Assembly: GCA_000091205.1 (NCBI GenBank)
Contig: AP006502.2
DNA from: Cyanidioschyzon merolae
Taxonomy: Eukaryota
Direction: 5' to 3' (one strand)
DNA: 64,000 nt
Shown: one piece after another, positions 1-64,000 of the stretch
How positions within the stretch are numbered: position 1 is the first letter of the stretch
Layout of the letters: the number at the start of each line of letters is the position of its first letter
Position numbers and translations under genes: made by a program
The notes under the pieces: generated by a model
Seen by the model: only the letters and a program-made list of their open reading frames with translations
Databases searched by the model: none
What the model was told of the DNA's origin: nothing

Positions 1-137
1 CCACGTATGCGGAAGATGGGACTGATGGTAACTTCCGTCAGAAAGATATGCGTCTTTTGAGGTTCTCGAGAGCAAGATACTATCGAGAATCGGGAATCAT
101 GAATGCGAGGTAGAAAATTTGTACGTGGAATTCAGGA

Positions 138-749
138 ATGAAAGATCCCCTGGAAGCTTCGAGCGAGGTGACGAGCCGAGGAGCGGACTTTGAAGCTTTT
201 CGGAAATTCATGGAAGTTCGCATGGCGCATTGGGAGGCGCTGTGGGAGGAGTATACAAAACCCCGGTGGGCTCGTTTGCATATGAATTTGTATTGTGGTA
301 AGCAGCGGGCGTTCGCGAATTTTTTCAATCAGTTAAGTGACCTGAAGGAGGATGGAAATCAGAGGCTCGTCGTAGCATACGGAGCAGGGCACTGGAAGAC
401 CCGAAAAGGGTGTACACCAGCTCCAACGACAAGAACGTACAAAGAGTGTGCACGGCGTTTCGTTACGATACCTGTAGATGAGTTCCGAACCTCGTATACA
501 CACCATGAACTGGGGTGTACACTTCAGAGAGTGGAGATGGAAAAGTGTCAGCGGAGCCCTGAAGATATAAAAAAGTACGGACCGCTGACGGAGGAGCAAA
601 TGGAAAGGAGGGCACAAGTTCCAGGACTTCTTGCATTAGTGAGTACAACGAGTGACGGCAAGAAACGGATGGAGTTTGTGAATTGAGACTTTAACGCCGC
701 AATCAATATCCGGAGATGTGCGGTGCTGGAGAGAAGACCTCCAGAATAG
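138..749 (+). pseudogene. Decayed TnpB/Fanzor-like (IS605 OrfB-type, RuvC-like) nuclease remnant, C-terminal part only. It has in-frame stops and upstream frames are closed; the element probably extends beyond the window start.
   Basis: Translation shows LVVAYGAGHW..KG (G-D-W-like stretch), then VDEFRTSYT (RuvC-II E..TS motif), then a degenerate Zn-finger region. A TGA stop at 684-686 sits immediately before DFNAAINIRRC, which is the RuvC-III D.NAA.NI signature. All three frames upstream of 138 are closed. Confidence 0.6.
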
Positions 750-974
750 ACAAGAGTGAACTTTATTGGACAACCTCTCAAAGTCGAACTATATGAGAAA
801 AAGTTGGAAGCAGTAGTGGGTGGCCGCTCCAAAAAGACGGGAAGGCGTCTGCACCTCAGTTGAAGACTTCTTGTCGAGAGCGGGTTTCTCGCCACTACTG
901 TACACCGTTGGCGTCGTTCGACTTTCGAACGGCGTTGATGGTGCCACTATTCTGCCGTGTGTCATTCTGAGTGC

Positions 975-2636
975 TCAGCGAATCGCGTCGTTCTTATCAC
1001 TGGTCTCCGTTTTGAGGGTTTCGTCAATGCTGAGAATCGTGCATGCAGCCTCCGTTGCCGAAGCAAATGCATTGGCACGAATCAGGACCGGTTCCCAGAC
1101 ATAGTTCTGCCAGCAGTCTTGCGGTTCACCGGTTTCCAGGTTTGCTCCGAACCAGAGATTCTCGTCGCTGGTCGCGTGTTTTGCCCGTAGTTTGTTGAGG
1201 AGGTCAGTGGCGTCAAAACCAGCATTCTCACAGAGTGTGCGGGGTATGGTCTCGAGTGCTTTGCCGTAAGCCGCGAGCAAGAGCTGCGCTTTGCCCTGGA
1301 TATGCCTAGATCGCTCCCGCAGAAACTTGCTGAGCTCCATTTCGACAGCGCCGCCACCAGCCACCAGCTCGGGGTACTTGAGCGTACGTCTGACAATCAT
1401 GATGGCGTCGTGTAGGGAACGCTCGGTTTCATCGAGGAATTGCTCGGATCCGCCGCGGAGTAAAATGGTGGCCGACCGAGCCTCCTTGCATCCAGTGAAA
1501 AAGTTAAAGCGCTCCGCTCCGACCTGCCGCTCTTCGAACCACTCACAGGTACCCAGAGCCTCTTCCACTCGCATATCGTGAACAGTGGTCTGAACGCGGG
1601 CACCGACCGCTCGCGCCACCCGCTGCAGATCGGCATCGGGAACACGACCAGCACAGAAAACTCCGCGATCAGCGAAGTACTGCGTCGCGAGATCGCCAAT
1701 TGCCAGCCGGGAGAGCACAACACGAGCTCCAGTGGCCACTATTTTCTCAAGTTTCTCGTAGATGATATTCCACTCCGCGTCCACGATTTGCTGGTAAGCA
1801 GCAGCGGATTGCACCCGCACCTCCGCATTCTCCTTCTCGGACTTGAGTTCCAGTTCTAAGTTTAACAGCAGAATCTTGGGTTGATGTATCTTCTTCGGCT
1901 GCTGCTCAAAGCCGGCATAGCTGAACGTCTTCTTGAAGCCGACACCCGCGACGAGGCACGAGTCCGTCACACTGCCACCATTGACCTTTTTCACGCCGAT
2001 CATGTCCAGGTCCAGATCATCATCCAGGGCGAGGACTGCATCAACAGCTATACCTGCGAAAAATTCACGGTATTGCGCGATGAGCTTGCTGTTGAGCGCC
2101 GTCCCCGCACAGCGCTGTAGCAGGGCGCGAGCGGCCTCACGTTCTTCTGTGGAAACGCGTTCGGGATCGGCGCGCAGGACCTTCAGTTGACCGCTCACAT
2201 CGACCGCGATCTGCTTCAAGCGCTCCGAGATCATGCGGTGTGCCTCGCGATAAGCGTAGATGATAACGCGTGGGTGCACGCCGTCCTCGAGAAAGCCCTT
2301 CGCCTGACGCAGCAGCTCGCCTGCCAGCAGCACTACCGACGTGGTACCGTCACCGACTTCCTCGTCTTGAGACTTGGCGATGTCAGCTAGCAAACGAGCC
2401 GCAGGATGCACAACTTCGAGCACTCGAAGGATCGTCGCGCCGTCATTCGATATAGTGACCTTGCCGTCGCTCCCCTGGATGAGTTTATCCATGCCTCGCG
2501 GGCCCAGTGTGCTGTGCAACACCTCTACAACCTGCTCGCAGGCGTTGATGTTGGATATGATCTGCCCGATACCTTGTGAAGCGTCCACGTCATCTTTGAG
2601 GATAATGATCGGAGGATAACCAGAAACCTGCGCCAT
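975..2636 (-). CDS. CCT7: T-complex protein 1 subunit eta (CCT7, group II chaperonin). The ORF runs on to 2771, but the conserved start is [16 protein letters not shown] at 2636.
   Basis: 598-aa ORF with [13 protein letters not shown] and the equatorial/apical domain motifs. It aligns near full length to CCT eta (e.g. [16 protein letters not shown] and [11 protein letters not shown] equivalents). Confidence 0.9.
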
Positions 2637-3631
2637 GAACGCGAGCCTAACCACAAGCGCGTAACCCCCGTCGACGCCGAAAGCGCAGGCACGGCAGCCG
2701 CGGACGCACTGCGCACCGCCGAAGCGGATGGAACGCGGCACGCGGGCGCGCGTAACACAAGTTCGGTCCAAGGTACTTCGCAGAACTTTTTAACTCCAGG
2801 CGAGTCGCTCTCTTCTCTAGCCGCACCGGTGGGTCTCCTGGTGGCACCCGGACAGCGCTGGGTGTTCCACTGACGCTTGGAGGTGTCTCGTATACAACGA
2901 CAGCGTTACGTGCAGGATTGCTGACGCCGGCGCCTGGGAACTTTGACCACTGCGTCGCGCACGAGTTGTGCGCTATACGGGCGTCTGAGAAAAGTCACGC
3001 GCACCTGTCGCGGTGTAGCTACTGCTAGTTGGTGACGCTAGCCAATAGTGGGTGAAGCGCAAACCGAGTGCGCTACGGGAACGTTTTCGAGCGAGGAATC
3101 AGGGCGTGAACGATTCGGGACACGAGCGTCTTCGGCAGCACGTTGTCGGCCGTGGACAGTGGTCAAAGTACTGAGACTTGACGCAGTCACACGAACTTGC
3201 GTCTGGGGGGATTGCCTCGCGCCCTCCAGTGACACACGAGGGGTTACCACTGCTGTTCGGCAGTGGCCCGCAGTGGTGGACACGCAGCGTGTCCGTTTCC
3301 CGCCAGTGCACGCATCAGCAGAGCGCGCCTGCGTGCTTGTTGGACACGTGTCCAACGATCCGCTTTGCACTGCAGGGGAAGCGCTTGGGGGCTGTGTTCA
3401 GCAGCTGCGGCTGCAGCAACAACAACACCAGCAAGAACAGCGACAACTGCTCAGGCTTCTCTAGGAAGCAGCTGCGAACCAGAACATTTCTCTGTCGAGA
3501 ATCGAAAAGCCTCGTTCACAAGCGTGTGCTTCATTCTTCAGGAAACATCTAGTCCGACATAGGCGCATTTCTTGGCGACACGCGCTATCTTCTGATCGCT
3601 GTTGTCGCACGAGCTAGTATCGTAGAAACTG

Positions 3632-4678
3632 GTGTTTTCTGCAATGGTGCAGTCGGTAAACCTGGATACGGGGCAAGCGGAGGAATTCGAGTTGAAGCAG
3701 GGGCAGTGCGGTGCCGCACAGGAACCGCTCATACCAATCCGCATCGATGTGCAGTGGAACGATGCCCGTGTTGTCGATGCCTTTCTTTGGAACCAATATG
3801 AAGAACGCCTCACACCGGAGACGTTTGCCCCACACCTGCTCCGGGATCTGCAGCAACCTATGGAGCTTGCAAACGGTGTTGCGTCCGCCATTCGCGAGCA
3901 GATAGAGCAGTACTCTCCCTTTGAACACGAGCTATTCGCGGATCGTTCCGAGTTGCGCCTGCTCTTTACCTTGGATGTGCGAATAGGGAATATCCAGCTA
4001 CAGGATACCTTTGAGTGGGATGCGCTCTCATTCGAAAGCGATCCCGAGCAGTTTTCGCGGATGCTCTGTCGAGAACTGGGCCTTGGAACAGAGTTTAGCA
4101 CCGCCATCGCCCATGCGATTCGTGAACAGTTGCAGGACGTTTGGGCGGGTGTCGCTTACTCCCAAAAAAGCATTCTGGAATCCGTGCATCCGCGTATAAC
4201 GATTCGGGATGGCGAAGATTGGGAGCTTCCGGGTCCCGCGGTGCGCGTGCTCTCCAAGGAGGAACTCGAAGAGGTGGAGCGGCGTGAGGATCGCAGTGCT
4301 CGCGCCATGCGTCGCAGTCAGCGCAAATCCGGGCTGAGCTGGGGCCTGGCCCCAGCGCCAACGCTCCGGGAGCGCTCCGTGGACAGCACTGTGTTTTTCG
4401 GGCCGCGGCAAGCCGTGGCCGAAGAGCGCCCCAAACGGCGTCGCAACCAGAATCCTGTTGACTCTGAGGGTCGGCCCGTCGTAGCCTGCAGCCATTGTGG
4501 TCGACATCCGTCAAAAACGCCTTTAATGCGAGTTGGACCACGTGGTCTCAAGAACGAAATCTGCAATAGTTGTGGCCTGTACTATCGCAAATATGGAGAG
4601 CTTCCCACGCATTATAAGGGCTATCCCATTGGGCCTGGGTATCCGCCACCTCCTGGAAGTCAGGAACATGATGCATAA
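3632..4678 (+). CDS. SNF5/SMARCB1-family protein (SWI/SNF core subunit) with both SNF5 repeats and a C-terminal GATA-like C4 zinc finger.
   Basis: Rpt1 (LIPIRIDVQWNDARVVDAFLWN...ASAIREQIEQY) and Rpt2 (RIGNIQLQDTFEWD...LCRELGLGTEFSTAIAHAIREQL) align to SMARCB1/BSH. The C-terminus reads CSHCG...TPLMRVGPRG...CNSCGLYYRK. Confidence 0.8.
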   Translation: MFSAMVQSVNLDTGQAEEFELKQGQCGAAQEPLIPIRIDVQWNDARVVDAFLWNQYEERLTPETFAPHLLRDLQQPMELANGVASAIREQIEQYSPFEHELFADRSELRLLFTLDVRIGNIQLQDTFEWDALSFESDPEQFSRMLCRELGLGTEFSTAIAHAIREQLQDVWAGVAYSQKSILESVHPRITIRDGEDWELPGPAVRVLSKEELEEVERREDRSARAMRRSQRKSGLSWGLAPAPTLRERSVDSTVFFGPRQAVAEERPKRRRNQNPVDSEGRPVVACSHCGRHPSKTPLMRVGPRGLKNEICNSCGLYYRKYGELPTHYKGYPIGPGYPPPPGSQEHDA

Positions 4679-5950
4679 GGATTCGTCCACACACGAGATA
4701 AGGAGGAGGTGCGAGCGGCACCAAGAACGGCAGCATCGTCGCATTCGACTTGTCCCGGGCGTAGCGCTGGCGCCTTTAGCCCCAGTTGATGCTGCCATTT
4801 TCGAATGCATCGTAGCGCGTATGTCGTCGCCCCGTCAGATGCACGAAAGTATTTGGCAATTGTGTCGCGGTCTGCGCTAGACAGGCGTTTTGGAATCCTA
4901 TGTTTTCAGAACCGCACATGCGCCATGATATCATACGAAGCGCGTATGGCATCGCCACCGATGGTCACAATCCGCAGATGCTGGTGCTAACCTGAAACGA
5001 CGGCGAGTGCTGCGTTCCGGAGACAACGTGTGCCTGCGTGCCTCGCCTCGGTGCGCGGCGTAGCTGCCGGGCTCACTCTGAGCGCCCCATACAGCTCGAG
5101 GAGATGCTGCGAATTGTGTGTCAGTACCGGCTCGTCGTTTTCCTCGTCCGATATCCGCGCTAATTGCTGTGTGCGAATGATACGCTTTAGCTAGTACCGC
5201 TATGCGATAGCCGCTAGCAGCCCAAGACCTGGGAGGCCCAGCGACCTTGCCATCGCCCAGTTCACGCGCATCCGCCAACCATTCCTGGCATGGCGGATGT
5301 GTCTTCCGAATCTGTGTGCCTCGGCCGAAACGGAGGCTTGTATGCATCCATTCCCGAAAAGAAGTTCGGCGAGCCGTGTGCGTCCTCCGGAATTTCGTGT
5401 GGCGATACGTCGACCCGGACTTTGCCCTGTGCTAGATCCATCGGCGGGGGTGGGCTCCATTGCGGGGATGCGCTCTAAAGCCTGCGCATCGGCGCGCAAG
5501 TACCCGGTTGCACGAAAGCGCTTCCCTCAGGTTTCCAGGTGTCACCAGACGCTGTCCTTCGGCTCGCGAATAGGTCCACGCGGACCTGGAATCGCCCTGA
5601 TCGCGCTGCTGGCTTAAGAACGGACGCTAGACGCACATGTACGCTTGAAACTGGGCGCTCGCCAACGGTCCAACGCTTGACCAGAGTCGAGACGAGTGCG
5701 ACCCTAGAAAGGTCCAGAAGACGTCGGTGATTCTGACGGTTTTTGCGCAAATGCATACGGCTCGAGCTAGGCGCCGTTGTTTCCGAACGCGCACACCTAC
5801 GCACAGCGTTCGCTCAGCTGCAGCCGGGCACCGAATCGCGACAACGCCTACGATCCGCCTAGATCCATCGTAATCATGCCGATAGACGGAAGCAATGGCC
5901 GCTTGCCGTGTCTGCTGGTGGCTGCATGCGATGCAGGTACGCTCTAGGCG

Positions 5951-7390
5951 TCACCGGGGCGCTGGTTTCACCGCTCGTAACGCACCAATCACGAATAGGT
6001 TTCGACGAAACCCGCGTATCATCCAACGGATGGCGAGCGCGCTACGAATGACTGGCCAACCGCCTTCAACTAGTCCTAGAAGCGCTTTTCGCTGTAAGGC
6101 GCTGCGCGCAACAGCCGGCCAAAAAGGCAGGGTAGCGCGTGTCCAATCCGCCGTCTCGATATCCACAAGGCCGCATTGCCAGGCATAATTTTCGAACTCA
6201 TCCAGAGTGCATAGAAACGGGATGCAGTAGTACGCACATACCTTGCGATAGATGCGTCGGTCAGCGTCCGTAAACGGAGGCGGACACCGCCGATGACACC
6301 AGGCCGTCATGGCGAGTATGCCGCCGGGTCGCAGCACGCGAGCACATTCCTCCATGAAACGGAACTTGTTCGGCATGTGCTCGGCACTCTCCATACTCCA
6401 GATGACATCGAAAGCGTTGTCTGGAAACGGGAGCGCCAGCGCGTCCGCCACAACGGTCTCGACGCGATCCTCCAAGCGCAGCTGTCGGGTGAGCACCTGC
6501 GCTCGCGAGGCCTGAACCGGGCTCAGGGTGACACCGGTGACGTGCACATCAGCACCGTAGCGCAGTGCAATATACCGCGAAGCACCACCAATGCCACATC
6601 CCACATCCAGCACACGAAGACGTCGATGACCGGCTCCAATGGCGGAGCGGATGGACGCATCCACGCCACTGTAGTGGAGTAAGCGGTCCATCATGTCGAT
6701 CTGGGCTTGGCGATCGTCCTTGCCATCCCGAGTGCCGTCGACGTTGTAAAAGCCGTGATGCATGTGTTCGCCCCATACTTGCTCCCACAGCTCCGACTGG
6801 AGATCGTAGAAGGTCGCGATGCGCTGGGCGAGGCCAGCACTCTCGGTGGCTTTTGTTTCGTCACCGGGGAGGCGCCACTGTGGCCCTGCTGCTGCAGGCG
6901 TCGTATCTAGTCCTAGCGCCTTCCTCTTGAGCAGGTATTCGGTACGTCGTCTCGCCATTATGAAACGGTAGAGCGTTGCGATGGCCAGTATGGTGATCGC
7001 AGCGATGGACAGTGCGCGGCCTGGGTGCACTCTGAGCCGTTCACGTGCGTTCTGTGTCCATGTCGAGAGGGTGTTCCAGGAGAGGCGCTCGTTGATTGTG
7101 CGCTCAGTCGCGGGGACTCGTACGCTGGCCCGATTCGCGGTGGAAAGAACTGACTGCGCAACGAGCTCAGTTTGCAAAAGCGGAGCGCCATACTCTACAG
7201 CGGAAACGCAGGAACTGCGGCGTTGCGCATAGCCGGCGAGACGTGTTATCCGCCGGTGATTCCAGCAGCGCAGTCTGTGCGTTGCGAATCGAGAAAGCCG
7301 ATCGTCCGTGAAGCGAAGCAAACCGCCACGTTTGCCCGGTGCGTGTGACTTGGGCACCGCCCAAGCGTGCGCGAACGCCAGTTGATGCAT
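5951..7390 (-). CDS. Gamma-tocopherol methyltransferase-like SAM-dependent methyltransferase, with a long N-terminal extension containing one hydrophobic helix. The start is uncertain.
   Basis: FYDLQSELWEQVWGEHMHHGFY followed by VLDVGCGIGGASRY (SAM motif I) and VIWSMESAEHMPNK...RPGGILAMTAWCHR match the VTE4/gamma-TMT family closely. Confidence 0.75.
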   Translation of the reverse strand: MHQLAFAHAWAVPKSHAPGKRGGLLRFTDDRLSRFATHRLRCWNHRRITRLAGYAQRRSSCVSAVEYGAPLLQTELVAQSVLSTANRASVRVPATERTINERLSWNTLSTWTQNARERLRVHPGRALSIAAITILAIATLYRFIMARRRTEYLLKRKALGLDTTPAAAGPQWRLPGDETKATESAGLAQRIATFYDLQSELWEQVWGEHMHHGFYNVDGTRDGKDDRQAQIDMMDRLLHYSGVDASIRSAIGAGHRRLRVLDVGCGIGGASRYIALRYGADVHVTGVTLSPVQASRAQVLTRQLRLEDRVETVVADALALPFPDNAFDVIWSMESAEHMPNKFRFMEECARVLRPGGILAMTAWCHRRCPPPFTDADRRIYRKVCAYYCIPFLCTLDEFENYAWQCGLVDIETADWTRATLPFWPAVARSALQRKALLGLVEGGWPVIRSALAIRWMIRGFRRNLFVIGALRAVKPAPR

Positions 7391-9462
7391 GAAAGAGGGC
7401 GCTCAGACACTGGCGGTCGTTCGAGCGGACGTGCAGTCTGGGACTATGCACGGCAACGCTCGTAGGTGACAGCGGTGCAGCGTGTGACTCGCCTTTGCGT
7501 CGTTTGATTCGGAGCTAGAATGTTTGCGTGTGGGTGCCAAGTTGTGCGAAAGATCCGATCACGTCCTCAGATATCGAATACGACACTTGCTGGCGTTCTG
7601 CAGCGTAACCGCACGCTCGGTGCTGGCGCAGCAGCCGACGCTTCTAGCGGTGGCGCACCAGCCACGGGTCGCTGCCAGGCGGAGGCGGGCCCCCATCGCC
7701 AGGGAGAGCGAGTCCACATAAGCTCGATTTTGTCTATAATGTTATGTTTGTTCAGGTTCTAATCTGATCTGCATGCACAATGGAGTGCTGAGCTGCACGC
7801 TCCATGCATGCCTGGCGATGTAGTTCCGAACGCTTCTAGGTGTCCAGCATCGAGAGCCCAGGTACAGCAATGGGGGATCACGGATTCCTTCGTACTTCTA
7901 GGATGATCGGTGGTCTGGTCGCGGGGGTCTCTTCGACGCCCGGCTGCTGGATTTCCTGGCGTCACCGATATCAAGATGCTTCACGACGCTTTCGTACGTG
8001 TGTTCGTCAACCAACCGATACAGTGACACCATGATACAGTTCATTCGCACGTATCTCGACTCTTCTCCATTTCTGACATGCAGTATGTTTAAATCACGAA
8101 ATCTCTACATGATCGATCTTATCTTTTGGGGCTCAAGACAACTCGTGTGCGCACTGCGAGTCGTTCAGCGGGGCCCGCAACGCGAGAAACCCCGACGTGT
8201 CGTCCTCTGACGCATTGTTCACGAGCGCTTGCTGAACGTCCACTGGCCTTGTCACGTCAAATGATCGATTGATTTCGGGAAACAAATCCTCCTTTCGTGA
8301 TGACCAATGAAGAACCGACATTCAGTACCAGCGTGATGCTTCTCAGGGCGCGATGGTGCTGCTGGTGCTGGTGCTGCTGCCAGAAGCGCTCGTCTCTCCT
8401 GTTTTCGCATGGAAAAGGGTACTGGACGCGGACTGGGGTCATCGCAGCACTCGGTACCAGTAGGGCATGCGCCACCGCTACGTACGAGACAAGCGTCCAC
8501 GGATCGGAGTCTATCGGCTTGTTCTTCGGTTTGAACGTACGTTTCTGTACACGTTTCATGGCGGACTAGACCGCATTCCATAACTCCTCCGCCGAATGGA
8601 ACAGCGTGTGCTTGCACCCACAGCCGACAGAATACTCGCTGAGGATATCGCTCAGCTGAAGCGCATGATCCCAGTGTAACGTACGGGGCTCGGGAACGGA
8701 AGCGAGCGCCTCGCTGGCTGTTTCCAGTATGCGTCAAGGGCATCCACCGAGTGATGCCGCGAGCGTTCACGCGCTGCAGGACAGCTCGCGGGGGCAGCGT
8801 TGTCGAGGACGTATTCGATCACCTGCTGACCACAGCCGAGTGTCACTGGTGTGAAGGACGCACTCAGCTTGTGTACGAAGAAGACATGGGAACTGTGACT
8901 TGCGTCTATGCATGCAATACGTGAAAAACTGCAGGACGCTGTGAACTCGGGACTTGAGCGCTACCGTCATCACCCCTTGACTGCTGAAAACGATTTTAGA
9001 GGACAAGAGACGTCCAAGGTATCGCAATCCGCTCGTAAGAGAACGGTGAAGAATCTATTTACAGAGCAAATCCCTCAAATACCTATATTGTCCACAATCG
9101 AAAATCGCGATCCTTTATTGTACACGTCCTTGTTACTCAGTTGCACTTGTTTCGTGCGCCCACCCCGCCGCCCCGCAAACTCCAGGTCACCCCAAAGCAC
9201 CCACACATACGACTACAAAGCCTTGCATTAGCCCCCCAGCCTCGTGTTCTCGATGCATCGCGCGTGCGGTCTGCGGCGCGCCGCGTTGCAACGGCTCTCG
9301 CTGCGACGCATCCTCCATTGCAACGCTGCTCAGCTCCCGTACGCTTCTTCGACGCGTATAGGGACCAGGTTTGCACTAGGACTCGTTCCTCGCTAGCCTG
9401 GATAGGGCAGCGGAAACTGAAAGGGTTTCAGCCTCTCGCTTGAAAGACGAGTCATTACGATC

Positions 9463-12024
9463 GTGCTGATGCCTTTAGCGGCCTTGGGGCAACGCGCAGC
9501 GCTTTTCGCAACTTCAGCAACGACGACACGTAGTCTGTTGGGCAGGTTACGGGAGTCGGGTCCGCAGGATCATCGTTTCGTTTCCACGAGCACACGCTTG
9601 GTCCACCAGTCATCGCAAACGTTCGGTGCAAGGCGGGCTACTTTGCAGCAGCTCGCTCTATTCAAGGCGGTCGGCACTGGGGGGTCGTACGGCGTCCCTG
9701 GCGGCAAGCAGACGCTGAAACGGCAGCTGCACGCGTCCACACCCATGGCCAAGGTGCCGCTTTCACGCTATGAACCGGATACGAGTCTCGAAGAGGTCTA
9801 TGAGCGCATTCGCCAGAATGTCGCGGTGGTTCGGAAACGTCTCGATCGGCCGCTTACGTTGGCGGAGAAGATCCTGTACGGACACCTGTCGAATCCGGAA
9901 ACAGCAGAGCTCGTTCGCGGCAAGTCCTATTTACACTTGCATCCGGATAGAGTGGCGATGCAGGATGCAACAGCACAAATGGCAACGCTGCAGTTCATGT
10001 CGGCGGGGATTTCGCGCACCCAGGCACCAACCACCATCCATTGCGATCATTTGATTACCGCCCAGAGTGGGGCCAAGGAGGATCTCGAACGAGCAGTTCA
10101 GCAGAATCGTGAAGTGTACGACTTTCTGTCAACAGCGGCCGCCAAGTATGGCATGGGTTTTTGGAAACCGGGTTCTGGTATCATTCATCAGATCATACTG
10201 GAGAACTATGCTTTCCCGGGCGGGCTTATGATCGGTACCGACTCGCACACGCCGAATGCCGGCGGTTTAGGGATGGCGGCTATCGGTGTCGGGGGCGCCG
10301 ACGCTGTGGACGTTATGGTTGGGCTCCCGTGGGAACTCAAGGCACCGCGGGTCATCGGCGTGCGCCTCACTGGCAAACTCCACGACTGGACTGCTCCGAA
10401 AGACGTTATTCTCAAGGTTGCGGGAATCCTTACGGTCAAGGGCGGCACCGGCAGCATCATCGAATACTTTGGCCCCGGTGTCGATTCGATTTCCTGCACG
10501 GGCATGGGTACCATATGCAACATGGGTGCCGAAATCGGTGCGACAACCTCGATTTTTCCCTACAGCAAAAGAATGGAGGCGTATCTGAAAGCCACTCGTC
10601 GTGACGCGATCGCGGAACTGGCCAACAAGTACGTCGACCTGCTGCGCGCCGACGAGAACGCAGTCTACGATCGTCTGATAGAAATCAACCTGAGCGAGTT
10701 GGAGCCGCATGTGAACGGTCCCTTCACACCCGACTTGGCGCATCCGTTGAGCAAGCTCAAGGACGCTGTCAAGCAAAACGATTGGCCTGCTGAGATCCGG
10801 GTCAGCCTGATAGGCTCGTGCACCAACTCATCCTATGAGGACATGATGCGAGCGGCTTCGGTCTGCAAGCAGGCAATCGATCACGGTGTCAAGGCGAAGA
10901 CGATTTTCCATATCACTCCGGGCTCAGAGCAAGTTCGTTCGACGATTGAGCGCGACGGTATGATACAGCTGTTTGAAGCGATCGGTGGTGTTGTTCTCGC
11001 GAATGCATGCGGGCCCTGTATCGGCCAATGGAATCGACAGGATGTACCAAAGGGCGTCAAAAACACCATTATCACTTCGTATAATCGCAACTTTGCGCAG
11101 CGCAATGACGGGAATCCGCTTACACATGCGTTCATGGCGAGCCCGGAAATCGTGACTGCGTTTGCGCTCTCCGGACGACTCGATTTCAATCCGGTTACGG
11201 ATGTGCTGACGGATCAGTCAGGAAAGCCGTTCAAACTGCAGAGTCCAAGCGGGGATGAGTTGCCGGCTCGCGGCTTTGACCCCGGACGGGACACGTTCCA
11301 GGCACCTCCGGGGGACGGCTCGAGCGTCGCTGTTCGCATTGATCCGCAAAGCGAACGGTTGCAACAGCTGGAAGCGTTCCCGGCTTGGAACGGCAAAGAT
11401 ATCGAACGGGCGTTCATTCTCCTCAAGGTCAAGGGCAAGTGCACCACGGATCATATCTCCATGGCGGGGCCGTGGCTCAAATACCGCGGCCATCTGGACA
11501 ACATTTCGAACAATCTCTTCATTGGAGCTATCAATGCGGAAAACGGCAAAGCGAACCTCGTGAAGAACCAACTCAACGGTGAGTATGGCCCGGTGCCCGC
11601 AACTGCTCGGGCCTACAAGCAAGCCGGCATTCCGTGGGTCGTGGTCGGCGACGAAAACTACGGCGAGGGGAGCTCGCGGGAGCACGCCGCCCTGGAGCCC
11701 CGCTATCTCGGTGGAGTCGCGATCATCGCGAAAAGCTTTGCACGTATCCATGAGACCAACCTGAAGAAACAGGGTATGCTGCCGCTTACGTTCCAGGACC
11801 CCGCGGACTATGACAAGATCGACCCTTCTGATCGGGTCAGTATCCTCGGACTGACCAAGTTCCGTCCAGATGAACCGTTAACGTTACGCGTTGAAAAGGC
11901 GGATGGGTCGCAGCTTGAGCTCAAAGTCAACCATTCGTTCAACGAGGCTCAGATCGAATGGTTCCGTCACGGTAGCGCCTTGAACAAGATTCGGGCGGAC
12001 CTGGTAGCAGCCGGCAAAGCCTGA
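9463..12024 (+). CDS. ACO: Aconitate hydratase, mitochondrial type, with an N-terminal presequence.
   Basis: 853 aa. The stretch [40 protein letters not shown] and the rest of the protein are collinear with mitochondrial aconitase. The N-terminus is R/S/T-rich. Confidence 0.92.
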
Positions 12025-12897
12025 GCACCGACCGACCGACCGCCCTCGCGGTCCGCTTCCCCAGTGCAGCGCTTTTGCCAGCAGCAGTGCATTGGTTTCC
12101 CCTGATAGTGAGATTCACGACGTACTACCGTTTAAACAGAAAGGAAAGGCGTTTTCTTCTCACGACAATGCGTTACTAGAAACCGCATGCTCAGACGAGC
12201 GGTGAACGTCGGCGCCCCGTAACCTACTCGGTACGAACCGCATCCCGAGGTAATCCAGGGTCATTCGCCTCTTGTCTACAGACAGGCCAGGAGGTCGCAG
12301 CGCGACTCGGGCACGGCGCGGCGGCATAGACGGGTGGTTTCGAAACGCCGCCCGGTCTCGAGCACGCTCACGCCCATGCACCGCGTTCAGGGAGCGCGTT
12401 GCTCAAAGACCGGCACCTGATGCCCCTGGTACAGCTATAGGCGCCGCTGTTCAGTGGCTGATACAATCCAGTCAAAGTCGGCGTGGCGAAATCGGCACTG
12501 TTTCGCATAGCGAGCTGGATCCGAGCACTAGCGGCACCAGCTCCTGCAGTCTGCCGCGCAGCGTGAACGTCGCGCGCGCGACAACAGGCAGGTGCTGCTG
12601 GAGGAGATGCGGCGGGATTCCCCCCGGGGTTGCGTGTCGCTGGACACAGAGCAGCGGGCGGCGCGCTTGTCTCCGTACGCAGCGTCATCGTCTGGGGCGA
12701 GCGGGGCACCAGGCGGGTATTTCGCCAACGTATGCGGTTCCGTTCGCTGCACCAGATATGCATACAAGTCATTGCGGCCTGATGCACGCCACAAAAACGC
12801 GACCCAGCAGTCAGCACTTGCCGCCACAGCTGCTTCGGTGTACGCCACCGCGCCCCTGTCGACCAGAGACGCACCCCCACGTGCCTACGCAAGTCGT

Positions 12898-15600
12898 TCA
12901 CGACGTCGACCGCCGCATGGCACCCAGCTTGACTGCTCGCCGTCGCCGTGCGTCCGCGCTGTTCAACACCAGCGCCCAGTCGTTCGCGTCCGGTACCGAC
13001 GCCAGCGGCTCCGTTGCAGGTCCCTGCGGCTGCTGCACTGCTGCGCCTCCAGCAGCAGCAGCAGCAGCAGGCGCGCCCGCATTCGAGCGCGTACGCATCG
13101 CCGCTGGCGCATCGCGGCAACGTGCCGCTTCCGCAGTGCGCATGCATTCCTCCGCCAGCGCCGCCTCCCAGAGCGATGCCGAAGGCGCACGTGTGGATCT
13201 GGACAAACTGGACATCGATGCGTGCACCGCTGTACTGGACAGCGCCGCAGGTCGATGCGTGTCCGCACTGGGCGATGCGATCGGTGCGGCAAACTGCTCC
13301 GCTGAGAGGCGCGCTGCATTTGGAGGCGCCTCGGGCCGCGTCCCTCGATCGCGTGCGCTCATCGGTGTCGCGGAGCTGGCTTGCGTCTCACGCGTGATCG
13401 ACAGTAGCGCGTTGTCTTCGGCATTGAGCGCGCTGGGTTTCAAAGCAGCACCTGCAACAGCGGAGCGTCTGTCCGCTTCGGCGTGATTCGCTTGGCTCGC
13501 CCGGTTCAGCGATGTGCCCGCAGCGTGTTCTTGCTTCGTAGCATCGAATACGTCGACCAGCGAGGCTGCGAGCGATGCGAAATGCCACGATCCTGCGCGG
13601 TCGCTTTTCGATGCGGCGGCTCTGGCCCCGAGCGCGCTCGCCGTGCTCGTGCCAGGCTGAATCTCGGCGACGCGCTCGCGATCCTCTCGTTCTTTCTCCT
13701 GCTCATGCATGGTGCGTAAACGCCGCAGGTAGGCGTCTGTGACGCGAAACGCCTGTTCGCGCACATCAGCGACTTTATCGCCGAGTCCTTGACAGAGCGC
13801 CGGCAGAATTCGACTCACCATATCATCCCGAGCGTAGAGGTCAGCGGTCGCCTCTAGGGCTGCGATGCCCGCAGCGCGCGCGGGCGGGAATGAGTCGCGC
13901 ATCGCTCGCGTGAACGCCGCAACAAGCACCTTCTTCTGCGTCGTCGCACTCAAAAGGGTCGCGATCTTGCCCAAACAAATCGTAGTATTCGTTCGTATTG
14001 CCGGTTCCGGATCCAGCTGTAACTTGGCGAAATGGTTCATCAGGACGTGATTGCGATTCCGTTCGCTCAAACGCGGAGCTATCCGGGCGATCGTCTTGAG
14101 TACCATGTCCCGCAAAGCCAGCGGTACGACCTGCTCCATCGCGCTGGGTGACCCCGCTCTTGGATCCGACGTGCTCTGCGATGTTGTCGACGCTGTCCCT
14201 GTTTGGATCGTGATTTGGCGCGGCAAGTTGGCCACCATCGCCGGAAACAAAATCTCATTCAACTGACTCGTATCTGCACGCTCGACCAGCCAGTCCAGTG
14301 CCTGGGCAACTTCATTCCGGACGTCGATCGGACTGGCGCGTAGCCAGCGTGCAACCGCTTCCATGAATGCACGTGTTTCCGGTCCTTGTCGGTTCTCGAA
14401 ACGACGATGAATGCGTAACACCACGCGTATGGCAGCTGGATCCGCAACGCCCAAGTCAATGGCCTGCTGCAGCAGTGGTGCTGCCTTGTAGACACAAAAC
14501 GATGGCGGCAGTTTGTCTAGTGACTCTAGTAAAGACTCCATGGTGCTGCGTTTTTCCCAGTGCTCGCTCAGCTGCAGACGGTCGAGCGCTAGATTGAGAC
14601 GCACGAACGGCATCTGCAAAATGTGCTCTTGTGTGAGAAACGACTGGAGCGCTGCGCGTTTCGCGCTATCAGCCGCTAAAAATAGCGAATAAACGGAACG
14701 CAGCTTCTCTGGAATGACCTGGATACGACGCAAATCGTCTACTGTTTGGTATTGGCCGCCCGAGAAAAGCTCATACATGAGACATCCAAAAGCCCATGCG
14801 TCCAACGCGTGCGTCGGTATCGCGGTAGCAGGCGGGACGGGCGTATGAAGTTCTGGAGGCCAGTAGTTGGCGAACTGAAAGTGCCGCGCCTCGCTCAGGC
14901 GTTGCCACTGCGCCGACTCGGTGAGAACTTCCAGGCCGCCGAGTTTCCAGTCGCCTCCCGCTGTCACGAAAACCGTAGCCGGCGATAGCCGACCGTGAAC
15001 GGACTTCATTTCTGTATGAATGAAGTGCAGAGCTCTCGCTATACAAAATAAACCCCATACAATCGTCTCCGCGGTCAGCGAAATTGGATCAGAACGCAAC
15101 ACAAACTGCAACGGAACAACTGCTTCTGTCACCAGTTGCAGAGACTCGCTCTGAGCTGCGCCAGCTGATAGTTCCGACGAGTCAACAAACCGCAAAATAT
15201 CCGGATGTCTCACTGTTCGAAGCCGCTGTACGCCTGCCCTCGCGAGATGCTCGCAGACGTCCGCCCGGCTTCCGTGGTGTCGTCGCCGCTCGAAACGAAA
15301 CAGCGTTACCGGGGGAGCGTTCTCGTCGCGAGTCGAAACAGCATCGTGAACAGTCCAGACTTGCGCCGGATCATCAAGAGGAATGGTGCGTGTCACGCGA
15401 TAGGGCAAGTCTCGGGACTCCTTTCCGATAAGCTTGAGCAGCGTCTGCATAGACGCAGCGCCAGGCGTTGCAGTAGTAACGGTATCGGTGAAGCGGGCGA
15501 TCGACACGTTCCAGGGCGCTGCGGGGGCGACTGCCGCGTGGCGCGCGCCCTGCCCGCATCGTACTTCCGCCTCCAGTGTTTTCTTCTTCATGGACAACAC
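12898..15600 (-). CDS. SCY1-like (SCYL1/NTKL-type) pseudokinase with HEAT repeats and a low-complexity Ala/Ser-rich C-terminus. Both start and stop are uncertain because the 3' end lies in a GC-rich region that is open in several frames.
   Basis: N-terminal kinase-like domain (VTEAVVPLQ, WGLFCIARALHFIH, DWKLGGLEV), HEAT region and the RTNTTICLGKIA motif match SCYL1. Confidence 0.7.
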   Translation of the reverse strand: MLSMKKKTLEAEVRCGQGARHAAVAPAAPWNVSIARFTDTVTTATPGAASMQTLLKLIGKESRDLPYRVTRTIPLDDPAQVWTVHDAVSTRDENAPPVTLFRFERRRHHGSRADVCEHLARAGVQRLRTVRHPDILRFVDSSELSAGAAQSESLQLVTEAVVPLQFVLRSDPISLTAETIVWGLFCIARALHFIHTEMKSVHGRLSPATVFVTAGGDWKLGGLEVLTESAQWQRLSEARHFQFANYWPPELHTPVPPATAIPTHALDAWAFGCLMYELFSGGQYQTVDDLRRIQVIPEKLRSVYSLFLAADSAKRAALQSFLTQEHILQMPFVRLNLALDRLQLSEHWEKRSTMESLLESLDKLPPSFCVYKAAPLLQQAIDLGVADPAAIRVVLRIHRRFENRQGPETRAFMEAVARWLRASPIDVRNEVAQALDWLVERADTSQLNEILFPAMVANLPRQITIQTGTASTTSQSTSDPRAGSPSAMEQVVPLALRDMVLKTIARIAPRLSERNRNHVLMNHFAKLQLDPEPAIRTNTTICLGKIATLLSATTQKKVLVAAFTRAMRDSFPPARAAGIAALEATADLYARDDMVSRILPALCQGLGDKVADVREQAFRVTDAYLRRLRTMHEQEKEREDRERVAEIQPGTSTASALGARAAASKSDRAGSWHFASLAASLVDVFDATKQEHAAGTSLNRASQANHAEADRRSAVAGAALKPSALNAEDNALLSITRETQASSATPMSARDRGTRPEAPPNAARLSAEQFAAPIASPSADTHRPAALSSTAVHASMSSLSRSTRAPSASLWEAALAEECMRTAEAARCRDAPAAMRTRSNAGAPAAAAAAGGAAVQQPQGPATEPLASVPDANDWALVLNSADARRRRAVKLGAMRRSTS

Positions 15601-17292
15601 GTTTCCTTAGGCCAGCGTTCTCCGATTATGCGCTTTTTTCTTTTCTTTCTTTTTTTTCAGTGCGCGGTGAGGTATCCATCAAACGCCCTACTTCCATGTT
15701 ACTTGACCTATACTTCGTCTCGGATATTCTGGTCGTTTCACACGTCCTATTGTGTGTGCCAAGTGCCTGCCGAAAGCGACCGCAATAGCGCCTATAGCGT
15801 CGGTGCGGTCGCTGCACGGAGACAGAGCGGCGTTGCCGTACCACACACAGGGGGCGTCAGCTCGTGTTTCCGCCTCCGATGCGCACACGTTGCACAGCGT
15901 GCATGCGTGCGTGCCTCTTTATCCGTAGAGCGTTCGCTGGCAAGTGCTTCGTAGCATCCATGTGTACCATGGAAGACTAGGGTCGAGCAACTCGCTCCGT
16001 TCGAGCGGGTAGGTAGAATCCAGAATTCATACGGTAGCTCAAATTTTTACATAAACTAGCGGGTGCGACGGCGGAGCTCGCAACTACATCCCGGCTGCGT
16101 CCCCGTCAACTGCCATCACGGATCGAGACACAGCCAACGCTCGGATATTGGATCCATGTATGCATCATGTTTACAGCGTTGGAAAAGTGTCGTCTATGCA
16201 TAGATCATGCCGAGTTGGGGTCTAAGTTACCCAAGCAACGGTCCATGTGCTGCAGGAGGCGCATGCTGCGGTGTGTCGCACAGCGCATCCAACTGAGTTT
16301 GCAGCACGTTTGAAAAGAGCTTCTGAGGGACTGATTTCGTTTCGAACGTGGCTGAGAGTCGTATGCACCTCACGGGTAGTGCTTTCGTTTACAAAAGAGG
16401 CTCAGAAGCAGCTGCACACTTTCCGAATGAACGCGCTCGCAGCGAAGGCGTCAATGCTCTGGATCCATGTGTGCGCGCACGCCCGCTCAACAAAAACGAG
16501 CGTGCCGATACGCATTGCGATTATAGGGAATCCCGGGTTCGCGTCAGTGATCCTGCACACCCCAGCGAAAACGCCATGATACAATGCGATACCGAGAGAG
16601 TACGGCGCTCACTCGATACCGGATCCAGCCGAGAACTGGCGCTGCGTAGGCGAGACGGTTCGAGAAGTGCAGTCAGGCACCAGCGATGACACGCTCCATC
16701 GAGAATAGGTACTGTTTTCTAGGTTGATCGCAGATATCCACGTCTCGATAGCCGATGCACAATACATTCGATGCTTGACGCGCACTTGAATGCCCAAAGA
16801 GGCGTTGATACGTCGCTGGTGAGCATGCGCAGCGGCGATGCCGAGGGTGAAGGTCATCGGGCTCAATGTCACGGGGAGCTCGCGACCAGCGCCATGGATA
16901 CTGCCCGCGATTTCGAGTCCATACGCGGTAGCACCTATTCGTTTCAGATGTATCGTTCCGGAGCGTCACCGGCATCTGCTCATCGTCAGAACCCGACACC
17001 CCCAGGCAGCGGGAGGTCCTCATTGCGCAGTCCAGGCCAGGTTCCCGAGGCCTCACCCGCCCCCCGGATTTGTGCATCGTCTATGGCGGGACCTTCCATG
17101 GGGCACGCATACGCTGCATACCAGTACCGTATGCACGATTTTCGACATCACCATGTAAGGCCCCTTCGCAGGTGCTGCTGGCGTCGCTACGCGCATGCAG
17201 CAGCAACATCGGCGACGAACAGGTATCGCATGTGTTGCCGGCAGACGCTCTGGTCAGCGTCGGCAAAACTCGCAGTGTCCCATGAACCAAGT

Positions 17293-18012
17293 CTACGGAT
17301 CCGGTGATTCTCGCGTTGCCGCAGTTGCCTCGGGCCGGCACCAGGCCAGGAGCATATCAAGTGCTGGACTCGACATGTCCATTTCCAACCAGAGCAAGCG
17401 AATCGGGCCATCTGGGCCTTCGTTATCACGGTTCTCGTCAGCATGCTGGTTCTCGCGGTTTATTCCCGAACCGCCCGTCCATAAATCGTCTTCCAGTATC
17501 TTGAATGAATCTGATTCATTACGTAGCTTCTGAACGGCTTCCCAGCTACACGGCCGATGCGTCTCCGAAGGGCCCAACTGGCGCCCCCGGTACTCAATTC
17601 GACGTCTCCATTCCACCTCGTCTGTGAGTTGGCAGTTCACAATGCGAAGTTCCACTCGTCTGACTCGAGAAGCGTTCGCAACTTTCCCTTCGACAAGTGA
17701 AGGTCGCAAGCGCTCCCTTATCGCCGTCATCAGGGCGACTAAATCCGCACGAAACCGAAACGGAGCGTCTACGAGTATGTAGGGCACACCCAATTGCACC
17801 TGTTCCGCAACGAGCCTCCACAGTAACTGTTTCGAGAGATCGTTGCAGCGCTCCTCGGGGAGCACGTTCGCGCCGTACAGCACATCTTTCAAGTCGTCCT
17901 TGTCAAAGCGCGGCGCTCTGAGACGCTCTGCTATCGCACGCGACAGTGTCGTCTTCCCGACACCGGGAAACCCTTTGAACACCAGGACACGCACCGGAGA
18001 CGCACCCGCCAT
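17293..18012 (-). CDS. P-loop NTPase / small kinase-like protein (AAA_33-like).
   Basis: 239-aa ORF starting VLVFKGFPGVGKTTLSRAIAERL (Walker A) followed by a DxxK/Walker-B-like stretch. No more specific family recognised. Confidence 0.5.
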   Translation of the reverse strand: MAGASPVRVLVFKGFPGVGKTTLSRAIAERLRAPRFDKDDLKDVLYGANVLPEERCNDLSKQLLWRLVAEQVQLGVPYILVDAPFRFRADLVALMTAIRERLRPSLVEGKVANASRVRRVELRIVNCQLTDEVEWRRRIEYRGRQLGPSETHRPCSWEAVQKLRNESDSFKILEDDLWTGGSGINRENQHADENRDNEGPDGPIRLLWLEMDMSSPALDMLLAWCRPEATAATRESPDP

Positions 18013-18242
18013 GCGCTGACGTCGTACCCGTTACGCACAGCAGGCCAAGCGCTTCCTGGAGCGCTTGTCCCGTCGACTTTGACCCCGGAACCGCCACGGG
18101 ACACCACAGCGAGTCCACTGGGGCCCGCCCAACCAGAGACACGAGGCGAAGCGACGCTGCTGCAACGCAGTCGAAAGCGCCTTTTCCGTTTTCGTCTGTT
18201 TTTGGTGTCGAAGGCGGCGACAATTGGAGCGGCGCGTGTTGC

Positions 18243-19127
18243 ATGTACGGCGAGACCGCAGCACCTACGTTCACGAGTCTTCAGGCTGGCGTATTCTCAC
18301 AAAAACAGAAGCGATCCATATTATTGGACAATAAGCTCATACATCAAGCGATGAAACTGATGCGCTGGTTCCGCTCGGCGGATTTGCGGTACGAGATAGG
18401 TGAGCGACTTGTTACGAGGCACCCGTCAACCCAGCGTGTCCCGGTGGCGCTGTCGCACGCAGACAGGCGAAGAGCCCCCAGTCTCTGCGCGCTAACCAGC
18501 GCGAGCACGTCTGCATCTAGCGTCCACAGCAGCTTGCTGCGATACGTGCAGCGTGACCTGGAGGGACGACCTCTTGGGCGCGTTTTATCGAACACGGGAG
18601 CGATCAGAGGCTTTTCGGCAACAAGCGCAGGTGACGCAACGCTGGAGACTGCACCGCTGGACGAGCTGCGGCGGGGACTGGGCGCTCCGGATCTACAGCT
18701 CGAAGACTCGCTGGATACCGGTGACGGGAGACCTGCAAAGCGCGACGCGAGTTTCACGGTGCGCCTCTTGCAGTACCTGGTGCAGCGCTACCGAGGCCGT
18801 GTTCATCCAAACCCGCTTGCAGTGGCGCAAAGCGCTACAGTTAGGGACCTGCTCTACCTCTTTGCGAAACTTGATCGGGATCTGGCGGTTCGCGAAGGTA
18901 GGGACACCGCCGCATGGCGAGCCTGGCGCTTACAGCGTTTCTTCGGCGTCTCCAGCATGGACGAGATACCACCGAACGTAACGATTGACGCTCGACTCTT
19001 GCCGGATGCACCTTCACCGGGTTCCGTTCCGTATAACCGAAGAAAAATCCGTGAGCGTTTACGTCGCGTGCTGGAGTCTGCGCGTGCATCGACGTCGCCT
19101 CAGAATGAGCACGAACCTGGGGCATGA
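18243..19127 (+). CDS. Hypothetical protein, divergently arranged with the P-loop gene (about 230-bp shared upstream region).
   Basis: 294-aa ORF with non-repetitive composition in a gene-sized gap. No recognisable domain. Confidence 0.35.
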   Translation: MYGETAAPTFTSLQAGVFSQKQKRSILLDNKLIHQAMKLMRWFRSADLRYEIGERLVTRHPSTQRVPVALSHADRRRAPSLCALTSASTSASSVHSSLLRYVQRDLEGRPLGRVLSNTGAIRGFSATSAGDATLETAPLDELRRGLGAPDLQLEDSLDTGDGRPAKRDASFTVRLLQYLVQRYRGRVHPNPLAVAQSATVRDLLYLFAKLDRDLAVREGRDTAAWRAWRLQRFFGVSSMDEIPPNVTIDARLLPDAPSPGSVPYNRRKIRERLRRVLESARASTSPQNEHEPGA

Positions 19128-19766
19128 ACGCGTAGCGGTGCGTGCTGTGGGAGACGGGCGCCCAATAAAGCGGCTATTCGAAGTGTGAAAGTGTGCGCTA
19201 GTCGTTGCGCCTGTGCAGCTTGTACCATGAGCATGGGCGTGTCGAGGTTCTGCCACTTTGGCCCCGTGGACTGTTCCCTCAAAAGTGGCTGGGTTGCATG
19301 GTGAAGCGTACTGATCGTAGCTGCGCGAGTGAGCTCTGTTGCAAGCGCGCAAAACGAATGCTCTGCTCTGGTGAGTAACTTGAAGCGGCATCTGCGCAGG
19401 AGGCGCAGGCGCTTATGGCAAAATGCTGATTACTTGCATGTTTGACCGCGAAAATCGCAGTCGATAGACATTGCTGCTGACAGCAGCGATAGAGAGCACG
19501 TCCATTCTACCTAGATGCGATTATTCACATTGCAGATCACTCGGACGACATCTGTCACCATGGAATGTGAGTCAGATCGCTTCCGTTCTGCCTAGTTGTG
19601 GTCAATCACTCTGCAGATCACTTGGACGACATCTCTTGTCATGGCAGGCCAATCGCATGATTCATGGACTCGAATGCCGGGCAACGAGGCAATCGCAACT
19701 GCATCGGAACATTGCCCAGCAGCTGGGTGGCGGCGCGCACCAGACTCCTGTCGCTGCAAATACATT

Positions 19767-21551
19767 TTACGAAGCGTCGAGGTGTACCAAGAGTCCATGG
19801 ATGTTATGCGTATCGCTTTTTGAACCGGACTCTTTTGTCTGGGGCGCTGCTGTAGACTGCACGTTTCCGAAAAGGAGCAGTTCAGGGGCCGGCATACCGT
19901 CACATGATGATTCCGGTGACGCGACTTGATTGGGAGGAGGCATCACGAGCGGTGCCCCTTCTCGCTTAGCTCCCGCTGCTGCATGTGGCCTATTCGACGG
20001 AACACGACTCGTGCAAGGATCCACAGGCTCCATGTGTACATGTGCTTGCGCAGTAGATAACACGCTGCGCTCATCAGCTTTCACTGCCTGTCGAGAGACT
20101 TGCGCGGCACATGGCGATCCGGATGAGCGCAGCTTAGAAGCATCTGGCGACGATTCCTCACGTGGATCCAGATGCGCTGCTGCTCGAGGAGGACTCAGCT
20201 GCTGTGCTGGCCACCAAACATGCCAAGGTTCAGAATCATGAGGCGAGGAAACCAGAGGTGCGTGATCCGGGGATGTCACATCGTTTCTCGTCCTCGAGGA
20301 GCGCATGCCTTGTGACGCAGCGAGCGGCTGGCGCACGTAAGCGGTTTGGTTCCGCAGTGCATAGATCGCTACCTGAACAGTATCCATCATTTCTCGCAGG
20401 CGATGCTCGATGGTCGTTCGATAGCTTTCGGGGCACCGGACGAGGTCGTTCAAGCCTTCCTGTAAATCAACCTGTAATATTTGCAACGCTTGCTCAAGGT
20501 GATTCACATTCTGGCGCAAACTGTTACATTCTTGAAAGAGTCGATGATACGCCATCTCGGTGGCGCAGCGTTCTGCACGTTCGCTTGCAGCGTAGGCCTC
20601 TTGGGCTTGGGCTCGTTCTTTCTCCTTTTCGAGTGCTTCTCTCAAGCGCAAAATCTCCCAATGTGGATGCGACGGCTCAAAGGGCCTCCTCAGAATATGC
20701 CGAGGGCTCTCTTCGATGAGGGAGCGAAAGTCGCCGGGTGAACCCTGTTCCTCGAGCGTGCGCGCTCGGGACCATCGGGACTTGTCAGCGACCACCACGG
20801 CTTCTTTGGTCGTTCCTTGCCCGGGTGCGCGGACTGGACGGCGTCGACTCTGCTGATTGCGGGCCGAGGCTTTCCGAGACTTGGTTCCAGGGCGGCTCGG
20901 TGTTGCAAAACAGGCTGTGCCTCCTGGGGTTGCGGGTTTTCCCGCCGGCGCGAGTTCCGAAGGTTGGTTCTGCAGCTCTCGAAGCACTGCACGCCCGGTT
21001 CGTGACGTATGACGCTTTCCGTGATTCCTCGCGTTTGACGACGACTCGATTTCGGTACGGGTATTGGACAGGGTGCACTGGTTCCCGGGTGCTCTAGTGC
21101 CGCGCGTTTCCTTCAAGTTCTTATGTTCGCGCTCCCTGCGCTCCGGAGTCAAGAGCGAGAACTCCAGCTGCCGTTGAACGATTCTATCCTCAGAATCGAG
21201 GTGTTTTTCCGGTACGCATTCATCATTCGTCATATTAGCGAGTCGTCGTAGTACAGCAGAGTCCTCTGGAGTGAGCATGATGCGCCAAGCGTTCGTTTCG
21301 GACAAGTCGCTGGGCGAGAGCGCCAAACCTGCAGGCGATTTGAAATAGGACGCAGGTTCTGAGCCCCGGGGTGCGCGCGACCGCATTGGAATCCTATACA
21401 CGATAGATAAAAATGTTCCATGATGGACACTGATGCGTTCGCGCATGGCGCCGGCGCCCGCACACCACAGCGGCGGGGGCGGCATCTCCGGGCGGCCACC
21501 GGATCGATGTTTCCTGTCTTCGGGACTGGAACCCGCATCTGAGCCGGTCAA
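19767..21551 (-). CDS. Hypothetical coiled-coil / low-complexity protein.
   Basis: 594-aa ORF. The central region (LRLREALEKEKERAQAQEAY...LEQALQILQVDLQEGLNDL) has heptad-like composition. No domain recognised. Confidence 0.4.
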   Translation of the reverse strand: MTGSDAGSSPEDRKHRSGGRPEMPPPPLWCAGAGAMRERISVHHGTFLSIVYRIPMRSRAPRGSEPASYFKSPAGLALSPSDLSETNAWRIMLTPEDSAVLRRLANMTNDECVPEKHLDSEDRIVQRQLEFSLLTPERREREHKNLKETRGTRAPGNQCTLSNTRTEIESSSNARNHGKRHTSRTGRAVLRELQNQPSELAPAGKPATPGGTACFATPSRPGTKSRKASARNQQSRRRPVRAPGQGTTKEAVVVADKSRWSRARTLEEQGSPGDFRSLIEESPRHILRRPFEPSHPHWEILRLREALEKEKERAQAQEAYAASERAERCATEMAYHRLFQECNSLRQNVNHLEQALQILQVDLQEGLNDLVRCPESYRTTIEHRLREMMDTVQVAIYALRNQTAYVRQPLAASQGMRSSRTRNDVTSPDHAPLVSSPHDSEPWHVWWPAQQLSPPRAAAHLDPREESSPDASKLRSSGSPCAAQVSRQAVKADERSVLSTAQAHVHMEPVDPCTSRVPSNRPHAAAGAKREGAPLVMPPPNQVASPESSCDGMPAPELLLFGNVQSTAAPQTKESGSKSDTHNIHGLLVHLDAS

Positions 21552-21877
21552 TTGCAGAGGCTTGCGGGGTCCAGCGGGAGCCTCTTTCGCGTTTGCAGAA
21601 GGCGCTTATGCCTCGCGCAAGTTCCGATTCTATTCGTGGACATTGCACTATACACAACGCTGCGCATCGAACAGACGAATGGCGGCTGTGTGCACGTAGC
21701 GTGCTGGCGCCGCGCATGGCTCGTACCCGAGGCCACCGGCGGTGGCTGTCGCACCGTCGCTGGCGCCGACTCGAGACTACCGGTCGGTAGTGTGAGGTGG
21801 CGACCCGAGTCGTCGCTGCGCCATCGCACCGGCCCTGCACACACTGACCACGATTGCACCGCGATGCGCATGGCCAA

Positions 21878-22885
21878 CTAGTCTGCCGCGTCCGCAATAC
21901 CACCGGCATTTATTTCGAAAGTAGCCTCGCCTTCGGGTAGGCAAGGACTATCCACCAGCTTTGCGATGCGCTGCTCGCCGCGTCCTTTCCGGAGTGCCAG
22001 TCTCGTGGTCGATGCATGTGCCATGATGTGACCGCCGATCGGCTTCAATGGATTTGAGGAGAACATAGCCGCCGCGCCATCCGGGCACGCCTGTACCTGA
22101 TTCGTAACCAGGGCACAGACGTTGAACTCCTCGGCGAGCTTGCCAAGCGTACTCATAAACTGATTTAAATGTTGCTGGCGTGCACTGAGTTCCCCACGTC
22201 CGCTATAGTCCACGCGATAGAGCGCCGTCGCCGAGTCTACAATCACCAAGGCGAAGCGCGACTCGCACATGAGAGCCGCTGCCTCGCGCAGCAGCTCCAG
22301 CTGCTGATCAGTGGTGTAGGCGCGCGCGTGCGCAATATTCTCGAGCACGTCATCGGCATCGATGCTGAAGCGCGTTGCGATCGCGCGGATGCGCTCCGGG
22401 CGGAAATTGCCCTCGGTATCGATGTAGACGACTCTGCCGGCATGCGACTCGTCCGCTGCTTGAGCGGTCACAGCCAGCGTGTGGCAAAGCTGGGTCTTAC
22501 CACAGCGATATTCTCCATAGACTTCGGTAATCGAAGCAGACTCGAGTCCACCTCCGAGTAGCGTATCGAGTGCATCGCTGCCCGTTCGGAGATGAAAAAC
22601 ACGCTGACGCACCGCCAGACACTCTGTACCGCTGCGGTAGCTGACGTCACCGGCGGCTGTCCTGGCCGCCGCCATGATCTTGTCCACCTTGGCCTCTGAG
22701 AGGCCCTTGATGTCAAGGAGCAAGCGCCGCGGACGCTGCAAAACGCCCAGACAGGTCACAATGCCAGCTTCGCGCAGTTTTTTCACATCTGTCGCGAGCA
22801 CACCTTGCTGTTCAAGTTCCTCGATCGGGTGAAATACCTCGGTCGTTTTCGAGCGGGCCCGCTCTACGACACTAGAGCGACTCAT
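21878..22885 (-). CDS. RAD51/DMC1-family RecA-like recombinase. The ORF extends to 23101 into a repeat region, but the conserved start is MSRSSVVERARSK at 22885.
   Basis: GEYRCGKTQLCHTLAVTAQ (Walker A), LVIVDSATALYRVDYSGRGELSARQQHL, IGGHIMAHASTTRLALRKGRGEQRIAKLVDSP, and N-terminal HhH region KGLSEAKVDKI. Motifs are a mixture of RAD51-like and DMC1-like. Confidence 0.9.
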   Translation of the reverse strand: MSRSSVVERARSKTTEVFHPIEELEQQGVLATDVKKLREAGIVTCLGVLQRPRRLLLDIKGLSEAKVDKIMAAARTAAGDVSYRSGTECLAVRQRVFHLRTGSDALDTLLGGGLESASITEVYGEYRCGKTQLCHTLAVTAQAADESHAGRVVYIDTEGNFRPERIRAIATRFSIDADDVLENIAHARAYTTDQQLELLREAAALMCESRFALVIVDSATALYRVDYSGRGELSARQQHLNQFMSTLGKLAEEFNVCALVTNQVQACPDGAAAMFSSNPLKPIGGHIMAHASTTRLALRKGRGEQRIAKLVDSPCLPEGEATFEINAGGIADAAD

Positions 22886-23039
22886 CCCACGATGCTGGTG
22901 TTGTCCTCGAACTGTCGCTAGACAACGCCAACAAGTTCGCCTTACGATGAATATCGCGATGCAGCGTGTCATCAAAATGATCGGATGCTCCTCCATGATG
23001 CATGTCGGGGCATGCGTGCATGATGATCGCTCAGTTGAC

Positions 23040-23185
23040 GAACACGCATGTATGTGTAGACACGTATATACATATGCACACATATATACACATGCACGCA
23101 TCTATACATATGCACGCATCTATGCAGACACGTATACATGCACGCATCTATACATATGCACGCATCTACGAAGACACGTACGTAG
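23040..23185. repeat. Imperfect tandem repeats (cgcatctatacatatgca-type units, TACA/TGCA-rich) upstream of the recombinase gene.
   Basis: Repeated cgcatctatacatatgcacgcatcta units visible directly. Spurious overlapping ORFs on both strands read HMYRCVHVYI-like peptides. Confidence 0.7.
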
Positions 23186-23437
23186 GTCGATGGTGCCGAA
23201 CCTATGCCTGAAGGCCGTTCGTTCGACAGCTCTGCACCTGTTGACGTGAACATGGTACCGTAACCATGCAGTCAGAATTCGTCGCACCAGGGGTTCCTGG
23301 AATACTCCATTGTAACCGTAGACGCTCAGCATGCTGCAGCGGGACGCTGATCTGCTAGTGTTGCAGGCACCTCTTGCCCCGGGATGAACAGCTGGATTCC
23401 GTGAACGCCCCGGCATGCGAACGTGTACGTAAGCACA

Positions 23438-23453
23438 CACACACACACACACT
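23438..23453. repeat. (AC)8 dinucleotide microsatellite.
   Basis: acacacacacacacac seen directly. Confidence 0.8.
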
Positions 23454-23974
23454 ATTCAGTGTCCGCTCTGAACCTGAACAAAGCACGTTGACAGCGGTTG
23501 GACAGCCTGCATACGACTTGCGGTCCGAGTGGTTTTCATTGAGCGCCCTATCGAGCTGAGGCCTGTCCCTGGCTCGTTTTCCGCTTTGGCACAGCGGCGT
23601 ACCTGGACAACACGAATCCACATCCCGTGTGTGGAAGCTGGTGCGCTCCTTTCCTCACAACAATGAAGGAACACGCAGCGAGCGCCGTTTGTCGCTCGTT
23701 TAGGATCCAGCACGATACCCGTGCGTGTAACACAGCTTGACTCCGTTCGGCGTGTTGCGTTCTGTTGCCAGTACCATCGAGCGCCACATGCTTACTCTTC
23801 ATGATTCTATGCTCTACACATCGAGGAAAAGCATTCCACGAAAGATCGCAAGGCTACCAAGAGAAGCAGACGATGGCGGTTGCGCGGCGGACAACGCCGT
23901 TCCTGCGCGCCTGCATCCGATGCCGACCAGACAAGCACTTTGCATTCGACCGCAAAGCTGCCGCACGAAACAAA

Positions 23975-26900
23975 CTATGTCTCCTGATCGTTGGTCGAAG
24001 ACTCCTCACCGAACAGCTTCGTTCGCGCATAATTCAAGTACACTTGGTCCTCGAAATCGCAGTTTGGCAAGACGCTCGACGCTCCCGAGGTCTCCATCGG
24101 AGGCAGCCGCACAACGACCACGGGCTCGGGTGCGCCGCTGCCCGCCGGCACCGATCCGGCATCTGCGGTTACCGCTGAGCCATGGTATCTTTGCCCAGCC
24201 CGGTCCGAGTTTGCTGGCGCTTCGTCAGTAGCTTCCCTGGAAGTTACAGCCGGGACCCGAATAATCAACGGTGCTTCGAAACGCTCTGGGGGCATCAGAC
24301 TAGCACGCGACCCCGCCACTGCATCATGCGCGTGCATACCCAGGGAGCGCATCTTCAAGCGACGTCCGTACTCGTCACGAGTTAACAGCGGCGCCGGTTC
24401 CCCAAAGCCCCACATGGTTCGGAAGAATTCCACAGCAGCCTGCCTCGCAACCGGGTGACGATACCTCGCAAAGAGGCGCAGAACTTGACGAACCGCCACC
24501 GCAGCCATTTCGTGCTCGCTGCGAAGCAAAATCGCCAGCTTTGTCGTTCGAGAAGCGAACTTGCACATGGCTCGCAAAACCAACACCGGATAGAGCGGCT
24601 CCGGTGCCACCGCAGCAATAACCAGCAGCGATCGAACCACTTCGGGACGATCACCGGCCGTTCGCACGAGACCCTCGACTGCCGCTCGAAACGGACGATG
24701 GAGCCACCAGACGCGGGCCAGGTACTGCTCGAATCGAGATCGAGTGGGCGCCTCATCGAACCGATCGAGCTCGACTCTAACTGGACCAAGCAATGTACTC
24801 CAAACGAGACGCTCGAAATCGTTCTGAATACGAACTGCCTCGGATGACGAGCGGTCGGACGTTACACATTGCCGCTGGATGGAGACCAGCTCGGCTGCGG
24901 CCTCGATACAACCGGCAGTGAGCGCTCGCTGATGACTCGGGAACAGTCGATCACGGTTCAGAAAGCGTTCGATGCAGCGTGCCACCTCCATGGTGCGCAA
25001 GCCTTCATTGGTACTGGACGCAGAGGCAAAAGCCAGCAAAGCATCCCGTAGAAAATACGCATCGTCAAACATATTCGCTTCGTTGTTATGAAAACGCAGC
25101 ACGTGATCTAGCAACGCAAATAGATCGGTAGGCGTGCGCTGAGCGCCTTCACCAGTTTGCGCGACCCGAATGCCCCCGAGGGCTCGCAACATAGCTCTTT
25201 GCAAAAAATATTCCGCCAGATTTCGACTGAAATCCAGCGGTCGTGGAAGTCGTTGCAGCCACTCGCGCCCGAGCCTTGCTCGCTTCTCCTGCAACCGCCC
25301 TGGAGCAGTTGCCGCTGTCGTCGCTGCGTCTGCCTGACTACCTACCAGTGCATCCGAGGCGTCGACGTTCGCCAAATGGTTATCCTCCTTGGCATCCGAA
25401 CGAGGAAGCACTTGGTCCTCACCAACAAGGTACCGATTCGCGTAAAAGTCTACAAGTATTTCAAGGCCGAGAAAGCGGGTTTCGCTACCACCCCAGCGGG
25501 CAATACTTGCCGCTGCAGCGCTGCGCACACGATAGTGAACCTGTTCATTCAGGAGGCCGTGCTCTGCGAGACCGCGCACACCTATTGCGGTTGCATGCAG
25601 ATAAAGAGCATCACAGCAGTCCATCTGACTTGATACGTCGCGTTCTCCGGCAAGCTGACGAACCCAGGCTCGCTCATTCTGGCGCCAGAATACCCCCCTG
25701 ACCCACTCCATGTCAGGGTCGACGCGGATCCACATAATCGGATCATGGGTCAGCGGGAGTCGCTCTCCAGCGGGTGTCGTTGTTGTCGTTGTTGCGTCAG
25801 CGCTGCTGGTACCGCCAATATCCGGGTGATCGACGCTGGTTGCTGCTGCTGCCGCTGCTGCCGCCGCTGCAGCTGCTCGCCCACGTACACCGAGACCTAC
25901 CTTGCGGGTACGGCAGTAGACGTCAAAAACGTGAACGCTTTCTTGAATCTCTAAATCAATGGTGTAGTGCTCTTCGGGTTCACGTATGCTCAAGCGCAGA
26001 GTACCGCGAAATACCAGCGGTTCCGTAACAACACCGCTCTGTCGACGATGATTGGTTTGTCTCACAGCGACCTCGATCTTGTGCTCTTTGGGATCGTATC
26101 GATAGCCGCAATGAAAAAGCGGCATACTATTGCTTACAACGTACTGGCGAACAAATGCGAGCAACTCCACGCCAGTCCGTCGCTCAAGGAGCTTCAGGAA
26201 AGGTTTCAAACCGACGGCATGATGGCGAGGAGGCATCACCAGCAAGCTGTGCAGCGTGGAGCGGATACCTTCACCGACATCGACCCGAGCTGCGTGATGT
26301 TTGCGCCCTGTCGATGCTCCGCTTGTCGACTGGACTTGGATGAGTTTGCGCTCCGCTCGGCGATCGATGGCCGCAATCAGCAGCATACTAAAGCGTCGAG
26401 AAGGCTCGTGCGACTCGGCCGCTGGCTGCTCGGCGGGCGACCAACGCAGCGAGCCTGGAGATTCCACGAGCGACTTCATCGCGTCCCGTAAATACAGACG
26501 GAACCAGGTGTTCCCGAAGAGCTTGCGGAGACAGAGCGCACCGACGTATTCCTCGATACCCACAAACAACCAGAGGTCAGCAGTATGCAGTGGTCGCAGC
26601 AAGCGACGCATCCAGAAGGATGCCAGCGCAGTCACCATGCGCCGGTGCGAGTCAAACACGTCATCCACGACTCGATCCGAGAACAGTAAAATCGAGGAAA
26701 GCACGACGAGACCTCCACCGGGATACACACTCGGCAGATGCATGCCGAATCCATCCACAAAGACAAACTTGAGCGAAGCGCAGGGACAGGGCACACCAAA
26801 ATAGTTCTCGAGGAATTCCATTGCCGCGGGCAAAAAGTCTACCGTGTTCACTAACTGGCGAACAAAGCCAGGTAAACAAAAATAGGTGACGCTCTGAGGT

Positions 26901-28399
26901 CGTATTCGATCGGGAAGCACCCGAAACAAGCCGGCAGAAAACGCGATATCGCTCGCAAGTACTGGCTCCGGAACCTGGAAAACAAAACGTGTGCGAGATG
27001 CTCGACCCGCCTCAGTGCTCTCTTCTAGGCTGCTGCCTTTGAGTTCCCCGGAGGCAACCGCAATCATCCCAGTTGGCACGGTTATCTCCAGGTCATAGGC
27101 GCAGCGCACTCCACTGTTGGCGAGCACTGCGTTCGGCGGGTTCAGACACGGCATCCACGTTGACGCCAAACCGCTGTGCGACTCCACGTACATGTGTTCC
27201 ACGAGAATCGGTAGAGGCTGTTGCTGCAGCAGCAGCAGCTGCTGCTGCTCCGGCAGGCGTTGGTCGAAGAGCAGCGCATCTTCAGCGGCTCCGCTGCCAT
27301 CGAAAACGTCAAGGGGCTCTCCGTTAGCATGTCCGCAAAAATGCACCGCTGGTGACTCTGGAAGCGTCGTATACTCTACCTGCAGACGGAGACCTATGCT
27401 TACAGTCGGTTTGGTCCAAGTCGCGTCGATTTTCGTCCCCAGTGGTGCCGTTGTCGAGCGCGGCTCCGTCTCTGAGCGAGGTATGCGGTCCACCAGCGCG
27501 TCCGCTTCCGCCACTGAAACTGGCTCCGCTTGTGGATCTTTGCATGCGCTTCGTGCTTCGGACGACGACTTTGAAAGATCATTCGGAGATGTTCCAGTAA
27601 CGTCCACGGGGTTCGTGGCAGCAGTGGGATCCCCTGGTGGTGGCAGCGGCTCTGCGGTTCGGCTGGCTCCCAATATCGACCATGGAACGAAAACCAGAAG
27701 CTCACCATGGGCGGCGTGACGAGCCTGTCGTGAGAGCATCATTTCCAGCTCCTCCATTGTTGGCGGAGGGTAGATTCTATCAGCAATAGCCTGCATAACC
27801 TCGGTACCGTCGAGCGGACTCTGCAAGCGATACTCCACAGCGCGGTCGTTCACGGTTACCGCCTGAATCGCACAACACCGGAGGTTTATGCGCAGTTCTA
27901 GGGTATCGGATGCGTCTCCCTTATATTTTGTCGTCCCTGGCTGACGCAGTGCATTCGGTACCTGGAAATAGAGCAGTGCTCGGCCGCGTAGTTTGCGCTC
28001 GGCAAAGTCGACGTCCACTCGCAGTTGCACGCGATCAAGGCGAGGTCCGAGACCACCGCCCTGACTAGCGTCACCGCGGGTATGCTCCGCGCGGGCTTGG
28101 GCCTTCCGATCAGTCCCTGGGTTGTTTGCGTGCGTAGGCTGCAACACACCGGCGCCATGACTCGTTGGCAAGCGCAAAAGCGTTGGCGCTGCAGCTGATG
28201 ACGCTTTGGAGCGGTGCTTGCGCGCTCGTAGCTCCTCAGCTCCTCTTTCCTGCGGCGTACGGCTCCCTGTCGTTTTTCTCAGTGTAGGACTGGAACGGTT
28301 ACCGTCCATTGCCGCTGTAGCGGCACGTCCAGTGGAACTTTGCGAGGCAACCGGGAGGTATCTGGCTTGAGCTCGAAGCGCTCGCTGAACGCGCTGCAA
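23975..28399 (-). CDS. TAF2: TFIID subunit TAF2 (M1-aminopeptidase-like fold) with internal poly-Ala and poly-Thr tracts. The N-terminal roughly 30-130 aa may be ORF extension.
   Basis: 1474 aa. DPIMWIRVDPDMEWVRGVFWRQ aligns with human TAF2 PLLWIRIDPDMSVL..QADFMWQYQ. The aminopeptidase-N-like N-terminal region and length are consistent. The (GCN)n runs encode AAAAAAAAAAAA. Confidence 0.75.
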   Translation of the reverse strand: MQRVQRALRAQARYLPVASQSSTGRAATAAMDGNRSSPTLRKTTGSRTPQERGAEELRARKHRSKASSAAAPTLLRLPTSHGAGVLQPTHANNPGTDRKAQARAEHTRGDASQGGGLGPRLDRVQLRVDVDFAERKLRGRALLYFQVPNALRQPGTTKYKGDASDTLELRINLRCCAIQAVTVNDRAVEYRLQSPLDGTEVMQAIADRIYPPPTMEELEMMLSRQARHAAHGELLVFVPWSILGASRTAEPLPPPGDPTAATNPVDVTGTSPNDLSKSSSEARSACKDPQAEPVSVAEADALVDRIPRSETEPRSTTAPLGTKIDATWTKPTVSIGLRLQVEYTTLPESPAVHFCGHANGEPLDVFDGSGAAEDALLFDQRLPEQQQLLLLQQQPLPILVEHMYVESHSGLASTWMPCLNPPNAVLANSGVRCAYDLEITVPTGMIAVASGELKGSSLEESTEAGRASRTRFVFQVPEPVLASDIAFSAGLFRVLPDRIRPQSVTYFCLPGFVRQLVNTVDFLPAAMEFLENYFGVPCPCASLKFVFVDGFGMHLPSVYPGGGLVVLSSILLFSDRVVDDVFDSHRRMVTALASFWMRRLLRPLHTADLWLFVGIEEYVGALCLRKLFGNTWFRLYLRDAMKSLVESPGSLRWSPAEQPAAESHEPSRRFSMLLIAAIDRRAERKLIQVQSTSGASTGRKHHAARVDVGEGIRSTLHSLLVMPPRHHAVGLKPFLKLLERRTGVELLAFVRQYVVSNSMPLFHCGYRYDPKEHKIEVAVRQTNHRRQSGVVTEPLVFRGTLRLSIREPEEHYTIDLEIQESVHVFDVYCRTRKVGLGVRGRAAAAAAAAAAAATSVDHPDIGGTSSADATTTTTTPAGERLPLTHDPIMWIRVDPDMEWVRGVFWRQNERAWVRQLAGERDVSSQMDCCDALYLHATAIGVRGLAEHGLLNEQVHYRVRSAAAASIARWGGSETRFLGLEILVDFYANRYLVGEDQVLPRSDAKEDNHLANVDASDALVGSQADAATTAATAPGRLQEKRARLGREWLQRLPRPLDFSRNLAEYFLQRAMLRALGGIRVAQTGEGAQRTPTDLFALLDHVLRFHNNEANMFDDAYFLRDALLAFASASSTNEGLRTMEVARCIERFLNRDRLFPSHQRALTAGCIEAAAELVSIQRQCVTSDRSSSEAVRIQNDFERLVWSTLLGPVRVELDRFDEAPTRSRFEQYLARVWWLHRPFRAAVEGLVRTAGDRPEVVRSLLVIAAVAPEPLYPVLVLRAMCKFASRTTKLAILLRSEHEMAAVAVRQVLRLFARYRHPVARQAAVEFFRTMWGFGEPAPLLTRDEYGRRLKMRSLGMHAHDAVAGSRASLMPPERFEAPLIIRVPAVTSREATDEAPANSDRAGQRYHGSAVTADAGSVPAGSGAPEPVVVVRLPPMETSGASSVLPNCDFEDQVYLNYARTKLFGEESSTNDQET

Positions 28400-28589
28400 T
28401 ACCGAATGCCCCGTTGTGTTCTGGCGCTGCCGAGTGCTGAGCGCACTTTTGCTGCTGCTGTCGTTGTGGAAACGATCAGAGAGGGCTTGTGAAGCGACTT
28501 TTGCGGTTTGGGGTCAGAGGGCCATACGAGGCGGCTATGGTCCGGTTTGCAGGAGACCGGCCGCATGGTCGTGCAGGTCCGTAACCTCC

Positions 28590-28590
<1 letters not shown>

Positions 28591-28633
<43 letters not shown>
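28591..28633. repeat. (CAG)14 trinucleotide microsatellite, about 190 bp upstream of the TAF2 ORF.
   Basis: Uninterrupted cagcag... run seen directly. Confidence 0.9.
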
Positions 28634-28634
<1 letters not shown>

Positions 28635-29099
28635 TGCATACGGTCTTCTGTCAGACGGTCGTTCCCGGGAACGTCTAGAGCTGGAAGCTGCACTCGCTGC
28701 CCAAGTCGAGAGTCGTGTCCGAGTCAACGCGCGCAACATGGACTGGTCAACGATGCAGCTTTCGATGCGGGGCTTTCCCGTGGCTACCGCGGTCGACGAC
28801 CGTCGAGGGTGCTAACGAGCCTAGCCGCGACATAGACCAGCGCTTGGATTTGATTCACTTTTCAGGCAAGCTGAAGAGCTGTCCGGACTTGTTTAGACTG
28901 CAGACCTGGGAAGCTCACGTGGACCGCTTTTTGCTTGGCACTTTTTCGGTGCAGGCACCGGAAGGCGCAACGGGTGGCGTCTACGAACGCCACGCGACGT
29001 TTTGACCAGAGCAACGGATGCAGCTTGAAGTCTGCTTCGGGTGAGGTGCACCTTGGTTGGATGCGGAAAGTGCTTGCACCCTGTTGCTCTTCGAGTTAC

Positions 29100-29435
29100 T
29101 CAGTTACCGGGAATTGAGACCTGCGGACCGTGCATGAACTGCACGCATACACGATACTTTGGACACTTTTGATACTTCGGATACGGTTCGATTCCAGTGA
29201 GTTGCAGCACCCGCGCTAGATCGTTTTTCCAATCTTTCGCCAGAAAGAACGGCATCCCTGTGTTGCGACGAGCTCGGCACGGACGAGTAGTCGCTATCAG
29301 TGAACCTGTCGCAGCCAAGTATGACAGCCAGCGGATTGTCCCCGTGACTGGGTCGTTAGGGACTATGTAGCCCCATCGTGGGGTGCTTTCGAGTTTACGA
29401 ACGACTTTTTCGGCACTGCGAATCGCCGACTCCAA
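29100..29435 (-). CDS. Possible small protein gene (111 aa). Function unknown.
   Basis: Non-repetitive ORF in a 1.6-kb gap between TAF2 and the ANTH gene. Composition is protein-like (WGYIVPNDPVTG..., KDWKNDLARVLQLTGIEPYPKYQK). No family assignment. Confidence 0.25.
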   Translation of the reverse strand: MESAIRSAEKVVRKLESTPRWGYIVPNDPVTGTIRWLSYLAATGSLIATTRPCRARRNTGMPFFLAKDWKNDLARVLQLTGIEPYPKYQKCPKYRVCVQFMHGPQVSIPGN

Positions 29436-29980
29436 TCAGTCAAGCGGTTTAGTCGACAGGGCGTCGGCGCTAGTGCAGGTACACGTCGAGCAGCCGCCGC
29501 CTCTTCTGGGATCCTCTGCAACCTGATACCACACGAGATCAGCCACGAGACAGACATGACCATGGACCTATAGATGCTGAGCAGGTGGCAACAACAGCTG
29601 CTACCAGCGCTCCAACAGGCTGAATGCGAGGACGCTTGGATACCACCTGTGTCGATGGCTCACCGCTTCGACATTTTCATGCACTGGATAGGCAATGGCC
29701 GTTTCAACCTGCTGGATTCGCTGCAACAGAGAGCGTTCTGGTTTCGAGATTCCTCTCTGCGCTGGAATCCAGAAGCCGCATGCTAGAGTTTCTGGTCCTG
29801 AACAGAGCTCTCGCTTCAAGGTGACGCTTTGTGGTCGCACCCGGAGCACTGAGCATGCTCGCGAATATGCGTTATGTGAGATCCTTCTCTGGATACCGTG
29901 ACTAGGCTCGCCACTGACGTCTACGAGTACCTATAAACCACCCGCGTGTACCCGCCTGAACATTGTACATCTTCGATTTC

Positions 29981-32728
29981 CTAAACAGATGGGCGGCGTG
30001 CATCCGCGACTCGGAGTACTTGCAATGGCCGAGTGAGTATTTCTTCTCTCTTCTTCTGATAAAGTTTCTCCAACGCAGACTTGCACGACTCATAGGTCTG
30101 CTCTAGTACGCGAAGCTCATCCTCAATTACCTGTGTCATATGGGGTCCACGTTCGCAAAGAGCGCGACTCTGCTCCTGCGCTTTGGCGCCGGCACGCAGC
30201 AGCGTCTCCATTGCTTTCATCATATCTCGTAGCGAGGGTGTTTTGCTCATCGCGTTTCCGCTGTCCTCATTCAAAGAAACGCCCACTGATCCTGTTGCTG
30301 TATGCAACGGTTCGTGACCCATCGACAGGAACAGCGAGCTGCAGCCCGACGCAGGTGCCTGTGCCGAATAGGTACGCTCGCGTGGCTGCTGTGTCCCGCG
30401 GGAGCGCCCTTCCGCTGCCGCTGCGTGTGACGATTCTCTTCTCGTTTCGCTGCGCTCTGCAGTGCGGACGTTTCCAGTATCCGATGCTCGACACCGATGA
30501 TCACCGTCACCGCTACCGTCATGATCTTCTTCTGGTTTTTCATCGGAGAGATTCGCCCACCAGCCCCGCGCGATGAGGTCGAGGGGCGCGTGCTCGAGTT
30601 CGCCTCGAAGCATCGCATCCGCAGCGGCGTTGCCGAGCGCACGCCGACCGTGTCGTTTGTCGTGTGCGGATGCAGCATCGAAACCGAGCAAGCATCGATG
30701 AATGCTCGCAAGCCATTCTCGAAGTCTATTGGTCGCGTCCACAAAGCTTCGATAGAGGGCACGCGATCGACGCATCAGCGCCAGGTGATTGCTTCCGAGC
30801 AAGAGCTGCTGTTCCAGCACAGATTCCATCATCTGATTCAAGGTTGCAAACAGCTGCATGGCGTCGTGAACGATAAGTCGCGCAGCCTCTTGCATGATTT
30901 CATTATGGACGTTCACCGAGGCCATGCTTTCGTTGACGTGCGCGTGCGGCACGGGACTTGTCGCCACCTCTACAACGCTCTCCAGGCGCACTTCTGTGAC
31001 TGCGTTCAGTTCATAGAGCAGCACTGGGATGACTTCTCGAAGCGCTCTCTCGAACGGGACGCGCTCCGAGAGCTCCTCGCCGAGTCTCGACGACACGACC
31101 CCCATTTCATCGACACAGCAGGGCGTCCGCTCTGCCGCCGGAGGTAACGATGCGAAACGATCGCCGAGCTCATCCAAAATTTTCGATTCCTGACGCTCGC
31201 CCAGGTAGAGGATGCGAAAACTTTCCAATCGTGTCCAGAGATACCGAGCGTATTCTCTGACAAAGAGCGAGCACGCTGTTGCTTCGGGCCTGGTGCGGCT
31301 TTCGTCGCGGAATGCCCGCGCCACAGCTTCCAAACTCATGACATGATGTGCAACCGCAGGCAACGGTTCAGCATTTGTCTCGCTAGAAACGCTACTTCCA
31401 CTGGCGGTCGCTGCACCAGCCTGACTCGAGCGCGTGATCAGACGGCGCGTCCAGTCACGTTGTCCGCGAGGGGACACGCCGCTTGAATGCGCAGCCAATC
31501 GCTCCAGTAAGTTGAGCATCGGCGAGTCGCTCGCTGTCCGTTGAGAACGTGTCGCCCCCGGGTGACTGCAGGCGTCGTCCGAATCGACGTCGTGGATGCG
31601 CGCTGGACGCTGCAGCCGCTCGTAGTAGGTCGCCCAGAGGCGAAACGCCACACTATCTGCGTAATGCGCTGCATCGCGCATGAGGCGATGCGCCACCATC
31701 AGAACCTTACAGACAATCCGCCAGTCCCGTTCCTGGCCGTGTCGCCAGAGCTTGCGAACAATGTCCCCGCAGAGCAGCATGCGTTCGACGGCGAGTGCAA
31801 CGTCTTCGGCACGCTCGCCGCCGTCGCTGGACCAGGTACCCGTCGGGGGATTCCGTTGACGATGATGTGGAAGCCGCTGGACGTGGAATGTCGATACCTT
31901 ATTGAGGCCGTACTGGGGTTTTGTGCTCAAGATCGCCACCGCAGTCTTTCTTGGGGCAGGCGTGTTGCTGTTGCTATTGTTGCTGCTGCTTTCGGGGCCC
32001 GGCTCCAGCGGCACGCCACCAGTCGTGGTGTGGGTCAGCGCGTCGGTGCCTCGCGCCTCGGGTGTCCCACCGGTCTGCGTGTTCTCAAGCAAATAAAAAA
32101 GGGCATCACCGCACCCTTGCAGTGAAGCTAACAGCGTCAGAACATATTTCTCTTTCGGGGCGGTGTACTTGGGCTTGCTCGCTTTGAGAACCGCTGCCTC
32201 GACGTCAGAGGAAAACGCCGCGGAGATCTTGCGTGTCAGTCTCTTCGTCGTATTCCCCAGCGTCGTTGCTTGAAGCGGCTTCCCCGGTGCCGACGTTCTG
32301 GTCCAATCGGACACCTCGCTTCCTGACGGAACAGGAGCCCTGCCCGGGTGCGTAGAAGCGCTCGTGCCAGTGAGGTCACCGGGTGGTAAACCTGCTCGCA
32401 GCGCCCTATCAGTTGTTTCACTCGTTGTACCCAAGTTTTTCCGAGGTGTCACTGAGTTCTTTTCGTATTGTACGTTCATGAAGAAAACTCGTGTAGCTCG
32501 CAGCTTCACCGTGCCCTGCTTCTGTTCGAAGGAGAAAATATGGAATTCATGCCGTTTTTGGCATCGACGCGCGCCTATACGGCGCTGCTCCGGCACAGCT
32601 GATGCGACATGGTCGTATCTTCTATAAAAGGTAAGTTTTGAATCTATTTTGACAGATTTATCTAGCCGATGCGCATCCGTGACGCACATCGTCATGGCAG
32701 TCATAGGACCTGCGCCTGGAGATACCAT
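29981..32728 (-). CDS. ANTH/ENTH-domain (AP180/CALM-like) clathrin-adaptor-type protein with a low-complexity insertion and a long C-terminal region. The true start is probably internal.
   Basis: AAVLKASKPKYTAPKEKYVLTLL resembles CKATTHEVMGPKKKHLDYL, and WRIVCKVLMVAHRLMRDAAHY resembles WVVVFKALVTVHHLMVHG in ANTH domains. The rest is non-repetitive ORF of 915 aa. Confidence 0.45.
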   Translation of the reverse strand: MVSPGAGPMTAMTMCVTDAHRLDKSVKIDSKLTFYRRYDHVASAVPEQRRIGARRCQKRHEFHIFSFEQKQGTVKLRATRVFFMNVQYEKNSVTPRKNLGTTSETTDRALRAGLPPGDLTGTSASTHPGRAPVPSGSEVSDWTRTSAPGKPLQATTLGNTTKRLTRKISAAFSSDVEAAVLKASKPKYTAPKEKYVLTLLASLQGCGDALFYLLENTQTGGTPEARGTDALTHTTTGGVPLEPGPESSSNNSNSNTPAPRKTAVAILSTKPQYGLNKVSTFHVQRLPHHRQRNPPTGTWSSDGGERAEDVALAVERMLLCGDIVRKLWRHGQERDWRIVCKVLMVAHRLMRDAAHYADSVAFRLWATYYERLQRPARIHDVDSDDACSHPGATRSQRTASDSPMLNLLERLAAHSSGVSPRGQRDWTRRLITRSSQAGAATASGSSVSSETNAEPLPAVAHHVMSLEAVARAFRDESRTRPEATACSLFVREYARYLWTRLESFRILYLGERQESKILDELGDRFASLPPAAERTPCCVDEMGVVSSRLGEELSERVPFERALREVIPVLLYELNAVTEVRLESVVEVATSPVPHAHVNESMASVNVHNEIMQEAARLIVHDAMQLFATLNQMMESVLEQQLLLGSNHLALMRRSRALYRSFVDATNRLREWLASIHRCLLGFDAASAHDKRHGRRALGNAAADAMLRGELEHAPLDLIARGWWANLSDEKPEEDHDGSGDGDHRCRASDTGNVRTAERSETRRESSHAAAAEGRSRGTQQPRERTYSAQAPASGCSSLFLSMGHEPLHTATGSVGVSLNEDSGNAMSKTPSLRDMMKAMETLLRAGAKAQEQSRALCERGPHMTQVIEDELRVLEQTYESCKSALEKLYQKKREEILTRPLQVLRVADARRPSV

Positions 32729-34332
32729 CTCGGACGCTGCTTCTGTCTATCCAGTACGCGCAGGTGCCTGGAGCCATGGATATGACTTGCTAGCGCTGAT
32801 CCTCTTCTAGTTGCAGGCTGCACGAGTTGGTATGATGTCACGCGTGACGCCGCGTCCCGCAAGGTGTCTGCTGGACGGCACTGTCTGCGGGTAACGGGTA
32901 TGGCGTGCTGCTACGGGTTGCTGTTACAGTGGACGCGCACCGCACAGGGGTTTTCAGTGCAGGTTTTGAGCGGGGCTCTGCGAATGCAAACACGAATGCT
33001 TGGGCGTCAGTGTGACTTGGCGTCACGTTCGTGCAGACCGAGCTTATCGGGAACGGGTGCACGATACACGCTGCCATTAGCTTCTGATCGCCCGGCGGAG
33101 GAGGTTGGTACGACGCAGTCTTGGTCGTTTCTCCTCAAGCCGTCGTTTCTTCTGAGGCACTTACTAAGACTCTTTACGGCTCGTCGGCATTCGTTTGGTG
33201 CAGCGGTAAAGCATCCAGGCGGCTTTTGGTGCACCAAGCGGTCCGTTTCGAGACTTGTTCACAGTGCGTTGCGCTTGTGACCGGGTTGCTTCGCATCCTT
33301 GGTCAATTGATATCGGAATATGTGTCACGCTTGTGTGGCCGCGCAACGACGTTGCCGGTTGATTGAAGACTCTCTTGACGGAGGCAAACATCGACGAGCG
33401 AGAAGTTTCCATTTGCTGCGATCGATTGCTTGAGTCTTTCGGAATCAAGCCTTGGTGTATATCTAGTTAATTCAGGCAATCGTGATCGCTATCTGCGAAA
33501 TTCCCGCTGTCTCGCCAACATCATCCGATTTGGGCTTCTGAGGCAGTGCGGGAACCATAGCAGTGGACGAACTTTGCGAATGGCCGTCCTCACGTCTGAG
33601 AACGACAAAGGAGTAACACCACACGCGTCAAGCATCCTAGCTGGAACTCTATGCAGTGTGGAACGATGTGGCATGCTCGCGAATACCGAATCATGGAAGA
33701 GCATTATCGTTTGTCCATTTTCTGAGCAAAGCGTTCCCGGTTTATGTATATTGGACTGCATCCTTGCTGGTTTGTTGATCATTCTGTACCAGAGGATTGC
33801 TCCGGGCGAGAAGAAGTTGTCCGGCGCTTGGCCACGTATCCCTTTTCATCAAAAGTCTTCAGCATTTTAGCAAAATGCACTTACTGATTGCTTAGAGATT
33901 TCCGCGAAAGTTCGCTCGACACAAAACCGCGGGACGTTTCGGATACATGTGAAATTTCCGAATGTTGTTTCCAAGGTGTTCGAGTCCTGGTGCGGAAAGT
34001 GCCTGCGCGCATAGTTGCTAGAGAAACCGCACCATCACAAGCCACTGAACTGCGTTTGCCTCATAATCTGTCATTCGGTGAGCTCACTGCACACCTTCCC
34101 GTGCACCTGTCTCTATTTCGTGCTCTGTCTCTGTGACGGTGTCAATGTACACCTGGAATCGTGGTGCATGTATGGCGCCCAGAATTTTTCGATAGGTAAC
34201 CTGCGGAATCGGGTACTGGAGTCGCCGTCATCGTCGTCCGCTCTCGTCCGAGCAGGAGTGCAGCCTGTGCGCGCTGGAGCACGTCCAGCCCAATACGATA
34301 CCAGGAAACGACGCGACGTATTGGTCATTTTC

Positions 34333-34944
34333 TTAGCCAGCACGTTGAACGCTTCGGCGAATACGCGTTTCGTGCTTCCGCGTTACCGAAGAAGTTCTCG
34401 ACCGCAGCGCGGTCTCATGGTTTTCTACCAAAGATCGTCCGCATGTGCGATTTCGACGCTCGTTTTCGCTTTGAATCAAGAATGCAATGCATCCGTCTTC
34501 GCTCAGTACGGTGCTCCGAGCGTCTAGATGGGCAATGAGTGCGCCTATCCGCTTGGTAATATGCCTGCTGGCGTCGTGCATGCGTGACTCCCGACAAAAT
34601 CCTGGCATGGAAAAGAAGAGCAGCATCATTTGCTTCCCGTTCAGATCTTCGGGTCCGTCCTCATGATTTAGAAGTACGACAACGGCCAAGACATCTTTCA
34701 ACTCAGGAGTTTTACGCTCTATCAAATCTTTCTCTTCATCTACCTGGATCAGTTGAACATGAGTTTCGTTGGTTTTCTTATAACTAGGTTTCATAAAGTG
34801 CATGCAGATAGATATTCCATCGTTCTCCATGGGCCATGTACATTGCTGTCGAGTTCCTCCCTGTAGATGAAGATCCTTGATAGAGCTCGTCGAATACGCT
34901 TTGGAAAGCGGTTTGAGTGCTTCGTATTTGGCCGCAGAGGCCAT
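34333..34944 (-). CDS. Hypothetical ORF (203 aa) inside the lower-GC island. It may be spurious or a decayed element.
   Basis: ORF only, with no recognisable motif. Lies in the compositionally atypical 33.4-37.1 kb region. Confidence 0.15.
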   Translation of the reverse strand: MASAAKYEALKPLSKAYSTSSIKDLHLQGGTRQQCTWPMENDGISICMHFMKPSYKKTNETHVQLIQVDEEKDLIERKTPELKDVLAVVVLLNHEDGPEDLNGKQMMLLFFSMPGFCRESRMHDASRHITKRIGALIAHLDARSTVLSEDGCIAFLIQSENERRNRTCGRSLVENHETALRSRTSSVTRKHETRIRRSVQRAG

Positions 34945-37038
34945 CCATCGTTCACTGGCAAGTCCATATAGTCAAGTACACAAATCTCGCTGGCGGTATC
35001 ATGGGCACTGTTCTCACACATACCGACAACATCGAATGGAGAACCTTGGGGAGGCTAGGGCGCCCGCATACTGCACTTAGATAGTCTGCTTTGCTCTGGG
35101 CAGCTATCATCAGAAACACGCAGCATCGCAAGGTGCAAGCAAGGTAGGCAAACATCATGTTTGATCCATCGTTTGGATGCCACGTCCGCCGATCCGAGGC
35201 CGCGAACAGTGCCATAAGCTCGGATGATCCGAAGCGACTTTCGCTCTTGTCACAACATGCCGTCCAAAGTCGCCACATTCTAGTTCCACCGCCGCCACTA
35301 GCCCATCATTTGCATGAATAGACATCCCGAAGATGCATTCCACCAATCCCCATTTTTCTGGACACGCGGCGTGATGCTACAACGTCTTCAGAGTATCCCA
35401 TGTGAGGCGTTCGATATTCACCGGCATGTAGTGTCTGAGGTTGATTTGATACTTTTTGGAACCTGTGCTCCAGATGCTCCGATCGCCCACGTCGCCCAGC
35501 TACGATTCAGGGGTGCTCCGGAAACCACCAGGGCTTTTCTTTGGTCATCGAATCTGGCAGTATGGCATCTTATTTCTAGGGCATCTTTTGCGTCCTCGCA
35601 AGGAATTGATTGAAAAATTTGCGAATAATCTGGATAGCGGGCAACTCTGGGCCCGGAACTCCCACCTGCAGTTGCTTGAACAGAGGCTTCAAGGCGAGGA
35701 AGTCTAGTAGAGCGTTCCGCGGATAAGCAGCTTCGCGATCTGGAATCGTATCCTGCGATCTTCGGCGTCATGATGTCGAACGACCCGTCTACGAGCTCCT
35801 GAGCCTCATACGGCATTCGATATCGGAGAAGACGCCTGTGGCTGAATTGTGCTATGGAGAATAGACTGGAGCGGAGAGCAGCTCAACGTCGATCCGAGCA
35901 ACGTGTTCCTTGACTACGCTCGAGTGACGAAATGCGACCTTGTCTGAAAGCATCATTGAGGAATTTGGATAGAGGAAGCCCCGAAAACTGCTTCAATGAA
36001 CGATGCAGTTTTGACGAATCCAATATCTTTTGCGATTCTGGAGGAGGACTATATGATTGCATATTAGCTAAGGCTGATGTTTGTCGTACGGCTCGCTTGT
36101 CGCTTCTTAACGAACACCGATCTGTATCGGTTTGGGAATCCATTTCCAGGACAAGCATCTCCCTTGGATGAGGTCTCATCGAGTGAGACGAAGACTCGTT
36201 CCTCCTGTGCTCATTTTCGCGTTCCAATTCGAAATCGATAGCGTGTTGATCAAAGCGCGATCATCAGTTATAGAAGCGTGCTTCTTTCTTTGTTCATCCG
36301 TGTCTTGCTATTACCGATCGTATCAAAGGCCCGGAAACTTTACATTCTATGGGTTATTTCATGGCCTTTCTTCGAGAATAAATGGAATGGAATGAACTGA
36401 TCAGGAGATCGTAGTGTCAACAGAGATTCATACCTTCCGTTTTTAACTTACGACAGGCAGAACAGGGACCAGGAAAAGTACGGTTTAGCTACCTGCTGAA
36501 GGTAGAACAAATTAATTGTAAGTGTCCGGGCATCTCCCACAAGCTAGCAGTGACAGCATAACGTCTCGTCGCGACATGTCCCCAACTGCAATGTACATTT
36601 CTTCTGTTGAATACATTCCATCATAAACAAACCAAAAGAAAAGTGCCTGCTAGTACAGGCATTCCAGAATGCTGTTCCCCAAGTACAATCGTGTTTGACG
36701 GTACGGCTGATAGCCACCACGCTCGCTGGGCATTCCACGACGCCGCAACAGGCATGCTGGTTTCGCAACGACACCTGTTAGCATGTCGATAACCAAACTG
36801 ACATGGTGAGGATATTTCAATAAAACATCAAAGCGTCTTACTTTGAAGGGAATACTGCCGGTTGTCCGGGGCGCTTTTCGTCCGAAAGGCTGCAAACTGT
36901 CCAGGTGCCAACCATCAAGGACGCAACGATGATTTCTTCCTACCCAATGCGTATACGACCGCGAAAGACGTGCTTCGATCCTCGCTAACCACGCACTGGA
37001 CCATGCCGTTCTGCATGAATCGGAGAAACACCGATGAT

Positions 37039-37217
37039 CAAGAGAAGCTTGCCGCTAACCAGAATGGAGCCGGAGTAGCTCCTCGGGGAGCCACAAAAAG
37101 CACTGGGAACATGGGCACAATATAGTCCGGCTGGGTGACAAGATCACGTAATGTTCGGACACACACGGTATCGCGTGGCAACCGTGCCGCATCAAGTCCG
37201 ATATCGTCAAGAAGAAC
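37039..37217 (-). CDS. TTC4: TTC4/Cns1-like, putative exon 2 (C-terminal end of the CNS1 domain), separated from exon 1 by an intron of about 406 nt (37218-37623).
   Basis: A GTAAGT donor sits immediately after codon W. A phase-0 acceptor ...aaacag|GTT restores the frame VLLDDIGLDAARLPRDTVCVRTLRDLVTQPDYIVPMFPVLFVAPRG, which aligns with the human TTC4 C-terminus DEDRAELYRVPAKSTLLQVLQHQRYFVKALTPAFLVCVGSSP. Confidence 0.5.
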
Positions 37218-37623
37218 CTGTTTCCAAGTGCCTTGCTCCTCTGGAGGTAACAGGGAGCCACAAAACTCGTTATCCTGTACTCTTGTCAGGTCACGTAAGA
37301 GCGCTGGGTCGCCGACATCGACCAGCGTTCGGGTCCATTGCGTTGCATACCTGGCGTGCAGAAGTGCATCTCACTGGGCGGTTAGTTCTGTGTTCTGCAT
37401 ATCGCGGTGGTCACTCTACGAGCATCACAGTATACGTTTCGCTCTCAGACGGGTAAACGGCGTTTCGGGGTGCGAGGGCAACGCGCGTCGAAGCGCCCGT
37501 TGCAAAAGACTTGCGCAACGCATCACGGACCCGTTCTCTACTCACGGGTCAGATATGATCAAGTCCGTCATCCTCGAACGGGGTCCAGTTGGGCAGCATG
37601 CTCGCTGCCTGATGCGAAGAAAC

Positions 37624-38625
37624 TTACCAAAAAGCAACTCGATCGCAGCGATATCGTCCTTCTGGGTCGAAGGTTAACGCAGGCGGTCCCTCAACGGGTA
37701 ATAGATCAGAAAAGAGCGCTTGCAGCTCTGCGTCATCGTCAACGTTTTCGAAAAAATCGCTTTGTTGAACTAACGGGTACACCACCATGAACGGCCAGCT
37801 GAACTTGATGGACACAGTGCTTTCCGAATCAGGATTGGGCTCGTCCCGTGCCACGGGTACGGGTTTCGGTTGCCAGTTTGAGACTTTTTTCTGTTGCGCA
37901 AATAGCGGCATCCCGAGGCGAATTCGCTGGCGTTCTAGGGTATCGAGCAAGCGCTGACTCTGGTCGACTCGCTGCTGGAGCAGGGCGTCCTTCTCAGCGA
38001 GCAAGCGCTGGGCACGTACCATCTCCTCGGCGATTCGTTCTTCGAGACGCTGAAGCGCTCTGCGCTCGAGCACATGTTCCGGGGCTTTGGTGCGTTCCAA
38101 GCCCTGTTCGCAAAATGTTCGCGCTTCAGGCAGCTTGCCCAGAGCTAGAGCACACGCACTTGCCCGATAAAAGGCTTTCGGGTGTTCCAGACCGCACGAA
38201 CGGATACACTGCTGTGCATCATGCAGGCCTCGCGCATAGTTTCCAAGTCGTCGATGTACCTCCGCTCGGTTTAGGTAGAGTGCACCTCGAACGGTTGAGG
38301 AGACTCCTGGTAAAGCTAGTGCTTCCGTGTACGACGCCATCGCCTGATGGAACAACGCGTGAGCACGTTTTCGTAACGTCGCCACGCTTTGCTCACCGCC
38401 AGGGAGTGTTAAATCTGCACCGGGATCATTTCCGCGGTCGAGTAGACGGCAGCCAAGGCGGTATCTCTGGTTGCCACGTTGACGCAAAAGCTCGGCCTGC
38501 TCATCAGCGGTCTCGTCGCCTTGTATCAGACGTCGCAGGGCCGAGTCAGCCGGAAGCTCTTCAGCGTTCTCAGCAAAAAGGTCTGGAAGTAGATCGTTAT
38601 TCTCGGAAAACGAGTGCTCTTTCAT
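37624..38625 (-). CDS. TTC4: TTC4/Cns1-like TPR co-chaperone, exon 1 (TPR repeats plus the first part of the CNS1/wheel domain).
   Basis: TPR region (QRGNQRYRLG..., YLNRAEVHRRLGNYARGLHDAQQCI, KAFYRASACALALGKLPEA) and WPFMVVYPLVQQSDFF..DPEGRYRCDRVAFW align with human TTC4 WPVLFLYPEYAQSDFI..DLEQKYCPDNLEVYFE. The ORF ends in TGG|TAAGT. Confidence 0.8.
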   Translation of the reverse strand: MKEHSFSENNDLLPDLFAENAEELPADSALRRLIQGDETADEQAELLRQRGNQRYRLGCRLLDRGNDPGADLTLPGGEQSVATLRKRAHALFHQAMASYTEALALPGVSSTVRGALYLNRAEVHRRLGNYARGLHDAQQCIRSCGLEHPKAFYRASACALALGKLPEARTFCEQGLERTKAPEHVLERRALQRLEERIAEEMVRAQRLLAEKDALLQQRVDQSQRLLDTLERQRIRLGMPLFAQQKKVSNWQPKPVPVARDEPNPDSESTVSIKFSWPFMVVYPLVQQSDFFENVDDDAELQALFSDLLPVEGPPALTFDPEGRYRCDRVAFW

Positions 38626-40232
38626 GGACGTTCTCGGATGCCGAACGCTCCGAAGCCGGCCGCCGCCGTGCAGCTGTAGTTGCTGAACCTCACGGATACC
38701 GAGCGGTTACGCTGCACCGCCTTTTTTGACGCGTTCTGAAACCCTCTTTCGCTTTACAAACCGCTGAATTATCGCCAACCCACTTTATGGCACTTGTCAA
38801 TGCCGCAACTAAAGCCGCTCGGCACGAAGATCCGACTCCCTATCCCTACACAGTACGTATCAAGGGGTGCAGGGAATACCAGCGGATCGAAATTGTCGCT
38901 CAGCGGCTGGCGATGCATTGCTGCAGCGGCGCGAGCGCCCAGCTTCGTACGGGCGCGCTCATGTGATTCTCCCGAGTGCGCCTTCATTGAGGCCGGTGCA
39001 CGACGAGCAGTCCCTGCAACGAATGCGACGAGCATTTTCCAGTATCAGCAACGACTATGATACCAGGAGTACGTGTTCGACTCCCGATCAAGGTCTGACA
39101 CGGTGAAGCGACACCGACGCTGCGCGCTTTACAAACTACACTAGTGTTTATTCAGCTAGTCCACATTTGTACAAGATTCAAGCAATTTGTTGCGGAAGAA
39201 AGATTTTTGTGTGTGCCTCAAAAAAGATTGCACCTCATATCAATGAGACAAATGCTAAGGTATCACCCGGGAGCTGGGATAGTCGTTGAACCACTGCAAT
39301 CAGTGTCTGGTTTCATGACGTGTTCACCTGAAGCGGCGATCAGCGTTCGTTTCGCATGCGGTCTCGGATACCTGCACCAAGGCAATCGTGGCAAGCATTT
39401 GTTTATTCTGTTTTATAGCTGGGAAGGAGAGATTTGGGAACGATTTTCCCACAACGAGCAGCATCGCATGGGTTGCATCAGTGTGCTCCAAATGAACCAG
39501 AGGCTATGAGAATGCTTTGTTTCCGAGTGGATAGAGTCAACGGCGACCTTGTATGCTGCTGCTTACCTGTACCCCAAAGTAGCCGAATGCCAGCGCAAAA
39601 GCCTGCTGGACTGTCTGCGTGCGATGTTTCACATGCATGTAAGCGTATCCATAGAACCTGGCACACATACGCCTTGTGGAGGTACCCGCAAGGGCCCCGC
39701 CACACTGTCCTGTTACCATTCGGCGACCGCGAAGGCAGCGCACCCAGGATCGAAGCAAGCGCCTAGGGCAGGCTCAGGGCTCGCCAATAGGTCGTTGAAG
39801 CTTTGATGACTCTGTCGAAGAGGGAAAATCTGGAACGAGCTTACAGAAGGTGTTAGCCTCTGCGCACGAACGGATATCTCTTGCTCGCATATCAGCAGCA
39901 GCACCAGCAGCAGCACTTGAACATACTGTAGCGTCTGTTCGAATCATCGAAACGTGTCCGGGATGCAGGATCCCATCAACGATCCTGGATATCCCCGACT
40001 GCGCAATGGGCATCGGTATCTGGGAAATCATCTATCCTTCCCCAAAGTACCTTTAAGAGATCCTCCACTCCATCACCAACGCTACCTCATCGTGCTACCT
40101 TGCTTGCTTTTCGCATCAACGATGCAGCGCGCTGGGCACCGACACGCCGGCCGCCGGCGTTCAATAGAGCTCCCCTAGGCTCGATATACGACCGCGTTGT
40201 GTTACGATTATTTTTTGCGTAGGTGAGTTTCC

Positions 40233-42494
40233 ATGAAACAATTCGCATTCGTGGAGCACGCTGCTTTCGTTTACCCGGCGCTTCGACACACTCCGCGTCC
40301 AGAGAAGACTTGGAGTGCTTCACTCGCGTGCGGTGCGATCCCAGGGAACACTGGTCAGGTTCCAGGCTCTCGGTTGTTGCCGCGCTGGAGACACCGTGGC
40401 CTCGGTCTGACAACCGGCGTACACAAACGCACTGCCAAATACCGATCTCACAGGGGTACAAGCTCCCTGCACTCCGCTCAAGAGAATGCGAACTCGGCAA
40501 AGCCACTAGAGCCCGTGAGCGAGCACCGGCCGCTGCGCATCATTTTGGCTGGCCCGCCGGCTTCTGGAAAGGGTACCCAAGCTGCTCTTTTAGTTGAACG
40601 GTATGGTCTCGTACATATATCTACAGGGGATATGCTTCGGGCTGCCGTCGAAGCGGGCAGTGAGCTGGGCCTCGCTGCCAAAAAGTACATGGACGCGGGG
40701 GAGCTTGTCCCCGACGAGCTTGTCATAGGGCTCATGCAACAGCGCATGGCTGCGCCTGATGTGCAGACAAGTGGTTGGCTCCTGGACGGCTTTCCTCGAA
40801 CCGCTGCGCAGATTGTAGCTATGGATGCGGCGGGTATCGAACCTGACCTGGTGATCAGCTTGGATGTGCCCTTCGAGATCCTCAAGGAGAGGGTCTCCGG
40901 TCGCCGGCTGGATCCGGAAACTGGTCGGATTTATCACCTGCGTTTCGATCCACCGCCAGCGTCGGACAAAGCCCTTTTAGATCGTCTCATCCAGCGTTCA
41001 GATGATGATGTGCAAAAGCTTGCCGTGAGGTTTGAGAACTACCGGGAGAACGTGGATGCGCTAAGGCAACGATATGGCGCGATTATGGCGGAGATCGACG
41101 GGCGTCGCTCAAAAGAGCAAGTCTTCGAAAATATTACCCGTGCAGTTGGCATGCTACGAATGCGACGTAGCTGGCAGATGAAGCGCTCGAGGCCGCCAAG
41201 AATCATCCTCCTTGGACCACCGTTATCGGGAGTGGAAAAGTACGCCGCGAGGCTCTGTAAAGATCTCGGCTGTATCCGCATCTCTACGGAACAAGTCATT
41301 CGAGATGCAGCAGCAGCAGAGCAGACGAGAACGGGTCTCATGATCCGGCAGCATTTGGAGAATAACGAGTTGGTGCCGGATCATCTGGTCGCTCATGTGC
41401 TTGGGAAGCGCCTCGCCGCCGCAGATGTGGAGCAACACGGATGGCTGCTCGACGATGTGCCGCGACGTATCATGAAAGCCAGTTCGCTACTGGATGCAGG
41501 TATCGAACCTGATCTCGTTTTGTTGCTCTATTTACCACATGAAGATCTGGAAGAACGAATGGTTCAACGTCTCTGGGACCCGGAAACCGGTCGCTACTTC
41601 CATGAGAAATATGATCCGCCCTCAGCAGATGATGCAGCCCTCAGAGCGCGATTGATTCACCGCACCGATGAGGATGAGAATCTGGCGCGATGGTTACTCG
41701 GAACGTACTACGTCGTAGAGTCAGAGCTTGAGGCTCAATACGCCGGTAGAATTGTTCAGATCGATGGGCTTGCCCCCGACGAGGAAATTTACAAGCAAAT
41801 GACAGCGGCAATAGAAGCGCGAGGGATTCCTCTGCTGTCCGACTTGACACGCGCCACCTTCGAGGACCTGGAACTCGGGAGTGCATTCATGGTGCTCTAC
41901 CGTGATCCCAAGCCCGCCACAATCCATGAAGTCCGTTGGCGAGGCAAAGGCGCATGGCCAGACCTTTTTACACGGCCACTGCTTGCGATTGGTGATCTGA
42001 TTGCGCTCTTGGTTGCGAGTAGCGTGTTGCGTCTGCTTTATGGCGGCAGACTCATCTTGGATGCGATCGTTTGGAAAACAGCTGCACCGTTTATCATTGT
42101 GTGGATCGTTGGCGCCCCGTACATAGACGCTTTCACGCAGAATGCCCTTCGAGATCGCCGGGAAGCTTTGCTATCTCTATTTCGAGCCTGGCGAGTCTGC
42201 ATGCCCTTTGCGGTCTTTGTTCGAGCGCAGTCCATGGGCTTCGCGCCACCTCTACATTTCATCGTCGCGTTGCTTCTGCTCACCTACGTATTCTTGGCTC
42301 TGTGGCGTCTCTGTTATGTCATTTTTCTACAGGGCGAGTATGATTCAGAGGGTAATAGGACGCTGAGCCTTCGGGATTTGGGGCCATGGCGTCGACCAGT
42401 CGACAGGGGGGCGCCCTATCCCGGCAGCGTTCGTTCCCAGACGCCTCCGTTGACCGACTCTTCATTGTTTCGCGAAACTCTAGGACCAACGTGA
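40233..42494 (+). CDS. Tandem adenylate-kinase protein. AK domain 1 is canonical, AK domain 2 has a degenerate P-loop, and the C-terminal domain is hydrophobic (3-4 predicted TM helices). An N-terminal presequence is possible.
   Basis: Domain 1: ILAGPPASGKGTQAALLVERYGLVHISTGDMLRAAV...GWLLDGFPRTAAQ plus a LID region. Domain 2: IILLGPPLSGVEKYAARL...GWLLDDVPRRIMKA, with P-loop K and G lost. The C-terminus has LLAIGDLIALLVASSVL, FIIVWIVGAPYI and HFIVALLLLTYVFLALWRL. Confidence 0.8.
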   Translation: MKQFAFVEHAAFVYPALRHTPRPEKTWSASLACGAIPGNTGQVPGSRLLPRWRHRGLGLTTGVHKRTAKYRSHRGTSSLHSAQENANSAKPLEPVSEHRPLRIILAGPPASGKGTQAALLVERYGLVHISTGDMLRAAVEAGSELGLAAKKYMDAGELVPDELVIGLMQQRMAAPDVQTSGWLLDGFPRTAAQIVAMDAAGIEPDLVISLDVPFEILKERVSGRRLDPETGRIYHLRFDPPPASDKALLDRLIQRSDDDVQKLAVRFENYRENVDALRQRYGAIMAEIDGRRSKEQVFENITRAVGMLRMRRSWQMKRSRPPRIILLGPPLSGVEKYAARLCKDLGCIRISTEQVIRDAAAAEQTRTGLMIRQHLENNELVPDHLVAHVLGKRLAAADVEQHGWLLDDVPRRIMKASSLLDAGIEPDLVLLLYLPHEDLEERMVQRLWDPETGRYFHEKYDPPSADDAALRARLIHRTDEDENLARWLLGTYYVVESELEAQYAGRIVQIDGLAPDEEIYKQMTAAIEARGIPLLSDLTRATFEDLELGSAFMVLYRDPKPATIHEVRWRGKGAWPDLFTRPLLAIGDLIALLVASSVLRLLYGGRLILDAIVWKTAAPFIIVWIVGAPYIDAFTQNALRDRREALLSLFRAWRVCMPFAVFVRAQSMGFAPPLHFIVALLLLTYVFLALWRLCYVIFLQGEYDSEGNRTLSLRDLGPWRRPVDRGAPYPGSVRSQTPPLTDSSLFRETLGPT

Positions 42495-43931
42495 AGCTCG
42501 TGCGATCAAAGCAGCTCCGTCAGGGGGTTATCGAGGTGCTTGTGCGGGCGTGTTCCGTTGGTAAGCGCGGGACTATGCGGGTGCTTCAGCGGTGGCAGGT
42601 GGTTCACGCAGTGCTGTTCGCGTTCGCAAGCGCTCCACCCCGAGACCAGAGCGCCAGCAAAAGGCCTTGGGCGCCTCGAGCAACAAGCAGGCCAATGACC
42701 ACTAGCAGACTCGCATAAAGCGTGCAGTGAATGGGGTTGCAGTGTTCCGAGCGAGCCGCATTAAGTGTCAGCGTACTGAGAGCTTGAAGCGCGTTGCAGA
42801 TACGGTAGCGAGCAGCAACAACCAAGTACTCGACGTACTCCGAATAGAAGAGATTTCTGCCAGCTGCATCCGTCTAGCAGCGTTCGTATAACGACCTGTC
42901 AAGCAGCTGTTCTGCCGCCGACCTGCTCAGCAACGAGCAAAGCGTTTTGGATGACCTGTTCCGCAACGATATTTCAATGACACTGGGCTTTTTAGGAGTC
43001 GTTCGAGCCTTTATTTGTGGAAGCGGGTAAGCAGAATCGCGGCACCAAATTGCACGTTTACTTGAGCGCTCCTAGCCAGGCATGCTTTCTTCGAAATGAC
43101 GATAGACAACGAACGTTCCAATGATGCTTTGGTGCCGTCCAGAACAGGTCACTTTCGAAGCGTTTTCACACTCTTCGCTGGACTCGGCAGCAAATTTGCT
43201 GCTCTGTGATCCTGTTGCGTCCACGAGAGCGCCCGGCGGCGGAACTTTCACCCAGGCTCACAACCTGCGATTCAGGTTGGTAGTCACATTCTTTTCCGTT
43301 GACCTCCTGCTGCATCGTCGCAACAGCGGTGGATGTTCCTCTAAGCAAGCCAACCTGCCTGCGCAGATGCGAGCACGCGCTACGTCCAAGGTCCATAGAC
43401 ACCGTATCGTGCGAAATGCTCTCGTCTGAAACGAGCCGGGCGCTTTCGTTGCGCAGGCTCCCAACTGGAGTACGCTGCTGCAGCGTAGCGCTCATAAGCG
43501 CGCGATTCCCTCAGAGTGAACACGCTGCACATGCGCAAAACCTTCGACAAGCGCCGAATCCGACTACGGATCAACGACGATAGGTGGAAAACGCATCCAT
43601 AGTGAAGTCGTCTTTGGAAATGATCTGTTTTGGTATCGAGGTGAGCGTCGCGCTTCCTATCAAGTTCGCTACGATGAGAAACGGTTGCTGCCACGAGCGG
43701 GAGCATGCGCTCCTGGACGTTGCCCGGGATACTGCCAGCATGGTCGCAAGAGCACCGTTCTAGGTCTGCCTTCTTTGCACCTATCCAGAACTTGTCAGTT
43801 CATCAGAAATACTGCTTTGAGTGACGTGTGCAGTGCTGGACAATAGCACCAGGGCGCCCGATGCTCCCCAGAAGATGCACCCGGGCTGCCTCCATAGCAT
43901 CTATCCAGAACGTGCCAAGTCGTCAGGGACA

Positions 43932-45257
43932 CTACTGTGAGCCTCGCATCCACTGCTGGACGAGGGCACCAAGGCGCCGGATGCTCGCCAGCGGATGCTC
44001 GGGACCGAACCTTGCTCGTGCTGTACTGCCTTTGCTCTCGAGCGCCTGGTGAACAGCTCTTCGCCAACATCCGGAACGCAACTCCTCGATGGTGAGCTCT
44101 ACACATAGTCCCTGGAGGTCGCGACGGAGCGCCTCTTCTTCCAAGAAGAGCGGTCGCCGAACATACACCAGCGGTGTACCAGCTGCGAGACATTCCGCAC
44201 TGATCCCGTATCCGAGTTTACCGAGTACCACGTCCGCTGCCTGGATCAAGTCCGGTACATATGTCGCTGCGCTAGGATGTACGAAGCGTACCCTGGGCGA
44301 TGATGATACCGCGTCGTATTCGGTGAGCAGCATCATTCGCCAAGGCGAGCCCGGTTCCCGAATGAGGTCCACTTGTTCCAGAAACGAGTGCAACGGACAG
44401 CCTTGCTCCCCGAATAGCGTCTTACAGTCGAAACTACCAAAACAGACCAACAAAACACGGGCGGATAGCGAAATGCCCAGACGACGACGCGTTTCAGCTC
44501 TTGTCGACTTCCACGGACGCGATACAGGCCCAGCTGAGAAGCATCGACCGCCAAATGACCGCAACGGAGGCACCAGCCCTGGCGACAGCTGAACCCAAAC
44601 GGGTGCCTCAGACTCATCCATGGCCATGCGCTCGACCAGTGCCCGGTTCTGAGGCGTGTTCAGGCTCGGGATTTCTGATAGAAATTGGTCATAAATAGCA
44701 CTGAACAAGAAGTTCGTGACAAAGACGAATCGATCGGAGAGCGCAGCAGCTTTCGCGGCAGCCGCTGCAAGCGCAACGGCATCGGCAAGAATGAGCTGCG
44801 GCTGCAACCTCCGCAGCATAGCAGACTCGACTCGGATGAGTGTCTGGCGACGTTCATTGATCTCTCGATAAGCCGTCAGTGTAGCCGCTGCGTCGATCGT
44901 GAGTGCATCGCTTTGGATGCAACCAACGTCAAGCTTGACCGCGCGAACGCGCAGCTGCTCTTCAGGACGTAAGCTTTGCGGGAACTCGACGGCGTGCGTT
45001 CGGTAGGCCCCGAGGAGCAGCAGCAGCTGTGCATGAACCGCATCTGGAGACACAGGCGTGCAGAGGAGTACGCAGAACTGGTGCGTGAGCAACTCACAAG
45101 CCAAAGCCAAGGATCGAGTCAAGTGCCCCCAACCGTGACCAGAAACATAGTAGGCTACCAAGCCTCGGGCTTTGTGTAGAGCACCCCAGTCCAAGAAGTC
45201 CTGCTCGCCGTTTTCCGGGGATACCACGGAGCTTTCACGATACCCGTCCGATATCAT
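43932..45257 (-). CDS. Stand-alone L-arabinokinase-type N-terminal glycosyltransferase-like domain protein. No GHMP kinase domain is visible downstream.
   Basis: LVAYYVSGHGWGHLTRS resembles ARA1 FAYYVTGHGFGHATR. LDVGCIQSDALTID resembles LDCGAVQADALTVD. LVYVRRPLFLEEEALRRDLQGLCVEL...SGCW resembles FVFVRRDYFNEEPFLRNMLEFYQCGVEM..MGQW. Confidence 0.65.
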   Translation of the reverse strand: MISDGYRESSVVSPENGEQDFLDWGALHKARGLVAYYVSGHGWGHLTRSLALACELLTHQFCVLLCTPVSPDAVHAQLLLLLGAYRTHAVEFPQSLRPEEQLRVRAVKLDVGCIQSDALTIDAAATLTAYREINERRQTLIRVESAMLRRLQPQLILADAVALAAAAAKAAALSDRFVFVTNFLFSAIYDQFLSEIPSLNTPQNRALVERMAMDESEAPVWVQLSPGLVPPLRSFGGRCFSAGPVSRPWKSTRAETRRRLGISLSARVLLVCFGSFDCKTLFGEQGCPLHSFLEQVDLIREPGSPWRMMLLTEYDAVSSSPRVRFVHPSAATYVPDLIQAADVVLGKLGYGISAECLAAGTPLVYVRRPLFLEEEALRRDLQGLCVELTIEELRSGCWRRAVHQALESKGSTARARFGPEHPLASIRRLGALVQQWMRGSQ

Positions 45258-46656
45258 AGATTGGGCGAGCAGGTCTCTGGAAGCGGCCAGAGTCTGAAAG
45301 AATGGCGCATATTCGATCTTTATGGATCATGGATCTGTCCCGCTGGTCCACGCCAGTGGGAAGCACGCTGGTCAAAGTCCCGCCCGCGCTACGCCCAAGT
45401 CGAACTGGCATAGAACAGGTCCTTTCGCACTGACGTACAAGTCCATGTTTGGGTCTCCTCTGACCGTCATCAGCGCCGGCTGCTGCGGGGCTATTTCTGG
45501 GACTGCCTCGTTTGCTTTTCTTATATCTGCGGCTTTCAATTCGCCGGTTTCCCCGGTTCTTCCATATCCGTTCATAGCAGTCGATTTCGAGATTTGATGG
45601 CAGCATTCAAATCCCAAATTCGCAGCTTCCAGTTGTTCCCGACACACTGCACGCAAAGACGCTAGTCGTGCACTACGCTTCGCTTACCCGTTTTGACTTA
45701 TTCGTGTATAGCCTTCAGTGTGCACGTCGCAGTGGCGATATCTGGCTGTGATCAGGTATTCCCATGCAGCCGCCGGACATTTTCCGCCCCTGAAGGCTGC
45801 CCTGCTGCCCGTGAACGCTTGCTTCATCGATTGGCGCATGCGTTTGACGGGTAAACAAGATGCTCCTGGATGTCGTTCTCCATAGTCGCGCCCAGTACCG
45901 CGTCCTACGATGACGGGCGCTTCTTCTAGCCGATCGTCTCGAAATGTACGCCGTCCGCTGCTAGTGCAAACGCACGCTGTCTCATGCGGTAGAGGATTTG
46001 TGGAACGCGATGTCGTCCACAATGAAACAAGTACCGAGAAGAAAACCCAGGCTGGCGACTGCGTAGAGAAAACTCGATCCGTTGGCGTTCCCGTCGAGCA
46101 TAAGCGCTGATGCATTCTCCACTGGGAGTGAGCGATGCGACGAAGCAAGTCCGAGTCCAAGACCCTATTCGATGTAAACAAAAGAGAGGGCGGCGCCTGA
46201 GCGCATATCGCGTAAGAGGTATCGAGCTGCTGTGAAATGCGGTTTCGTAGATGGCTACCAATACAAGAGGGGAATTTCGGCATTCGAACGTCATCGATCA
46301 CTTGACATGACAAGTCTGGCAACTTTGTGGCATGTGTTTGTGAAGATGTCGTCGAGCGACGGAATCGACATTGTTTGATAGTCAATTCAGCGACGCAAAA
46401 TGCTCCACTCATGTGTTGCCTTGAAACGGTACGACCGACCAACCTGAAGACCATATGATTTGACCATACTGCACATTGGGAACGAAAAACGTCTGCAGGC
46501 TTCCACCTATGCATAGGATCCATACATCAGTTCTCTTATGAACCAGTTTTTTCGAGGTTGACGCGAATCATCTTGATTCCGATAGCGTTACCAAATCCAG
46601 CGAAGAAGCCTGGACGGAGCCTCTCCGAAAAGACACCCGAGCATTCCCCAAAACTA

Positions 46657-46670
46657 CGTATATATATATA
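46657..46670. repeat. (TA)7 dinucleotide run in the divergent intergenic region between the GT-like and RER genes.
   Basis: tatatatatatata seen directly. Confidence 0.6.
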
Positions 46671-46944
46671 TACGTACGCTCTCCTTGCTGCATTTTGAAT
46701 CTCGAAGCTGCACATCGAAGCATCTTCGGAAAAAGATGTCAAGGCAGGAACAGAGCGACCAGTACAGTGTTACATGTGAATGCCCAATGGGTGTAGAACT
46801 CGACAGCGCAGCGCTATAGCGCTATGCCACCGATCCCGTGTTGGGAGCACTGGCTCCAGCTCCTTCCCCTATGCTCCGAATATCACATCATGCCTCATCC
46901 AGAGCTGTTTGTATTGATCTCGGCACAAATTCCGATAAAAAACG

Positions 46945-48408
46945 TTGCCTGATGCTGCAGTGGATGTGCTCGCGAAACGACGCCATGCCGTCTTGACCAC
47001 TCCTGGTACGTTGTCGTTGCCTCCGGTTTCTCAAGCAACTGCTGCGTGTAGAATGACAGCGGCTAGGCCAGTCAAAGCATTTTTATCGGTTTCGAATTGT
47101 TGGTACCTTTCATCTAGAGATCATTCCTCACGCCGCTCGACTTCTGGAAACAGCGACTTGCATCGAGCGCGTTCTCAGCAGGCAGTGCGCTTCCCTCGGA
47201 CACGTTGCCTACCGAGTCGCTGCGTTGGCCGAGTCAGACGCCACGGACTTGCCCTTGAAACGCTGCTCCTACAGTTGCAAGGCTTGGGGCCGCAGAAATC
47301 GCCCTTGGGAAGACAGCAGCTTCAAGTCCCAAACGACAGGGGCACAGACTTAGCTCCGACGCTCGCTGTTGCTTCTGGTGACGATGGCGGTTGCGGGGGC
47401 CGGATCAGCACGCCCGGTCGAGGATGGTACTATCGCTGGGGAGCTGGTGGGTACGCATCTTCGTCCGATGAAAGGGACAACGGCGATGCGGAGCACCAGA
47501 GCTTCGAGCAACCAGGACAGGAGGCTGCCGGTCACGCGAGCTCCGGTACCGGGAGTGACGCGTCCGACCACGAACAGCTGCTGCGAAAGATGAACCGCCC
47601 TGTGGAATCTGTGCCACGGGAACTCTTTACTCTAGACCTGAAAACTGCGCAAACGTACCTTGTAGCAACGGCAAGCGGCCTACCTCGGTTCCTCACCGAC
47701 CGCTTTCCCGCATGGCAAGCGAAAATGCTCGCTGATCCGAACTTTTTCTTCAAACTTGTCATGGAGGAAACCGTCGGCATGGGCCTCTGTCTGACTGGGG
47801 TCGTTCTTGCTCGTGGCGATCGTCTCATGAAAGAACTAGATTTTGTGCTCATCGACACCCTGGTGGGCGCAGCGCTCAGCTTCGTGCTCCTGTGGTTGCT
47901 CGCACCCAGTGCAACGATGCAGTCGCTTCATCAGAGACATCTATCGAGTTCGTCAAATGCAGGACCAGTGAGCGCTCTGCAACATTATTTTCGCACACTT
48001 CCATCATGTGCGTTGGCACCAGCATCGTCAGCGACGTCCTACTCATGGAGTCAACGAGCGGTTGCCTTTCTCTACAAGGGATCGCTCTTTGCAATCGCCG
48101 GTTTCATGGCCAGTGTGATTGGCACCTCCATGGGCTACGCTTTATTGGCTCTACGGAAGCGCCTCACCGGAAAGGAACCGGAAAACCGAATGCCTCCCAT
48201 TCTCATCATGAGTCTGGGTTGGGCAAGTTTCATGTTCGTTTCCGCGAATCCTCGGTACCAGGTGGTGACGGCGGCAGAGCTTTTCATTTATGAAAAGGCG
48301 TCACCTGCGGTTGCCAAAGCCAGCACGGCTATTCTGCGCACCGTAAACAGTATTGCCGGAGGTGCAACTTGGGTGCTCTGGGCTCGAGCGTTTGGACTCA
48401 ACCAGTAG
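46945..48408 (+). CDS. RETICULATA-related (DUF3411) chloroplast-envelope-type membrane protein with a long low-complexity N-terminal region. The start is uncertain.
   Basis: DPNFFFKLVMEETVGMGLCLTGVVLARGDRLMKELDFVLIDTLVGAALSFVLLWLLAPS and downstream TM segments match the conserved core of RER/DUF3411 proteins as recalled from memory. Confidence 0.5.
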   Translation: MPDAAVDVLAKRRHAVLTTPGTLSLPPVSQATAACRMTAARPVKAFLSVSNCWYLSSRDHSSRRSTSGNSDLHRARSQQAVRFPRTRCLPSRCVGRVRRHGLALETLLLQLQGLGPQKSPLGRQQLQVPNDRGTDLAPTLAVASGDDGGCGGRISTPGRGWYYRWGAGGYASSSDERDNGDAEHQSFEQPGQEAAGHASSGTGSDASDHEQLLRKMNRPVESVPRELFTLDLKTAQTYLVATASGLPRFLTDRFPAWQAKMLADPNFFFKLVMEETVGMGLCLTGVVLARGDRLMKELDFVLIDTLVGAALSFVLLWLLAPSATMQSLHQRHLSSSSNAGPVSALQHYFRTLPSCALAPASSATSYSWSQRAVAFLYKGSLFAIAGFMASVIGTSMGYALLALRKRLTGKEPENRMPPILIMSLGWASFMFVSANPRYQVVTAAELFIYEKASPAVAKASTAILRTVNSIAGGATWVLWARAFGLNQ

Positions 48409-50378
48409 TGTTCGCTCAAGAGCTTCCTCTAGAAGTAAAAGTTTTGGTCTTAGAGGGGAAGCATGTCAAGAAATGGCGGTCGAGGCGCGTTACAGCCTCC
48501 CGGTGCCACACATTGTTTTCCTCTGACTCGTCTCGGAACTCGATGTTGGCACTGCAAAGCCATTTTATGAATGTGGGCCAAGTCGGAATTTATCGCTCTC
48601 GCCCTAGCCGCTTCGAAAATTGACTGGTCTCTGTATTCTAGCGCTTTCCATGGTAAGTTGCGGGTGCTCGTCCAGAAGTGCGCTGCTAGATGCAACAGGA
48701 GACCACCGACAACGATCAGGGCTTGATTCGAAGCGGAACAGGGCGCTCACTGAGTATCCAGAGCACCTGTTTTTTTTTGAGGAAAATTGAGACGTATCAG
48801 CGCCAAGATCCACAAATACGATCGTGCGCGATTCTATTCAGAGCCTCGCATACCCGTTACAGACTTGAATGAAACACTGAACTGCTCGCCCGGTTCCCGC
48901 CATGAGCGTATTTTTCCAGACATTCTTTCGGTGTCGAGACCCCGCATTCCGAGTGCTGCCATGAACGCTTGCAGATCCATGCGTCGTTTTGAGATTCTCG
49001 GTCATTTTTTTCGGATTGGCTCTTTCGACGCTTTAGAACTGGAATTCGTCAAGTCATCGGAATCGCGATGATTCTCGACGTCCTCGTAAAAGGTTCGTAA
49101 AGTGACCAATATCCTTATCCAATACATTCCTAGAAGCCTCCGTTATTCTGCTCTGATTGCAAGCAGCATGCTCGAATCACGCATTCTTCGGGTTTTCGAA
49201 CTTTCTGTTTCGAGGCACGTCGTCGGCGCAGGAATTCATTCCGCTGGATTGACAAGGAAAAGTACACAGCGTCTTCTATTGACGCATGGTTCACAGGCTC
49301 ATGCAGAACATTCACTGAACGTCCCATGTCCAATCATCGATTCCGTTCGAAAGACAAATCGTCCACTCTTTGTGACCATCGATGAAACGGCCTTGGAAAA
49401 CAGCCTGATGCGTCTGACGGCTTATGCTCCATGAGGCTCACTTCTCTTCTGTGTGCATGGAAACGTGTCGTGGACGTGGTCATGCGTCATCGCAACGATC
49501 GCTTCCTGTCGAGCGTGCGCCACAGCTTTGCACGAAGCGGGCGTAGACGGATCGAAATATCTTGACGACTTGGCCAGTTTGTATTTTTCTTCTGGTACGT
49601 GTCTCATCAAGGACGTTCCCGTGTCTCATAGCTCCTCAGTCGAATGGAACAGCATACGACTGCTCATGCAGCCGACAGCAAAGTCGTCAATGGAATCCCG
49701 CAGAAGAAGCCCATGATCGTAGTGTCCGGCATGGAGCACAGTTACGGAGTAGCGCAACCATGGGAGCATTCCGTAGCTAACACGCGCACGTACCGAGCAA
49801 TGAAGCGAGCGTCAATGCGGTACAGGTCAGCGCTCGCAGAAGCAGGTATGGTGTACATCTGGGAACGCTTGACCAGAGCCAAATGTTACCGTTGCGAAGC
49901 ACGCGACGGAGCTACACGCAAAGAACATGAAAACGGCAAGTGAAACGCAGATCGCAACAACTGCCGGTGCTTGGAATGCGTCGAAAACAGCCGGAAGCTA
50001 CGCACTAGGCACTTGCAAGCTGCCATCAATATCCTTTGACCGCTGAAAATGCATCTGTAGGGATCCGAGCGACCAGCGTATTGAGAGCCGGAGCTCGACC
50101 AGAGGAATACCAATCCGTCGCGCAAAAAACCCACAAATGCTGGTTTTCCTGACAGCGGAAAGTGTCCCAAACGTTCGCATGTACGCTCCGCTAGTAGACC
50201 AGTTCCATTTCCCTTCGATCTTGGATCAACGGCTACTGGTACTACAAGAATCTGCACGGCAGACAAACGATTACGATTCCGAAATGCTTTGCATACCTTT
50301 CATGCGTACAGACCAAGATCCTGCTTCATTGCTAGCTCGATCCTTGCCGGCCATTTTCACCGAAACGCTCAGGGAACC

Positions 50379-51725
50379 TCAACTTGCAACATCTACGAAT
50401 GCCGGCACGCTACGCGTCCCCGTTGAGTCATCTGCATTCTCGAGTAGCTGCTTCTCTTTCGGAGACTCGCTACTCGGCGAACCGCTACTCCTCAATCGCT
50501 GTTCCGTGTCTGGGTTGCTTCCTTTAGACGACTTCGCTTGTCGTTCGGCTTTCTCAGCCGATCGCAGCCGGGCAGCGCGTCGCTTCTGTTTCTTTGTCGA
50601 CCTGGCTGCAGCGCGTTGCTGCTGTTGTTTCTCCATCTTGACTAAATCGCGTTCCCAGATGTCCGCCATCAGCTTGTAGATTCGCAACGCGGTGGTTGCA
50701 TCCTCTACGGAATCGTGACCCGGCCCGTGGGCGGTCCCCTTCTGAATTACCTGATCCAGGAGTTCTGCAGCGAGCGTTCGAAGGGACGGCGTTCGAAAGG
50801 TCCGCATGGGCAGCAGCCTCCGTAACCGCAGATAATGGGCAGTGTCCCGAATGTGTCGACGAGGATGACTCAGTTGCAGAACCGTGAGATCCTTGCGAAG
50901 CTCGTGACCCACAATGATCCGACCTTTCATTAACGAGGCTACTGCGCGTTGTGCCTCCGCAAACGGGACGCAGCTCGGATCTTGCAAATGATGAGGCTGG
51001 ATCCCACTGTAGGGAGTACGAAAGTCAACCACTCGGGTATCCACCTGCACAAAGCGATCATAGAGCACGGCCTCATCGTAGTCAACGACGGATATGCGGG
51101 CAAGTGCATCCGTGGACCCGCCTGGGCCTATGCCCACAAACTCACCGTCAAGAGCGATAATCGAGCCCAAAGGTGCTGCTCGCTCCTGTGGATAGAGTCC
51201 AAGAGGTCCGGCTTTTCGCAAAGGCTCCTTTTCTGGAGCGTGCAGCTCTGCTCGGACGTTTTCCAAAGAGGAACCCTCCGTGTCGTTTGGTTGTTTCGTT
51301 CCATCCGTGCGAACGCTTGTCGCTACTCGGTCAGAAGAGCGGTGGCGTTCAGGCGATGGCTTGACCTGAGCTGGACTTGCAGCTGGCACGCTTTCGCCAA
51401 GTGATTGGTTGCTAGTGCCCGAGTCTCCCAAGTTACCGATTGCATCACTGTTTTGTTTGGAGACGGAACTTGTTGCAGAAGACCGATGCAGTTGTCGTGG
51501 GGCCTGTCCCGTATTCAGCTGTTGCTTCAGCGCTCTCCAGTTATCGTCCGCAGTTGGCAGACGCTTCTTGCGCCGACCTCGTGGCTGCCCGCTCTCTACT
51601 TGCGGTCGTTCAAGGTCGTCTGCGCTTGCTTCCACTTGCTGGCTACTGCCCGTGAGGCATTTTACCCCCAGGTCCTCTTCGGACACCGTCTTGCCGCTGT
51701 TCTTTGCTGACTTGGACACCGTCAT
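50379..51725 (-). CDS. REX4: REX4/ISG20-like DEDDh 3'-5' exoribonuclease with low-complexity N- and C-terminal extensions.
   Basis: IIALDGEFVG (Exo I, DxE), IIVGHELRKDLTVLQL (Exo II) and HDSVEDATTALRIYK (Exo III, H...D) lie in a 448-aa ORF. Confidence 0.75.
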   Translation of the reverse strand: MTVSKSAKNSGKTVSEEDLGVKCLTGSSQQVEASADDLERPQVESGQPRGRRKKRLPTADDNWRALKQQLNTGQAPRQLHRSSATSSVSKQNSDAIGNLGDSGTSNQSLGESVPAASPAQVKPSPERHRSSDRVATSVRTDGTKQPNDTEGSSLENVRAELHAPEKEPLRKAGPLGLYPQERAAPLGSIIALDGEFVGIGPGGSTDALARISVVDYDEAVLYDRFVQVDTRVVDFRTPYSGIQPHHLQDPSCVPFAEAQRAVASLMKGRIIVGHELRKDLTVLQLSHPRRHIRDTAHYLRLRRLLPMRTFRTPSLRTLAAELLDQVIQKGTAHGPGHDSVEDATTALRIYKLMADIWERDLVKMEKQQQQRAAARSTKKQKRRAARLRSAEKAERQAKSSKGSNPDTEQRLRSSGSPSSESPKEKQLLENADDSTGTRSVPAFVDVAS

Positions 51726-52292
51726 TGCTGTAACCTGAACTAGGACTCCTACGTTTGCAGGTCGTGTCCGTTACGTTTCGGGAGCGGACCTCCCCAGGGG
51801 ACGCACGCCTCCTCCTGTACCTCCAGGTTGGCACGCGGGTGACAAATGCGTTCTCGACAAGTTGTACTAAAATTAAGGTTTGCAGAGACACTGCTCCACC
51901 TGAAAGAAGCGCGTTTCCGGACGACGCTGCAACGTTAGGTCCGAAATAGAAGCCTGTTCGATGCGAGAGTTCGCACAGCGGATTGCAGAGACAATCCTCC
52001 TCCCGAAAGGTGCGCTTTTTTCGACACAACGCTGCAACGTCCAGTCGAACCAACAGTGCCAACGACAGTGTTCAGGGTAGAGCGTGTCTGCAGACTCGAA
52101 GTCTGCAGCTGTTGCACAACCGACCCTGCTGACCTGCTGACAAGCGTTGCGTTGCGTTGGAGTGCGCCCCGCATCTTCTCGAGGCGTTCGAGACGAAAGC
52201 CGTGTTCCCGTTCGAAATGTCAGTGCTAAAGGCAAAGACAGCACGATGAATCAATGAATTAACTTGACAGTGTGATGTGGAAAGTCTAAAAA

Positions 52293-55200
52293 TTGAACGT
52301 CGCGCGTTCCATGACGCTTTCTCTGGAGTGCTTGGGGGTGCACCTGCCTTGCGAGAGCGTAGAGGTAGCGTTGGTTGCACCGGCGGGCCCTTGCCACTGT
52401 TGGGTGAGCACTAATCGAGAGACCGTGCAGCAATGGTACCGGGAGTCGGCTGAGGGTCTAGATCGTTCATCAACGGGTTCAGAAAGCCCTGTTGGCGTGC
52501 AGAACAAAGACCGAAGCGTTTGGCGGATCGTGGCTGAGTTCCGCGCTCCTGGCAGAGTCGCCTTTCTAGTACACCTGGGCAAACACGGTCTGCTTGCTCA
52601 GACGGCAGACTGCAAGTTCTTGTTCGTGGCTGGTCACTGGCGCAGCGTGAAACTCCCAACATGGAACGAACGCATAACCGCTGTCACAGTGGTCTCAGGG
52701 AGTCTCCGTTCACTGGCGGATGAGCCGGAGAGTCGCACGTCGCCTACCAGGTTTGAGCGAACGCCCCAGGCCTCTACGTCTTCGTTGCACCTTTTGCTTG
52801 GTACGGCGCAGGGAACGCTGTATAGCTGTTTGGTGCCGCAGTTTAAGATGACTGCCATCTGGAGTACAACAACGGCTTGTTCCGGGGCAGAGCCGATCTG
52901 CGGGTTGCGCTATCTGCATGCTGCTCGTACGGGTTCTCCGGGCCACGAGCTTCTGATCCTCAGCACACCAACGAGGTTGTATTACGTCATGGATCCCTTC
53001 TCGGTATCGGAGAGCGCTCGCGAGCGGCTCAACTTGGATCGCTTCATGGAGACGGCGCCGTGTGCATCCGCAGACGCAACGATGACCGCAGCAGGCATGG
53101 TGGAAAGCATCCCGCAGAATAAGATCGGATCCCTCTTTGGGGACTGGAACTGGTTAAGTCGCACCGGTATCTTGCACTTTCAAGTGAATCGCTCGGCGCT
53201 AGCGGCTGGGCAGTTGCCAGTGGTCTGGGAAAAATCCTGGATCGACTTGTCTGGGATTTTCTCTGCATCGAAGGAACCATATGCGGTCTTTGGGGCAGTC
53301 GACATAGAGCCTGGTTGCGTTCTTCTTGGAATCCAAAGTGCTTCTGCCGCCGATGGTGCAGTATTTCCAGCGCAAGGCGAGCGAGCCGTAGTCAGCGACG
53401 ACAATGAACCGTCGCTAGTGACCAGTCTGCAGGAATGTTCGATCACTGAGCACGCTCCGACACCAAGTCGAAACGCTGCACCAGAAGAGTGTTTCGTAGA
53501 GGAGCGTGATTCAGGAGTACGGGTGCTTCCCAGCTCGGAGCGTGGTCACACACGTGGAAGAGATTCTGCATCAGAGGCGTGTACCTCAGATGAGCTGCAC
53601 CCAAACACACGAGCATATAGCGCTTTGGCTTTAGAAAGTGTGACTTCATCGGTGGACCAACTTGATCGCTCTTTAAGCGCAGAGACGGCAGAGATCAGTC
53701 CCGGTGACTGCATGAACATCACTCATGTTGAGCGTTCTTCAGTCTTGCCTTCGGTTCGCGATAGCAACGCCGCATTTGAATCAGAGACCTTCGCATTCAC
53801 GCAAACACCCGCTGCGGATCCACAGCTCCCAGAGGCCGTGTCAGCTGATTCATCGGTATCCTGCGCAGCGTTCGAGCACGCCTTGCCCTCAACGGGGACG
53901 AGGACAGAGCAGGTGTCGCTGGACGCTCGCAGCGAGGCAGCATCAACGGATGTCGACCCGGTGCTTGGATTCATTGCTCTGTACTCCCTGGTAGATGGCC
54001 GTTTGCGCGCTCGCATGGCCGTGCGAAAAGAGCACGGACGACCGCTAGCGCTTCTACCTGGTGGACTGCTCGTGACGAGTCGCGCAACGTACTGTTGTCG
54101 TGTCTCGGGCGACGTACTGAAGGCGGTCCAAGAAGCGTTCGTCGAACGATACCGCCTTGCGGAAGCGCTAGCAAACTGCAAAACGACCGAACAAAAAGAT
54201 GTAGTGTTTCTTCAGTACGCAGAGAAACTTTTCAGTGAACTGGGTGGAATCCACGAGGCAGCCACGGAGGCGGATCTACAAGCACAACGAATCCGCAAGC
54301 AGCAAATTGCTTTCTACCTCGCTCGCTGCCGCTCTTTACAAGTCCAGGATGCACTGAAACGAATGATTGAACATTGCGCTGTCGATGCCGAGATGGTACT
54401 CGCCTACGTCGAGCAACGTGTTCTTGTAGAAGAGGACACGCTCAGTACAGGCGCCCTCGAATCGTTACAAAAGGCGCTCCAAGACTATCGCAGCGGTGCT
54501 GATGCGGAAACGTTTTTATCGCAACCCTGTGTATTACGAGACCAGTCAGCGACGGATGCTATGTACGGGCGCCTCTATCGGCTGATGAAACCGGGCTCCA
54601 CAGCGCAAGTTCAGTTACGAGAGCAGATCTTGCAGCGCGCTCTGGTCTTGCCCCCGATTGCGGAACGAAAGCATGGATCATTTTCAAATAACGAACATGA
54701 GGCGATCAAGTTGCTGCAGTGGGCAGCAGTGCTGCTCGCTGAGCAAGGCAACGAGGCAGATCTGTTCGCCCTTATTCAGAAGCATGCCCCTGCGGTGCAT
54801 GAAGATCGCTCGTTCTCAGGTTTTCTGTTGTGGCTGGTCAACCGATACGGTCTGTGGCACGTGCACATTGAGTTGCTCTTGATGCTGGACAAACAGGTCG
54901 GGTCCGACGCGGGTTATCGTGAGGACGCCTTGGATGTTGCTTTCGAGCATGCCGCAGAAATGGCCCTGGAGGCGAGTCCTCTTCTGGAGCGCCTCCTGGA
55001 TCGGATTTGTGGTGAGGATCGGGCACTCTGGCGCCAAGCGTTGGACCGAGCGCCCGCCTCGTGTCGCACTGCAGTTTGGAGCCGGGCCCTTCTCGAACGC
55101 CGCGTGGTCACGCTTGGTGAAGCGCTCGACGATCGCAGCACCACAAGGACGACTTCGCCCGTGGACTGCCCGTTGCCGGCGCAGGCGCTCAGCCACTTGT

Positions 55201-55688
55201 TTCGTGATATGGAACATTCCCTGGCAATTGAGCAAGCCAAGATACAGGATCTGATTTCAGTCCTCGAGCGCCTGGATCGGGCGCTAGAACACCAGTCTGC
55301 CGTGCGCCATGCAACGGAAGCTGTGTGGCGACGACAGTCCACGAACTGCACGGAATCGACACCTGGTCGAGAAACTCCGCAGACTGCATGGTTCCCTGGC
55401 CACGCTAGATCGCTGCTTCCCGACTGGATGACGCGTTCGCTACAGGCCGACGCGCTTTATGGCGCGAAAGCTGGAGCAAGCAACGCCCCAGCCGAGATGC
55501 AGGCCCGCGCCGCTCTCTGTCGAGTGCGTTCGCGAAACCGGTCGCTATCGAGCGCATGCGTCACCGGCAGCACCAGCGAGGCAACGCAGCAGCCAACCGA
55601 CACAAGTGCATCTGTTGCGACACGTGAACATGATGTTACATGGTTCAGCCCTTTCTGGCTCGAATCCCTGAACGCATCGTACCGCTGA
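52293..55688 (+). CDS. Large Vps18/Pep3-like protein (HOPS/CORVET-type tethering subunit: N-terminal beta-propeller-like region plus alpha-solenoid). No C-terminal RING finger is found in this ORF.
   Basis: LHLLLGTAQGTLYSCLV resembles Vps18 ILVGTAQGHIFEAEL, and LLILSTPTRLYYV resembles FVIATTRQRLFQF. The middle-region pattern DVLKAVQEAFVERYRLAEALANC resembles DVWRTYLDMNRFDLAKEYCRERPDC. Length is 1131 aa. Confidence 0.35.
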   Translation: MNVARSMTLSLECLGVHLPCESVEVALVAPAGPCHCWVSTNRETVQQWYRESAEGLDRSSTGSESPVGVQNKDRSVWRIVAEFRAPGRVAFLVHLGKHGLLAQTADCKFLFVAGHWRSVKLPTWNERITAVTVVSGSLRSLADEPESRTSPTRFERTPQASTSSLHLLLGTAQGTLYSCLVPQFKMTAIWSTTTACSGAEPICGLRYLHAARTGSPGHELLILSTPTRLYYVMDPFSVSESARERLNLDRFMETAPCASADATMTAAGMVESIPQNKIGSLFGDWNWLSRTGILHFQVNRSALAAGQLPVVWEKSWIDLSGIFSASKEPYAVFGAVDIEPGCVLLGIQSASAADGAVFPAQGERAVVSDDNEPSLVTSLQECSITEHAPTPSRNAAPEECFVEERDSGVRVLPSSERGHTRGRDSASEACTSDELHPNTRAYSALALESVTSSVDQLDRSLSAETAEISPGDCMNITHVERSSVLPSVRDSNAAFESETFAFTQTPAADPQLPEAVSADSSVSCAAFEHALPSTGTRTEQVSLDARSEAASTDVDPVLGFIALYSLVDGRLRARMAVRKEHGRPLALLPGGLLVTSRATYCCRVSGDVLKAVQEAFVERYRLAEALANCKTTEQKDVVFLQYAEKLFSELGGIHEAATEADLQAQRIRKQQIAFYLARCRSLQVQDALKRMIEHCAVDAEMVLAYVEQRVLVEEDTLSTGALESLQKALQDYRSGADAETFLSQPCVLRDQSATDAMYGRLYRLMKPGSTAQVQLREQILQRALVLPPIAERKHGSFSNNEHEAIKLLQWAAVLLAEQGNEADLFALIQKHAPAVHEDRSFSGFLLWLVNRYGLWHVHIELLLMLDKQVGSDAGYREDALDVAFEHAAEMALEASPLLERLLDRICGEDRALWRQALDRAPASCRTAVWSRALLERRVVTLGEALDDRSTTRTTSPVDCPLPAQALSHLFRDMEHSLAIEQAKIQDLISVLERLDRALEHQSAVRHATEAVWRRQSTNCTESTPGRETPQTAWFPGHARSLLPDWMTRSLQADALYGAKAGASNAPAEMQARAALCRVRSRNRSLSSACVTGSTSEATQQPTDTSASVATREHDVTWFSPFWLESLNASYR

Positions 55689-55827
55689 GGGCACGCGAGC
55701 GACCTTCTGCATGCACCAGCCTCGATACCAGATTTATCCACAAATGTCTCTAATACCACACCGGCACACGCACGAACAGAGCAGAGCCCCGTACCCGCGA
55801 CGCCACAGGATTGGATGCGTATCTCCC

Positions 55828-55860
55828 GGGGCAGGGGCAGGGGCAGGGGCAGGGGCGTCT
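55828..55860. repeat. (GGGGCA)5-6 hexanucleotide repeat with a canonical G-quadruplex-forming motif on the + strand.
   Basis: ggggcaggggcaggggcaggggcaggggc seen directly, about 140 bp downstream of the Vps18-like stop. Confidence 0.85.
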
Positions 55861-57096
55861 GTGCTCGATGAAAACGGAAAGCGCGCGTGCTGCTGCGTGC
55901 TGTGCCATGCGTGCGTCGTTGCCCGGCTGAAAGTGCACGCATTTTAGAAACAGAACAAATTTGAACATGGTGAATGTGCACGCGCACGGATCAGGTGCCA
56001 GCGCTATCGCTCATTGATTCGTCGCTGTGTCATGCCGTGTCACGTCGAGGCACTGACAGCACCGCTGGGATGTGTCCACGTTGCAGGATCCGTCTATTTC
56101 TGGTGTACGATCGATGCGTAAAACGAGAATCCAGGGGTATGGAAACGCTGCTGGTAAACAGGACAAGGACCATCGCATCCCCGTAGACGTCTCCGTGTAC
56201 GATGGATCTTCGACTATTCCCTCGGTCGAGATGGCAACTACATGCCTCCAGCGACTTTGAGCGTGGCGCGTCTATCCCAAACGCTTGCTTGGACGCCCGA
56301 TGCGCCGCTGCTGCTGTCGCCTGAGGGATACAGGACGGCCCCGCGGCTCGTTTAGGGACATCGGCTCGCGATTCGGAGTAGTCGGTGCGGAGCAAGCGGC
56401 CTCTCGAGGAAGGATGTCTGCGAGCGCTTCGACGCGAGCGCGCGCTGCCTAGACGAATGCTCCTTTGACGCAGTATATGCACGGGCACCGATTATTACCG
56501 TTGTGGTGCGCAGCGGACAACGAGTGTGGCGAAAATGGCCAGTTTCTGTTTCCGCCCGAGAGCGGCATCCGTGATGTTCGTCTACGCTCGAGCCGGTGCA
56601 TGCCTGGGTCCGCAGCCAGCGACACAGCGCATCGTGCACATATTCAAACCACGAGCGCCGACGAGACCGAGTCTGGTGGAAACCAGCCAGGCGCCACCGA
56701 TGAAGTGGCACCGCGCCTAGTATCGCCGCAAGCGCTGGTCGCATGCGATACACTACTGGCGACGGGTGCCGGTGTGCGTATTCACAACTCGTTCGTGTAA
56801 GCGAAGCTTCCGCCGAATAGCAGAGAATCTGGCGAGGGTTTGTCGAGCAAGCTACTAGATTATCGATCGTGACTGCCCGCAGAAACTTCTGATTCGCCAC
56901 ATGTACGTACGTGGACGTGAGGCACCAGTCATCCACCCGCGAGTCTTGATGATCTGCGTTGAGACGCATATCATGAGACGCTTTTTTCGTGCTTGCGGTG
57001 CGACGTCGGGAAGCCTCGATAGATGCATGCGTTGCGGCAGCAGGGCTCGCCATCACCAGCCCTAGCGCCAGTGACACTTGAAAAACACTCTTCACT

Positions 57097-58053
57097 CTAC
57101 ACTTGTCTACTGCAAACGTTCTGTACCGACGGGTCCAACTTGTCCGCATCCACTTCCTCATCGCATGTTGTCGAGCCGGGCGCCGGTGCTGTCTCCACCA
57201 AATCACTTGTCTTGTGCAGCCTCGCGTTTGCGCTCGAAAACCATTCTCGCGGTCGCATTGATGCCGGCAAGTGCACCAGATCCTGCGCTGTGTCCACGTC
57301 GTTGAGCGTTACCGGTAAACATATCGTCCTGACGCCATCATTGCGCAGAGCTTCGACGGTGCGCGCGCATACATCATTCTGACTGAATACGAGGTGTGGG
57401 CCGAACGCAGCGTAGATGACTCTCGCCCAACGGGTTCGTTCTGCTGCCGCAAATGCTAAACCGAGCAAATAATAACCGCCGTCCTGCGCTGGTCCAATCA
57501 CCGCTCCATGACCGGCATGGAGCGCAGCGAATGCCTGCTGTAGCACCGCGGTATCAAGCGCCGGGCAGTCGCTTCCGATGACCACAACGTGCGCATCCCT
57601 CGATTCGTCTACCAGGCTTGTCACCTCCGTAAACGCTTGGATGAGTCGAGAGCCTAGCGGATCCTGCTTTTGATCACCAGTGCTCTGCACTTTAGAGGCT
57701 TTCTGTGGTGCGATCCGAAACGCCGGGTAACGATGACGAACCGAGTCGTCGAGCCAGCGTTCTACGCACTCCGCCTTCGCCTGCTCGCTCTCCACTGGGG
57801 TATAGTATAGGTGGACGGCGCCTGTTCCTCCAGCTTGCAGATCAAGGCCCTGCAACCAGTCATACGCCGTCGCAAGGGTGTTTTCTACCAGAGCGGCACT
57901 GATGCGCGTCGCAAGTGTCGAACCTATCTCCCGACTCAAACGCTGTTTCGTCAGGCCCGCTATCGGAGGCTTGGTGAAAACGACCAGGTGCAGCTCTTGT
58001 TCCGCACTCCACGTGGAGATTGGCTGCGCATGGTCAACATTTTCCCCTTGCAT
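57097..58053 (-). CDS. DUF2064-family protein (GT-A-like nucleotidyltransferase fold, TIGR04282-type). This is a bacterial/cyanobacterial-type gene.
   Basis: LHLVVFTKPPIAGLTKQRLSREIG...AALVENTL (the N-terminal KxP.xG..KTRL motif) and VVIGSDCPALDTAVLQQAFAAL...AVIGPAQDGGYYLLGL (the DUF2064 hallmark). Confidence 0.7.
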   Translation of the reverse strand: MQGENVDHAQPISTWSAEQELHLVVFTKPPIAGLTKQRLSREIGSTLATRISAALVENTLATAYDWLQGLDLQAGGTGAVHLYYTPVESEQAKAECVERWLDDSVRHRYPAFRIAPQKASKVQSTGDQKQDPLGSRLIQAFTEVTSLVDESRDAHVVVIGSDCPALDTAVLQQAFAALHAGHGAVIGPAQDGGYYLLGLAFAAAERTRWARVIYAAFGPHLVFSQNDVCARTVEALRNDGVRTICLPVTLNDVDTAQDLVHLPASMRPREWFSSANARLHKTSDLVETAPAPGSTTCDEEVDADKLDPSVQNVCSRQV

Positions 58054-58254
58054 ATCGTCATCGACAGCATCAACTCACTCGCTCAGTGCGTCATCCCTAT
58101 AAGCAAACAAGAGCAGCAACAGCAGCAGCAGCAGCACGGCAAGTGCGCCCTCGTTAGCAAGCGACCGGGTACGCAGGCGGCATCGATGGCACCGTGCACC
58201 GGCGTCCGGCAGAGCGCAAGTGCGCGCTGGCCCCGCGCCGCTGCTAGTCGCCTG

Positions 58255-58812
58255 AACATGAACGCGTGTGTGCTCACCAGCGGCAATGCTTTCTCTCCAG
58301 GTGCACGATCGATGAATGGACGCAGATTCCTCGATCATGAACGCGTGTGTGCTCACCAGCGGCAATGCTTTCTCTCCAGGTGCACGATCGATGAATGGAC
58401 GCAGATTCCTCGATCATGAACGCGTGTATGCTCACCAGCGGCAATGCTTTCTCTCCAGGTGCATGAACAATGAATGGACGCAGATTCCTCGATCATGAAC
58501 GCGTGTGTGCTCACCAGCGGCAATGCTTTCTCTCCAGGTGCATGAACAATGAATGGACGCAGATTCCTCGATCATGAACGCGTGTGTGCTCACCAGCGGC
58601 AATGCTTTCTCTCCAGGTGCACGATCGATGAATGGACGCAGATTCCTCGATCATGAACGCGTGTGTGCTCACCAGCGGCAATGCTTTCTCTCCAGGTGCA
58701 CGATCGATGAATGGACGCAGATTCCTCGATCATGAACGCGTGTGTGCTCACCAGCGGCAATGATTTCTCTCCAGGTGCATGAACAATGAATGGACGCAGA
58801 TTCCTCGATAAT
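58255..58812. repeat. 79-bp minisatellite of about 7 tandem copies with two variant units, lying in the divergent intergenic region between the DUF2064 and MGMT genes.
   Basis: Unit acgcgtgtgtgctcaccagcggcaatgctttctctccaggtgcacgatcgatgaatggacgcagattcctcgatcatga recurs at 58262, 58341, 58420, 58499, 58578, 58657 and 58736. The ORF track shows identical 60-aa artefact ORFs repeating. Confidence 0.95.
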
Positions 58813-58991
58813 ATGTGCATGGATAGAGCGTGGGAAGAGACTCCAGCTCATTTATCGGTGCTTGAAGCTTGTCATCGCTGCTCGGCTCCGTAGTCGCCCG
58901 TGTAAGAAAAGCGTGATCGATCTGGGAGCATCTTCGGTGCTGGATGCGTTCCCGCCACCTTTCCCGTACGCAGACAAGAGAGCAACACTGT

Positions 58992-59034
58992 GTCTCTGTT
59001 TCTGTCTCTGTCTCTCTCTGTGTGTGTATGTGTG
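58992..59034. repeat. (CT)n/(GT)n compound dinucleotide microsatellite.
   Basis: ctctgtttctgtctctgtctctctctgtgtgtgtatgtgtgtg seen directly. Confidence 0.8.
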
Positions 59035-59141
59035 TGAACGCTGACTCGAGGACGTTGGCTCCGGAGAGCTGTGTGCTCACTCGGCGCGTCGTCCTGCAAA
59101 ATAAGGGCAGGCGCCAGCACCCGCATGCCGCCTTTGCCCAG

Positions 59142-59780
59142 ATGAACACCGTTGGCGGCTCGAGATATCGGGGCGAGCGTCTTGTTCCTCAGTGCCAACG
59201 CATGGCGAGGTCTACTGGGACCTCTTTTAAGGAGAAACGTAGGCGTTTGGCCTCGGGAAGCGTTCTGTTTTCCAAGTGCTTACGCAAGTCATGTTGCGTT
59301 TGCCTGGACGCGACGCTGTCTGACTTTGAGAAAGCGGTTTATCACGTGGCCGCGAGTATCGAGCCGGGACGTGTCGCGACATACGGCACCATAGCGCAGG
59401 TGATTAAGCCAACGGAAGGCGCGCGAGCTGCTCGAGCCGTTGGCACTGCGTTGCGGAAGAATCCTTACTGGAAAGAGGGCTGCGTTCCTAAAGTTCCTTG
59501 CCACCGTGTCGTAGCGGCAGATCGGACGCTCGGTGGTTACATGGGCGTTAAAGACCCCAAAAGCACGCAGCTGGAGCGGAAACGCTGCATCATGCTTGAA
59601 GAGGGCGTGCCGCTGACGCGAAACAAGCGTGGTCAATGGGTCGTTGTGGAAAACGTCGCTGGAGGCGGCGGCACGAGCGCTGGGCAGCCGCTTCTGAGCC
59701 CCGCAGAGCTGCGCGCAATAGCTGCTACCTTCGCCAGCGCTTCTAGTCTTTCACCTGAAGGGTGTTCGACCCCCAGATGA
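59142..59780 (+). CDS. MGMT: O6-methylguanine-DNA methyltransferase (MGMT/Ogt), short form. Only the C-terminal DNA-binding/active-site domain is recognisable. The start is either ATG 59142 or ATG 59202.
   Basis: DFEKAVYHVAASIEPGRVATYGTIA...AVGTALRKNP...VPCHRVVAADRTLGGY contains the HTH, the Asn hinge and the PCHRV active-site cysteine motif. Confidence 0.75.
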   Translation: MNTVGGSRYRGERLVPQCQRMARSTGTSFKEKRRRLASGSVLFSKCLRKSCCVCLDATLSDFEKAVYHVAASIEPGRVATYGTIAQVIKPTEGARAARAVGTALRKNPYWKEGCVPKVPCHRVVAADRTLGGYMGVKDPKSTQLERKRCIMLEEGVPLTRNKRGQWVVVENVAGGGGTSAGQPLLSPAELRAIAATFASASSLSPEGCSTPR

Positions 59781-59799
59781 GTGTCATCAAAAGCGTTTT

Positions 59800-60200
59800 C
59801 GCGGTTTACATTAGATGCGTTCGAAGTGCGTTCCTTTGAAGAAATAAAAATCCAAGGGAGATGTATGAGCGTACAAGTCGGGGATCCTAGCGGGCCGTCC
59901 TAACCAGATTCTACGAAGACATGAAAAAATGCTCATCGCACCGACCCTCGATCGAAGAGGAACATATTCCGAAAAAGATGAAGAAGAGGGGAGACAGGCG
60001 AGAAATGGTGTTTGCTGCACGTCTCGATAACGAGACTGTAGTGGCACAGGGGCCGCGCGTTCGATGAACCCTTGCACTGGTGCGTTCAACCAGCGTCAAT
60101 GCACGCGAGGAGTTCGTGAACCGAGTCTTCAATGCCACCATCAATATCAGACGATGTGTGGTACTAAAGACGAGACCCGCGAAGCTGGCGCCGTTTATGT
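59800..60200 (+). pseudogene. Second, more degraded copy of the TnpB/Fanzor-like nuclease 3' region (about 75% nucleotide identity to 540-749). It has frameshifts and a stop.
   Basis: Translation R*TLALVRSTSVNAREEFVNRVFNATINIRRCVVLKTRP aligns with copy 1 GLLALVSTTSDGKKRMEFVN*DFNAAINIRRCAVLERRP. The catalytic D is replaced by V. Upstream, LDAFEVRSF corresponds to VDEFRTSYT in another frame. Confidence 0.55.
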
Positions 60201-62247
60201 TTCTGGGGCATGCTCTCAAACTCGTATCGTGCCTGGATAAACTGGAACCGACACCAGCCGGCCGATCAAAAAAGCGAGAGGCGTCTGCGCATCGATGCAT
60301 ATATACCCGTCATGGGCTGGAAACGTTTTTCGTTTTACGAACTATAACATATAGTATTGCTTGGGCATCGTATTCCAGGGGAATTCGCACTTGTTGCTGT
60401 CAGGGAGCATTGAGCTGTAATGGTGCATCCTGCGCTTCGAGTGATGCGTCGATGCAGCAACCATGCCACCGGAGCATGCGTCTCTACGAGAGGCGGTCAA
60501 TGCTGGGGCCGCACCGCATTGCGACGCGCCCCACGAGCAGACGTGCCTGCTGAGACGCCGCAAACCGGTTCTGAGTCCGTCCAACGACGCATTCAGCATC
60601 GTGTCGAGCGTTCACGGCACGCTGACCACACGAAAGCTCACTGGATGCATCAAGCCGGTAACCCGAACGGAAGTCTGGTCTGGGGTCAGTGAAACGGAGC
60701 GGTGACAGGAGCGGCGTGGCGAGCGCTTCGCACCTTGCGCTCATCAAGCACTCGTGGGTGGAGCTGCTCGTTCGAATCATCGAACGTTTGCCATTACAAA
60801 CTGTGCATCTCTGAACTTATTTCAGTGAAGAATGGCATAGGCCCACTTGGCTGGACCGGGTGTACGCGCTCAGGTTTGGTTCTCATGCTCTGATTGTCAG
60901 TACCAGTTATGGCAGGCGCTTCCTGCGACTGCCTCGGTTTCCTCTCTCACATCTTCGGCTTCCAGTACGTCGAGTTCTCCTTTCCCTATAGATTTGTTAT
61001 CAGCAATCGAAAGATATTGACGGCAGCGTTAAAGCCCCAATGTCGCAGCTTCCTCCCGTTATTCTCCTGAGGTACACTCAGCGAGAAGTTGCGATCTACG
61101 TTTCGCATGTCATTTCTATGCTCTTCGTATGCAGCCGCGGTGCACCTGTTGCAGCGGTACCATCGGGCCGAGTGCAAGCGTTCCCATGTGTATACCATAT
61201 CTTGGCGTTCGGTCGCCGCCCTGTGGCACGTAAAGGACTGCTTCAGCGGTCAGCACACGCCCATGACGGGTTCAGAAGGCTCACTTCGATATCCTCTTCT
61301 GTTTCCGCGCCCGGTGCCGTATCCGACGCTCGCGAGCTTGGTCTGGGCGATCCCCGCAGCGAGAACTCCATCTGCCGCACACGCAAGTGCACGCTGCCCC
61401 GCTCAGGAGAGGATTCGTGGTGCGCGATACTGTCCATAATGAACCCAAGTTTCTGAGGGACAAATGCAGGCCCAGGCAGAAATCGAGGAATTTCGATTTG
61501 TCGAAGCGCGCTTCCCGCAAAGCACTGATACGGTCCATTGGGATCAGTTGTTGCGGGGATCGTCGGTCGAGTCCCAGAAACTCTTGTGCGCAAACGGAAG
61601 ACACGTTAGCCTCTGAGAGAGTATCACGTAACAGGTGTCATGCTGGCGTGGAATTCCTTTTTTCGTCGATGAACAGAAGGAGAGGAGGATTCGTCTGTTG
61701 AACGAAATCCATGATCTAAGGTGACAAGTTCACCAGTTTTTGGGCAGGTGCTTGAGAACAAGTCGACAAGGCCCGACGTCGAGATGCTCTGGTCGTTAGT
61801 GCAGCGGCGGAGAACGCTGCACGCACGAGTTGCGTTGAAACAGAAACATTCAAAATCTCGAAGAATGCATGAGTTGAACATGCTATTCATGAGGAAAGGA
61901 CACGGTCGGAGGCTTCTACGCACGAACCAGATGATGATATCGCTCACTTGACGAATCTCTGTTTGGGGGCTTCACGAAGTATACTGGTGGCGGTGACGAC
62001 ACGAACCCGATGGTGAGCGCCTCGAGGCCACAAGTATCCGCAGCCGCTACTTCATACTGCTGGTGCTGCTGGTGCCGCCCTCGAGTCGCACCAGGGACAC
62101 ACTCGTATGTCTGAGAGGCACCGGGCCTCACGAGCGCATGGACACCCAAGCCTCTGCATATACTCGGGTCGAGTGACTCTGGCTTGTGCTCGCTGCGTGC
62201 ACGCGGTGCAATAACCATGGAGCAGGTCGAATCAAGACGCTTCGTCT

Positions 62248-64000
62248 TTACAGTTCGTCGTGTTCCTCGCTATCCCGATCATCATCTGCCGACGAGTCTG
62301 CTGACGAGTCCTTGCCGGTTCCCTTTGCGGACTCGTAGGTCTTCAGAATAATCGGCTGAACAACGTCTTGGAAGGCCTTCATCCGTTCCTCGATGGCGGC
62401 CGCATCCGAGGCTTCACCGTGCTCGTCCAGCCAGTCCTGAGCGCTCTCAACACTGTCTTTGAGCTTGTCTATATCGTCTGTGCTGAGTTTGGTCTTTTTG
62501 TCCTTGTCCTCGTACATCTGACGCACCTGGTAGATGTAGTTTTCAAAGTTATTTTTGGCGTCCACCTTGCGTTTGAGCTTGGCATCGACCTCGGCGTACT
62601 CCTCTGCCTCACGAACCATTCGCTGGATTTCTTCGTCCTTGAGGCGTCCTTTGTCGTTTCGAATGGTGATCTTCTCGCGTTTGCCTGCCGTCTTCTCCTC
62701 TGCACTGACCTGGAGAATGCCGTTTGCGTCGATCTCAAACGTGACTTCTATTTGTGGAACACCGCGCGGAGCAGGCGGAATGCCCGTCAGTTCAAACTTA
62801 CCCAGCAGATGGTTGTCCTTGGTTGCAACGCGCTCGCCCTCGTACACTTGAATGAGCACGGAACTCTGCCGGTCCACATGGGTCGTAAATATCTGACTCT
62901 TCTTCGTTGGGATGGTGGTTCCGCGGTTAATGATTTTGGTCATGACACCACCAACGGTCTCAATGCCAAGCGACAAGGGCGTCACGTCTAGAAGCAGGAT
63001 GTCTTTGGTGGTTTCCCCACCCTCGCCAGATAAGATCGCGCCTTGCACCGCCGCGCCGTACGCGACAGCCTCGTCAGGATTGATGCCTTTCGAGGGCTGC
63101 TTCCCGTCGAAGAACTCCGTAATGAGTTCCTGTATCTTGGGAATGCGCGTGGAGCCACCAACCAAAACGATCTCGTCGATATCCTTCTTCTCCTTCTTGG
63201 CATCTTTGAGGACGATCTCCACTGGCTTGAGCGTCTTGCGAAACAGATCCATGTTCAGGTTTTCGAAGCGAGCTCGTGTCAGCTCCTCGATGAGATCCTT
63301 CCCATCCATGATGGATTCAATCTCGATCCGCACCTGCGTCTGGTAACTGAGCGCTCGCTTCGCCTTTTCCACTTCGCGCCGAAGCTTAGCCATCGCACGT
63401 TTATCGGTCCGCAAGTCCAAGCCATCGTTCTTCTTCTTGAATTGTTTCACCAAATAATCCATCACCCGCTGGTCAAAATCTTCGCCTCCTAAGTGGGTAT
63501 CGCCGTTCGTCGCGAGCACTTCAAAGACACCGTCATCGAGGGTAAGTAGCGTCACGTCAAAGGTACCACCACCTAGGTCGAAAACAAGAATGTTCTTCTC
63601 AGAGCCGCCCTTGTCGAGCCCGTATGCAATGGCGGCAGCGGTCGGCTCATTGATGATGCGCTGAACCGTCAGGCCGGCGATGGTGCCTGCATCCTTCGTA
63701 GCCTGCCGCTGTGCGTCATTGAAATATGCCGGCACGGTGACGACCGCGTTCTTCACAGGCTTACCTAAATAGTCTTCAGCAATTTTCTTCATTTTGCCTA
63801 GGATCATTGCACTTATCTCTTCGGGCGAGAACGTCTTCACTTCCCCATCGCGCACTTCTACCCGAATGTAAGGTTTGCCGTCCTTGTTCACGACTTTGTA
63901 CGGCAATAACTTTATATCTTTCTGGACAGTCTCTTCATCGAAACGCCTTCCGATGAGTCGTTTCACGTCGAAAATCGTCCGCTCCGGGTTCAGTGCCAGC
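62248..64000 (-). CDS. BIP: ER luminal Hsp70 BiP/GRP78, partial. The N-terminal roughly 100+ aa lie beyond the window end.
   Basis: Typical Hsp70 sequence ([28 protein letters not shown], the substrate-binding domain) ending in the ER-retention signal HDEL immediately before the stop. The ORF is open to the window edge. Confidence 0.95.

What the first reader, a model, noticed from the sequence alone, without database searches (positions are those of the whole stretch)
58255..58812. 79-bp, roughly 7-copy minisatellite inside the DUF2064/MGMT divergent promoter
Seven head-to-tail copies of a 79-bp unit occupy most of the space between the divergently transcribed DUF2064 gene (start 58053, minus) and MGMT gene (start about 59142, plus). 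The period is exactly 79 bp and is not a multiple of 3. Two units carry a variant core, gtgcatgaacaatgaatgg instead of gtgcacgatcgatgaatgg. Each unit contains ATGAACGCG and TGAATGGACGCAGATTCCTCGATCATGA motifs, so it creates reiterated potential factor-binding sites. (CT)n/(GT)n tracts follow at 58992-59034. Copy number is likely variable and could tune expression of a DNA-repair gene.
Basis: seen in the sequence. Interest (0 to 1): 0.6.

Follow-up and report, generated by a model that had tools for sequence, protein, structure and literature searches.

The report
Red-alga intergenic 79-bp minisatellite

Summary
The repeat is real. TRF finds 58257-58809, period 79, 7.0 copies, 97% matches. The window is not bacterial. 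[quoted passage not shown] The array fills about half of the 1.1-kb spacer between the divergent DUF2064 and MGMT-like genes. Three units (3, 4 and 7), not two, carry the variant core. The unit occurs only at this locus in a metagenome-wide scan. It is absent, as is any tandem repeat, from the syntenic spacer of two sister species. It has stop codons in all six frames and no RNA-family, tRNA or folding signal. In environmental strains with flanks about 99% identical, the array sits at the same place but has different variant maps. One independent 114.6-kb contig also has exactly seven units. Thirteen contigs show one or two units, which are the sizes that short-read assembly collapse would produce, so copy-number variation is unproven. 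Best reading: a young, species-specific minisatellite that turns over by slippage, unequal exchange and gene conversion in the upstream DNA the two genes share. A regulatory role is untested and has no support from conservation. This is a new member of a known kind, of low interest.

The parts
58257..58809 (.). Minisatellite: 7.00 head-to-tail copies of a 79-bp unit (consensus CATGAACGCGTGTGTGCTCACCAGCGGCAATGCTTTCTCTCCAGGTGCACGATCGATGAATGGACGCAGATTCCTCGAT), 53% G+C
   Evidence: TRF score 1029. Spacing is exactly 79. Unit-by-unit comparison. Stop codons in all six frames, longest open stretch 72 codons.
58415..58572 (.). Units 3 and 4 with the variant core (C50T, T53A, G55A). Unit 3 also has G14A.
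   Evidence: The same three-substitution core occurs at other array positions in environmental strains (L002, L017, L023, L035, L036, L045).
58731..58809 (.). Unit 7, with the variant core plus C33A. In most environmental strains the last unit has the consensus core.
57097..58053 (-). DUF2064 / GT-A-type glycosyltransferase-like gene (318 aa), identical to C. merolae 10D BAM83487.1
   Evidence: Pfam PF09837 E=2e-22. TIGR04282 scores 117.5 bits, below the 134-bit cutoff. Identity to P0146. The start codon aligns with the Cyanidiococcus orthologue.
59202..59780 (+). MGMT-like gene (methylated-DNA-protein-cysteine methyltransferase C-terminal domain, with the PCHRV motif). The likely true start is 59202 (192 aa) or 59142 (212 aa). 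GenBank BAM83488.1 starts at 58944 (278 aa).
   Evidence: Pfam PF01035 E=1e-20. TIGR00589 scores 58.5 bits, above the 46.4-bit cutoff. Orthologues are 182-186 aa and align from about residue 87. A 2-bp indel among strains inside the annotated N-terminal extension would shift the frame.
58054..59201 (.). Spacer shared by the two divergent genes (1148 bp), of which the array is 48%
58108..58136 (.). (AGC)n microsatellite 55-83 nt upstream of the DUF2064 ATG. It is one triplet shorter in the two environmental contigs aligned (L001, L002).
   Evidence: TRF. Alignment columns 387-389.
58991..59037 (.). (TGTCTC)n / (GT)n tract between the array and the MGMT-like gene. A 2-bp length polymorphism exists among strains.
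   Evidence: TRF 58991-59023. Sequence. Alignment columns 229-230.

Best explanation
This is a young, species-specific minisatellite in the non-transcribed spacer between two head-to-head nuclear genes of Cyanidioschyzon merolae.

A 79-bp stretch of spacer DNA was duplicated and then amplified to seven copies by replication slippage or unequal sister-chromatid exchange. Some of these steps moved several units at once. The 10D allele reads C C V' V C C V'', which looks like a three-unit block used twice. The L022 allele reads C c C c C t C, which looks like a two-unit block used twice.

The array is kept homogeneous, and its variant units are moved around, by the same recombination and gene-conversion processes. 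C. merolae has very active homologous recombination. The array encodes no protein and no recognisable RNA.

Any effect on the DUF2064 and MGMT-like genes would be indirect. It could act by changing the distance or chromatin between the two core promoters, rather than by supplying selected binding sites.

Shown: the array's existence, single-locus distribution, absence from sister species, non-coding nature, and faster structural divergence than the flanks. Inferred: the mutational mechanism and the lack of a selected function.
For: - Array anatomy.
- Organism and genes: searches show identity to C. merolae 10D proteins BAM83482.1, BAM83487.1 and BAM83488.1.
- Single locus: an exact 31-mer scan of 241 million metagenome records returned 4 contigs, all at this locus. 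Nothing else in the window matches. Viral contigs gave 0 hits.
- Lineage-specific: the gene order Hsp70 - MGMT - DUF2064 - Vps18 - RNase T is conserved in Cyanidiococcus yangmingshanensis (L003) and another species (L004-L007). Their spacers of 760 and 1147 bp hold no tandem repeat and no match to the unit. Shared 8- to 10-mers are at or near the level of shuffled controls.
- Non-coding: stop codons in all six frames. No Rfam hit at E<=10 inside the array and no tRNA. Unit folding is no better than shuffles, z = +0.2 to +2.1.
- Rapid turnover: 10D versus L022 differ at 14 of 553 positions (2.5%) in the array, against about 0.5% in 8.4 kb of flanks.
- Shuffled variants: several different first-unit and last-unit types occur in strains whose flanks are 98.9-99.5% identical, and the linked three-substitution core turns up at different positions.
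- Recombination background: efficient homologous recombination, and loss of DNA between direct repeats, are documented for C. merolae 10D (PMC13353863).
- Local instability: two microsatellites in the same spacer are also length-polymorphic, so the spacer tolerates length change.
Against: - Both fully resolved alleles have exactly seven units despite different internal variants. This could mean copy number is constrained, which a neutral minisatellite would not predict. With only two alleles it may be coincidence.
- C. merolae has one of the most repeat-poor and compact eukaryotic genomes (PMC1955436), so a 553-bp repeat that persists in a spacer is somewhat unexpected.
- Position 200-750 bp upstream of one gene and 330-950 bp upstream of the other is where regulatory elements would sit.
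- No expression, chromatin or transcription-start data were available, so function is not excluded.
Confidence: 0.7

Rival explanations
1. The array is a reiterated cis-regulatory module. Each 79-bp unit carries one or more transcription-factor sites, for example the ACGCGT, CGATCG or GTGCAC palindromes or the invariant ATGAATGGACGCAGATTCCTCGA segment. The array would then act as a copy-number-dependent upstream enhancer or silencer for the MGMT-like gene, the DUF2064 gene, or both.
For: - The array lies upstream of both ATGs in the shared spacer.
- Units are kept 95-100% identical.
- Two diverged alleles both have seven units.
- Positions 56-78 are invariant in all complete units seen in any strain. 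The only exception is the degenerate second unit at the unexplained end of contig L002.
- Promoter tandem repeats are known to modify expression in yeast (own knowledge: Vinces et al. 2009, Science) and in humans (PMC4857002).
Against: - There is no trace of the unit or its sub-motifs in the syntenic spacer of two sister species.
- The palindromes are common hexamers found 17-37 times elsewhere in the window, mostly inside genes.
- The variant core destroys CGATCG and the unit's 12-bp inverted repeat in 3 of 7 units.
- Homogeneity is explained by concerted evolution alone.
- No binding or expression data exist. No paper on regulation of this MGMT-like gene in C. merolae was found.
Confidence: 0.17
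2. The array is an array of small non-coding RNA genes, or the source of a repeat-derived transcript (snoRNA-like or siRNA precursor).
For: Tandem clusters of about 80-nt units are a common layout for snoRNA genes in plants and protists (own knowledge). The unit contains a modest hairpin across the junction.
Against: - Rfam gives no match in the array at E<=10.
- ARAGORN finds nothing.
- Minimum free energy is no better than dinucleotide shuffles in any phase or on either strand, z = +0.18 to +2.14.
- There are no C/D-box (RUGAUGA ... CUGA) or H/ACA motifs in the sequence, by direct reading.
- The hairpin arm is broken in the variant units.
- The unit is not conserved in sister species.
Confidence: 0.03
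3. The array is an assembly artefact: the repeat was expanded or collapsed in the reference.
For: Short-read assemblies handle this locus badly. Many contigs break at it, and others show 1-2 units.
Against: - The 10D reference was finished from BAC and Sanger data to '100% complete' (PMC1955436).
- An independent 114.6-kb environmental contig has the same 553-bp length with different internal variants (L022).
- Variant units break the array into unique stretches, which makes seven units resolvable.
Confidence: 0.03
4. The array is a member of a dispersed satellite or transposon-derived repeat family.
For: None beyond the general fact that minisatellites can derive from mobile elements.
Against: - The 31-mer scan of metagenomes that hold deep Cyanidioschyzon coverage found only this locus.
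- There are no other copies in the window and none in viral contigs.
- There are no terminal inverted repeats or target-site duplication at the array borders.
Confidence: 0.02

Closest known systems
Classical eukaryotic minisatellites with interspersed variant repeats (as analysed by minisatellite variant repeat mapping; Jeffreys et al. 1991, own knowledge)
   Same: The unit is 10-100 bp and arranged head to tail. The array is about 0.5 kb. Two or more unit types are interspersed, and their order differs between individuals and strains. The array diverges faster than its flanks. It is non-coding and occurs at a single locus.
   Different: The array is at the short end of the size range. The unit is not G-rich or strand-asymmetric (53% G+C). 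The organism is a haploid-phase unicellular red alga with almost no repetitive DNA. Length polymorphism is not yet demonstrated.
Promoter-associated tandem repeats that modulate expression (yeast: Vinces et al. 2009, own knowledge; human: Quilez et al. 2016, PMC4857002; INS VNTR and MAOA-uVNTR, own knowledge)
   Same: It is a tandem repeat in the upstream region of genes, here shared by a divergent pair. It is polymorphic among natural isolates.
   Different: In those cases copy number was shown to vary and to correlate with expression or nucleosome occupancy. Here neither is shown. The unit (79 bp) is much longer than most yeast promoter repeats.
Tandemly repeated viral and rDNA enhancers (SV40 72-bp repeats, MoMLV 75-bp repeats, Xenopus rDNA spacer 60/81-bp repeats; own knowledge)
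   Same: Unit length is similar (about 70-80 bp), with head-to-tail reiteration upstream of promoters.
   Different: Those units contain mapped factor-binding sites and have proven enhancer activity. No binding sites or activity are known here, and the unit is not conserved beyond the species.

Membership tests
Minisatellite | Head-to-tail tandem array with a unit of roughly 10-100 bp | tested here: met
   Period 79, 7.0 copies, 0% indels.
Minisatellite | Non-coding and not a structured-RNA gene array | tested here: met
   Stop codons in all six frames. No Rfam or tRNA hit. Folding is no better than shuffles.
Minisatellite | Interspersed variant units whose order differs between individuals | tested here: met
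   10D reads C C V' V C C V''. L022 reads C c C c C t C. Other strains show different first and last units.
VNTR (variable-number tandem repeat) | Copy number differs between individuals or strains | tested here: inconclusive
   Two resolved alleles both have 7 units. Thirteen contigs have 1 or 2 units, but those are the lengths expected from de Bruijn collapse of identical 79-bp units (own reasoning), so they are not evidence of variation. Long reads or PCR are needed.
Expression-modulating promoter tandem repeat | Located in the upstream regulatory region of a gene | tested here: met
   The array is 203 bp upstream of the DUF2064 ATG and 332-392 bp upstream of the MGMT-like ATG. Transcription start sites are not known.
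Expression-modulating promoter tandem repeat | Repeat length correlates with, or causally changes, transcript level or chromatin state | not testable with these tools
   No RNA-seq, ChIP or reporter data were accessible.
Reiterated enhancer / binding-site cluster | Unit contains sites conserved in orthologous regulatory regions or matching a known factor | tested here: not met
   There is no match to the unit in the syntenic spacers of L003 and L004. k-mer sharing is at or near the shuffle level. The hexamer palindromes are common throughout the window.
Dispersed satellite / transposon-derived repeat | Copies at multiple genomic loci | tested here: not met
   All 4 metagenome contigs found by the 31-mer scan are at this locus. 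There are no further copies in the window.
snoRNA / small-RNA gene cluster | Conserved boxes or structure, or a match to an RNA family | tested here: not met
   No C/D or H/ACA boxes in the unit (direct reading).

The most novel reading that the evidence does not exclude
The array is a selected architectural element of a bidirectional promoter in one of the most repeat-poor eukaryotic genomes. Copy number would be held at seven (553 bp, about 3.5 x 158 bp, so two units roughly equal one short nucleosome repeat) in diverged strains, while the unit sequence is free to shuffle. On this reading the array sets nucleosome phasing or insulation between the MGMT-like DNA-repair gene and the arsenosugar-type DUF2064 glycosyltransferase gene, and rare length changes would shift their expression.
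Probability: 0.08. Interest if true: 0.45.

Novelty: new member of a known kind. Interest (0 to 1): 0.2.

Why it matters
C. merolae is a genetically tractable model alga with a finished, extremely repeat-poor genome, so a clean single-locus minisatellite has two practical uses.

- It offers a ready marker for typing strains and tracking natural Cyanidioschyzon populations, because variant maps differ between hot-spring samples whose flanks are 99% identical.
- It offers a convenient test bed for the general question of whether promoter tandem repeats tune expression. Copy number can be edited precisely at the native locus by homologous recombination.

The analysis also corrects a gene model. 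BAM83488.1 appears over-extended at its 5' end. Beyond these points the finding adds no new principle.

Tried and rejected
- Bacterial reading of the window. Rejected: the window holds Vps18, Hsp70 and an adenylate kinase identical to C. merolae 10D proteins. The sigma-70 promoter scan was therefore not used.
- Coding repeat. Rejected: the period is not a multiple of 3 and all six frames contain stops.
- RNA gene array. Rfam at E<=10, ARAGORN, and folding of four phase/strand combinations of the unit all came back negative.
- Progenitor or conserved copy of the unit in sister species. blastn-short with word size 7, TRF and k-mer sharing were run. Only three 9-mers matched in L004. They are in the wrong orientation for homology and more than 100 nt apart, so they were judged chance.
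- Copy-number variation from metagenome contigs. 1- and 2-unit arrays were found but rejected as evidence. A de Bruijn assembler collapses identical 79-bp units to exactly 79 bp (k up to about 80) or 158 bp (k about 81-159).
- Dispersed family. The metagenome 31-mer scan, a viral-contig scan and a window search found only this locus.
- Literature. Searches for C. merolae tandem repeats or minisatellites, promoter and transcription-start data, and MGMT found nothing about this array.
- Heat-shock-element, E2F and CCAAT-like readings of the unit. Inspected by eye; none fits the consensus spacing.
- Exact-sequence look-up of the window's own DUF2064 protein returned nothing, although the identical protein is in the collection as P0146. 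Treated as a limit of the index.

Full report
**1. The observation**

Tandem Repeats Finder reports one array at 58257-58809. It has period 79, 7.0 copies, 97% matches, no indels and score 1029. An independent repeat finder gives start-to-start spacings of exactly 79, with homology spanning 58254-58812.

Cutting the array into units shows the following:
- Units 1, 2, 5 and 6 are identical to the consensus.
- Units 3, 4 and 7 share three linked substitutions (C50T, T53A, G55A). These turn GTGCACGATCGATG into GTGCATGAACAATG.
- Unit 3 adds G14A and unit 7 adds C33A.

So three units are variant, not two. The CT/GT tracts at 58991-59037 are present. No other repeat in the window has a period above 46.

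**2. Where the window comes from**

The window is eukaryotic. It encodes Vps18-like, Hsp70 and RNase T-type proteins on mixed strands, at roughly one gene per 3.5 kb and about 56% G+C.

- The 753-aa adenylate kinase ORF is identical to C. merolae 10D BAM83482.1, on a 1,621,617-bp record.
- The DUF2064 ORF is identical to BAM83487.1.
- The 278-aa MGMT ORF is identical to BAM83488.1.

[quoted passage not shown] Its genome is known to be finished and very poor in repeats (PMC1955436).

**3. The setting**

DUF2064 (57097-58053, minus strand) and the MGMT-like gene (plus strand, ending at 59780) are head to head.

The orthologous MGMT-like proteins of Cyanidiococcus yangmingshanensis and a second relative are 182 and 186 aa. 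They align from about residue 87 of the annotated 278-aa model. Several environmental strains carry a 2-bp deletion in the GT run inside the annotated N-terminal extension, which would shift the frame if that stretch were coding. The real start is therefore 59202, or possibly 59142, and the CT/GT tract is non-coding.

The spacer is then 1088-1148 bp, and the array occupies 48-51% of it. The array begins 203 bp from the DUF2064 ATG and ends 332-392 bp from the MGMT ATG. It carries 32 ATGs in the MGMT sense and 10 in the DUF2064 sense. This argues that it lies upstream of both transcription start sites. That last step is inference.

**4. What the array is not**

- It is not coding. All six frames contain stops, and the longest open stretch is 72 codons.
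- It is not a recognisable RNA. Rfam gives no match inside it even at E<=10. ARAGORN finds no tRNA in the window. The unit folds no better than dinucleotide shuffles on either strand and in two phases (z from +0.18 to +2.14).
- Its only sizeable inverted repeat is not under constraint. That repeat (GATCGATGAAT ... ATTCCTCGATC) is broken by the variant core in three of the seven units.
- It is not a dispersed family. An exact 31-mer scan of the metagenome collection returned four contigs, all at this locus. The window holds no other copy. Viral contigs hold none.

**5. Comparison with relatives**

The gene order Hsp70 - MGMT - DUF2064 - Vps18 - RNase T is conserved in Cyanidiococcus (L003) and in another species (L004-L007). 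Their spacers of 760 and 1147 bp contain no tandem repeat and no blastn-short match to the unit.

Shared 8- to 10-mers are at or near shuffle expectation. The three shared 9-mers in L004 are in the wrong orientation for homology and are widely spaced. The array is therefore specific to the C. merolae lineage. No sub-motif has a phylogenetic footprint.

**6. Variation within the species**

Environmental contigs 98.9-99.5% identical to the window carry the array at the same place.

One 114.6-kb contig (L022, Ga0078972_1000982) spans it completely. It has exactly 7.00 units but a different variant map: C c C c C t C, where c is T79C and t is C50T. The 10D map is C C V' V C C V''. In register, the two alleles differ at 14 of 553 positions (2.5%). 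The surrounding 8.4 kb differs by about 0.5%.

Anchored contig ends show other arrangements:
- The first unit is consensus, or V (L002, L023, L036, L045), or G11C (L035).
- The last unit is consensus in most samples, V in L017, and V plus C33A only in 10D.

The linked three-substitution core thus sits at different array positions in different strains. This is the signature of unequal exchange and gene conversion. The two- and three-unit higher-order patterns suggest multi-unit duplication steps (inference).

At least 20 contigs from independent samples start or end inside the array. This is the usual behaviour of short-read assemblers at a true tandem repeat.

**7. Copy number**

Thirteen contigs bridge the spacer with one unit (L024, L028-L032, L052) or two units (L025-L027, L034, L035, L044).

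These cannot be taken as short alleles. For a run of identical 79-bp units, the shortest path through a de Bruijn graph that creates no k-mer joining both flanks is one unit for k up to about 80, and two units for k of about 81-159. Those are exactly the two sizes seen. This is my own reasoning, not a computed result.

The only two alleles resolved through variant units both have seven units. Whether the locus is a true VNTR is therefore open.

**8. Most likely nature and mechanism**

The evidence fits a young minisatellite created and reshuffled by slippage, unequal sister-chromatid exchange and gene conversion. The spacer it sits in also holds two length-polymorphic microsatellites:
- (AGC)n at 58108-58136, which differs by one triplet.
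- The GT run, which differs by 2 bp.

C. merolae 10D has highly efficient homologous recombination and readily loses DNA between direct repeats (PMC13353863). That supplies the machinery.

I put about 0.7 on this reading, with no selected function. I put about 0.17 on a real copy-number-dependent regulatory role. The position upstream of both genes, and the shared count of seven units, keep that second possibility alive. Small probabilities go to an RNA array, an assembly artefact or a dispersed family.

**9. Comparison with what is known**

The array meets the structural definition of a minisatellite with interspersed variant repeats. It resembles promoter-associated tandem repeats that modify expression in yeast (Vinces et al. 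2009, own knowledge) and humans (PMC4857002). However, the defining functional features, length variation and correlation with expression, are untested here.

Its unit length recalls the tandem 72-81-bp viral and rDNA enhancers (own knowledge). Nothing beyond length supports that analogy.

Literature searches found no description of this array or of minisatellites in C. merolae.

**10. Verdict**

This is a new member of a known kind, of low general interest. It has some practical value as a strain marker and as an editable test case in a model alga.

Noticed in passing
window 58944-59201: The GenBank model of the MGMT-like gene (BAM83488.1, 278 aa) starts at 58944 and reads through the CT/GT microsatellite. 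Orthologues are 182-186 aa. Several strains carry a 2-bp indel in this stretch, so the model is probably over-extended by 66-86 codons. The real start is likely 59142 or 59202.
   Followed up: yes
window 58108-58136: An (AGC)8 microsatellite lies 55-83 nt upstream of the DUF2064 ATG and is one triplet shorter in the two environmental contigs aligned (L001, L002). Together with the GT-run indel, this 1.1-kb spacer holds three tandem repeats that vary among strains: two in length and the 79-bp array in its unit order.
   Followed up: partly
window 57097-58053 (-): The DUF2064 protein scores 117.5 bits against TIGR04282, 'arsenosugar biosynthesis glycosyltransferase', below the 134-bit cutoff. 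In the listed top 120 hits, the relatives named outside Cyanidiophyceae are bacterial, at 50% identity or less over partial alignments. This suggests a bacterial-origin gene, of interest given arsenic-rich hot-spring habitats.
   Followed up: partly
L002 1-37: One environmental contig ends, after two variant units, in 37 nt (TACTTGAGCTGAGTACATAAGTGTGGTCTTCCTAAGT) that match nothing in the window or in any fetched locus. It is either an assembly chimera or a structurally different allele.
   Followed up: partly
window 23060-23180: A second, smaller tandem repeat (18-bp and 46-bp periods, ACATATGCACGCATC-type, about 2-6 copies) overlaps the 5' end of the minus-strand ORF 21878-23101 and extends into the gap before the ORF at 23975-28399. 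A (CA)9.5 run lies at 23434-23452.
   Followed up: no
window 28591-28633, 13050-13070, 39893-39915: There are perfect or near-perfect CAG/CTG trinucleotide runs, up to (CAG)14. The runs at 28591-28633 and 13050-13070 lie inside long ORFs and presumably encode homopolymeric amino-acid tracts. The run at 39893-39915 lies in no listed ORF of 150 aa or more.
   Followed up: no
window 55828-55856: A perfect (GGGGCA)4.8 hexamer repeat overlaps the 3' end region of the Vps18-like ORF. It is G-rich like the C. merolae telomere unit AATGGGGGG but is not the same sequence.
   Followed up: no
window 56352-57206 (-) and equivalents in L001, L022 and others: Prokaryote-style gene callers on the metagenome contigs call a 258-265-aa ORF overlapping the 3' end of DUF2064. 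It has no Pfam hit and an arginine- and serine-rich, low-complexity translation, so it is probably spurious.
   Followed up: no

Follow-up and report, generated by a model that had tools for sequence, protein, structure and literature searches.

A probable relic of a short, internally deleted Fanzor1 transposon between an MGMT-like gene and BiP in Cyanidioschyzon merolae

In a 64,000-nucleotide stretch of Cyanidioschyzon merolae DNA (hereafter the window), a sequence lying between an MGMT-like gene and the gene for BiP is in all probability (we would put it at roughly 0.84) what remains, now inert, of a short non-autonomous element derived from a Fanzor1 transposon, this transposon being CMe-1A or a close sister. 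The argument is built on direct observation of the homology of this sequence (referred to as copy 2), its anatomy, a deletion junction that it has in common with other copies, its decay, and the fact that two sister species lack it at the orthologous locus. A first-pass annotation had taken it for the second of two independently decayed 3' fragments of a TnpB/Fanzor-like gene, in the same orientation as the first (copy 1), which lies at the start of the window. Both copies are indeed on the plus strand, and the TnpB/Fanzor-like origin is upheld by profile and fold comparisons that point to solved Fanzor1 structures; the anatomy of copy 2 is different from that proposed. The features are collected in Table 1.

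Table 1. Features of the window and copies elsewhere with the same deletion junction (positions of the latter are given with the locus name)
Feature	Position	Strand	Basis
Copy 1: Fanzor1 element, 3' ~940 bp only, truncated by the window start	1..942	+	nhmmer
Copy 3: very diverged, heavily disrupted, near-full-length Fanzor1 pseudogene	33880..35487	-	tblastn, hmmsearch
MGMT-like gene, PCHRV active-site motif	58944..59780	+	ORF list; Pfam DNA_binding_1 on orthologues
Copy 2, 5' segment: 5' UTR, start-codon remnant, ~first 55 codons	59741..60043	+	nhmmer
Copy 2, deletion junction, peptide ETVV/AQGP	60044..60058	+	alignment with L020, L062, L014 and the deleted consensus
Copy 2, 3' segment: ~last 90 Fanzor1 codons	60059..60295	+	nhmmer, blastn, hmmsearch
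Copy 2, decayed 3' UTR and terminal-hairpin remnant; 3' end approximate	60296..60350	+	alignment with L020 and the consensus
BiP	62248-63966	-	convergent with the MGMT-like gene
Same-junction copy	L020 5563-6080	-	alignment, translation
Same-junction copy	L062 6253-6869		alignment, translation
Same-junction copy	L014 7084-7343		alignment, translation

Fanzor1 proteins are eukaryotic, TnpB-like, RNA-guided DNA endonucleases with a RuvC fold. Judging from profile homology and a predicted structure, the source gene of the window copies is a Fanzor1 gene. With copy 1 as query, a database search retrieved 274 proteins, many of them 80-87% identical and up to 500 residues long, whose motifs include GADPGNTN, VDEFRTSYT and FVNRDFNAAINIR; an exhaustive profile search yielded 1,476 clusters at 50% identity, with full-length members of 600-740 residues. 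A shallower profile (A1) found no Fanzor in the PDB, so a diverse one was needed (A2, built from 56 diverse relatives). Its only PDB matches were PpFz1 from Parasitella (9cf0, E = 1.4e-17) and SpuFz1 from Spizellomyces (8gkh, E = 5.2e-10), and in both the RuvC-I, RuvC-II and RuvC-III motifs align (DPGR, DEFRTS, NRDxNAA). Pfam gave no significant match for copy 1, copy 2 or nine close relatives (the best being Cas12f1-like_TNB on copy 1, E = 0.6), and for the diverse relatives the best match, also to Cas12f1-like_TNB (E = 0.0023), was below the curated threshold. The AlphaFold2 model of one relative, P0123 (pLDDT 86.8, pTM 0.85), had exclusively Fanzor1 structures as its top seven PDB matches (E = 7e-17 to 6e-16, target-normalised TM 0.55-0.73), led by SpuFz, GtFz and PpFz (E ~1e-16 to 1e-17), and matched Cas12 and Fanzor2 only at E values of 1e-4 or above.

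The family shares profile homology and predicted fold with the solved nucleases SpuFz1 (8gkh), PpFz1 (9cf0) and GtFz1 (9cer), and its motifs align with their RuvC-I DPG, RuvC-II DEF(R/K)TS and RuvC-III NRD; like them, its protein is within the ~600-800 residues typical of Fanzors and is carried by a multicopy transposon. It differs in that identity to these nucleases is only 11-15%, in that it is known here from sequence and a model, in an acidic tandem-repeat insert before RuvC-I, and in that their CxxC...CxxC zinc finger is not kept (HHELGC...EKC...RGLLALVS in the family). The Fanzor1 signature of Bao and Jurka, D..[TS][TS]xx[C4]..RD, places a C4 zinc finger after RuvC-II and before RuvC-III (PMC3627910). 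Its four cysteines are not conserved in the present lineage (close relatives read TSYTHHELGCTLQRVEMEKC...VRGLLALVS and the broad consensus only RGLLWCxST), and the assignment to Fanzor1 therefore rests on profile and fold. Intact relatives and the 785-residue consensus described below retain the RuvC catalytic residues (GADPGNTN, VDEFRTSYT, FVNRDFNAAINI); the window copies do not keep this set, copy 2 having only the RuvC-III segment, with its aspartate replaced by valine, and copy 1 a stop in place of the arginine next to that aspartate. As for the acidic repeat (KDEDEKEADPATQEVEDNDLVV), it is present in variable number just before RuvC-I in P0002, P0008, P0012 and P0026 and at consensus residues ~470-540, its copy number differing between elements.

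The suggestion that the two window copies belong to an old dispersed repeat family is supported by at least 491 stretches encoding relatives in metagenome contigs, and by the literature: CMe-1A, a Fanzor1 family of C. merolae, comprises ~150 copies that are ~80% identical to a ~3-kb consensus (Bao & Jurka 2013, PMC3627910). Across the 84 loci compared, the repeat unit spans 2.66-2.95 kb and breaks off sharply on its 3' side, ~65 nt beyond the stop codon. Most family copies are disrupted; a consensus drawn from 74 aligned DNA copies nevertheless contains an uninterrupted ORF of 785 residues, from which a thermoacidophile-derived Fanzor1 could be reconstructed for testing. The window BiP, which ends in HDEL, shares 93% identity with its counterpart in Cyanidiococcus yangmingshanensis, 82% with that in Cyanidium caldarium and 94% with that in a further JGI/NCBI genome, which places the host among the cyanidiophycean red algae. 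Comparing its host lineage, length, number of copies and architecture with the published description, we infer that the transposon is CMe-1A or a close sister. CMe-1A has no TIRs, and its TSDs could not be determined (Bao & Jurka 2013, Mobile DNA 4:12, PMC3627910); a cyanidiophycean red algal host, a length of ~3 kb, the absence of TIRs and a single Fanzor1 ORF are common to it and to the element studied here, as are the scarcity of intact ORFs and the existence of short non-autonomous relatives. Old copies are ~70-88% identical here, against ~80% in the published account. The short forms differ in structure: TE-N2_CMe is a 635-bp relative equal to the 5' end of CMe-1A (PMC3627910) and retains that end only, whereas the short form described here consists of the 5' ~290 bp and the 3' ~300 bp, joined in frame. 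Copy 2 is thus probably ordinary debris of a Fanzor1 family catalogued in 2013 and not a new system, and its import for biology at large is small, being one more dead copy of a known family.

By blastn, window 60042-60293 pairs with 601-857 over 257 columns, of which 63% are identical (E = 4e-21). The resemblance between the two stretches seen in the first-pass annotation is real, and the narrower block then compared (640-739 versus 60080-60177) is 70% identical, close to the 75% given for it. Similarity extends to both sides of the RRC motif, reaching FLGHALKL...GRSKKREASAH at window position 60292 on the 3' side, farther than the first-pass annotation had it. In a six-frame translation of the window, hmmsearch detected copy 2 with the family A1 profile (E = 5e-14) and with the broad A2 profile (E = 4e-9). 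With a DNA profile of the 74 copies, nhmmer resolved it into two adjoining pieces, namely 59741-60043, corresponding to profile positions 95-382 (E = 4.4e-19), and 60059-60295, corresponding to positions 2312-2553 (E = 5.2e-25). The start-codon remnant is an ATG at 59876, where copy 2 reads MSVQVGDPSGPS* (asterisks denote stops) and the consensus MKKQVDDPGGPGS; the ~55 codons that begin there form a basic, NLS-like region. Consensus position 382 is joined to 2297, with the in-frame loss of 1,914 bp or 638 codons, and translation across the join gives ETVV/AQGPRVR*, the slash marking the junction. As read from these alignments, copy 2 is an in-frame internal-deletion derivative with both ends kept, and not a bare 3' fragment.

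The motif-bearing peptide said to be preserved is present in copy 2 (EFVNRVFNATINIRRCVVLKTRP), and comparison with the family (NRDFNAAINIRRC) corroborates the reported change of the catalytic aspartate to valine, by which the RuvC-III motif NRD has become NRV (EFVNRVFNATINIRRC; translation over RuvC-III, EFVNRVFNATINIRRCVVLKTRPAK). The stops do fall at different positions in the two copies, with EFVN* in copy 1 and VR*TL, inside VRGLL, in copy 2. Because copy 2 lacks RuvC-I and RuvC-II and has lost the RuvC-III aspartate, and because it has stops in both its 5' and 3' segments, no terminal hairpin and only ~63-70% identity with its relatives, it reads as inert, probably acting neither as a nuclease nor as a guide gene. 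A 157-residue ORF at 60080-60553, or a fused mini-ORF, was considered as a functional product and rejected in view of the stops, the substituted aspartate and the lack of conservation; for annotation, this ORF should not be called a gene. The two window copies had also been proposed as substrates for ectopic recombination. Homologous recombination needs far more than 63% identity and an exact run of 10 nt, the longest that they share, and this proposal was discarded.

What has been lost from the 3' terminus of copy 2 can be appreciated from the rest of the family. In an alignment of 53 3' ends, two hairpins follow the stop codon. The sequences of the terminal one fall into at least two classes, CGTCGTTCGA-CTT-TCGAACGGCG and AACGTTTTTC-TTTT-GAAAGACGTT (CTA/TAG variants also occur), which differ by compensatory changes. 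RNAalifold on the raw MAFFT alignment of these ends found no consensus structure, because the hairpins of the two classes lie offset from each other in it, and per-sequence folding was used in its place: 26 of the 39 unique variants fold better than shuffled sequences at p <= 0.05, with a mean z of -2.6. In characterised Fanzors, the 3' end encodes the guide RNA, and the guide itself extends past the right end (PMC10530073); by analogy, the terminal hairpin could belong to a guide scaffold, but it could equally well act at the DNA level as a transposition signal, or as a terminator. The hairpin-bearing terminus of the family can thereby be named as a candidate guide-RNA scaffold or transposition signal of this Fanzor1 lineage. 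Two further observations concern this end of the element. In many flanks that have nothing else in common, a semi-conserved (T/G)(G/A)TGGTG-like motif comes just 3' of the terminal hairpin (alignment A3, columns ~277-287; e.g. window 937-946), and could reflect a target-site preference or a true element end ~10 nt further out. Solo two-hairpin 3' modules of ~100 bp (L037 1028-1121, L049 1029-1122, L046 370-476 and L067 1002-1111) are located ~750 bp upstream of some full-length elements, within other shared sequence (GGTGGTATGTTATTTT... / ...GGGCTCGATGTACGGGTTAGGCTCTTGAAAATA), which suggests a composite or a second non-autonomous family with the same terminal module.

It is improbable that the short element, or copy 2 itself, keeps a function, be it as a guide-RNA-only (omega/fRNA) or hairpin element served in trans by Fanzor1 or some transposase, or as a terminator or 3' UTR for the MGMT-like gene. 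Such a role would account for a deletion that kept exactly the two ends, for a family terminus whose two hairpins carry compensatory substitutions at the end where known Fanzors encode the guide RNA (PMC10530073), and for an MGMT-like ORF that ends within the element. However, the terminal hairpin of copy 2 is destroyed (the 5' arm AACGTTTTTC is kept, the 3' arm is gone, and the folding z is -0.8), its identity to the family is as low as stated above, and in two sister species the corresponding intergenic region lacks the element. We would give still less credence to the original proposal, according to which copy 2 is a truncated or frameshifted 3' fragment that decayed in place independently of copy 1, with a remnant of RuvC-II upstream. 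The 3' ~250 bp do match the 3' end of the ORF, and LDAFEV is superficially like VDEFRT, whence the claim that LDAFEVRSF continues the similarity to VDEFRTSYT in a shifted frame. The LDAFEVRSF codons (59809-59835) nevertheless lie within the 5' UTR of the element (GCGTTCAAAGAGCGTTC), the upstream 300 bp as a whole being its 5' UTR, ATG and first 55 codons; hmmsearch found no profile match to RuvC-I or RuvC-II upstream of the junction; and the same in-frame junction recurs in three unlinked copies.

This 382/2297 junction, together with a subfamily-specific insertion, is common to copy 2, L020, L062 and L014, all of which have the junction peptide ETVV/(A/E)Q, and the alignment of copy 2 with L020 is contiguous across it (blastn, 70% over 503 bp, E = 1.8e-54). 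Since the junction is common to three unlinked copies, the deletion presumably predates the transposition of the short subfamily. The four copies are on different contigs, in both orientations, with flanks that show no relationship even where they meet the element, which on sequence grounds argues that the deleted form itself transposed. Segmental duplication or gene conversion would be in keeping with the fact that ends and TSDs are undefined for the element, and is harder still to credit given these contigs, orientations and flanks. Chance or compositional similarity limited to the short RRC-containing stretch, for which the low identity of 63% is the sole argument, can be set aside in view of the blastn (E = 4e-21), whole-window nhmmer (5e-25 and 4e-19) and protein-profile (5e-14) matches and of the extension to both sides of the motif.

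The reading that we favour, a dead copy of a short non-autonomous Fanzor1 derivative, can be set out as a putative sequence of events, in which mobilisation in trans, the order of the steps and the lack of function are the parts that we infer. The full element spans ~2.66-2.95 kb; its consensus encodes the 785-residue Fanzor1, and it closes with two hairpins, ~65 nt beyond the stop codon. A deletion removing 1,914 bp in frame, which presumably arose once, would have joined codon 55 to the last ~90 codons, and the resulting ~0.6-kb element, with both termini kept, may then have been mobilised in trans, giving rise to unlinked copies with the same junction. The window copy would have entered the convergent intergenic region at the point where the MGMT-like gene ends, and subsequently drifted, gaining stops, losing the RuvC-III aspartate to valine and losing the terminal hairpin. 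At most, it may be a passive source of final codons, stop codon and 3' UTR for the MGMT-like gene.

A comparable organization is known from derivatives of bacterial IS200/IS605 elements (PATEs) and from MITE-like derivatives, in which the coding interior is deleted, both ends are kept and amplification takes place in trans. The present case differs from these in that the deletion is in frame, ~145 nuclease codons are kept, and no TIRs or TSDs were found, the ends of copy 2 being too decayed to show them. A short derivative with both ends kept in frame and presumably moving in trans is a small addition to what is known of this family, and so is the terminal hairpin with its covarying positions. 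It is conceivable, if doubtful, that these ~0.6-kb mini-Fanzors were, when young, a non-autonomous family keeping the 5' promoter/UTR and a 3' guide-RNA/hairpin module and served in trans. They would in that case correspond, in a eukaryote, to the omega-RNA-bearing PATEs of bacteria, with full-length Fanzor1 and a transposase acting on them, and the covarying terminal hairpin would be a functional guide scaffold or transposition signal; this would apply to the young subfamily and not to the window copy.

At the locus itself, the convergent intergenic position described for copy 2 holds, with the MGMT-like gene on the plus strand and BiP on the minus strand. The MGMT-like ORF runs ~12 codons into the 5' end of copy 2 and has its stop there (59741-59780). 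In a C-terminal alignment, its orthologues from two sister genomes stop earlier (...AEAFVDT* and ...VEASTR*); a transposon-derived C-terminal tail of this gene is a point for annotation. The gap between the MGMT-like gene and BiP is 2.5 kb in the window, compared with 1.0 kb in L085 and 0.5 kb in L087 (C. yangmingshanensis), and no profile match to Fanzor was found between the two genes in either. No clean empty site or TSD was found in L085 and L087, where the intergenic DNA is too diverged to align. The rest of the spacer (window 60341-62250) contains fragments of other dispersed repeats: 60983-61202 resembles 49844-50063 (minus strand), 60920-61053 resembles 45494-45630, 61817-61958 resembles 49091-49231 (minus strand), and there are further matches to L084, L019 and L008. 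A fourth Fanzor1 copy at 61013-61060 (minus strand), indicated by the peptide GFNAAVNI and a blastn E of 3e-4 in a small search, was rejected, as there was no protein-profile or nhmmer match; this region is part of another repeat, matching 49844-50063.

The window has two other copies. Copy 3 was detected at about 33900-34950 on the minus strand by tblastn of the copy 1 conceptual protein against the whole window (E = 1e-16), and in several pieces over profile positions 135-606 by hmmsearch with A2 (E ~3e-8). Its amino acid identity is ~30%, and numerous stops and frameshifts interrupt it; either its age is much greater or it comes from another Fanzor1 lineage. Copy 1 corresponds to positions 1697-2636 of the 74-copy DNA profile (nhmmer, E = 0), and its translation matches A2 with an E of 3e-74 in the six-frame search and P0001-P0012 at 80-87% amino acid identity. 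It contains RuvC-II, RuvC-III, the C-terminus, the 3' UTR and an intact terminal hairpin (905-940), which is perfect and has a z of -5.4. Three in-frame stops interrupt copy 1; one of them, a CGA to TGA change, replaces the arginine adjoining the RuvC-III aspartate and gives EFVN*DFNAAINIRRC (in full, EFVN*DFNAAINIRRCAVLERRPPE*). About 33 bp separate the end of copy 1 from the 3' end of a CCT gene. A JGI metagenome contig (L001) matches window 13-3688 at 98.6% identity; there, copy 1 carries on beyond the window start to meet an inverted copy that lies directly before window position 1. This second Fanzor1 copy (L001 1574-2668, minus strand) is arranged head-to-head with copy 1 and truncates its 5' side.
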